In this document: one piece after another, positions 1 to 24,000 of the stretch | Layout of the letters: each line of letters starts with the position of its first letter | How positions within the stretch are numbered: the first letter of the stretch is position 1 | Source of the DNA: Mycoplasma wenyonii | GTDB taxonomy: Bacteria > Bacillota_I > Bacilli_A > Mycoplasmatales > Mycoplasmoidaceae | NCBI RefSeq assembly: GCF_003265155.1 | Contig: NZ_QKVO01000002.1 | Span: forward strand, 1 to 24,000 | Direction of reading: 5' to 3' | DNA: 24,000 nt | The notes under the pieces: model-generated | What the model was told of the DNA's origin: nothing | Seen by the model: the letters and a program-made list of their open reading frames with translations, nothing else | The model's database searches: none | Program-made: the position numbers and the translations under genes

Positions 1-494
1 CAAAAGGAAGACGACAATGTGATATAGAAATCGAGGGCGAGAAAAGATTTATTCTAGAGATTCATCCCTCCCTATCCTTTAAGAGTGATGTGAAAGCTGG
101 GATAGCATCTGATGATCTCTATTTAAAGGGCCGAGGTTATGTTGGTAATGAGTCTGTTAATTTTGAGGAGACAATTCTTGGGAGAGGTCACAGAAGTGGA
201 GGTGAAAATCGTTGACAGTTAAAGGTATTTAAATCCGGAACAACTAGGCTTGGTGAACTTAGTGGTGGTGAGGGGATAGATTATGGTGATGACGACATTG
301 AGTGTGGTAAGGACTGATTTATAGTTGAGAAACCTACTTATGAAGGGGAAGGGGATTGAGAAAAAGCTGTTTCAAAGGTTACTTTTAAGCTGGCAAACTG
401 TACTGATATAGCAAAAGGTAGAAAAGAATGTGAGATAAAAATCGCGAAAGAAAAATTTATTTTGAAGAAGAAAATCTCTTTCTTAAGCCTTTAA
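1..494 (+). CDS. Repeat-module protein, 5'-partial (end of module 0, linker, module 1); frame 3, TAA at 492-494
   Basis: Table-4 translation is open from the window edge: ..KGRRQCDIEIEGEKRFILEIHPSLSFKSDVKAGIASDDLYLKGRGYVGNESVNFEETILGRGHRSGGENRWQLKVFKSGTTRLGELSGGEGIDYGDDDIECGKDWFIVEKPTYEGEGDWEKAVSKVTFKLANCTDIAKGRKECEIKIAKEKFILKKKISFLSL*. In-frame TGA at 213, 315, 357. Confidence 0.6.
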
Positions 495-501
495 GAGTGG
501 T

Positions 502-915
502 GTGGGGGAAGGAGAACCTAAGGAGGGAGAAGTGCAAGATCTCTATTTAAGAGGTGAAGGTTATGATTCCGAGGGCAAGGCAATTGATTTTGATGAAAAG
601 ATTGTTTGGGCGGGGCACGGCTCTGGGAGAGGTGAGCTTCGTTGACAATTGACAGTTTATGAGTCCGGAAATTTTAAGTTAGGTGAGCTTGGTGGAGGGG
701 ATGGAATGAATGCTCCTGATGACAAAATTAACTGTGATAGGAAAGGAATATTTGAAGAGAATGGAGAAGAGGGATGATTTGGGGGAGCTGATCAATGAGA
801 AAAAGCTGTTAATTCAATTAAGTTCAAGCTCACTAATTGTGGGAACGCTGGAGGAAGACGACGATGTGATATAGAAATCTCGGAAGTAAAAAATTTACTA
901 ATTAAAAGATACTAG
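502..915 (+). CDS. Repeat-module ORF (module 2); frame 1 opens at 487, first canonical start GTG 502, TAG at 913-915; possibly a silent cassette rather than an independent gene
   Basis: AFKSGVGEGEPKEGEVQDLYLRGEGYDSEGKAIDFDEKIVWAGHGSGRGELRWQLTVYESGNFKLGELGGGDGMNAPDDKINCDRKGIFEENGEEGWFGGADQWEKAVNSIKFKLTNCGNAGGRRRCDIEISEVKNLLIKRY*. Homology to the other modules begins upstream of the GTG. Confidence 0.45.
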
Positions 916-1314
916 TCTTCTCTAGCCTTTAAGAGTGAGTGGTCAGGGATAGCACAAAATGATCTCTATTTAAAAGGCCTAAGTACTAAGACTGGGGCTG
1001 AAGTTAATTGGGATGAGAAAGTTGAATTCGGGGTAGGGGGTACTAACAAATGACAATTGAGTGTCATTGAAAATGGTGAGACCGAAATAATTGACCTAGG
1101 TGAAGCTTCAACAGGTTGAGGGGAAGCAGAAACATTTAATTGTGACCCGCAGAACGTCTTTAAAGTTACACAGCCAACTTATGGGCGGGAGACCTGAGAG
1201 GGGAAGAAATGAGTAAGGAGTGCTTCAAAAATCAAGTTCAAACTCGCTGATAATTGTACTAAAACGAAAGGAAGAGTAGAGTGTGATATAGAAATCGCGA
1301 GCGGGGAAATTTAA
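916..1314 (+). pseudogene. Repeat-module ORF (module 3), same frame as module 2 directly after the TAG; no ATG/GTG/TTG near its 5' end; TAA at 1312-1314
   Basis: SSLAFKSEWSGIAQNDLYLKGLSTKTGAEVNWDEKVEFGVGGTNKWQLSVIENGETEIIDLGEASTGWGEAETFNCDPQNVFKVTQPTYGRETWEGKKWVRSASKIKFKLADNCTKTKGRVECDIEIASGEI*. Only ATA (949) or TTA (970) could act as table-4 starts. Confidence 0.4.
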
Positions 1315-1324
1315 TTTATTTAAT

Positions 1325-1768
1325 TTGAAAAATCCATCTCTTCTAGCCTTTAAGAGTGGTGTGCAAGATGAAGCTCCTAGTGATGGAGAGAAAGATGATC
1401 TCTATTTAAAAGGCTTAGGTTATGCTGGCGGGGAGAGAGTTGATTTTGATGAGACTTACGAAGAGGAAGGGGGTGATGGGGAAAAGAGAACGCACCTTTG
1501 ACAATTGATTGTTTTTAAAGATACAGGGACGACTAAGGCGCAGACTATTCATAGTGGATTGGATTGGGGTGGTCGCGACGATGAACAGGGGACTTGTGAT
1601 AAGGGCTGGTTTGAAGTTGAAAAGCCTAAATTTGGAAGTACGGATATGTGACAAGAAGCTGTTGCAAAAGTGAGGTTCAAGCTAAGTAAATGTAGTAATG
1701 CGGGAGGTAGAAGAGAATGTGATATAGAAATCGCGGATTCAGTTGGATTAAAAGAATCTAGTTCCTAA
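1325..1768 (+). CDS. Repeat-module ORF (module 4, last unit); frame 2 opens at 1292, TTG 1325 is the first canonical start, TAA at 1766-1768
   Basis: ..KFNLFNLKNPSLLAFKSGVQDEAPSDGEKDDLYLKGLGYAGGERVDFDETYEEEGGDGEKRTHLWQLIVFKDTGTTKAQTIHSGLDWGGRDDEQGTCDKGWFEVEKPKFGSTDMWQEAVAKVRFKLSKCSNAGGRRECDIEIADSVGLKESSS*. Confidence 0.45.
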
Positions 1769-1775
1769 ATAATTA

Positions 1776-2344
1776 CTATCTCAAATAACCTATTTTTCAT
1801 AAAGAGGTTTTGTATTTATCTTTAGTCATCTCACTTCCAGTCATCTTTTTAACTACTAGATTACAAGTGGTTCCAGTTCCGCAAGGCAATTGACCCACAC
1901 ATTCAGATGTTCCTTTTTTCTTACAGAATGTAATCTCAGGCTTAGAATCACTTGACTTAGTCAATTTCAAAAGACCTAAAGGTCCTGAATTACCAGCCAT
2001 ATACCACAATTTCTTTGTATCTTTATCAGTTATATAAATTTTTCTACTAGTATCTTTATCTATTATTTCTTGAGGAAATTCAACTAATTTTTCATTGCTA
2101 GAGCTACTAGAAGAAGTAATACTAGCTAAAGATACTCATAAATTACAGATTCATATGTCTGTTCCTTGTTTATTTGCCGTTAAGCCACAAACTCACTCAC
2201 CATCACTAACTTTTTTTCTAAAAGTACTTTTAAAATCTCAAGAAGGATCAGTAAATCTAGATATTATGTAACCAGTTCCTATGCCCCCCCCGCAATAGCA
2301 GTTACAGCCACAGATGAAGAAAAAGCAAATAACTTAGAAACCAT
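1776..2344 (-). CDS. Signal-peptide/membrane-anchored Cys-containing protein, frameshifted at a G8 tract (phase OFF as sequenced); ~189 aa if the tract had 9 (or 6) G
   Basis: ATG at 2344 preceded by AGGAA. MVSKLFAFSSSVAVTAIAGGA then TAG with 8 G. The +1 frame is open (table 4) for all ~169 codons from the tract to TAG 1776-1778, and the first ~95 of these precede any ATG/GTG/TTG: ..GIGTGYIISRFTDPSWDFKSTFRKKVSDGEWVCGLTANKQGTDIWICNLWVSLASITSSSSSSNEKLVEFPQEIIDKDTSRKIYITDKDTKKLWYMAGNSGPLGLLKLTKSSDSKPEITFCKKKGTSECVGQLPCGTGTTCNLVVKKMTGSEMTKDKYKTSLWKIGYLR*. Confidence 0.6.
2284..2291 (-). repeat. Homopolymer C8 (+ strand) = G8 on the coding strand, codons 18-21 of the 1776-2344 gene; candidate slipped-strand phase-variation tract
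   Basis: Read directly: atg ccccccc|c gcaat at 2281-2295. It sits at the end of the signal-peptide coding segment, and a 1-nt length change restores the long ORF. Confidence 0.6.
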
Positions 2345-2436
2345 TTACTGGTTTCCTAGTTGCTGAAAAGAATTACCTAAATTTTATTTTTGAATTAACT
2401 ACTCTACAACTCTTTACCTAAGTACTCACAAAAGAT

Positions 2437-3024
2437 CTAAATTAAGAAGATTGCTTTAGGTTTAAAGTTAGGCTTTCATCCTAATCCAACTTCCTTAGAG
2501 ATATTTATCTCACATTCTTCTTTTCCCGATATCTCCTTACAGTTATCCAAAGTTAACTTAATCTTGTTAAATCCTTTATCAAAATGTTTATCTGCCTCCT
2601 TTGTTACTTCCAATACATCTTCATTACAAAATAGATTCTGATCATCATAGTTGTCTTCACCCATCCCTCCACTTAATGGAGCTATTCTTACTTTCTTTGA
2701 TACAGGAAAAATGGATAGTTCTCATGATGAATCTCTTGCTGTAATAATGTCTTCTAAACCAACATCTGTCTGTCTTTGTTGATCAAATCCTTTCCAATGT
2801 AGTTCTTTCTTTCCATCAGCCCCTAACTTGTAAATCAAAGACACATCAATAACATTAGAGCCAACGCTCTTGCAAGTAAGAATGGGAAGAGAAACTTGCC
2901 CTGCCCCTTCAAACACAAATGTGCCACGATCTACTTTCTTCCCCTTCATTAACTCATAAGCTACAGGAAGCCCACAACCAACACACACAGCCCCTCCTGC
3001 CATCAACAGCTTAGGAAGAAACAA
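2437..3024 (-). CDS. Secreted or membrane-anchored paralogue of the cassette module (195 aa), N-terminal hydrophobic signal with non-canonical lipobox-like AVCVGC
   Basis: TTG start 3024 (alternative ATG 3003). MFLPKLLMAGGAVCVGCGLPVAYELMKGKKVDRGTFVFEGAGQVSLPILTCKSVGSNVIDVSLIYKLGADGKKELHWKGFDQQRQTDVGLEDIITARDSSWELSIFPVSKKVRIAPLSGGMGEDNYDDQNLFCNEDVLEVTKEADKHFDKGFNKIKLTLDNCKEISGKEECEINISKEVGLGWKPNFKPKAIFLI*. It aligns to the array module along its whole length (ILTCKS/SLAFKS, SWEL/RWQL, LSGG.G, DD..C, KL.L.NC....ECEI.I). Two in-frame TGA; TAG at 2437-2439. Confidence 0.75.
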
Positions 3025-3066
3025 AACTAACTCTTGACTTTAAAAGTTAAACCTTAAATATCTTAA

Positions 3067-5484
3067 CTATTTATTAGAAAACAACTCTTTATACAGTTCT
3101 GAATAGTGTCTAATAGGTCTTAGTCTAATCTTTTCAAGTATTTCTTTAGGAATATCATCCAAGTGTCTTTCACTCTCTTTAGGATAGAAGATAGTATCTA
3201 CTCCTCCTCTAACAGCAGAGATAACCTTTTCTCTTAATCCTCCTATAGGCAATACCTTACCTCTAAGAGTCATCTCTCCAGTCATAGCTATATTGCTAGG
3301 AATAGGTACCTTTCTAAAGGCTGACAACATAGCTGTAGTGATAGTAATCCCAGCTGAAGGACCATCTTTCGGTATCCCTCCAGTTGGCACATGTAAGTTA
3401 ATGTCTATATCTGATCATTTAGTATCGTTTAACTTAAATTCACTTTCATTTGCCTTAATGTAAGAAAGTGCAACGTTAGCAGACTCTTTCATAGTATCTC
3501 TTAAGTTACCAGTAAGAATTAAATTGCCTTTTCCAGAGTAGTAATTTATCTCTACTGGAAGAAGATCTCCTCCATAATCTGTATAGGCCATTCCATTAAC
3601 CACTCCAGGTATAGATAATTCATCTTTAACTGTATGTTCATACTTCTCTTTGGAAAGATACTCCCTAACTATTTCTACATCAACATTCAAAGATACAAAG
3701 TCTTTATCTAGTTCTTGTTTTTGAATAAACTTTCTAGCTATTTGAGATAAAGATTGTTTCAACGCTCTCACCCCAGCCTCTCTGGTGTATCTCTGAATGA
3801 TGTAGGTAACTGCCTCATCAGTGAAGGTTAGTTCTGTGTCTTTTAACCCATGCTCTTCTAGCACTTCAGCTATTAAACCATTCTTAGCAATTTCTAGTTT
3901 TTCTCTTTCAGTGTAAGAAGATAACTTAATGATCTCTAATCTATCTAATAATGCTTCAGGTATATTGTCTTCATAATTGGCTGTAGCTATAAACATAACC
4001 TTTGAAAGATCTACTTCTTCTTCTATATAGTTATCTACAAATTGATGGTTTTGCTTAGGATCTAGTACTTCTAGTAAAGCTGATATAGGATCCCCATGAC
4101 TGCTACTTACTATCTTGTCAATCTCATCTAGTATGAATACAGGATTATTTACCTTTGCTTGTTTCAATCCTTTAATGATTCTTCCTGGCATAGCTCCAAC
4201 ATAGGTTTTTCTATGCCCTCTAATCTCAGCTTCATCGCTCAAACCTCCAAGAGAGATCTTTACACACTCCCTATTAAGACCTTTAGCTATTGATTGAGCT
4301 AATGAGGTTTTACCTACTCCTGGAGGTCCAGAAAGACAGATAATTGTTCCTTGTAGATTCTTTGTTTTCTTCTGAACAGCAACAAACTCAAGTATTCTTT
4401 CCTTGGGCTTATCTAAACCATGGTGATTCTTATCTAACTCTTTCTTAACCTTTGAAATAGTCTTTTGGTCTTTAGAGCTTCTTTCTCAAGGTAAAGCAAC
4501 TAACCAATTTAGATAAGAGTGAATAATCAAGCTCTCATTAGTTGAAATGACACTAGTGTACTCTAACTTCTTTAATTCCTCTTTAACTCTTTCTTTAACA
4601 TTGTGAGGGGCATCCACCATCTTTATTCAATCCTTGAATTTCTTTAGCTCTCCATCTCTAGAAAGACCTTCTCCTAACTCTTCTCTAATTACCTTTATTC
4701 TTTCTCTAAGATAGAACTCTCTTTGTTGCCTAGAGATGTTTCTATTTACCTTCTTTGAAATAGAACTATTGATCTCATCTTTTTCTGCCTCTGTTAGGTA
4801 TTCATAATCAAGCATTAAGGTAATTCTCTTTGAGAGATTTAGCTCTTCTAATCATTTTTGTTTCAAATCTACTCCATCCCTTTCATTTTGAGGTCAGATA
4901 CTACATAACTTATCTATGAGCTCTACACAAGAATCTTTACTAGAGTTCTCTACTCTCTCTATAGAAAAGAGTTTCTTGATATCTTCATAGTCTTTGCCTT
5001 GTACATCAAATAGTTCTTCAAAGTACTTAATTAGTTGTTCTAGGTCCTTTTTGTTCTTTACGAAGGAGGTGTTCTTTTCCTTAACGAACTCATAGTCTGC
5101 AAATCACATAGGACCCACATGTTCAAACCCAGTACATCTAATTACCTTAGGATCAGAAATTTGTACTCTTTGAATCCCATCTACCTTAGCTGTTATAGAA
5201 CCATCTTTATGTTGCTTAAGAATGCTCACCTTTGAGAGCGTACCAATCCTATATAAATCCGATGGAAGAGGGAAATCTACATCGTAGTCTTTCTGAGCAA
5301 TTACTACTATCTCTCCTTTGTGTTGAGTGAGAGCATAGTTAATGGAAGCTATAGAACACTCTCTACCAACCTCAATAATGTTCTTAGAGTTAGGGAAGAT
5401 AACTATATTTCTAGAAATTAATAGAGGAAGAGAATTATTAGTTACTGGTAGGTTGGTGTTTTCAGTTTCAGTCATACTAACCAT
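3067..5484 (-). CDS. lon: ATP-dependent Lon protease (805 aa)
   Basis: Four track fragments share one frame (ends 3390, 4242, 4815, 5484 all = 0 mod 3), joined only by TGA in the junctions I translated. Walker A GPPGVGKTSLAQSIAKGL, SDEAEIRGHRKTY, conserved LPW with W=TGA at 4486-4488, catalytic-Ser motif PKDGPSAGITI. ATG 5484, TAG 3067-3069. Confidence 0.97.
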
Positions 5485-5520
5485 TTAAGTTAATTCTTTG
5501 AAAAAAGTTCAAAGCTTATT

Positions 5521-5547
5521 TTAGCAGATTAATCTTTTAATTGCTAA
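5521..5547. promoter_or_regulatory. CIRCE-like inverted repeat (HrcA operator type) upstream of lon
   Basis: TTAGCAgat-taatctttt-aatTGCTAA has the 9+9+9 geometry of the CIRCE consensus TTAGCACTC-N9-GAGTGCTAA. The outer 6 nt of each arm match the consensus but the inner 3 nt diverge. It lies 37 nt upstream of the lon ATG. Confidence 0.5.
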
Positions 5548-5701
5548 ATTTACTTTCAAGCTAATATGAAAATAGCTCTTTAAGCAAGCTAAACTTGCAA
5601 ACCAAAAGATAAATTTATAAGTTTAGTAATTCTTAAAAATAAAATCTATATTGGTTTTTTGTTTGTTTTTTATTAAAAAGTAATCTCAATAGATTAGTTA
5701 C

Positions 5702-6142
5702 ATGGTTACAGAAATAAGAGCTTTCTCCAAAAGAAAAAAGAGTAGGGTAAATATCATTCTCACCACGCTCCCAAAAAGTGAGAATCAAGAACACAAACTC
5801 TTAATCTACACCAAAAAAGATGGAGAATACAGAGTAAGTAATCCAGTTGACTACTTCAAAGATGAATACTTAACTCCTATTCTTTTAAGCCCTTTCTCCT
5901 TTCTTCCCTCAAGAGCTTTAGAAGAAAAATACTCTGTAAAGGCTTTTCCTAAAGGAGGAGGGGTTAGCGCGCAGGCTCAAGCGATTGTGCTAGCTATCGC
6001 AAGAGCGCTTCTAAAATACTACCCAGAAATTAGAACTTCACTAAAGAGAGCTAACCTATTAACACAGGACCACAGAATGAAGGAAAGAAAAAAGATAGGT
6101 AAATACAAAGCTAGAAGATCTCCACAATTCACTAAGAGATAA
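5702..6142 (+). CDS. rpsI: 30S ribosomal protein S9
   Basis: 146 aa. [19 protein letters not shown] and the C-terminal [11 protein letters not shown] signature of uS9. Confidence 0.95.
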
Positions 6143-6987
6143 TGTCTTCAGAACAAGTGAAATTCACTCCCAAGATTGGATTTGGTACCGAATCTCTGAG
6201 AATCATTGAGATACTATCTCCATATCTAAAAGCGGCAAATGATCACAACTATGACTTTGTTGATTGTGGTTGAAAGTATGGAAATGAAGCTATTATTGGA
6301 CTAGCGCTTAGAGGTTTAAAAAGATCAGAACAAAAGTTTGAGTTTCTTCCCTATTTTCAATCAAAAGTGTGACCTTCTCAATTCTCTGGAGGGATTATTA
6401 AGTCTCTTAAGTTCTCCCTAAGCAAGATAGGTGTTGATACAGTAATACATACATACTTCCTTCATAGACCTTCAAATAATATGGAACTAAATCTTTCTGC
6501 CTACAAACAATTAATTTCCTGCAAGAATAATGCTTTAGCAAAGAGAATAGGTCTATGTAACTTTGATAAGGATGTAATTGAATGATTTCATAAGTTAACT
6601 GGAACACTGCCAGATGTTATTCAGTTTGAATGTTCTGTTAACAATATGAGATGAGACAGAATTGCATATTGCAGACAACACAATATTGAAATACAAGGAC
6701 ACACTCCTTTCGGTAACTATGAAAAGAATTCACAAAATCCTGTGTTGCAAGATATGGCTAAGAAATACAATGTTTCTCTTAAGACCTTATTAGTTGCTTA
6801 TCTACTAAATTTAGAAATAGTTCCTGTTGTGGTACCTAGTTCAGAAGACGAAATAGGAGAGATCATTAAAGCTAAAAAAATTAAATTAGATGAAAAAGAT
6901 ATAGAAACCCTAAAACAACTAAATGAATATGACAGTCAAACTTTTGAAACTCTACAAATTGACTATCCACAAGATGAACAAAACTAG
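6142..6987 (+). CDS. Aldo/keto reductase family oxidoreductase (281 aa)
   Basis: ATG 6142 overlaps the rpsI TAA (TAATG). Table-4 ORF with 4 in-frame TGA. AKR landmarks DCGWKYGNE (Asp/Tyr), SKVW (Lys), YFLHRP (His), LCNFD. Confidence 0.85.
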
Positions 6988-6990
6988 TTA

Positions 6991-7311
6991 ATGAGCAAGA
7001 AGATGGAGTTATGCTTTGAAATCAAAAACAAACAATATCTCTGTAATATAGGAGACAAGATCATCTCAGACTTTATAAAGAACACTGACTCAGGAGATGA
7101 ACTTAGTTTCTCTAATGTATTGCTTTACAAAGAAGAAATAGGCAAGCCTTATATTCCTAACCTAGAAGTTAAGTGCAAAGTAGTTAAACAAATAAAACAT
7201 AAGAAACTTCATATCTTACACTTAATTTCTCAAAAGAGACATAGAAAGAGAATGGGTTTCAGAGCTAAACACACTCTTCTGGAAGTTACTGAAGTAAAGA
7301 AGCTGTCCTAG
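6991..7311 (+). CDS. rplU: 50S ribosomal protein L21
   Basis: 106 aa, basic; ..KKLHILHLISQKRHRKRMGFRAKHTLLEVTEV typical of the bL21 C-terminal half. Confidence 0.88.
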   Translation: MSKKMELCFEIKNKQYLCNIGDKIISDFIKNTDSGDELSFSNVLLYKEEIGKPYIPNLEVKCKVVKQIKHKKLHILHLISQKRHRKRMGFRAKHTLLEVTEVKKLS

Positions 7312-7316
7312 TTTAA

Positions 7317-7796
7317 ATGTTCAAGACAAAAAAAGACGAGGCCCCTCTAAATACCAAAAACGTTGTATATAGATACTTCTTTTCAGGTACTTATGTTGAA
7401 AGAATGGATAACAAAAACAGAATAGCTATCCCTATTCCTTGAAGACATATTCTTAGAGATAAAGTCATTGTCACAAAAAACACTAATGTAGGTTGTTTAG
7501 TTGTATGAACTGTTGGTTTCTTTCAGTGATACGCTAACTCCAAAATCGAATCATGTGCCTCTGAACAAGAAAAACAACAAGTTAAGAGAATGTTTATTGG
7601 TAGCGCTAGAACGATAGATATTGATGCAAAGTCGAGAATGTGCCTTCCAGAAGATCTATTGACTATGCTTGTTCAACAAGATAACTATCTTTACTTTGTT
7701 GGTACTGGAGACTATATAGAGATTTGAACCAAAGAAATGTTTGAGAGCTGAAAATCCCAACAAATGCCTAAAGACTATAAAAACGAAGATCTTTAA
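7317..7796 (+). CDS. mraZ: Transcriptional regulator MraZ (159 aa)
   Basis: Two MraZ DxxxR half-sites: MDNKNRIAIP and IDAKSRMCLP. 5 in-frame TGA; ATG 7317, TAA 7794-7796. Confidence 0.92.
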
Positions 7797-7842
7797 TTAG
7801 TCTCTCTCCTGCCCTTAAATGGGCTGGGGAGATACTTAAGAC

Positions 7843-8775
7843 TTGACACAAAAACCCACTCACTTTCCTGTACTCAAGAAAGAAGTCTGTCAACACTGGC
7901 TTAACTCTCCAACAGGCTTCTATATAGACTGTACTTTTGGACAAGGAGGTCACTCAAAAGCTTTACTTAATCTTTTGTCCCCCGCAGCTTCTCTTTTGGG
8001 AATAGACATAGACCCTGATTGTTCTGAAGATGGCCTACAACTCTCTCAAGAAGACTCAAGATTTCGTTTCCAAAACCTTAACTACAGCTCACTTTATAAC
8101 TACTGAGTAAAACAAAAGCTTCCAAAAGCTTCTGGAGTACTCTTTGACCTAGGTTTCTCTACGGCTCAACTACAAGATCCTAAAAGATCTTTTAGCTACA
8201 ACTCTAGCTCTTCTTCTCTAGAGCTTAGATATGGATTAGATGGAAAGAGTGTCTATGAAATTCTCAATGAATACTCTGAACACAAACTCAACTGAATATT
8301 TAAACACTATGGGAATCTCAGAGAATATAAAGAGCTCACACAAGCTATTCTCAGAGAAAGAAAAAAAGAACCTATTACCAGCATAGAACAACTAAAAGCA
8401 ATACTCACTAATAACAAAGTCTTTCAAAAAAACAGATACAACAAGAACCAAATTAAGTTATTATTTCAAGCTCTTAGAATAGAGGCCAATAATGAACTAG
8501 AGAATCTAAGACACACTCTAGAGAAAGTTAAAGAGATACTAGAAGTTGGTGGTAAATTACTCATTATTACCTTTCAATCCCTAGAAGATGAACTAATAGA
8601 GGATTGAAAAAGGAAATATTCTTATTCCATCAAGATACCTGATATAGGGGAGACCATCCCTCCTTTATTCCAATTACATCCAGACTCCCCAATTCTACCT
8701 AGTAGAGAAGAAATAGAACTTAACTGAGCCTCTAGAAGCTCTAAGCTATGAGTCTTCACTAAGCTCAGAGAATAA
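7843..8775 (+). CDS. rsmH: 16S rRNA (cytosine1402-N4)-methyltransferase RsmH/MraW (310 aa)
   Basis: HFPVLKKEV, DCTFGQGGHS, FDLGFSTAQL, ALRIEANNEL, ITFQSLED motifs. TTG start 7843, TAA 8773-8775. Checked codon by codon from 8101 to the stop; only TGA interrupts. Confidence 0.93.
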
Positions 8776-8822
8776 AACATTTATTCTTTTTGTCCATTTC
8801 TACTTATTAATGAATTAAGAGA

Positions 8823-9374
8823 ATGTATCAACTCAAAAACAATCTAGGGTCTTTTGTTGAGAAAATTATGTCCAACACAGCTGAATACTATATCCAAAAT
8901 AACATAGCTTATTTAAGGAAATCTCATCCAGAATACATTCACCTATCAAAGAAGGCACAGAGACACTCTAATCTATTTGAAAATGAGGGAGACACCTATT
9001 CAATGAGAGTTTGTTCCAAAGGAGACCTAGACTTCTATGGTGTTTATAAAGGAAGGTATTTCTCCTTTGAGCTAAAAGAAACTCAAAAGCCAGTATTTGC
9101 TTTATCTCTAGTTAAAGACCATCAACTAGAGCAACTAAAGAGAATTGATTCTTGTGGGGGTTTAGCCTTTCTTCTTATTCACTTCTGTGACAATGATTCT
9201 AGATTTATACTCTTAAGTTATCCTGAACTCTTAAAGCTATTGGAACTGAAGAGAGCTAAAAGATTCTCAATAACTGACCTAGAAAAAGTTAAAAGTTATG
9301 AGTTAAAAATAGTATTTCCTAGTGTCTTTAATCTCTTTGAGCAACTAGATCAAATACTTTCAGACTCTAAATAA
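8823..9374 (+). CDS. recU: Holliday junction resolvase RecU (183 aa)
   Basis: GDLDFYGVYKGRYFSFELKET....VKDHQLEQL....GGLAFLLIHF matches the RecU catalytic core (D..G...G..FE.K.....HQ). Its 3' end overlaps the polC 3' end by 8 nt. Confidence 0.85.
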   Translation: MYQLKNNLGSFVEKIMSNTAEYYIQNNIAYLRKSHPEYIHLSKKAQRHSNLFENEGDTYSMRVCSKGDLDFYGVYKGRYFSFELKETQKPVFALSLVKDHQLEQLKRIDSCGGLAFLLIHFCDNDSRFILLSYPELLKLLELKRAKRFSITDLEKVKSYELKIVFPSVFNLFEQLDQILSDSK

Positions 9375-12300
9375 CTTTAGGACCAATTATCTCTAAATTC
9401 TCAAACAATTTCAAGATATTTATATTCAATTTCACTCTAGACTCTAAATCTGCTCTGTCTTTGTAGGCGCCATTTTTCTCCCTTTCTTCTTCTAGTTGAG
9501 AGGCGGTAATTGCCCCCAATCCTAAGATACAAGAAAAGGGAAGCAAGATAGTTCTATTGATTCTATCCGGTTTAAAAGTTGAGGCTAAAGACTCATTCAG
9601 TTGAACCATTCTGAACTTAATTCCTCTTGAAATCATTTCCAGTGCAACCTCATAGATCATTACTAGATACTTAGATTTCTCTGCATTCTCCTTACTAGAC
9701 TTACTCTTAACTCTTATCTTGTATTCTTGATATTTCCTCTTGATCTCTAGTAAATCATTAGTAATTAGAGACTCAATATCAAAGTGCTTATTGGTAATAG
9801 TGAAGTAAGCTGCATAGAACTCTACCGGATAGTAAAGCTTAAAGTAAGCTATTTTTCAACACATTAAGACATATGCAGTTGCATGTGCCTTTGGAAAGAT
9901 ATATGTGATCTTGTTGGCACAAGCAATATATCACTCAGGTACTTTAAAGTCCTTTAGAAGTTTTAAGTGCTCTTGAGGAATTCCTCTACCATTTCTAACA
10001 CTTTCAGCTATTCTAAAAGCTATATCAATACCTATTTTTTTATCTAACAAGTAGTTCATAATATCGTCTCTACAGGTAATTACCTCACTTAGATTTAGTT
10101 GATGGTTAGAGATCAATCTATCTATATTGTTTTTTCAGACATTCTTTCCATGGCTAATGCCTGAGATTCTTATTAAGTCTGAAAAGTGATTTAGTTTCTC
10201 TCTACAAGCTTTAACTATTTCTCTAGTTTTTTCGGTACCAAACTCAGGTAATCCTAGAGTTCCAACAGTCTCACCTATTAGCTCTAGTTTGTCGCTTGGT
10301 ATCTCTAATACAGAGATATCACTAAACATCTTGAGAATCTTCTTGTCATTGTAGCTAATTGTGTCTAAGTTCTGATTTGTTAGTTTGGAAAGTAAAGCTA
10401 ACATAGTTGGATCATCTTGCCCTAGTATGTCGAACTTAAAGAGTGAATCTTTGAGTGCATCTTTTTCAAAGTGAGTAGTTAATCAATCACTTGTAGTGTC
10501 ATTAGCTGGATAGTTAACGGGTGTATAGTTATAGATACTGTCTCCTTTAGGAATAACTATTATTCCTCCGGGGTGTTGTCCGGTAGTTCTCTTGATATCT
10601 GTGAGTCTACTAGAGAGTCAGTGTAACTTTCCTTTATTGAACTCGATCTCATTATCTAATAAATAATTTCTAGCTAAAGCGAAGGCCGTTTTCTCAGCGA
10701 CAGCAGAGATAGTTCCCGCTCTAAAGGTATTGTCTCTCCCAAATAACTCTCTAAGAAAGTTGTGTGCTTTCTGTTGATATTGACCAGAGAAGTTTAGGTC
10801 TATATCTGGTACCTTCTTCCTTTCTAGCCCTAGGAAAGTTTCGAAAGGAATGTGTTGTCCATCTTTATGTAGCTCCAAGTTGCAATTGGGACATTTTCTC
10901 TTGGGTAGGTCAAATCCAGATTCCTTGGTATTTTCCTTAAGTAAGAAATAAGAACATTTACTGCAATAATAGTGAGGTGGTAGTGGGTTAACCTCACTAA
11001 TCTCCAGCACATAAGCTAAGAAGGAAGAGCCCACAGAACCTCGAGAGCCGACCAAGAAACCTTCTGACTTAGACCTTTGAACTAATAGGTGTGCACACCA
11101 ATAAACAGTTTCATAACCATTCTCCTGAATACCTTGTAATTCCCTATTTAAGGTAGCTACTAGATATGAATTGGGTTTTGGTCCATATTTATTACTTAAT
11201 TTGCGATTAACATAGTTTTTTATGTTTTCAAAAGCCCCATCAATCTTAGGTAAAGAAAGAGTAGAAATATGTATCTTGATATCCGAGGAAATAGAGTCAA
11301 CTATCTCTTCTCTGTACTTGAAAAATAGTTCCTCTGTTTGCTCTTCAGTTAGTCCTAGAAACTCAAATTCTTTAATGAATCTTTCAGTGGTTCTAAATGA
11401 AAGGTCTGGCAAAACATCATTACTGAACTTAGAAGAGAAAAGAGGATGTCTTTTCCCGCCTATATTCTTGGCATGTACTATGACTTTGTATTGTTCTATC
11501 TCCTCGTATCATTTGAACTTCAAACAATAGTTAGCCATAACCTTAAAATTGCATTCCTTAGACCATCTATAGAACTTCTTAAGTAGGCCTTGAATTTCCT
11601 CTAAGGTATATCTTTTTCTATGAATCTCATGTAGGAAATGAGAAGGCGGAGGTAAGCTCAAATAGTCTAGTTTTTTTCCTTCTTCTAAAAAGAGTTCATA
11701 GTCGTCTTTAAAGAGTGCATCTAACATAACACTATTGGTAGGTGAAGAGATAAGAATTAAGTCTTTTCTCTTTTCTTGAATAGACTCCCAGTCAAGTTGG
11801 GGTTTATCTACAAAGCAATCTATGTGGGCTTTTGAGATTAACTCATAGAGTGACCTTATTCCCTCTTGATTCTTAGCGAAGAAAATCACATTAGAACCAA
11901 AGTAATTTCTCAACATCTTCTTTGAGTTAAAGAGAGTATTGATACCATCTAGCTGTTCATATACATATGGATCTATGGAGAATTCATAGAGTTGTTTTTC
12001 TCATTGTTTTCAGAGTCTTAATAAGCATTGAGTGTCGTATTCTGCAGAGTGAAGCTCTCTTTCGACTACATTGAAAGACATCTTTTTAGATAAAGCAAAG
12101 AGAGAATAAGACTTAGACTTCTTTTCACCCTCTAAAGCTTTAGCGAGTAGGATAGTGTCTAATAAAGGAGCTTGAATTGGTTCTAGCTTAGCCTTCTTAT
12201 ATTGAGCATTTAAGAATGGTAGGTCAAACTCAAGTCCATTGTGAGCCATCAAGATAGTTCCAGAAACATACTCTTTAACTTCTTTTAAGACCTGTATCTT

Positions 12301-13698
12301 GTCTCTACCTAATAAATCCAGCTTTTCATCTGTGATATGAGTTAAGTCAATAATTTCACTACTTAATTTCTTTTCACATTTAAGATAGCTGTGATAGTGA
12401 TCCATGATGATTCCATTGCTGTACTTAACTATGTAGATTTCTATTATTTCGTCAAATAAGGGATTTAGTCCTGTGGTTTCTAGGTCAAAGATAGAGTAGA
12501 CAACTGCACTATTCGGTTCCAATAAGTGAAGATTGGAAAGAATCTTTAAGTTCTCAGGAACAACTTCTATTTCGGAACCATACAAAGGTTTAAGACCATA
12601 CTTCTTTGCACTCTTCTCTGCTTCCGGAAAAACATGTACATTATTGAAGTCTGTGAATGCAATCACTTCATGACCTAATGATTTAGCCAATTCAGCTCAT
12701 TGCTCAGAGCTGAATAGTCCATCAAAACTAGAGTATTTGGTGTATACATTCAAAGAGAAAGCTTTCTTTGGGGAGTTATCAATTAACTTAAGGCCTTCAG
12801 GGAAATCAACCTCTGAGCAGTTCAATAACCAACCATCATAGTTTGATAGAGTCTTAGAGTTAGAGAGAGACTTTTCATCTAATTGGAACTCTATCTCGAA
12901 TCAATTTCCTACTTTTAGTATCTTTAAGCTTTTTTCTTTTTCCTCTGGAGAAGAAAGTCTACCTAAAGCTAATAAATAATGTTCAGTGAAATTAGTGAAA
13001 CCAACCTTGTACATCTTTTGGCCTCTAAAGTTATAGTTCTCTACTTCTTGAAAGAAATAGAGCTTGAATGTACCTTTACCTCTTGAATCTAAGGTTTTTA
13101 TAGAGCCAGAGAGAATGGGAGATGGAGTTGGGATCAAAGAAGAGGCGCTACTAGTTCTTAATAGTTCTTCAGGTACATAGTTTGAAGGAGAAGTAGATGG
13201 TACTAAAGGAACTTGTTCAACCTTAGCTATAGAAAGATATATCTGTTTTTGTTCAAATACAAACTCTAAGAAGGCTTGAAGATTAGAGAGATATTTCTGA
13301 AAGTATTTCTCGTAGGCTATATTTAGAGCCTTCAATATCACTTGAGGGAACTCAAAACATAAATGAACTTCCTTAAAACTACCCTTAAAAGCTTTAGATT
13401 GTTCTTCTTCTGCAAATGAAGCATAGGTTTCAAATCAACTTAGTAAGAGTCGATGTAAAGAAGTAGAGTTATAGAGATAGTTAAGTCTTACAACTAAAGT
13501 ACAAACCTGAGAAGAGAAATTAAATAGGGCAAATAGTTCTTTTGGTGCTGGCTCTTTGAAATACTCGAATATTAAAAAGAAATGATCTTTATTGGGTGAA
13601 AACTCTCATTTAAACTCAGCTTTACTTAATAACTTTTCTAGTTCTTCTTTATTAAATATCCTTAATTCCTCTGAAAGCAATCATTTGAGTTTCTCCAT
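9367..13698 (-). CDS. polC: DNA polymerase III alpha subunit, PolC type (1443 aa)
   Basis: Seven track fragments plus the 5' segment up to ATG 13698 share one frame (all ends = 0 mod 3). The N-terminal and C-terminal junctions I translated are interrupted only by TGA. 3'-5' exonuclease [10 protein letters not shown], Zn finger [44 protein letters not shown] 13698. Confidence 0.97.
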
Positions 13699-13858
13699 TA
13701 TTTTCTAACTAACTAAAAATTTAGAAAATCAAGACCATAGGGAAAATAAGGGGTATTCATCTTAAAATTAAAGATTGATTACGCACTTAGTGTATTTTCT
13801 TCTATATGATGTCACAAGCGAACAATATATTCTAGGAACTCAAACTCTTTAACGATCT

Positions 13859-14392
13859 ATGCAAAGTAAAACAGCAGTTAGGTTCATTAAGAGAACAATT
13901 AGAAATGTTTTAGATTTCTTTTATTGCAGTAGAGACAGGTTACAGGAAGGAGTAGAAAAAGTATTAAATATCTGGATTTATGAAATAATTGCTTTTGTAG
14001 GTTTGGTAGCTGGTTGTTTAGGGATAGGGATAGGTAAGAGTGATTGAAACCAAGCAGGCCTTTTGTGAGCAGGTCCTACAGGATTTACATTCTTACTTAA
14101 CTTGTTCATTATTTTGAACTGATTTTCAATGATGAAGAGAAACAGTAATGATCAAATAATTGTTAACTTTCCTCCACAAGTTAAAAATCTATTGTTGCTA
14201 AATATCTTGTTAGGATTCTTCTTTCCATATGGTATTTTTGCTAAAAGCCTATTCTATAAGCACTTCTATGCTCTTTACAAGCAAAATCAACTATACTGAG
14301 CTAATCCAAATGACACCAGACAAGAAAGAAGAAAGAGATACAGAGAATATAGAGCTCAAAAGAGAAGAGAAATGGACTCAATAATTGGCTAA
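13859..14392 (+). CDS. Hypothetical membrane protein (177 aa, about 3 TM segments, basic C-terminus)
   Basis: ATG 13859. Table-4 ORF with 4 in-frame TGA. Hydrophobic stretches IIAFVGLVAGCLGIGIG, GFTFLLNLFIILNWF, LLLLNILLGFFFPYGIF. TAA 14390-14392. Confidence 0.6.
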
Positions 14393-14898
14393 ATTACCTT
14401 ACCATAGGAAAAGAGAAATATAGAGTAGTTTTTCTCCCTAAGACTAAAATCTTCTTCTTTTAGTAGTTTTCACTCGCTATCCCTAGACCATTCCCTTATT
14501 TTCTTTGGGTAAGCATGTGGCAAACAACAAAGTCATAACTGTTTAGTCTTTCAGTCTTCGGGCAATTTCTCTAGTATAGTAATGATCTTTTTAGAACCTA
14601 ATCCAGCTAACACAATAAGTATCTCTTTGTAACCTCTAATATTCTCAAAAGAAAGCTCAGAGAATCCATCTGATAAAAAAAACCTAGCTTTTAAGTCTAC
14701 CCCTTTCTCTGAATAAAGCTTTTGAGAATTCTTTAATGAGACCTTACTTAACTCAACATTTCAAACCTCACTAATTAATTCATTTCTTAAGAGCTTTAAG
14801 CCTAAAAGGCCAAGATCAGCTCCTATATCAACTAAAAGAAAGTTATTGTTAGGAGTCAAAATAGCAGAGAGAAACTCTGCTATCTTCCTTATCCTTAT
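14389..14898 (-). CDS. trmK: tRNA (adenine22-N1)-methyltransferase TrmK-like SAM methyltransferase; start codon uncertain (ATA 14898?)
   Basis: ..IRIRKIAEFLSAILTPNNNFLLVDIGADLGLLGLKLL...VWNVELSKVSLKNSQKL....LSDGFSEL....EILIVLAGLGSKKIITILEKL parallels TrmK (RL..IA..I...DIGSDHAYLP...GDGL...ITIAGMGG.LI..IL). The frame opens right after the rpsD TAG, and there is no ATG/GTG/TTG upstream of the conserved N-terminus. Confidence 0.72.
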
Positions 14899-14910
14899 AG
14901 CAACTCTAGA

Positions 14911-15519
14911 CTAGCTGTATCTCTTGTATCACTCAGTAGCTGAAACTTCATTTAGCTCTAGATTTATCTCGGATCTAAGAGGATATCTCTTGTAAATAGT
15001 TTTGTATCTTCCCTCTGCCTCCAAGAAAGGTAAAGGAGAAAACTCAGGGAAATAGTTAACCATTGGAATTCCTCTACTTTTCTCAACTACCTCAATAGTT
15101 GAACCTAATGGAACTATATAAGAGGGGATATCAACTTTCTTTCCATTGAGTAGTATGTGGCCATGTGAAACTAATTGTCTAGCCCCTCTTCTAGTATTTG
15201 CAAACCCAGATCTAAATACTAGATTGTCTAATTTACTTTCAAGAAGTAACAGAAAATTGAAAGCGAGAGCCCCTTTCATATTCTGAGCTATCTTAAAGAA
15301 TCTTCTCATTTGTTTTTCTCTAAGCCCGAAAAGCAAGGCAATTTTTTGTTTTTCTCTCAATTGTTCTCCGTGGAGGCTATGCTTCTTAAACTTTGAGGTG
15401 CCATGTTGGCCTGGAGGATAGTCTCTTTGTTTTCCTTTGCTGAACTCTCTTCCATCTTCATAAAAAGAGAAACCATATTGTCTAGCCTTCTTGTACATAG
15501 GTCCTAGATATCTAGACAT
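14911..15519 (-). CDS. rpsD: 30S ribosomal protein S4 (202 aa)
   Basis: MSRYLGPMYKKARQYGFS.. and the S4 RNA-binding region LDNLVFRSGFANTRRGARQLVSHGHILLNGKKVDIPSY. The track ORF ends at a TGA (Trp); the true stop is TAG 14911-14913. Confidence 0.95.
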
Positions 15520-15524
15520 AAGAA

Positions 15525-15728
15525 TTATTTAATCTTTCCTTGTTTTCTTCAAGTCCTTACAGTCTTAACTGAAGTTTTCACTTTAATAGGTTTACCTGTT
15601 TTTGCATCTACTAACTGAAACTTTTGAATATTTAAGTTTCAAGCTCTTTTAGTAGCATTCATAGCTTTAGATCTATTATTACCTGTCTTTGATCATCTAT
15701 TAGTAACTCTATCTAATCTATTTCCCAT
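15525..15728 (-). CDS. rpmB: 50S ribosomal protein L28 (67 aa)
   Basis: MGNRLDRVTNRWSKTGNNRSKAMNATKRAWNLNIQKFQLVDAKTGKPIKVKTSVKTVRTWRKQGKIK; the GNN.S.A.N.TKR..NLN.Q core of bL28. Missed by the track because of 3 in-frame TGA. Its ATG overlaps the upstream TAA (TAATG). Confidence 0.9.
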
Positions 15729-18700
15729 TATCTAGAGGAGATACTATCTTTAGACTCTTTAAGTTCTGATATTAATTTTCTTCTAGCCTCTAGTCTTCTA
15801 TCTATCTCTTCAAAGTTTAGGTCTATCATATCAGAAGCTTCAGCAAATATCTGATTCAATTCATTCTCTTCTTGTTCTAGATATTGTTTTAGATTATCCA
15901 AATCAGTAGTCATTTCAGAGAATAATATCTCTCTTCTATTTCTTTCCAATTCACAAGCATCTCTGTAGTTGCCAGAAGCCTTTTTCAAAGTTTGAATCTC
16001 TTTCTCTAGAGATAGAAGTCCCTCTTCTATCTCAACTATGTCTACTTTCTTCTTTTCTTCTCTGTATCTCTTGAGATTTAAGTGAGCTCAATCCTCAAGT
16101 TTAGGCATCATGCCTTTTTTAGGAGTAGCCATCTTAGACTTGGATGGTGTTTTGTCTTCATCTAAAGCTTCCAAGATAGAGAGATAACCTTCATCCTCTA
16201 AGTCATATAAGTCAGTCTCCTCTTCTTTAAAAGAAGTGAGGGGGCAAGAGTCTACTAAGCTAAGTTTCTCACTTGTCTTAAAAAAGTAATCAAACTCACT
16301 TAATTTTTCTACTGTATCAGAGTCATCAAACTTGCCTTGATCACTGATATTGATCTTGTCTCCTCACTTCTCTACTTCTTTTAAGGTAAATAGTTTCTTA
16401 GATAGATGTGTCAACATATCTTGGAATTTGTGTCTTAATTCTGAAGTAGTGAAATGTATTTCTTTTCAGTTATGGAAACTAGCTTTTTCAAACTCTTTAA
16501 GCTTGTTATATCTCTCTTCTTCATCTGCTTCTTGCGGGAAGTCTCTTTCAAAAGTTAAAGTCTTGAACTTGTAGTCTTTTTCTTTTAGTTTCTTTTCAAG
16601 ATCATCTTTAGCTTTTTGAATAAGCTTGTCTATTCTCTCCCTATCTTTTTCTTGAGACTCTTTCATTATTTTTTCTTTGAGTTGAAACTCTTGAATAGGG
16701 GTTAGCTTAGTTCAGACTTGATCAATAACTAAGAAATCTTCATCATTAAGTATCTTGGGTGAAAGCCCGATTAACTCATTGACTTTAGGCTTAGTGTATT
16801 TAAGACTTGGTCTATAGTAAATTAGTTTCTTAATTTCTTCAGAGAGATTAAAGACTGACTTATCCATCTTAGGAAGATGTCTGTGATGATGTTCAGAAGG
16901 CTTAGGGGTTGAGAGATAGTATCCTAGGGTTTTGAACTCATCAACAATTTCTTGATAGACCCTGTCTCATTCTTTCTTTCTGGCCCTTGACTCTTCTAAC
17001 AAACTATCTTGAGTAGAGTACATCTTTTTGATCTCTAACACAATGATCTCAGAGAATTCTTTTATTAGCTCTTTCTTTCTAGCCAGTATCTTTTCTAGAT
17101 GATCAATTCCCTCATTGGCTCAATCAACTCAGACTTGATTGACTGAACTATGAAGAAGGCTTAAATGATTGGCATAGTAACCACTAATCTCTTTTTGAAA
17201 ATCCAATATTTGCTCTCTAACGGCAGTAATGAAAGAAGAGTATTGTCTCTCAATTGCCTCTGCTTTAAGTTTCAGACCATAGATTTCTTCTCTATATGCA
17301 TCTACTTTCTTTTTGAAAGTGGCTTTCTGATTTCTAAGTTGTTGGGATTGTTCTTCGAAATCAGGAAAATAGTCTAGTTTTTGTAACTTAGAAAGATAGC
17401 TGGAGAGCTTAGACTTTTCTGCCTCAATTTCTTTTTGAATGGCATGTTTAGAGAGCTCAAGGGAACCTTGAATCTCCAGTCTTCTTAATTCTTCAGCTCG
17501 ATTAATTCTGCTTACTGATTGTTGTTGAGAAAGAACTAATCTAGAAAGACTATCTTCTTGTTCTAGGAACTCTAACTTCATCTCAGCCTTTCTAGCTTGA
17601 TGAAGGGTACTTAATCTCTCAAAAAGAAGCTTTTCTACTTCTTGTTGATAGAAAACTATCTCATTCAGTTGATCATTGAGGTCTAGTAGAGCATTGCAGA
17701 CTAGAGAGTCATACTTAGAAAGTATTGCTTTGGAACCAAAAATAGAAAGATAGAAGTTAGGGGAGAAACCGATATGTTTCTCTGAATATTGCTGTAACCT
17801 ATCTGAATAACGATTAAGAACTTTACAGGTATTCTCTATCTCCTCTAATATCTTCTTTTTGTCTCTAATTGATTGGAGGTATAAAAGGTCTGTATCAGGA
17901 TATTTACCTTGTTCTATAAGACTTTTTCTGAGTTCACCTAAATGAGTAGTTAATTGTTCATTCTTTGCCCTTAACCCTTCTAATTTGTTATCTAGTAAGT
18001 CTTTAAAGGAACTACTCTTAGAGTCATAACTACTTAGGTTTGTGTTTTCTTGAAGTTGTAACCACACATTCTTATTATTTGTTGGGTCTGAAGAAATAAG
18101 CAATTTCTCTACATCATAGGCACTTAAAGAGCTATAGAAACTCTTTAGCTTAGTTGTAAAGGTCTCTACATCTTTATATTTAGGTGAAATAATGGCTCAA
18201 AAGTGATGAGAATTATTTAGCTCTATAACTGAGGAAAATGGGAAGTTAGGATTAAAGTACTTTGCTCTCATTTTGTCTCTAGAAAGACTATTCAACACAT
18301 CTTTGTAGTTATCAGTAGGACTCGGAAGTAACTCAATAAGACTAGACTTAACTTCTTCTGACATCTGCTTATCTTCATCATTGAAAAAATCTTCATCTTG
18401 GTCCCGAGCATCATCTCCTTTTCCTCTATTTCTTGGTCCAAACATAGAAACACTAGAGAAAAGGTCATTTGGGGAGTTAAATGGAGAAGACAGACTTAGA
18501 GATTCTTTAATCTGTTTGTCTTTTACTTTGATCTTTCTACCTAGTTGCGAAGATCTTTCTATAGAATCTTCTTGGTATATAAAGTCTCCTCTACCATAAG
18601 AATTGGATAGTTGAGCCTCTACATCTCAACTTAAATCAGAGAGATTCTTAACTTCTTCTTGTGTTTTTATGTGAAGTTCTTTAAGTTCAAAAAGATGAAA

Positions 18701-19114
18701 CAATCTGGGCAAAGAGCAAGCTCACACTATTGGCTCAGAACTATCTCCACTAAACACTCTTTCTTGCTTAGAAATTTGTTCCTTTAAAGCTTTTTCCAGA
18801 TTAACAATCTGAGTAACTTTCTTAACTTCTGACAGTTTTGTTAGCTTTGAAAAATCATCACTAATGCCTTCTTCTGAACAAAGGAGATAGTATTTGCCCT
18901 CTAATTCTCTAAGTAAGTATCTCTTGTTGTTATTAATCAGAACATAGCTAAATTCGGAGAAATTTTTGTCTTTTAAAGGGGTAAAGAGCTTAGATTTAAC
19001 CCAACTATCAACTAGCTTTTTAGAAAGTTGAAAAACTGTATGACTTGGTTTAGAGTCAAGAAATTTGAGAGCTAATTCAGTAAGTTGTAGTTCTTTTTGG
19101 GTCAATTTACTCAT
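15728..19114 (-). CDS. Very large (1128 aa) hypothetical protein rich in predicted coiled-coil segments
   Basis: Five track fragments (ends 15988, 16666, 18103, 18445, 19114) are all = 1 mod 3. I translated every gap and found only TGA interruptions. Long heptad-like E/K/L/Q-rich stretches; no Walker or other catalytic motif seen. ATG 19114, TAA 15728-15730. Confidence 0.75.
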
Positions 19115-19197
19115 TAGAAATTATCTAAGTACTAAGCTTACTCACCCTTAAAGAGGGTAAGTCTTTCTTAAAGAATGAAAACTAAATAAAGCTAGAG

Positions 19198-19755
19198 TTA
19201 AGATTCTGAATCTTTCTTATCTTTATCAGAAGTTTCTTCAGTAGTATCAACTGCTTTTTGTTGTTCTATACCTCGGATCTCAAAGTCTTTTATTTCTTCT
19301 TTTTTGTCCTTATCCTTGTCTTCTTTGTCATCTTCTTTAGCTAGAGGAACTTCAATTTCTGGTTTGTCATTTCCATCAGCCTTTACAGCCTTACCCTTCT
19401 TCTTTTTACTCTTTAAAAATCTTTTACGTCTAGGATCTTTGTCTTTAGGAGGAAATTTCATTACAACATCATCCTCTACTATCACTGCATTTTCTGAGAT
19501 TTCATCTTCTTCCTTTGGGCTTCTCTTGGGCAGTATGCTTCCCCATTTTCAATTGGCATGAATATCCATTATGTTCTTAATAACCATTGTGAAGAAATAA
19601 GCGAAAGTTATTACTGGTAAAGCGAACAAAGAAGCTGCAGACAATCAAAAGAGCAGAAACAGAACCGAAAGAATAACAAATAATTTCTTTCAGGCCCCTC
19701 ACTTGGACCATCTAAGACTAAAACAGTCTAAAAAAGTTTTCTTATTTAACTTAAT
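19198..19755 (-). CDS. Hypothetical membrane protein with two TM segments and a highly charged K/E/D-rich C-terminal tail; start uncertain (ATT 19755, TTG 19644 or later)
   Basis: The table-4 frame is open from 19770 down. ..KKLFVILSVLFLLFWLSAASLFALPVITFAYFFTMVIKNIMDIHANWKWG... then PPKDKDPRRKRFLKSKKKKGK...KEDDKEDKDKDKKEE. TAA 19198-19200. Confidence 0.5.
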
Positions 19756-19803
19756 GATGATAGCTAGAAAACAAAAAACCTTCTAAGTATAAATATAAAT
19801 TTA

Positions 19804-20664
19804 CTACTTCTTATTAACTAACTGAGAGATATTCTCTATAAGTTCTTCTTCTGATGAGCTAGAAGATAATCCCAGTGAATGTTTTTCCCTTAAAGCTCTC
19901 TCCAATTGAGAAATAAAAGGAGGGCTTAAAGACAATTCTGAAAAAAAAGAAGCTGGAAGACTAAATAACTCCTTAGTGCTTTTTAAATGGGACACAATCT
20001 TTCCATTCTTAAAGACAATAATCTCATCTGCCTGTAAAAGTTCCTCCATATCGTGAGTTATAGAAATAACTGTTTTTTGATAGTCAACTACCAGCTTCTT
20101 CATTAACTTAGTTATCTCTACCTTCTCCACTGGAGAGAGCATGGAACAAGACTCATCAAATAGAAATAATGAAGGATTTAAGGCTAAAGTAGAGGCTATA
20201 GTAACTTTTTGCTTCTCTCCTCCAGAAAGATTCACTGGAGACTTATCTCTTAAATTGTGTAGATCTAAGGAATCTATAAGATTTTCTACTATTTTCTTCA
20301 TAAAAGGATTAGGAACTTTCTTGTTTTCTAGTCCAAAGGCCAGTTCCTCCTCTATAGAAGAAGTAATAAATTGGCTATCAGGATTTTGAAAGACTACTCC
20401 TAAATAGGAAAAAATCTTTTGATAGCTCATTTCTGAAATAGGCCTGTCGAATATCTTGATTACTCCTGAATCTGGTTTCAATAATCCTGTTAGTAACTTA
20501 GAAAAGGTAGACTTTCCGGATCCATTATGACCTACAATACAGTAGTATTTAGACTCTGGAAGTGAAAGGGAGAGATTGGTAATGAACTTCTGTCCCTTTA
20601 CATGAGAAAAAAAGAGTTTCTCGACAACTAAAGCGAACTTGGTTTTCTTCTCCTCTTTTTCCAT
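19804..20664 (-). CDS. ecfA1: ECF transporter ATPase subunit EcfA1 (286 aa)
   Basis: Walker A GHNGSGKST, EcfA1-type Q-loop region VVFQNPDSQF, signature LSGGEKQKV, Walker B LFLFDES, H-loop ITHD. Confidence 0.93.
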   Translation of the reverse strand: MEKEEKKTKFALVVEKLFFSHVKGQKFITNLSLSLPESKYYCIVGHNGSGKSTFSKLLTGLLKPDSGVIKIFDRPISEMSYQKIFSYLGVVFQNPDSQFITSSIEEELAFGLENKKVPNPFMKKIVENLIDSLDLHNLRDKSPVNLSGGEKQKVTIASTLALNPSLFLFDESCSMLSPVEKVEITKLMKKLVVDYQKTVISITHDMEELLQADEIIVFKNGKIVSHLKSTKELFSLPASFFSELSLSPPFISQLERALREKHSLGLSSSSSEEELIENISQLVNKK

Positions 20665-20936
20665 TAGTTAAGTGGAGTTGCAGGAATAGAGGACTGACTC
20701 TCTTTCTTTTGTTCTTTTTCGTGTTGTAATTTAAGTCTTAGGAATCTAATTGCATAGACTATAGCAATAATGAGTGCAAATCCTGCAGCTTGTCAAAAGC
20801 TTTGAGTTATTGCCAAAACAATAAATATAACTATTAAGAAGGTTCAAAGTATTATTGCAAAGATCTTTCTAACAATATATCTAACACACTTGAGTGCAAA
20901 ACCACTGACAGCCTTTCCATCTCATTTAAGTGACAT
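20664..20936 (-). CDS. Small hypothetical membrane protein (90 aa, about 2 TM) inserted between ecfT and ecfA1
   Basis: ATG 20936. MSLKWDGKAVSGFALKCVRYIVRKIFAIILWTFLIVIFIVLAITQSFWQAAGFALIIAIVYAIRFLRLKLQHEKEQKKESQSSIPATPLN. Its TAA overlaps the ecfA1 ATG (TAATG). 3 in-frame TGA. Confidence 0.5.
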
Positions 20937-20960
20937 TTCAAGTTCTAATTACCTATTTTT

Positions 20961-22202
20961 TTAAGTTGCTACTAATAACAAAGGATCTATAGGGCCAAAA
21001 CAAGAAATATAAGAAGAAGAAAATACAAAGTAAAAGCAAATAGTTATAAATACGATAGTGGCTCCAAATAAACCTAGGCTTAAGTAATTAATTGAATAAG
21101 TTCTATAGCTAGTTCTTCCAGCTTTAGGGAGATAAGCTCTCGAAATCATTGCATTCGCAAGCTCTCTAGACTTAATCATTGAAATAATAAATAGAGGTAT
21201 AAATAGAGAAAGAAAAGCAGAGGCCTTATCTCTTAATCTTCCATTCTTAAAGTCAATACCCCTACTTGATTGTGCCTTTACTATTCTCAATGTTTCGACT
21301 AATAATGAAGGAATAAATCTTATTGCTAATGAAATAACTAAAGTAATTTCCTTAACAGGTATCTTTAAGAACTTAAGTGGTCTAATTAATTGACCTATTG
21401 CAAAAGTAAATGAAGTTAAGTCAGTAGTGTGACTTAATGCACTTGACAACGCAATCATCATTACTAACTTGTTAGACATATTGAAAGCTAATAAGAATTG
21501 AAATAGAGTTACTGTATATCACTTAGGAATAAACCCTGCTATCTTCTTCCCACTAGCACTGGTTACATAAAAAGTCTTAAGTCCCTTTAAGTGGTTTTTT
21601 AAGGTACAACAATTAATTCCAGTGGTATCCTTGCAACAATCTGCTTTATTTTGCTGTGCGCACTCACAAGCTTTCTTTAATTCTTCCACACTATTTGCTG
21701 AAAAGATTTCAGAGCCCCCAGATCCCTTTGCACACTTACAACATCCTGTTCCTGTTTTGGCTGAACAGTGCTTTACAACCTCCCCTCCTAGTTGCCACCC
21801 AACTTCTATATTTGAGGTGCCATTCCCAGAACTAGAAGAATTTTGTCTCCCCCTAAAGCTAAAGGGAGAGATAGATCCTAAATCTGAATAAGCAGATGTC
21901 AAGTAGTTCTTGTCCCAAAATCCAGGATTTTTATTAAATATTCAATTAACAGTAAAAAGAAATAAATATATTCCTACATACAAGCAAAGTAATTTCTTAT
22001 ACAGTAAAGCAAAGCTCCCAGAAAAATAGAGAATTAATAAGGTAAAAGCAAGTAGTAATAAATGAAGTAATATTCCAATCTTGGAAAAGATTAGAAAAGT
22101 TAAGAGTATAAAGGCTATTAGCTTTAATACAGGATGAGCGGAAGGAACCGAAGCCCCTAACCCACCTATACTCTTAGTGGTTAGACGACTGTTAACTAAA
22201 AT
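20961..22202 (-). CDS. ecfT: ECF transporter transmembrane subunit EcfT (~413 aa) carrying a large Cys-rich insertion; probable ATT start
   Basis: Track ORFs 20961-21479 and 21519-21902 are in the same frame (= 2 mod 3), joined by TGA. N-terminus SIGGLGASVPSAHPVLKLIAFILL resembles EcfT G.Y.P..S..H.LDPR.KL. C-terminal half has IRFIPSLLVETLRIVKAQSSRGIDF (EcfT coupling-helix motif). The frame opens after TAG 22209-22211. Confidence 0.85.
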
Positions 22203-23082
22203 TTTTGACTAAATTATCTATAGACTCGGCGAGTTCCAATATATTTCTAGGTTGATATTCTCAAAGTCTTTCAAAGTAAGCATTAAAGGCAGATAACTTC
22301 TCAATAAAACTAATTACCTTAGGCTTAATTAATTCTTTTGGACAATTTCTGAAGAATGAATAAGTTGGTTGGGTTTTTTGCAACCTTCCTTCATTCAGAA
22401 AAAGAGTTGTATCCGTACTTTCAAATATGAAATCCATATTACTAGAAACCAAGATAATAGTTACTTTTTTCTTTTTAAGCTCCTTCACTAGCTCTAAGAC
22501 TTGCTCTGTGGATTGGGGATCAAGCCCCAAAGTAGGTTCATCAAAAACAATCACCTTTGGCTCAAGAATTAGTATTCCTGCTAAAGTAACTTTTCTCTTT
22601 TGACCTCCAGATAGCTTAAAGGGAGAAGAATTAACTAGTTCAAGTGGGAATGACAACTCTGAAAGTATGGCCTTTGCTTTTTCTTCTCATCTTGGAAGTT
22701 CATACTTTTGAAGATTAAAGAGAATCTTGGGACCAAAGATTATGTCTTGAAGAACAGTTTCCTTAAAAAGTTGATACTCAGGAAGTTGAAAGACTATTCC
22801 AACCTCTCTCCTGATAGCCTTATAATTTTTTAGTTTTGAGTTAAAAAAAAGAATCTTCTCTCCACTAGCATAATAAATGTTGGCTGTCTCAGATCTATGC
22901 AATCCATTTAGGTGTTCACAAAAAACACTCTTTCCAGAACCACTGGGGCCAACAATTCCATAAACTTCACCTTTCCGAAATTTAAAGGAAAAAGAATATA
23001 GTACCCTCTGACCTTTAAAAGTAGAACTTAGATTATGTACTTCAAGAGCATTAGTAGATTCAATTGTGTGATTTAGTGCAAT
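22192..23082 (-). CDS. ecfA2: ECF transporter ATPase subunit EcfA2 (~296 aa); non-canonical (ATT) start
   Basis: Walker A GPSGSGKS, EcfA2-type VFQLPEYQLFKETV, LSGGQKRKV, VIVFDEPT. The track stop at 22261 is TGA; the true stop is TAA 22192-22194. In-frame TAA lies at 23089-23091, with no ATG/GTG/TTG before the Walker A. Confidence 0.9.
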
Positions 23083-23196
23083 TTTTTTTTATATCTATAT
23101 TCTGCTAACCTATCCTTATTCAAATAGATAGCTAAACTGTCTATTCTCTTCATTTGGGAGGCTAATTTTACTCTTTGATTTTAGAGCAATTTTTTA

Positions 23197-24000
23197 CTAT
23201 AACAAAAGCAAACTTTGTGAGTCCTGAGAAAGATTACTTAATACATTGATTCCATTATTTTTGAAATCCAAAAAGTCTAGCTCTTTAAGAAATTTAGAGA
23301 CCTTAGGTATTCTATCTCTAAAGCTAAATAATCTATTGGGAACATTCTGTCAAGTCTTGTGATGCATATGCAAATCACTAACTATATAAAGTTCTTTCTT
23401 GGCTCTAGTAATACCTACAAACAAAATTCTTCTCTCTTCCTCTATGTCTTGTAAAGTGTCTGCATAATGCTTTGGGAATTTCCCTTCCACTAAGTTCAAT
23501 ATGAATACATAGTCAAATTCACAACCCTTTGCGCTGTGAACAGTAGAGAAATTAAGATATTGGTCTTCTGTGGTGTGGCTCACAAAGTGTTTCACATAAG
23601 CCAAAAGTAATTCAAATAATTCTTTCAAGCTAAAGGTTGATTGATTGCTGTAATAGGTCATAACTTTATAAAAATGAGTAATATTTCTTATTGCTTGGTG
23701 TTTTTGTCCTGCAATAATCTTCACTAGTTGTTGATTAAGGTTCTCTTTGACTCACTCCAACAAGCCCTCTTGATTCACAATAATTGTTTTAGATTCATTA
23801 ACTCTGTCCTCTCGAGAGTTACTGTTTTTATATTCAGTTTTTAAAAGCTTTCAAAGCTCTTTAATTTTTTTAATTCACTTTTTGTCTTCCTCAGAAGTTC
23901 ATCTATTCTCAAAATTAGAAGAAGTTAAGTAATTAAGACTCTTTATTAGATCTTCGGAGTATTCTTCTATTTGCTCATAGAAATAATCTGGTACCTCTTC
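23197..24000 (-). CDS. UvrD/PcrA/Rep-family DNA helicase, 3' portion (5' end beyond the window)
   Basis: The frame is open to the window edge (checked codon by codon, only TGA interruptions). Helicase motifs V/VI: STVHSAKGCEFDYVFILNLVEGKFP and EEERRILFVGITRAKKELYI. TAG 23197-23199. Confidence 0.85.

What the first reader, a model, noticed from the sequence alone, without database searches (positions are those of the whole stretch)
1..1768. Hidden tandem array of coding cassettes for an unrecognised Cys-containing ~140-aa module
The ORF track shows nothing on the + strand here, yet with UGA=Trp the strand is coding almost end to end. Four complete units plus a truncated one recur every 411-438 bp. 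Each encodes the same module, by-eye consensus SL[AS]FKS..DLYLKG.GY...(V/I).F(D/E)E......RWQL.V..SG...LGEL.GG.G....D..C........W(E/Q).AV..(V/I).FKL..C......(R/E)C(D/E)I(E/K)I. Amino-acid identity between units is only about 40-50% by eye. Short nucleotide islands are nevertheless identical in every unit (CCTTTAAGAGTG, GATCTCTATTTAA, TGTGATATAGAAATC; TGACAATTGA in 3 of 4). Positions 6-34 and 852-882 are near-identical over ~28 nt, which suggests ongoing sequence exchange. Invariant islands bracketing diverged segments is the layout of recombination-fed cassette reservoirs (MgPa repeats of M. genitalium, vlhA pseudogene arrays of M. synoviae, vls cassettes of Borrelia). The region also looks more G-rich than the rest of the window.
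Basis: partly seen in the sequence, partly recalled or inferred. Interest (0 to 1): 0.8.

Follow-up and report, generated by a model that had tools for sequence, protein, structure and literature searches.

The report
Leaderless lipoprotein-module array in a haemoplasma
The left end of this Mycoplasma wenyonii window holds a head-to-tail array of truncated, signal-less copies of a lineage-specific surface-lipoprotein-like gene, with intact cores, broken junctions and codon-frozen boundary motifs, which most resembles a silent-cassette store for antigen shuffling, although no expressed recipient gene has been found.

Summary
The window is Mycoplasma wenyonii INIFAP02 (UGA=Trp). Positions 1-1768 (+) hold the tail of one module plus four complete ~140-codon modules, spaced 411-438 nt and 34-47% identical.

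The module is not an orphan. It is the central ~125 residues of a ~200-aa putative lipoprotein family restricted to M. wenyonii and M. ovis, with no Pfam, PDB-sequence or Foldseek match. At the same lon-rplJ site, M. ovis has one full-length copy. M. wenyonii Massachusetts has ten, most with a poly-G tract after the signal peptide.

The array copies all lack the leader, the first conserved Cys and the C-terminal tail. Their cores are open (0 stops in 546 codons, about 33 expected). All three frame breaks lie in the linkers. Boundary islands keep identical codons (7/7 columns vs 1/8 elsewhere). In a second strain the last module is a mosaic that switches parent at an island.

The same design recurs in four datasets. 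None of 17 full-length genes carries the islands, so no recipient is known.

Best reading (about 0.45): a promoterless cassette archive that recombines at the islands. Main rival (about 0.3): a decaying internal-repeat gene.

The parts
1..68 (+). 3' end of an upstream module (U0: ..KGRRQCDIEI), with island 3 at 18-32, followed by the linker EGEKRFILEIHP. The array runs off the contig and window end.
   Evidence: P0002 is annotated 'DNK47_00795, partial'.
69..482 (+). Module U1 (frame 3, 138 codons). Island 1 at 76-87, island 2 at 114-126, island 3 variant at 429-443.
   Evidence: matches family-profile positions 57-191 of 199.
477..486 (+). Junction U1/U2: a +1 frameshift caused by an extra A in TTAAGCC, where the other junctions read CTAGCC. 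Single-base event in a ~7x draft, so unverified.
   Evidence: coverage figure from PMC6256526.
487..912 (+). Module U2 (frame 1, 142 codons). Islands at 488-499, 538-550 and 865-879.
913..915 (+). In-frame TAG in the U2/U3 linker.
916..1311 (+). Module U3 (frame 1, 132 codons). Islands at 926-937, 961-973 and 1282-1296.
   Evidence: P0020 is a gene call made inside it.
1312..1339 (+). Junction U3/U4: TAA at 1312-1314 and at 1321-1323, then an A5 run and a frame change. Both TAA codons are conserved in a second strain, where the run is A7.
   Evidence: 33-nt exact match between window 1300 and L002 22.
1340..1768 (+). Module U4 (frame 2, 142 codons plus TAA at 1766-1768). Islands at 1347-1358, 1397-1409 and 1718-1732. 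It keeps a stub of the family tail (ADSVGLK).
1779..2344 (-). Neighbouring signal-peptide ORF that a G8 tract (2284-2291) puts out of frame. Not detectably related to the module family.
2437..3024 (-). Full-length paralogue (P0003): hydrophobic or lipoprotein-type leader, PILTC, module, and VGLGWKPNFKPKAIFLI tail. Co-oriented with lon, convergent with the array. Start is TTG at 3024 or ATG at 3003.
   Evidence: profile positions 3-198; AlphaFold2 pLDDT 84.
3067..5484 (-). lon (805 aa), the synteny anchor of the locus.

Best explanation
Window 1-1768 is the lon-proximal end of an inverted, promoterless array of cassette-type partial genes. Each unit is the central ~125 codons of a haemoplasma-specific, ~200-aa, four-Cys, all-beta putative surface lipoprotein. 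Each unit has lost its signal peptide or lipobox leader, the first Cys strand and the C-terminal strand-forming tail, and is joined to the next by an AT-rich ~45-nt linker.

The units are probably not translated as one protein, because most junctions carry stops or frameshifts, and one of these is conserved between strains. The cores nevertheless stay open.

The proposed mechanism is as follows. Short boundary sequences, frozen at the nucleotide level (CCTTTAAGAGT, GATCTCTATTTA and TGTGATATAGAAATC, extending to 30-33 nt in some pairs), act as recombination anchors. Variable cores are swapped between units at these anchors and, by inference, into an expressed family member. That would diversify an exposed antigen during chronic bacteraemia.

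What is shown: the truncation pattern, open cores, junction-restricted disruptions, codon freezing, one inter-strain mosaic with a breakpoint at an island, and recurrence of the design.

What is inferred: transfer into an expressed gene, surface exposure, and a role in immune evasion.
For: 1. Uniform truncation. Against a 199-position full-length family profile, every array module covers only positions ~57/70 to 181/191, whereas 17 full-length genes cover 1-198.
2. The missing parts look structural. In the AlphaFold2 model of the full-length paralogue (pLDDT 84, pTM 0.78) they are confident beta-strands (28-31, 42-45, 174-176, 183-187). The isolated module models worse (pLDDT 72, pTM 0.61).
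3. Core ORFs are maintained. There are 0 stops in 546 module codons against about 33 expected from the off-frame stop density (P about 1e-15). All 3 disruptions fall in 56 of 1697 nt (P about 4e-5).
4. The U3/U4 junction stops are shared with a strain about 13% diverged, yet the last module is open in both strains.
5. dN/dS among modules is 0.42-0.79 with dS about 1.
6. Islands keep identical codons in 7/7 invariant-residue columns against 1/8 elsewhere (Fisher p=0.0012). The longest exact matches between any two modules always sit on islands, up to 30-33 nt.
7. Mosaic. The core of L2last matches P1a at 78/104 and its positional orthologue U4 at 39/99. Its tail matches U4 at 7/11 and P1a at 1/11.
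8. The same architecture appears in L005 (same sample), L002 (second strain) and L009 (fourth dataset).
9. Context. The family sits in a contingency locus: ten poly-G-bearing copies in the Massachusetts strain and a poly-G ORF beside the array.
10. There is no promoter-like site in any linker and no conserved start codon across modules.
Against: - No recipient. None of the 17 full-length family genes readable here carries any island within 2 mismatches. The adjacent full-length gene is only 25-33% identical to the modules.
- Outside the islands the modules are about 60-70% identical in DNA. The islands (12-33 nt) are at or below the usual length needed for efficient homologous recombination (established knowledge, not tested here).
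- Some leaderless modules are visibly decaying. P1b and L009-X have lost both C-terminal Cys, and the solitary L006 copy has a TAG inside island 2.
- The mosaic rests on one module in one strain pair, and the P1a comparison is at protein level only.
- The draft has ~7x coverage and the array lies at a contig end.
- There are no expression data of any kind.
Confidence: 0.45

Rival explanations
1. Decaying internal-repeat gene. A single ancestral full-length lipoprotein gene amplified its central segment into a multi-module surface protein. That gene was later inactivated, and what remains is a pseudogene with no current function. The junction-only breaks reflect the mutability of the AT-rich, homopolymer-rich linkers.
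For: - The first module of the presumed array (P1a) keeps a remnant of the FPLFTC region (FFPTFHIS) behind a non-hydrophobic N-terminus. The last module (U4) keeps a stub of the tail (ADSVGLK). This is what an internally amplified single gene would leave.
- Partial decay is seen in P1b, L009-X and L006.
- No recipient gene was found.
- dN/dS is fairly high, 0.42-0.79.
- The linkers contain A5-A7, T3 and G4 runs.
- The haemoplasma literature already suspects that many paralogue-family members are unannotated pseudogenes (PMC3958358).
Against: - At least one junction disruption predates the split of two strains about 13% diverged, yet both descendant modules are open over 142-147 codons.
- There are 0 stops in 546 codons where about 33 are expected, and no frameshift inside any of 8 intact cores.
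- Neutral decay does not explain codon freezing confined to the islands, nor a core replaced by another intact core.
Confidence: 0.3
2. Expressed after all. Either the three breaks in the window are errors of a 7x Illumina draft and the array encodes one large multi-module protein, or each module is translated separately from internal GTG, TTG or ATG starts as a small leaderless protein.
For: - Coverage is only ~7x (PMC6256526).
- The U1/U2 break is a single extra base.
- Two junctions (U0/U1 and P1a/P1b) are open in frame, so two-module ORFs exist (P0002 at 163 aa, P0001 at 323 aa).
- An in-frame GTG directly follows island 1 in U1, U2, U4 and L2last, and gene callers used it.
- Module ORFs are clearly under coding constraint.
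Against: - The TAA-TAA junction is identical in an independent sample. Stops or frameshifts recur at junctions in L005 and L009.
- U3 and L005-c have no early start codon.
- No signal peptide exists anywhere in the array, although the family is otherwise leader-bearing.
- The modules lack four strands and one Cys of the predicted fold.
- There are no promoter-like sites in the linkers.
Confidence: 0.15
3. Assembly artefact. The array is a chimeric collapse or mis-join of dispersed paralogues at a contig end.
For: - The array sits at the contig end in the NCBI draft.
- Three Logan contigs break at or next to islands.
- P0028 in the NCBI assembly and P0009 in the Logan assembly differ in how the same region is joined.
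Against: - Units are only 60-70% identical and the shared exact words are 33 nt or less, far below the 300-nt reads and the k of up to 127 that were used.
- The same unit-linker-unit design was assembled independently in SRR422575, SRR10197851 and GCA_000215545.2.
Confidence: 0.05

Closest known systems
vlhA system of Mycoplasma synoviae (one expressed lipoprotein gene plus a large tandem array of 5'-truncated pseudogenes used as gene-conversion donors); from my own knowledge, not tested here
   Same: A Mollicute system built on a lipoprotein family. The donor copies lack the promoter and the signal-peptide-encoding 5' end, are arranged head to tail, and mostly stay open.
   Different: vlhA donors share long, highly similar stretches with the expression site, and that site is known. 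Here no island-bearing expressed gene was found. The units are also truncated at the 3' end, are 34-47% identical, and belong to an unrelated protein family.
vls locus of Borrelia burgdorferi (vlsE plus about 15 silent cassettes); from my own knowledge
   Same: An adjacent, oppositely oriented array of both-ends-truncated cassettes that forms an almost continuous ORF with a few stops and frameshifts. Short direct repeats sit at the cassette boundaries. The coding strand is G-rich with strong GC skew. Invariant framework alternates with variable segments.
   Different: vls cassettes are about 90% identical to each other and to vlsE. The boundary repeat is shared with the expression site. Switching has been demonstrated experimentally. 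None of these holds or is known here, and the neighbouring full-length gene P0003 lacks the islands.
MgPa repeats (MgPar) of Mycoplasma genitalium and msp2/p44 'functional pseudogenes' of Anaplasma; from my own knowledge
   Same: Promoterless partial copies with conserved ends and a hypervariable centre, separated by AT-rich spacers (MgPar). Anaplasma marginale is also a bovine erythrocyte pathogen with cyclic bacteraemia.
   Different: Those systems have defined expression sites (mgpB/mgpC, or the msp2 operon) with high flank identity. The copies are dispersed rather than a tight 420-nt-period array.
Homopolymer or repeat-in-leader phase-variable surface protein families (Neisseria opa, Mycoplasma hominis vaa); from my own knowledge
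   Same: The sister strain's ten full-length copies, and the ORF beside the array, carry G7-G9 tracts just after the signal peptide that set the reading frame.
   Different: The array modules themselves carry no such tract and no leader. Only the A5/A7 run in one linker differs between strains, and stops remain in either state.
Haemoplasma paralogous gene families as described generically (PMC3958358, PMC3196708)
   Same: Lineage-specific hypothetical-protein families. The literature reports positional shuffling between strains, suspected pseudogenes and proposed antigenic variation.
   Different: Those papers, as far as I searched them, do not describe this family, its lon-rplJ locus, the poly-G tracts or leaderless module arrays.

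Membership tests
Haemoplasma lon-rplJ ~200-aa putative lipoprotein family (P0003, WEN_01625-01645, OVS_02700, DNK47_01845) | Significant sequence match to the family profile | tested here: met
   Array modules score 94-155 bits (E 1e-27 to 1e-46) against the full-length family HMM. The exhaustive HMMER search found 22 representatives, all from M. wenyonii, M. ovis or unnamed samples.
Haemoplasma lon-rplJ ~200-aa putative lipoprotein family | N-terminal hydrophobic leader with a Cys-containing lipobox-like motif | tested here: not met
   The array modules begin at profile position 57-70, and no hydrophobic segment occurs in any frame of 1-1768. The feature is present in P0003 at 2437-3024 (-).
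Haemoplasma lon-rplJ ~200-aa putative lipoprotein family | Four conserved Cys (P-I/L-L/F-x-C, I-x-C, L-x-x-C, E-C-x-I-x-I) | tested here: not met
   The modules keep the last three and lack the first. P1b and L009-X have also lost the last two.
Haemoplasma lon-rplJ ~200-aa putative lipoprotein family | C-terminal VGLxWKxxFxPKxIF tail | tested here: not met
   Absent from U1-U3. U4 and L2last keep only the stubs DSVGLK and DSVGW.
Silent-cassette gene-conversion systems (vls, vlhA, MgPar, msp2 type) | Several promoterless, truncated copies of a surface-protein gene | tested here: met
   At least 4.1 units in the window and at least 3.5 more in L005. All are truncated at both ends, and no promoter-like site occurs in any linker.
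Silent-cassette gene-conversion systems | Conserved boundary sequences flanking variable segments | tested here: met
   Three islands are exact in nearly all units and across strains, and are codon-frozen.
Silent-cassette gene-conversion systems | An expression site: a full-length, promoter-bearing homologue that shares the boundary sequences | tested here: not met
   0 of 17 full-length genes in the window, L002, L003, L004 and L007 carry any island within 2 mismatches. This is incomplete, because the INIFAP02 contig holding DNK47_02045/02050 and the gap upstream of the window could not be read.
Silent-cassette gene-conversion systems | Mosaic variants produced by segmental exchange | tested here: inconclusive
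   There is one clear inter-strain mosaic with a breakpoint at island 3. P0028 looks mosaic at protein level. No within-host or time-series data exist.
Silent-cassette gene-conversion systems | Observed switching of the expressed antigen during infection | not testable with these tools
   This needs longitudinal sampling of infected cattle.
Tandem-repeat surface protein (a single ORF with internal repeats) | One continuous ORF with a signal peptide spanning the repeats | tested here: not met
   There are three breaks in the window, and at least one is conserved in a second strain. No leader is present. The caveats are the 7x draft and the unseen 5' end of the array.
Any curated protein family or solved fold | A match to Pfam-A, to PDB sequences, or to PDB structures by Foldseek | tested here: not met

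The most novel reading that the evidence does not exclude
Ruminant haemoplasmas may run one antigen family at one locus (lon-rplJ) in two alternative variation modes. The Massachusetts lineage has ten complete genes, each with its own poly-G frame switch. The INIFAP02 lineage has an inverted archive of leaderless cassettes that recombine at 12-33-nt codon-frozen anchors into a still unseen expressed copy. That would be the first defined antigenic-variation machinery in an uncultivable haemoplasma. It would also be a natural case of one antigen family being varied by phase switching in one lineage and by cassette conversion in a sister lineage.
Probability: 0.3. Interest if true: 0.8.

Novelty: new member of a known kind. 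Interest (0 to 1): 0.55.

Why it matters
Haemoplasmas cannot be cultured and cause chronic, cyclic bacteraemia. They are assumed to vary their surface, but the literature offers only generic paralogue-pool arguments (PMC3196708, PMC3958358).

This locus provides a concrete, small and PCR-addressable target of about 4-6 kb between lon and rplJ. It has explicit predictions: core swaps at three defined motifs, and poly-G length changes in neighbouring genes.

It also explains why short-read assemblies of these genomes break here. It flags a structurally novel, lineage-restricted, Cys-stabilised beta-domain as a candidate antigen for diagnostics or vaccines. If the array is only a decaying gene, it still documents how one locus expanded from 1 to 10 genes, or into a fused module array, in closely related strains.

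Tried and rejected
- Source genome in the species-representative collection. A protein-pattern scan and an island DNA pattern scan both found nothing, so neither INIFAP02 nor the L002 strain is held there. The metagenome scan was also empty.
- Extending the array leftwards. The Logan contig of the same reads starts at window 1761. The 5' end of the array and the DNA of DNK47_02045/02050 therefore remain unseen.
- RNA element or promoter explanations for the islands. There is no Rfam hit in the window, and promoter-like sites are below the shuffle expectation with none in the linkers.
- Island 1 as a ribosome-binding site plus GTG start for independent genes. I rejected this as a general explanation because U3 and L005-c lack the GTG and AAGAG is a poor Shine-Dalgarno match.
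- The adjacent poly-G ORF as a distant family member. Rejected: hhalign probability is 0.2%.
- The adjacent full-length gene P0003 as the expression site. It has no islands and only 25-33% identity to the modules.
- TRF does not see the array at all. The wider 9-sequence alignment was too diverged for the locus scanner.
Full report
**1. Where the window comes from**

Under the standard bacterial code the window is a field of fragments. With UGA=Trp it resolves into intact housekeeping genes: Lon at 805 aa and PolC at 1445 aa, alongside RsmH, MraZ and RecU. The first ORF of the window is 100% identical to 'DNK47_00795, partial' of Mycoplasma wenyonii. This is the INIFAP02 draft, made from MiSeq 2x300 reads at about 7x coverage in 37 contigs (PMC6256526). 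The window therefore begins at a contig end. A Logan re-assembly of SRR10197851 is 100% identical to window 1761-14448 and starts exactly where the array stops.

**2.

Positions 1-1768 (+) contain the tail of one unit and four complete units, spaced 411-438 nt apart.

- **Islands.** The 12- and 13-nt islands are exact in all four units. The 15-nt island is exact in 4 of 5 copies, and the fifth has 2 mismatches. None of the islands occurs elsewhere in the 24 kb, and no shuffle reaches these counts.
- **Identity.** Units are 34-47% identical in protein.
- **Reading frame.** One frame runs through all the units and is broken three times: a +1 shift at about 483, a TAG at 913-915, and TAA codons at 1312-1314 and 1321-1323 with a frame change.
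- **Composition.** GC skew is +0.43. The neighbouring paralogue is equally G-rich on its own coding strand, so this is a family trait and not specific to the array.

**3. What the module is**

The minus-strand ORF at 2437-3024 (P0003) is a paralogue. It adds a hydrophobic leader, a PILTC motif and a VGLGWKPNFKPKAIFLI tail.

A word-indexed search of 5.8 billion proteins found five relatives. An exhaustive HMMER search of 1.84 billion cluster representatives found 22. Those that carry a source name are from M. wenyonii INIFAP02, M. wenyonii Massachusetts and M. ovis, and several are labelled 'Lipoprotein' by UniProt rules.

The typical member is 185-227 aa long. It consists of a leader, four conserved Cys and a C-terminal tail. 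There is no match in Pfam, PDB sequences or Foldseek PDB. AlphaFold2 models the full-length protein confidently as an all-beta domain (pLDDT 84, pTM 0.78).

**4. The locus in relatives**

The family occupies the interval between lon and the rplJ/S10 ribosomal operon. Three states are seen at this one site.

| Genome | Content of the lon-rplJ interval |
|---|---|
| M. ovis | One full-length copy |
| M. wenyonii Massachusetts (finished genome) | Ten tandem full-length copies, co-oriented with lon, spaced about 570-710 nt |
| INIFAP02 and a second strain (SRR422575; flanks 85-88% identical) | One full-length copy, an unrelated poly-G ORF, then the array in inverted orientation |

In the Massachusetts cluster, seven of the ten copies carry a G7-G9 tract directly after the signal peptide. 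Five have the leader out of frame or missing.

**5. How the array units differ from real genes**

Against a 199-position full-length profile, every unit covers only positions ~57/70 to 181/191. The units lack the leader, the first Cys and the tail. In the model those missing segments are confident beta-strands. The isolated unit models less well (pLDDT 72).

The islands are specific to leaderless units. They are absent, within 2 mismatches, from all 17 full-length genes I could read.

**6. Evidence that the cores are maintained and exchanged**

- **Open cores.** There are no stops in 546 module codons, against about 33 expected from the off-frame stop density (P about 1e-15).
- **Junction-only breaks.** All three disruptions lie in 56 of 1697 nt (P about 4e-5).
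- **An old break with open descendants.** The TAA-TAA junction before the last unit is conserved in the second strain, where only an A5/A7 run differs. The downstream unit is open in both strains.
- **Coding constraint.** dN/dS is 0.42-0.79 at dS about 1.
- **Codon freezing.** Inside the islands, all 7 invariant-residue columns use one codon in every one of 6-7 units, including Leu-CTC. Elsewhere only 1 of 8 such columns does (Fisher p=0.0012).
- **Exact matches sit on islands.** The longest exact matches between units always lie on islands and reach 30-33 nt. This also explains the assembly breaks.
- **A mosaic.** The last unit of the second strain shares its flanks with its positional orthologue U4. 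Its core matches P1a, a unit of DNK47_02050, at 78/104 positions, and U4 at only 39/99. The switch occurs at the CDIEI island.

**7. Recurrence and decay**

L005, from the same sample, reads: end of P1a, then P1b, then a stop and frameshift, then unit c, then two stops, then unit d. L009, an 814-nt contig of GCA_000215545.2, reads: unit X, then a stop and frameshift, then unit Y.

Not all units are pristine. P1b and X have lost both C-terminal Cys. A solitary leaderless copy in an M. ovis-like sample has a TAG inside island 2.

By locus-tag arithmetic and shared contig length, DNK47_02045/02050 lie two or three genes beyond rplJ. The 'second array' is therefore probably the far end of the same array, on the other side of the assembly gap. 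This is an inference and has not been shown.

**8. Interpretation**

The best-supported reading is a promoterless archive of both-ends-truncated cassettes whose cores are shuffled at frozen boundary motifs. The closest analogues are M. synoviae vlhA pseudogenes and the Borrelia vls silent cassettes, which also form a near-continuous ORF with a few stops and shifts and show strong GC skew (my own knowledge).

The decisive missing piece is a recipient gene. None was found, and the units are much more diverged than known donors. I therefore give this reading about 0.45. A decaying internal-repeat gene gets about 0.3. An expressed array, through draft errors or independent translation, gets about 0.15. 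An assembly artefact gets about 0.05.

**9. Novelty**

Haemoplasma paralogue families, their shuffling between strains and suspected pseudogenes are known in general terms (PMC3958358, PMC3196708). I found no description of this family, its locus, its poly-G tracts or leaderless arrays. I classify it as a new member of a known kind, in an uncharacterised protein family with no detectable solved fold relative.

Noticed in passing
window 1779-2344 (-), G8 tract at 2284-2291: This ORF starts with ATG and a signal-like leader (MVSKLFAFSSSVAVTAIAGG) that runs into a G8 tract and then a stop. The remaining 185 codons continue in another frame. The second strain (L002 1017-1024) has the same G8 and the same OFF state. 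It is a candidate slipped-strand phase-variable gene and is not related to the module family (hhalign probability 0.2%).
   Followed up: partly
L003 (M. wenyonii Massachusetts CP003703, 324032-344652): 8128-8135, 9432-9439, 10733-10740, 12001-12008, 12688-12694, 13329-13336, 14032-14040: Seven of the ten tandem full-length paralogues between lon and rplJ carry a G7-G9 tract immediately after the signal peptide. In five of the ten copies the leader is out of frame with the body or missing. This looks like a ten-gene contingency locus with an independent ON/OFF switch per gene.
   Followed up: partly
window 2559-2750 (-), inside the full-length paralogue P0003: Between the two strains the 5' and 3' parts of this gene are 86-88% identical in DNA, but the central ~190 nt are too diverged for blastn, and P0003 and P0005 are only 40% identical in protein. 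The other strain's core (RWVLKVFRSGTTRL) looks more like array unit U1 (RWQLKVFKSGTTRL) than like P0003.
   Followed up: partly
L004 6833-9427 (SRR10197851_294, same sample as the window): A second family cluster lies after the rpoA/L17 end of the ribosomal operon. It holds three distant paralogues (25-40 bits) plus P0006 (DNK47_01845), and the contig ends about 90 nt after P0006.
   Followed up: no
window 1761; L002 1; L005 1: Three independent short-read contigs begin at or inside the array's boundary sequences. L005 starts on a 30-nt word shared exactly with window 1709-1738. The islands therefore act as de Bruijn graph branch points, and this locus will be a systematic assembly gap in short-read haemoplasma genomes.
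   Followed up: yes
L006 6083-6495 (SRR26391074_58969, M. ovis-like): A solitary leaderless module with the array-type 5' linker (FNLKIKSFLTFKS) and a TAG inside DLYL sits in a different genomic neighbourhood (iPGM, IMPDH, phosphoribosyltransferase). It lies beside a signal-peptide gene that is 68% identical in DNA to the region between P0007 and rplJ of M. ovis.
   Followed up: partly
window 1326-1330 vs L002 51-57: The A-run in the U3/U4 linker is A5 in the window and A7 in the other strain. This changes the relative frame of the two units, although two TAA codons block read-through in both.
   Followed up: yes
P0028 (DNK47_02045) vs L005 459-860: P0028 is almost identical to array unit c over its first ~75 residues. 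It then carries WEKPVTD as in unit P1b and a complete family tail (ADSVGLKWGTKVKPKAIFCASH). It may be a mosaic, or even a tail-bearing recipient. Its DNA could not be retrieved.
   Followed up: partly

What the first reader, a model, noticed from the sequence alone, without database searches (positions are those of the whole stretch)
1776..2344. C8/G8 homopolymer just after a signal peptide: slipped-strand phase switch, currently OFF
An ORF with a good context (AGGAA 8 nt upstream, ATG 2344) encodes MVSKLFAFSSSVAVTAIAGG, runs into G8 (2284-2291) and stops at once at TAG. The +1 frame is open for all ~169 codons from the tract to TAG 1776-1778. The first ~95 of these contain no ATG/GTG/TTG, so this frame only makes sense as the continuation of the signal-peptide ORF. 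Nine (or six) G would give a 189-aa exported protein with 6 Cys. G/C runs of this length are rare in a genome this AT-rich. Homopolymer length changes inside 5' coding regions are an established phase-variation mechanism in mycoplasmas (for example the poly-A tract in M. hominis vaa). The product has weak module-like features (KLWYMAGNSGPLGLL versus RWQL...SG...LGEL; ITFCKKKGTSEC versus FKL.NC......EC), so it may be a distant member of the same family.
Basis: partly seen in the sequence, partly recalled or inferred. Interest (0 to 1): 0.75.

Follow-up and report, generated by a model that had tools for sequence, protein, structure and literature searches.

The report
Poly-G on/off switch in haemoplasma gene
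A run of eight G's splits a small membrane-anchored protein gene of the cattle blood parasite Mycoplasma wenyonii into two reading frames; comparison with relatives shows the gene is still under selection, so the run is most likely one of many poly-G on/off switches for surface proteins in this uncultivable pathogen.

Summary
On the minus strand, ATG 2344 opens a 21-codon hydrophobic leader that runs into G8 (C8 at 2284-2291, the only G/C run of 6 or more in 24 kb; 0.03 expected) and stops. One more G (or two fewer) fuses it to a 169-codon frame ending at TAG 1776-1778.

The organism is a Mycoplasma wenyonii lineage (genetic code 4). A sister species about 85% identical has the same leader, the same G8 and the same frame offset. 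The body nevertheless has dN/dS 0.26, and all five indels are multiples of three, so it is not a plain pseudogene. An in-frame paralogue aligns from Met1 across the tract position, so leader and body are one protein.

In strain Massachusetts, an unrelated tandem family next to lon has G7, G8 or G9 at the same place. Two copies are in frame and five are out of frame. All are otherwise intact, and a G7 and a G9 copy share flanks and both need G8.

Best reading (about 0.6): a slipped-strand poly-G contingency locus, caught OFF. Switching at this gene is inferred, not observed. Recoding at G8, a homopolymer miscall and a dead gene are weaker rivals. The claimed kinship with the neighbouring family is not supported.

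The parts
2364..2394 (-). Conserved upstream block (TTCAAAAATAAAATTTAGGTAATTCTTTTCA) containing a TAAAAT -10-like hexamer; the likely promoter region
   Evidence: It differs at one position from L001, while the sequence further upstream is only about 40% identical. The consensus promoter scan did not call it, so the promoter role is an inference.
2279..2344 (-). Leader ORF as it stands: ATG 2344-2342, 21 codons MVSKLFAFSSSVAVTAIAGGA, stop TAG 2281-2279
   Evidence: Hydrophobic (Kyte-Doolittle 11-residue windows at or above 1.0 over residues 2-28 of the fused product). Only 5 nt differences in 54 nt versus L001.
2284..2291 (-). G8 homopolymer (C8 on the + strand): the proposed slipped-strand switch; G9 or G6 = ON, G8 = OFF
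   Evidence: The same length appears in the independent short-read assembly L002 of the same strain and in the sister-species orthologue at L001 9992-9999.
1776..2285 (-). Body ORF in the other frame: 169 codons from GGC (2285-2283) to stop TAG 1778-1776; with the leader it gives a 189-aa protein with 6 Cys
   Evidence: dN/dS 0.26 (bootstrap 0.14-0.43), dS 0.78, and all 5 indels are multiples of 3 versus L001. Collinear with paralogues P0131 and P0130.
2233..2337 (-). Block of unusually high nucleotide conservation centred on the tract
   Evidence: 91-96% identity to L001 in 45-nt windows, versus about 76% for the whole gene. The cause was not determined.

Best explanation
The gene encodes a small (189-aa), Cys-containing protein with an N-terminal hydrophobic anchor or signal, from a Mycoplasma wenyonii lineage. 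It is presumably surface-exposed. A run of G's that encodes the conserved Gly-Gly(-Gly) inside the anchor acts as a contingency switch. Slipped-strand mispairing during replication adds or removes a G. With 9 (or 6) G's the leader and body are in frame and the protein is made. With 8 G's translation ends after a 21-residue peptide.

Both sequenced lineages were sampled in the 8-G (OFF) state, which appears to be the modal tract length in this clade. The gene is one of many such loci: at least three unrelated leader-bearing gene families in the M. wenyonii clade carry G7-G9 tracts, so a population in the blood would express varying subsets of these proteins.

Shown here: the tract, the frame relation, its conservation, purifying selection on the body, the unity of leader and body by homology, and length variation (7/8/9) with mixed ON/OFF states among paralogues in another strain. 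Inferred: that length changes occur at this locus at high frequency and reversibly, that the protein is surface-exposed, and that switching serves immune evasion.
For: (1) The tract is non-random: it is the only G/C run of 6 or more in 24 kb, with 0.03 expected. GGG makes up only 11.6% of Gly codons in the housekeeping genes.
(2) The syntenic orthologue in a sister species (Lon 91% aa, about 85% nt) keeps the leader, the G8 and the same offset.
(3) The body frame is under purifying selection. Omega is 0.26 (bootstrap 0.14-0.43) at dS 0.78, comparable to Lon's dS of 0.70. All 5 indels are in frame and there are no stops in 169 or 176 codons.
(4) Paralogue P0131 is a continuous ORF that aligns from Met1 across the tract position to the C-terminus. 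Its two invariant Gly are encoded GGA GGA.
(5) In M. wenyonii Massachusetts, seven paralogues of an unrelated ~200-aa family between lon and rplJ have tracts 77-84 nt after the ATG. Their lengths are 8, 8, 8, 8, 7, 8 and 9; 2 are in frame and 5 are not. Every out-of-frame copy checked becomes a full-length collinear protein when only the tract is corrected. The G7 and G9 copies have near-identical flanks and both need G8.
(6) A third, unrelated ORF (331 or more codons) has the same leader-G8-body layout.
(7) 12 runs of 7 or more occur in about 60 kb of clade DNA, against about 0.1 expected. There is none in the M. ovis family copy and none in a more distant haemoplasma locus.
(8) Since 6 of 8 Massachusetts tracts are G8 whatever their frame, seeing G8 in both lineages here is not an unlikely coincidence.
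Against: No length polymorphism has been observed at this gene. It is 8 in the window, 8 in the Logan assembly of the same strain (which may be the same reads) and 8 in the sister species. Seven of eight out-of-frame tracts need +1 G, a bias that systematic under-calling or +1-nt recoding would also predict. The window probably comes from a draft with about 7x coverage. I could not establish the sequencing platform of the Massachusetts genome. There are no read-level, transcript or protein data.
Confidence: 0.6

Rival explanations
1. Programmed recoding. The DNA is stably G8, and the full-length protein is made at some constitutive level because RNA polymerase inserts an extra G on the C8 template, or because ribosomes slip -1 on G_GGG_GGG. 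That slip gives exactly the same protein as G9.
For: The same G8 and the same offset are kept in two lineages separated by dS of about 0.7-0.8, while the body stays under purifying selection. G_GGG_GGG allows perfect re-pairing of tRNA-Gly in the -1 frame (read from the sequence). Seven of eight out-of-frame tracts in the clade need +1 nt. A 105-nt block around the tract is 91-96% conserved, synonymous sites included.
Against: No stable or conserved RNA structure follows the tract in five loci (z-scores -0.55 to +1.2). The zero-frame stop is not at a conserved distance: 1 codon after the tract in the window, 6 in L001. The upstream SD-like AGGAA is not conserved. Paralogues with in-frame G8, and a G7/G9 pair that both need G8, do not fit a fixed G8 recoding signal. 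From my own knowledge, efficient transcriptional slippage is documented mainly for A/T runs.
Confidence: 0.12
2. Homopolymer miscall. The true tract is G9 in one or both genomes, so the gene is simply in frame and the 'OFF' state is an artefact of sequencing or assembly.
For: The likely source draft has only about 7x MiSeq coverage. All but one of the out-of-frame tracts are short by exactly one G. The longest A/T run in the window (A9, 23082-23090) sits at a gene start where A10 would fuse an upstream ATG ORF.
Against: Two different assemblers give 8 for this strain (window and L002, 100% identical over 12.7 kb), and an independent sample of another species also gives 8. In that same sample another G8 is in frame (L054). 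Massachusetts has in-frame G8 copies and a G9 that is too long. All long housekeeping ORFs (PolC 1445 aa, a 1130-aa ORF, Lon 805 aa) are intact across 43 A/T runs of 6 or more. Even if this rival is true, it changes only the current state, not the nature of the locus.
Confidence: 0.1
3. Dead gene. A frameshift at a mutable tract inactivated the gene, and it is a pseudogene that has not yet decayed.
For: It is out of frame in every available copy. Haemoplasma paralogue families are suspected to contain many unrecognised pseudogenes (PMC3958358). The neighbouring gene in L001 is a deleted remnant that still carries a G8.
Against: If the frameshift predated the split, dN/dS should approach 1 and stops or out-of-frame indels should have appeared over dS of about 0.78. 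The observed omega is 0.26, with 5 of 5 indels in frame and no stops. If the two losses were independent and recent, that itself implies frequent slippage. The uninterrupted tract is retained despite many synonymous ways to break it.
Confidence: 0.08
4. Two cistrons. The leader is a separate small upstream ORF, and the body is translated on its own from the codon just after the tract (ATG in L001, ATA in the window), perhaps by termination-reinitiation. On this view the tract is not a switch.
For: L001 has ATG in the body frame immediately after the tract, and the gene caller used it (P0001). In the window the leader stop TAG overlaps ATA. ATT-type starts seem to be used in this genome's ECF genes.
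Against: The hydrophobic segment runs across the tract (residues 2-28). Paralogues encode leader and body as one ORF, with the tract-position Gly-Gly invariant. The out-of-frame Massachusetts paralogues have no start codon after the tract. A body without its anchor would lose its targeting.
Confidence: 0.05

Closest known systems
Poly-G/C contingency loci of Campylobacter jejuni, Helicobacter, Neisseria and Haemophilus (translational phase variation by slipped-strand mispairing)
   Same: A G/C homopolymer of about 8-9 nt inside the coding region of surface-related genes in an AT-rich genome. A change of one G toggles the full-length ORF. There are many loci per genome, with a modal tract length and a mix of ON and OFF states (reviews found, e.g. 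PMC8355987 and PMC5084427; the rest is my own knowledge).
   Different: The host is a wall-less, uncultivable Mollicute using code 4. Most tracts sit at a stereotyped place, in or just after the N-terminal hydrophobic leader. Switching has not been observed experimentally here.
Mycoplasma hominis Vaa and M. fermentans P78 poly-A frameshift switches
   Same: A Mollicute surface protein gene with a homopolymer in the N-terminal coding region, whose +/-1 change truncates the product.
   Different: Those tracts are poly-A, the common base in these genomes. This one is poly-G, which is strongly under-represented elsewhere. No sequence relationship was tested.
Poly-G tracts of the Mycoplasma agalactiae spma lipoprotein locus
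   Same: Poly-G tracts associated with a tandem family of surface protein genes in a ruminant mycoplasma, suspected to control expression and rearrangement (PMC3053259).
   Different: A different phylogenetic group and different proteins, and the role there is itself only suspected. Here the tracts are intragenic with a clear frame logic.
Transcriptional slippage and -1 programmed frameshift sites (dnaX, IS elements; endosymbiont poly-A rescue) (my own knowledge)
   Same: A homopolymer at which one extra nucleotide in the RNA, or a -1 ribosome slip, restores the frame. The frame offset is conserved between species.
   Different: No stimulatory structure was found. It is a G run rather than A/T. 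In-frame and G7/G9 variants exist at homologous sites.

Membership tests
Homopolymer (SSR) contingency locus / translational phase variation | Uninterrupted homopolymer of about 7 nt or more inside the coding region, over-represented relative to chance | tested here: met
   G8 at 2284-2291, with 0.03 expected. 12 such runs in about 60 kb of clade DNA versus about 0.1 expected.
Homopolymer (SSR) contingency locus / translational phase variation | A +/-1 change in tract length switches between a full-length ORF and early termination | tested here: met
   G9 gives 189 aa and G6 gives 188 aa; G7, G8 and G10 stop within 9 codons or fewer.
Homopolymer (SSR) contingency locus / translational phase variation | The gene is otherwise intact and under selection (not a decaying pseudogene) | tested here: met
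   Omega 0.26 (0.14-0.43), in-frame indels only, no stops. Collinear with an in-frame paralogue.
Homopolymer (SSR) contingency locus / translational phase variation | Tract length differs between cells, strains or closely related copies | tested here: inconclusive
   At this gene: 8 = 8 = 8 (window, L002, L001). In the Massachusetts paralogue array: 7, 8 and 9, with identical flanks for the G7/G9 pair. No read-level data.
Homopolymer (SSR) contingency locus / translational phase variation | Reversible, high-frequency switching with a phenotype | not testable with these tools
   Needs reads, longitudinal samples or immunoblots. The organism is uncultivable.
Programmed -1 frameshift / transcriptional slippage recoding site | A slippery sequence allowing re-pairing, with the frame offset conserved in orthologues | tested here: met
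   G_GGG_GGG in the zero frame; the same offset in the window and L001.
Programmed -1 frameshift / transcriptional slippage recoding site | A stimulatory element (downstream hairpin or pseudoknot, or upstream SD-like sequence) that is conserved | tested here: not met
   Folding z-scores of -0.55 to +1.2 in five loci. AGGAA is not conserved.
Programmed -1 frameshift / transcriptional slippage recoding site | Homologous sites consistently keep the recoding configuration | tested here: not met
   In-frame G8 copies, and G7 and G9 copies that both need G8.
Lon-adjacent ~200-aa paralogue family (WEN_01630 / OVS_02700-like; the window's 2437-3024 gene and the modules at 3-1765) | Detectable sequence or profile similarity to the family | tested here: not met
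   BLASTP E of 0.28 or worse; hhalign probability 0.4%. Only the leader-plus-tract layout is shared.
Target's own family (P0001, P0131, P0130) | Collinear alignment with conserved Cys and motifs (VCG, DKD..LWY, W..YL) | tested here: met
   phmmer E 1.8e-6 and 6.5e-5 against 1.84 billion proteins; alignment A6 has 36 invariant columns. No Pfam or NCBIfam model matches.

The most novel reading that the evidence does not exclude
The G8 is not only a DNA switch. It is a conserved recoding site in a Mollicute: the frame offset has been kept since the two lineages split because the protein is normally made from G8 templates by RNA polymerase slippage or a -1 ribosomal slip on G_GGG_GGG. This would give a low, constitutive trickle of many surface proteins from 'default-OFF' genes whose in-frame length is the modal length plus one.
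Probability: 0.1. Interest if true: 0.75.

Novelty: new member of a known kind. Interest (0 to 1): 0.55.

Why it matters
Haemotropic mycoplasmas cannot be cultured, and they cause chronic infections with cyclic bacteraemia. Their large paralogous gene families have long been suspected of mediating immune evasion, but no concrete switching mechanism has been identified. The genome papers held in the library speculate only from tandem-repeat scans, which cannot detect homopolymers.

Poly-G tracts placed in or after the N-terminal leader of at least three unrelated gene families of the M. wenyonii clade give a specific hypothesis. It can be tested straight away on existing read sets by counting tract lengths. 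The tracts also explain mis-annotation: these genes are called as truncated fragments or missed altogether. That matters for the epitope and vaccine-candidate lists drawn from these genomes.

Tried and rejected
(1) Both genome-contig scans (peptide patterns from the target; a G7+...FPLF[TS]C DNA pattern) returned only chance hits. The collection evidently lacks this clade, so no genome-wide census was possible.
(2) The metagenome scan with the conserved 25-nt leader-plus-tract returned 0 hits.
(3) The k-mer protein search is patchy for this clade. It gave 1 hit for the target and 3 for the neighbouring family, although more members exist in L003.
The single-sequence model of P0001 had pLDDT 41.5, so no fold search was run.
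(6) Pfam and NCBIfam found no family.
(7) My first dN/dS run had an off-by-one start in L001 and was discarded; it was redone.
(8) The M. wenyonii Massachusetts genome announcement could not be read, so its sequencing platform is unknown to me.
(9) The start-codon hairpin is weak (-5 kcal/mol, one compensatory pair) and was not pursued.

Full report
OBSERVATION. The window uses genetic code 4. Lon, PolC and other long genes are whole only if TGA is read as Trp. On the minus strand, ATG 2344-2342 opens MVSKLFAFSSSVAVTAIAGGA and stops at TAG 2281-2279. The G8 lies at 2291-2284 (C8 on the + strand). Inserting one G or removing two fuses this leader to a 169-codon frame that ends at TAG 1778-1776, giving a product of 189 or 188 aa with six Cys. 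Lengths of 7, 8 or 10 give early stops. The tract is the only G or C run of 6 or more in 24 kb. Dinucleotide shuffles give 0.03 G8/C8 runs per window. The long open frame is not chance: 0 of 20,000 composition-matched shuffles. Two corrections are needed. The tract lies inside the N-terminal hydrophobic segment (residues about 2-28, GGG at 19-21), not after it. The AGGAA upstream is not conserved.

ORGANISM AND CONTEXT. The adjacent Lon is 100% identical to 'endopeptidase La [Mycoplasma wenyonii]' (RAO95158.1, on a 98.8-kb contig). This is most likely the INIFAP02 draft, sequenced on Illumina MiSeq 2x300 at about 7x coverage and assembled with SPAdes (PMC6256526). Strain Massachusetts is distant (Lon 83% aa) and M. 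ovis Michigan is at 81%. A Logan short-read contig (SRR10197851, L002) is 100% identical to window 1761-14448 and also has 8 C's. It may derive from the same strain or even the same reads, but a different assembler gives the same length.

THE ORTHOLOGUE. The only k-mer-search hit (P0001, 67% identity) lies on a Logan contig from SRR26391074 (L001). That contig is syntenic (PolC-RecU-RsmH-MraZ-L21-AKR-S9-Lon-gene) and about 85% identical in the housekeeping part. There the gene has the same architecture: ATG, MISKLFAFYSSMAVTAIAGG, G8 (L001 9992-9999), and a 176-codon body in the same shifted frame. With one G added to each, the two proteins are 72% identical. A Nei-Gojobori comparison of the body gives dN 0.20, dS 0.78 and omega 0.26 (bootstrap 0.14-0.43). 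Lon has dS 0.70 and omega 0.07. Differences are concentrated at third codon positions (36/26/59), and all five indels are 3 or 9 nt. A frame that had been untranslated since before the split would not look like this. Nucleotide identity peaks at 91-96% in a 105-nt block centred on the tract (2337-2233), against about 76% for the gene. A 31-nt upstream block with a TAAAAT hexamer (2394-2364) is also conserved.

LEADER AND BODY ARE ONE PROTEIN. An exhaustive phmmer search with P0001 found two remote relatives. P0131 (209 aa) comes from the same sample as L001 and is a continuous ORF (L054 1180-1809). It aligns from Met1 through the tract position to the C-terminal W..YL motif. The two Gly at the tract position are invariant in all four sequences, and in P0131 they are encoded GGA GGA. 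P0131 also has its own in-frame G8, further in (L054 1396-1403, the SGGGT linker). The target therefore belongs to a small family of its own. It shows no similarity to the ~200-aa family next to it (BLASTP; hhalign probability 0.4%), and it matches no Pfam or NCBIfam model.

THE SAME DEVICE IN OTHER FAMILIES. The gene upstream of the target (window 2437-3024, minus strand, TTG start, 195 aa) belongs to a family that forms a tandem array between lon and rplJ in strain Massachusetts (L003 and L052 = CP003703.1:324032-344652). The family has one copy in M. ovis. In Massachusetts, seven copies carry a G run 77-84 nt after the ATG, right after the hydrophobic leader. In L052 coordinates:
- 8128: G8, out of frame, needs +1.
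- 9432: G8, in frame.
- 10733: G8, needs +1.
- 12001: G8, in frame.
- 12688: G7, needs +1.
- 13329: G8, needs +1.
- 14032: G9, needs -1.

The four G8/G7 copies rebuilt become full-length (195 aa) and collinear with the in-frame copies when only the tract is corrected. The G9 copy keeps a 171-codon open body. The G7 and G9 copies have near-identical flanks and both need G8, so length has changed in both directions among recent duplicates. A third, unrelated ORF of 331 or more codons has leader-G8-body and needs +1 (L052 699-706, minus strand). The M. ovis copy has GAGSGGS with no tract. A more distant haemoplasma has lon directly followed by rplJ and no G/C run of 7 or more in 22 kb. In the window's own copy of that family the tract position holds a degenerate AAGGGGAAGAAAG (2946-2934). 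L001 has an intact G8 there, followed by a deletion of about 390 nt. In all, about 60 kb of M. wenyonii-clade DNA holds 12 runs of 7 or more, against about 0.1 expected. Three are in frame, seven need +1, one needs -1 and one is in a deleted remnant.

RIVALS.
- Recoding (transcriptional slippage or -1 frameshifting on G_GGG_GGG) would explain the conserved offset and the +1 bias. But no structure follows the tract (z-scores -0.55 to +1.2 in five loci). The zero-frame stop is not at a fixed distance. In-frame G8 copies and the G7/G9 pair do not fit a fixed signal.
- A miscall (true G9) is possible at 7x coverage. But two assemblers and an independent sample of another species agree on 8. The same sample also has an in-frame G8, and a G9 is called in Massachusetts. 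All long housekeeping ORFs are intact across 43 A/T runs of 6 or more. One ambiguous case remains at the window's only A9.
- A plain pseudogene conflicts with omega 0.26 and with the exclusively in-frame indels.
- Independent initiation after the tract (ATG in L001, ATA here) conflicts with the continuous hydrophobic segment and with the fused paralogues.
- Because G8 is the modal length in Massachusetts whatever the frame (6 of 8 tracts), finding G8 twice at the target is not a surprising coincidence under the switch model.

LITERATURE. The haemoplasma genome papers held in the library propose antigenic or phase variation from paralogue families and from Tandem Repeats Finder VNTRs, mostly intergenic. 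None mentions homopolymers or frameshift switches (PMC3958358, PMC3146833, PMC3091866, PMC3196708 and PMC3496576). No paper combined 'hemoplasma' with 'homopolymer'. In Mollicutes, poly-G tracts are only suspected to act in the M. agalactiae spma locus (PMC3053259). The poly-A switches of M. hominis vaa and M. fermentans P78 are cited from my own knowledge.

VERDICT. The finding is real, and its main interpretation is the best one available. This is a poly-G contingency locus in a leader-bearing, probably surface-exposed protein gene, seen in the OFF state, and it is one instance of a clade-wide device. The mechanism is of a well-known kind. Its presence in haemotropic mycoplasmas, its stereotyped position in the leader and its spread over unrelated families appear not to have been described in the literature I could search. 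Actual switching at this locus remains to be shown, and read-level counts would settle it. Confidence is about 0.6 and interest 0.55.

Noticed in passing
window 3-1765 (+ strand): Four head-to-tail modules (3-491, 487-912, 916-1311, 1292-1765; frames 3, 1, 1, 2) each match positions ~56-186 of 197 of the Lon-adjacent family profile (E 5e-28 to 5e-20). They lack the leader, the tract and any ATG, and are convergent with the target gene. Both short-read contigs (L001, L002) end here. They could be silent donor cassettes or a decayed multi-domain gene.
   Followed up: partly
window 23082-23090 (T9 on +, A9 on the minus strand) and ORF 22192-23088 (minus): The longest A/T run in the window sits at the 5' end of an ECF-type ABC ATPase ORF that has no ATG/GTG/TTG near its start. 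As it stands, the start would be ATT just after the run. With A10, an upstream ATG ORF (MKRIDSLAIYLNKDRLAEYRYKKK) would fuse in frame. The explanation could be an ATT start, a second homopolymer frameshift or an assembly error.
   Followed up: partly
window 20961-22208 (minus): The EcfT-like ORF also lacks a canonical start near its 5' end and seems to begin at ATT, overlapping the stop of the upstream gene. This suggests non-canonical start codons in this genome.
   Followed up: no
window 2336-2356 (minus strand): A small hairpin (GGAAACC/GGTTTCT) covers the SD-like AGGAA and the start codon of the target. It can also form in L001, with one compensatory pair, but it is weak (consensus -5 kcal/mol).
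   Followed up: partly
window 2934-2946 (minus strand, in gene 2437-3024); L001 9752-9759: The window's intact copy of the Lon-adjacent family has a degenerate AAGGGGAAGAAAG where L001 has an uninterrupted G8. L001's copy is a remnant with a deletion of about 390 nt starting shortly after the tract. Tracts are evidently gained, lost or interrupted between lineages, and may be linked to rearrangement.
   Followed up: yes
L054 1396-1403 (Logan SRR26391074): The in-frame paralogue P0131 of the target carries a G8 at codon ~73, in the Ser/Gly linker, instead of in the leader. Tract position is therefore not fixed within this family.
   Followed up: partly
L052 699-706 (minus) = CP003703.1, about 324730: A third, unrelated ORF of 331 or more codons in M. 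wenyonii Massachusetts has a hydrophobic leader, then G8, then the body out of frame by one G. It is annotated only as a 251-aa fragment.
   Followed up: partly
L053 (Logan SRR27853839), L004 (M. ovis CP006935.1): In a distant haemoplasma, lon is directly followed by rplJ. M. ovis has one family copy between them, Massachusetts has about nine, and in the window's lineage the region is rearranged. The paralogue array is thus an expanding insertion at this site.
   Followed up: partly
L001 10001-10003: The L001 orthologue has ATG in the body frame immediately after the tract, where the window has ATA. That is why the gene caller produced the 175-aa P0001, which lacks the leader. Annotation pipelines hide these switches in this way.
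   Followed up: yes

What the first reader, a model, noticed from the sequence alone, without database searches (positions are those of the whole stretch)
21519..21945. ~115-aa insertion with a 10-cysteine cluster inside the ECF T component
EcfT here is about 413 aa, against the roughly 265 aa typical of the family. The extra sequence is a single block between the N-terminal TM helices and the conserved central and C-terminal part. It reads NWIFNKNPGFWDKNYLTSAYSDLGSISPFSFRGRQNSSSSGNGTSNIEVGWQLGGEVVKHCSAKTGTGCCKCAKGSGGSEIFSANSVEELKKACECAQQNKADCCKDTTGINCCTLKNHLKGLK.. Ten Cys fall within 54 codons (21606-21767), including three CC pairs and a C.C pair. The block is in frame, with no TAA/TAG. Cys-dense segments are unusual in Mollicutes proteins. 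The pattern suggests metal binding or a disulfide knot, grafted onto a core transporter scaffold subunit. Together with the Cys-containing module family at 1-3024, this hints that the organism uses Cys-stabilised exposed domains.
Basis: partly seen in the sequence, partly recalled or inferred. Interest (0 to 1): 0.65.

Follow-up and report, generated by a model that had tools for sequence, protein, structure and literature searches.

The report
Cysteine-rich outer loop in hemoplasma EcfT
A blood-dwelling mycoplasma carries a 138-residue outward-facing loop with ten cysteines in the scaffold subunit of its vitamin importer; the long loop is normal for mycoplasmas, but the cysteine cluster, most likely five disulfide bridges, occurs only in one hemoplasma lineage and has not been described.

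Summary
Read with TGA=Trp, 20961-22208(-) is one intact EcfT gene of about 413 aa. It holds a 138-aa block (21522-21935) with 10 Cys in 54 codons (21606-21767), against a background of 0.9% Cys (P~5e-11).

The block is not a unique graft. It replaces the 13-residue TMH3-TMH4 loop of solved EcfT structures, and that loop faces outward. The same loop is already long across Mollicutes: 21-63 aa in Spiroplasma and Mycoplasmopsis, and 87-156 aa in Mycoplasmoides, Ureaplasma and hemoplasmas.

Only the cysteines are special. Eight suis-group hemoplasma orthologues have 10,10,10,10,10,10,10,11 Cys in the loop. The haemofelis group has 4, 2 and 0, a further Cys-free lineage (P0009) has 0, and other mollicutes have 0-2. 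Eight Cys columns are fixed. A further pair sits at different positions in different sub-clades.

Outward location, even counts and paired gain or loss favour about five disulfides stabilising an exposed cap domain over metal binding. The block is under purifying selection (dN/dS 0.15). It has no homologue outside hemoplasma EcfT and no confident fold.

It is unrelated to the module family at 1-3039. The function of the cap is inferred, not shown.

The parts
20961..22202 (-). ecfT gene (ECF transporter T component). The likely start is ATT at 22202, the stop is TAA at 20961-20963, and the product is about 413 aa.
   Evidence: Table-4 ORF. Pfam CbiQ scores 69.7 bits against a cut-off of 25. The profile matches the solved EcfT structures 4HZU, 4HUQ and 5D3M at E 5e-59. 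Orthologues in M. wenyonii, M. ovis, M. suis and others are 57-76% identical, per the hit table.
21936..22127 (-). TMH1-TMH3 (residues 28-91), the N-terminal membrane helices.
   Evidence: Hydropathy profile. The region aligns to 4HZU_T residues 6-87. dN/dS is 0.06 against relative L029, so it is translated even though no canonical start precedes it.
21522..21935 (-). Expanded TMH3-TMH4 loop (138 aa, residues 92-229), inferred to be extracellular.
   Evidence: It replaces residues 88-100 of 4HZU_T. The N-terminal end of TMH3 faces the cytoplasm in ECF-FolT2 (PMC4820897).
21912..21935 (-). NKNPGFWD motif at the outer end of TMH3. The core FNKNPGFW is invariant in the eight sequences of alignment A2.
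   Evidence: Invariant columns F89-W96 in alignment A2. A degenerate form, [YK]-x-[ST/D]-P-G, is present in Mycoplasmoides and Ureaplasma.
21801..21911 (-). Ser/Gly/Asn-rich variable linker.
   Evidence: Length and sequence vary between orthologues. AF2 pLDDT is below 50.
21783..21800 (-). GWxxGG motif preceding the Cys block.
   Evidence: G135, G139 and G140 are invariant. The motif is also present in the Cys-free relatives P0009, P0015-P0017 and, as LWG or YGG, in Ureaplasma and M. cavipharyngis.
21606..21767 (-). Cys-rich block with 10 Cys in 54 codons (C148, C156, C157, C159, C181, C183, C191, C192, C200, C201).
   Evidence: Positions. Eight Cys columns are fixed in the suis group and one pair floats. 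All 10 are conserved against L029, with 3 synonymous TGT/TGC changes, while 17 of the 55 residues counted (147-201) differ.
21651..21692 (-). Conserved helix SVEELKKACECAQQ inside the block.
   Evidence: Predicted as helix in both AF2 runs. The E-L-K-K signature is also kept in Cys-free relatives, for example IEELKKLEKY in P0017 and SAKELASA in P0009.
21522..21581 (-). Beta-hairpin LKTFYVTSASGKKIAGFIPK leading into TMH4.
   Evidence: This is the best-predicted part of the loop, with pLDDT about 70. G and K are conserved, and the hairpin is present in all long-loop mollicute EcfTs.
21126..21521 (-). TMH4 plus the coupling helices CH1-CH3, with the two conserved Arg motifs (AQSSRGIDF at 21249-21275 and AMISRAY at 21132-21152).
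   Evidence: Invariant columns R314 and R355. The region aligns to 4HZU_T residues 101-262.
22192..23088 (-). ecfA2-type ATPase gene. Its stop codon overlaps the start of ecfT.
   Evidence: NCBIfam ECF_ATPase_2 at 223.7 bits, higher than ECF_ATPase_1 at 151 bits.
19804..20664 (-). ecfA1-type ATPase gene, downstream of ecfT.
   Evidence: NCBIfam ECF_ATPase_1 at 263.3 bits. The same gene order occurs in Ca. M. haemominutum and Ca. M. haemolamae.

Best explanation
Identity. The gene is the orthologous EcfT (T component) of the single shared ECF vitamin-uptake module of a suis-group hemotropic mycoplasma.

Location. The block is the TMH3-TMH4 loop. It lies on the outer face of the membrane, directly above the two EcfT helices that contact the substrate-binding S component.

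History. Across Mollicutes this loop has grown into a small domain: a motif at the outer end of TMH3, a linker, strand(s), a helix, and a beta-hairpin into TMH4. In the suis-group hemoplasmas (M. suis, M. wenyonii, M. ovis, Ca. M. haemominutum, Ca. M. haemolamae and this organism) the segments around the helix acquired cysteines. Eight are fixed and one further pair varies in position.

Mechanism. I infer that these form about five intradomain disulfides, which rigidify and protect an exposed cap domain in oxidising blood plasma.

Function (inferred, not shown). The cap acts as a structural or regulatory lid over the S-component docking groove, influencing docking and exchange of S components. 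It is not a metal site.
For: EcfT identity:
- Pfam CbiQ match.
- Profile match to 4HZU, 4HUQ and 5D3M on both sides of the block.
- Conserved Arg motifs.
- Adjacent ECF ATPases of type 2 and type 1.

Outward location:
- The block replaces the TMH3-TMH4 loop.
- In ECF-FolT2 the N-terminal end of TMH3 points to the cytoplasm, and TMH4 is followed by the cytoplasmic coupling helices (PMC4820897).
- K/R-rich N-terminus and a YKK TM2-3 loop fit the positive-inside rule.

Loop expansion is ancestral:
- Loop lengths are 11-12 aa in Bacilli, 21-63 aa in Spiroplasma, Mycoplasmopsis and related groups, and 87-156 aa in Mycoplasmoides, Ureaplasma and hemoplasmas, with shared motifs.

Disulfide signature:
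- Loop Cys counts are 10,10,10,10,10,10,10,11 in the suis group, 4, 2 and 0 in the haemofelis group, and 0 in P0009.
- Eight Cys columns are fixed. The extra pair sits at columns 82+139 in the window clade, 73+77/81 in suis and P0007, and 93+112 in haemominutum.
- An even-number bias is an accepted indicator of disulfide formation in exported proteins (PMC2823432).

Selection:
- Against L029, dN/dS is 0.15 in the Cys block, 0.17 for the whole loop and 0.04 for the core.
- None of the 17 substitutions among the 55 residues counted (147-201) hits a Cys (P=0.016), and three Cys codons changed synonymously.

Not an artefact:
- The same intact frame occurs in eight independent genomes or assemblies.
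Against: - No disulfide has been observed. The connectivity is unknown, and both AF2 models are low confidence (pLDDT 58.8 and 54.5).
- Ca. M. haemolamae has 11 Cys, an odd number.
- CC and C-x-C motifs with Lys, Gly and Ser between them also resemble metallothioneins.
- Mollicutes are not known to have Dsb-type oxidases, and Firmicutes generally exclude Cys from exported proteins (PMC2823432). Oxidation would therefore have to be spontaneous or host-driven.
- The proposed role in S-component docking rests only on position in homologous structures.
- The orthologues are related, so the repeated count of 10 is not eight independent observations. Only three or four independent relocations of the extra pair support pairing.
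Confidence: 0.62

Rival explanations
1. The Cys cluster is a metallothionein-like thiolate site on the outer face of EcfT. It would capture or buffer a metal such as Zn, Cu, Co or Ni for the cell.
For: The block has a dense CC / C-x-C pattern with Lys, Gly and Ser spacers. The family is historically annotated 'cobalt' or 'metal ion' permease, for example P0015 and P0003. Eight Cys columns are strictly conserved.
Against: No metallothionein or other metal-binding Pfam family matches, even at E<=1. The location is extracellular and therefore oxidising. Counts are even, and the variable Cys relocate as pairs; a thiolate cluster does not require that. No His or Asp co-ligands are conserved. The operon lacks CbiM/N-type metal S components, and mycoplasma ECF modules are regarded as group II vitamin modules (PMC8566771). 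The cobalt-CbiQ equivalog model is far below its cut-off, at 31.8 against 111.8 bits.
Confidence: 0.12
2. The disulfide-rich cap is mainly a host-facing surface module, such as an adhesin, immune decoy or receptor for a host carrier protein. It would not be a part of the transport mechanism.
For: The block is exposed on a wall-less cell that lives attached to erythrocytes. It is restricted to one blood-dwelling clade. The loop evolves about four times faster than the core, with dN/dS 0.17 against 0.04.
Against: dN/dS of 0.15-0.17 still indicates purifying selection, not diversifying selection. The underlying loop domain is shared with non-blood mycoplasmas and ureaplasmas. There is no homology to any known adhesin or other protein among 1.84 billion representatives.
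Confidence: 0.15
3. The loop is cytoplasmic, either through reversed local topology or a re-entrant segment. In that case the Cys would bind Zn or an Fe-S cluster.
For: Cys clusters in the bacterial cytoplasm usually bind metals. The loop is Lys-rich.
Against: The flanking helices align to TMH3 and TMH4 of solved EcfTs, and a single TM helix separates the loop from the cytoplasmic coupling helices. There is no CxxC...CxxC zinc-ribbon spacing or Fe-S spacing. Pfam gives no match.
Confidence: 0.03
4. The block is an assembly or frameshift artefact, or the gene is a pseudogene, so the block is not part of a functional polypeptide.
For: There is no ATG, GTG or TTG start before codon 76. Gene callers give truncated products of 340, 370, 330 and 273 aa.
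Against: The frame is continuous, and the same architecture occurs in eight genomes. dN/dS is 0.066 for codons 1-75 and 0.15 for the Cys block. No repeats are present.
Confidence: 0.01

Closest known systems
EcfT of Lactobacillus brevis / L. delbrueckii (PDB 4HUQ, 4HZU, 5D3M)
   Same: Same family and architecture: TMH1-3, TMH4, coupling helices with two Arg motifs, and TMH5. The profile E-value is 5e-59. It is also partnered with EcfA and EcfA' ATPases.
   Different: The solved proteins are 265-280 aa with a TMH3-TMH4 loop of about 13 residues. Here that loop is 138 aa with 10 Cys. The conserved TMH3 proline (P71) described for L. delbrueckii is not evident in this protein. The gene order is A2-T-(small ORF)-A1 instead of A1-A2-T.
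EcfT of Mycoplasmoides / Ureaplasma (for example M. amphoriforme 427 aa, M. gallisepticum 389 aa, M. testudinis 405 aa, Ureaplasma spp. 361-423 aa)
   Same: The loop is expanded at the same site, to 95-156 aa. The motifs are related: [YK]xxPG at the end of TMH3, a G/W-G-G strand, a helix, and a hairpin before TMH4.
   Different: These loops contain 0-2 Cys. Outside the motifs there is no detectable sequence similarity to the Cys block, and phmmer with the loop alone finds only the hemoplasma cluster.
EcfT of haemofelis-group hemoplasmas (M. haemofelis P0015, Ca. M. haematohominis P0016) and of the Cys-free lineage P0009
   Same: They share the NK[NST]PGFW, GWFxGG and [PA]-WYT motifs and the same loop scaffold.
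   Different: The loops are shorter, at 86-117 aa, with 4, 2, 0 or 0 Cys. P0009 also keeps the canonical operon order A1-A2-T.
MalF P2 loop of the E. coli maltose ABC importer (own knowledge, not tested here)
   Same: It is a large lineage-specific extracytoplasmic domain inserted between TM3 and TM4 of a core ABC-importer membrane subunit. It sits above the translocation and docking site and contacts the substrate-binding partner.
   Different: It belongs to an unrelated fold and transporter type, has no Cys cluster, and its partner is a soluble binding protein rather than a membrane S component.
Metallothioneins / bacterial SmtA (own knowledge; Pfam scan)
   Same: High Cys density with CC and C-x-C motifs and small or basic spacer residues.
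   Different: Metallothioneins are cytoplasmic, their Cys number has no parity constraint, and there is no Pfam match. Here the setting is extracellular and Cys are gained and lost in pairs.

Membership tests
EcfT / CbiQ family (Pfam PF02361), T component of ECF transporters | Match to the family HMM above the gathering score | tested here: met
   CbiQ scores 69.7 bits against a cut-off of 25, covering residues 228-364.
EcfT / CbiQ family (Pfam PF02361), T component of ECF transporters | Five TM helices plus coupling helices, collinear with solved EcfT | tested here: met
   The profile aligns 4HZU_T residues 6-87 and 101-262 on either side of the loop. Hydropathy agrees.
EcfT / CbiQ family (Pfam PF02361), T component of ECF transporters | Two conserved Arg-containing motifs at the ends of the coupling helices | tested here: met
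   AQSSRGIDF and AMISRAY are present, and R314 and R355 are invariant or nearly so in 15 sequences.
EcfT / CbiQ family (Pfam PF02361), T component of ECF transporters | Encoded with two ECF-type ATPases | tested here: met
   An ECF_ATPase_2-like gene lies upstream and an ECF_ATPase_1-like gene downstream. The order is permuted but conserved in hemoplasmas.
Cobalt-specific CbiQ (NCBIfam TIGR02454 equivalog, group I ECF) | Score above the equivalog cut-off, and an operon with CbiM/CbiN | tested here: not met
   The score is 31.8 bits against a cut-off of 111.8. No CbiM/N-like gene lies next to the operon.
Disulfide-rich extracytoplasmic domain (generic class) | Located outside the cytoplasm | tested here: met
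   Shown by homology mapping to the TMH3-TMH4 loop of solved EcfT. This is an inference from homology, not an experiment.
Disulfide-rich extracytoplasmic domain (generic class) | Even number of Cys, with Cys gained and lost in pairs | tested here: met
   Counts are 10 in seven sequences, 11 in one, then 4, 2, 0 and 0. The variable pair relocates between sub-clades.
Disulfide-rich extracytoplasmic domain (generic class) | Disulfide bonds actually formed | not testable with these tools
   This needs non-reducing/reducing MS or a structure. The AF2 models are too poor.
Named Cys-rich folds (EGF, granulin, knottin, hydrophobin and others) | Sequence or fold match | tested here: not met
   No Pfam hit at E<=1 apart from a chance Peptidase_C27 match below its cut-off. 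No Foldseek PDB hit with E<1. No homologue outside hemoplasma EcfT.
Metallothionein-like metal-binding cluster | Family HMM match, reducing compartment, metal-thiolate cluster | tested here: not met
   There is no HMM match and the topology is outward. Metal binding itself cannot be tested here.

The most novel reading that the evidence does not exclude
Suis-group hemoplasmas may have broken the Firmicute rule of excluding cysteine from exported proteins. On this reading they rely on the oxidising host plasma, without any Dsb machinery, to fold a five-disulfide ectodomain built into an essential transporter scaffold. That ectodomain would be a functional accessory of ECF transport, for example gating S-component docking or receiving vitamins from host carrier proteins. 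It would be the first extracellular functional domain described for any EcfT.
Probability: 0.15. Interest if true: 0.65.

Novelty: new variant of a known kind. Interest (0 to 1): 0.4.

Why it matters
EcfT is treated as a compact, purely membrane and cytoplasmic scaffold. All solved structures have a minimal TMH3-TMH4 loop, and mechanistic models of S-component toppling and exchange ignore the outer face.

This analysis shows that Mollicutes systematically enlarge that loop. One blood-dwelling lineage turns it into what looks like a multi-disulfide ectodomain, placed directly above the helices that contact S components.

If functional, it would be a surface-exposed, conserved, essential-protein epitope in uncultivable veterinary pathogens (M. 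suis, M. wenyonii, M. ovis). It would also be a natural test of how extracellular elements affect ECF transport, and an exception to cysteine exclusion in the Firmicute lineage.

If it is merely a stabilised spacer, it is a lineage-specific decoration of limited general interest.

Tried and rejected
- Table-11 reading: rejected. The ORFs are fragmented, whereas table 4 gives long ORFs.
- Profile search with the Cys-block alignment A4 against 5.8 billion proteins: no hit at all, not even the source EcfTs. This is probably a word-index or composition-filter limitation, so I relied on the exhaustive phmmer search instead. That search found only the hemoplasma EcfT cluster.
- AF2 of the window protein in its annotated form (P0001) with 13 homologues: pLDDT 58.8. 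AF2 of the loop alone with 11 homologues: pLDDT 54.5. Both are too poor for fold or disulfide inference. A Foldseek PDB search with the loop model found nothing at E<1.
- The full table-4 protein could not be submitted to AF2, because TGA=Trp is not recognised as a window sequence.
- Homology between the loop and the Cys-containing module family at 1-3039: none.
- Tandem-repeat or low-complexity DNA origin: none. The higher GC of the block (40-44% against ~30% in flanks) is explained by its Gly/Ala/Cys/Ser codons and is not evidence of transfer.
- The genome-contig scan returned only two hemoplasmas and the metagenome scan none. DNA for M. wenyonii could not be fetched and M. ovis DNA was not looked up, so start-codon comparison was limited to L029, L001, L002 and L030.
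- Literature searches (EcfT + hemoplasma; EcfT + Mycoplasma; M. suis + cysteine/disulfide): no description of this loop.

Full report
**1. What is in the sequence**

The window is from a Mollicute that reads TGA as Trp. Table 4 raises the longest ORF from 356 to 1445 aa. The GC content is 34%.

On the minus strand, 20961-22208 is one uninterrupted frame of 415 codons.

Ten Cys codons lie between 21767 and 21606, which is 54 codons. They form three CC pairs and two C-x-C pairs. Other long genes in the window contain 0.88% Cys, so at least 10 in 54 has a binomial P of 5e-11. There is no tandem repeat.

**2. What the gene is**

- Pfam CbiQ matches residues 228-364 at 69.7 bits against a cut-off of 25.
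- A profile of the orthologues matches the solved EcfT chains 4HZU_T, 4HUQ_T and 5D3M_D at E 5e-59 to 6e-53. It does so in two pieces: 4HZU_T residues 6-87 before the block and 101-262 after it.
- The two Arg motifs of the coupling helices (AQSSRGIDF and AMISRAY) are invariant.
- The flanking genes are ECF ATPases, type 2 upstream and type 1 downstream.

This is therefore the T component of a group-II-style shared ECF module. The cobalt-specific CbiQ equivalog is far below its cut-off, at 31.8 against 111.8 bits.

The closest named relatives are M. ovis (76% identity), M. wenyonii (74%), Ca. M. haemominutum and M. suis (60% each) and Ca. M. haemolamae (57%), all. The organism is therefore a suis-group hemotropic mycoplasma.

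**3. Where the block sits**

The block replaces the roughly 13-residue TMH3-TMH4 loop of the solved EcfTs.

In L. delbrueckii ECF-FolT2, EcfT has TMH1-5 plus the cytoplasmic coupling helices CH1-3. The N-terminal end of TMH3 points to the cytoplasm, and TMH3 and TMH4 contact loops L1 and L3 and helix H5 of the S component (PMC4820897). The outer end of TMH3 and the extracellular side of EcfT are flexible when no S component is bound (PMC10368641).

By homology the loop is therefore extracellular and sits directly above the S-component docking groove. The K/R-rich N-terminus and the YKK TM2-TM3 turn agree with this orientation. This step is an inference from homology, not an experiment.

**4. 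The long loop is not unusual for this order**

I extracted EcfT ORFs from 27 genomes and aligned them. The TMH3-TMH4 loop lengths are:

| Group | Loop length (aa) |
|---|---|
| Bacilli MAGs and a canonical 265-aa EcfT | 11-12 |
| Spiroplasma, Mycoplasmopsis, Metamycoplasma, Williamsoniiplasma | 21-63 |
| Mycoplasmoides, Ureaplasma and hemoplasmas | 87-156 |

The long loops share several elements: a [YKN]-K/R-x-P-G motif at the end of TMH3, a G-W/L-x-G-G strand, a helix, and a beta-hairpin running into TMH4.

A length of 413 aa is therefore ordinary for this clade.

**5. What is special: the cysteines**

| Lineage | Loop Cys count |
|---|---|
| Window | 10 |
| M. wenyonii | 10 |
| M. ovis | 10 |
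| P0004 / L029 | 10 |
| Ca. M. haemominutum | 10 |
| M. suis | 10 |
| P0007 | 10 |
| Ca. M. haemolamae | 11 |
| M. haemofelis | 4 |
| Ca. M. haematohominis | 2 |
| P0017 | 0 |
| P0009 | 0 |
| All other mollicutes examined | 0-2 |

Within the suis group eight Cys columns are fixed. The remaining pair occupies different columns in different sub-clades:

- columns 82 and 139 in the window, wenyonii, ovis and P0004 clade;
- columns 73 and 77/81 in M. suis and P0007;
- columns 93 and 112 in Ca. M. haemominutum;
- three extra Cys in Ca. M. haemolamae.

The total stays even while positions move in pairs, and the segment is extracytoplasmic. This is the classical signature of disulfides; even-number bias is used as an indicator of disulfide formation in exported proteins (PMC2823432). 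A thiolate metal cluster imposes no parity constraint.

**6. Selection**

I compared the window with the closest relative whose DNA I could fetch (L029, 87% aa identity), using Nei-Gojobori dN/dS:

| Region | dN/dS |
|---|---|
| TMH4 to C-terminus (core) | 0.043 |
| N-terminus and TMH1-3 | 0.059 |
| Cys block | 0.15 |
| Whole loop | 0.17 |

The loop is constrained, but about four times less than the core, and it is not diversifying. All ten Cys are kept, three of them with synonymous TGT/TGC changes, while 17 of the 55 residues counted in the block (147-201) differ. The chance that none of those substitutions hits a Cys is P=0.016.

**7. Uniqueness**

An exhaustive phmmer search with the 140-aa loop against 1.84 billion cluster representatives finds only the hemoplasma EcfT cluster. 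Pfam finds nothing credible.

The AF2 models are poor, with pLDDT 58.8 for the window protein as annotated (P0001, 340 aa) and 54.5 for the loop alone. Foldseek finds nothing with E<1. The only consistently predicted elements are the helix at SVEELKKACEC and the terminal hairpin. The fold and the disulfide connectivity remain unknown.

**8. Interpretation**

Best-supported reading (confidence about 0.6): an ancestral mollicute EcfT ectodomain that acquired about five disulfides in the suis-group hemoplasmas. Their likely role is to stabilise an exposed cap in oxidising plasma.

The function of the cap is not shown. I favour a structural or regulatory lid over the S-component docking site, because the loop connects the two helices that touch the S component and because its membrane-proximal motif (FNKNPGFW) is invariant in the eight sequences of alignment A2.

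Rivals:

- Outward metal-binding cluster: 0.12.
- Host-interaction module: 0.15. This is not exclusive of the main reading.
- Cytoplasmic metal site: 0.03.
- Artefact or pseudogene: 0.01.

**9.

The module family at 1-3039 has three conserved Cys per module and no similarity to the loop. It is not the same element.

It is true that these putative surface proteins carry 2-6% Cys, against 0.9% in housekeeping genes. The broader idea that this organism tolerates Cys in exposed proteins is therefore worth a genome-wide test.

**10. Novelty**

The proteins have been in public databases since about 2011 and are annotated as EcfT or cobalt permease. I found no paper describing the loop or its cysteines. 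I rate it a new variant of a known kind, with moderate interest.

Noticed in passing
window 22190-22215 (-); L029 2560-2590: ecfT has no canonical start codon. The codon aligned with the ATG of M. suis and Ca. M. haemominutum is ATT here and ATG in L029, and in both it is immediately followed by TAG. The open frame then begins S-K-I(ATT)-L(TTA), and no ATG, GTG or TTG appears until codon 76. Codons 1-75 still have dN/dS 0.066, so initiation at ATT 22202, coupled to the ecfA2 stop at 22192-22194, is likely. Gene callers give truncated products of 340, 370, 330 and 273 aa.
   Followed up: partly
window 19804-23088 (-); L001, L002, L029, L030: The ECF operon order is ecfA2 - ecfT - small ORF - ecfA1. 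The canonical order ecfA1-ecfA2-ecfT is seen in L028 (P0009) and in human mycoplasmas (MG179-181, MPN193-195). The permuted order is conserved in Ca. M. haemominutum, Ca. M. haemolamae and L029; the short contig L030 shows only ecfA2-ecfT.
   Followed up: partly
window 20664-20936 (-): An unannotated 90-aa ORF with two hydrophobic helices (MSLKWDGKAV...IPATPLN) lies between ecfT and ecfA1. It is 81% identical in L029, where a gene is called, and 33% identical in Ca. M. haemominutum (L001 5335-5520). It may be a small membrane subunit or a regulator of the ECF module.
   Followed up: partly
window 1-1768 (+) and 2437-3039 (-): This is a paralogous module family of about 130-160 aa per module (DLYLKG ... 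W-Q-L ... F-K-L ... C-[DE]-I-E-I) with three conserved Cys per module. Four modules follow each other on the + strand in different frames (3-494, 487-915, 916-1314, 1292-1768). That suggests either a frameshifted multi-module gene or tandem paralogues. A fifth copy on the - strand has an N-terminal hydrophobic anchor.
   Followed up: partly
window 1776-2333 (-): This 185-codon ORF has 11 Cys (5.9%). Six of them lie in a hydrophobic N-terminal stretch, VICFFFICGCNCYCGGG. It is the second most Cys-dense frame in the window, and its function is unknown.
   Followed up: no
L028 (Logan SRR27853839 contig, 94.8 kb, GC 27.7%): A hemoplasma-like lineage (P0009; 39-42% identical to the window EcfT, 43% to M. 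haemofelis). It keeps the NKNPGFW, GWFIGG and PKWYT motifs but has an 86-87-aa Cys-free loop and the canonical operon order. It is a useful outgroup for dating the Cys acquisition.
   Followed up: partly
alignment A4 /: The profile search with the Cys-block alignment returned no hit at all, not even the EcfT proteins it was built from. The single-sequence exhaustive search did recover them. Negative results from the word-indexed search on Cys-rich queries should not be trusted.
   Followed up: yes
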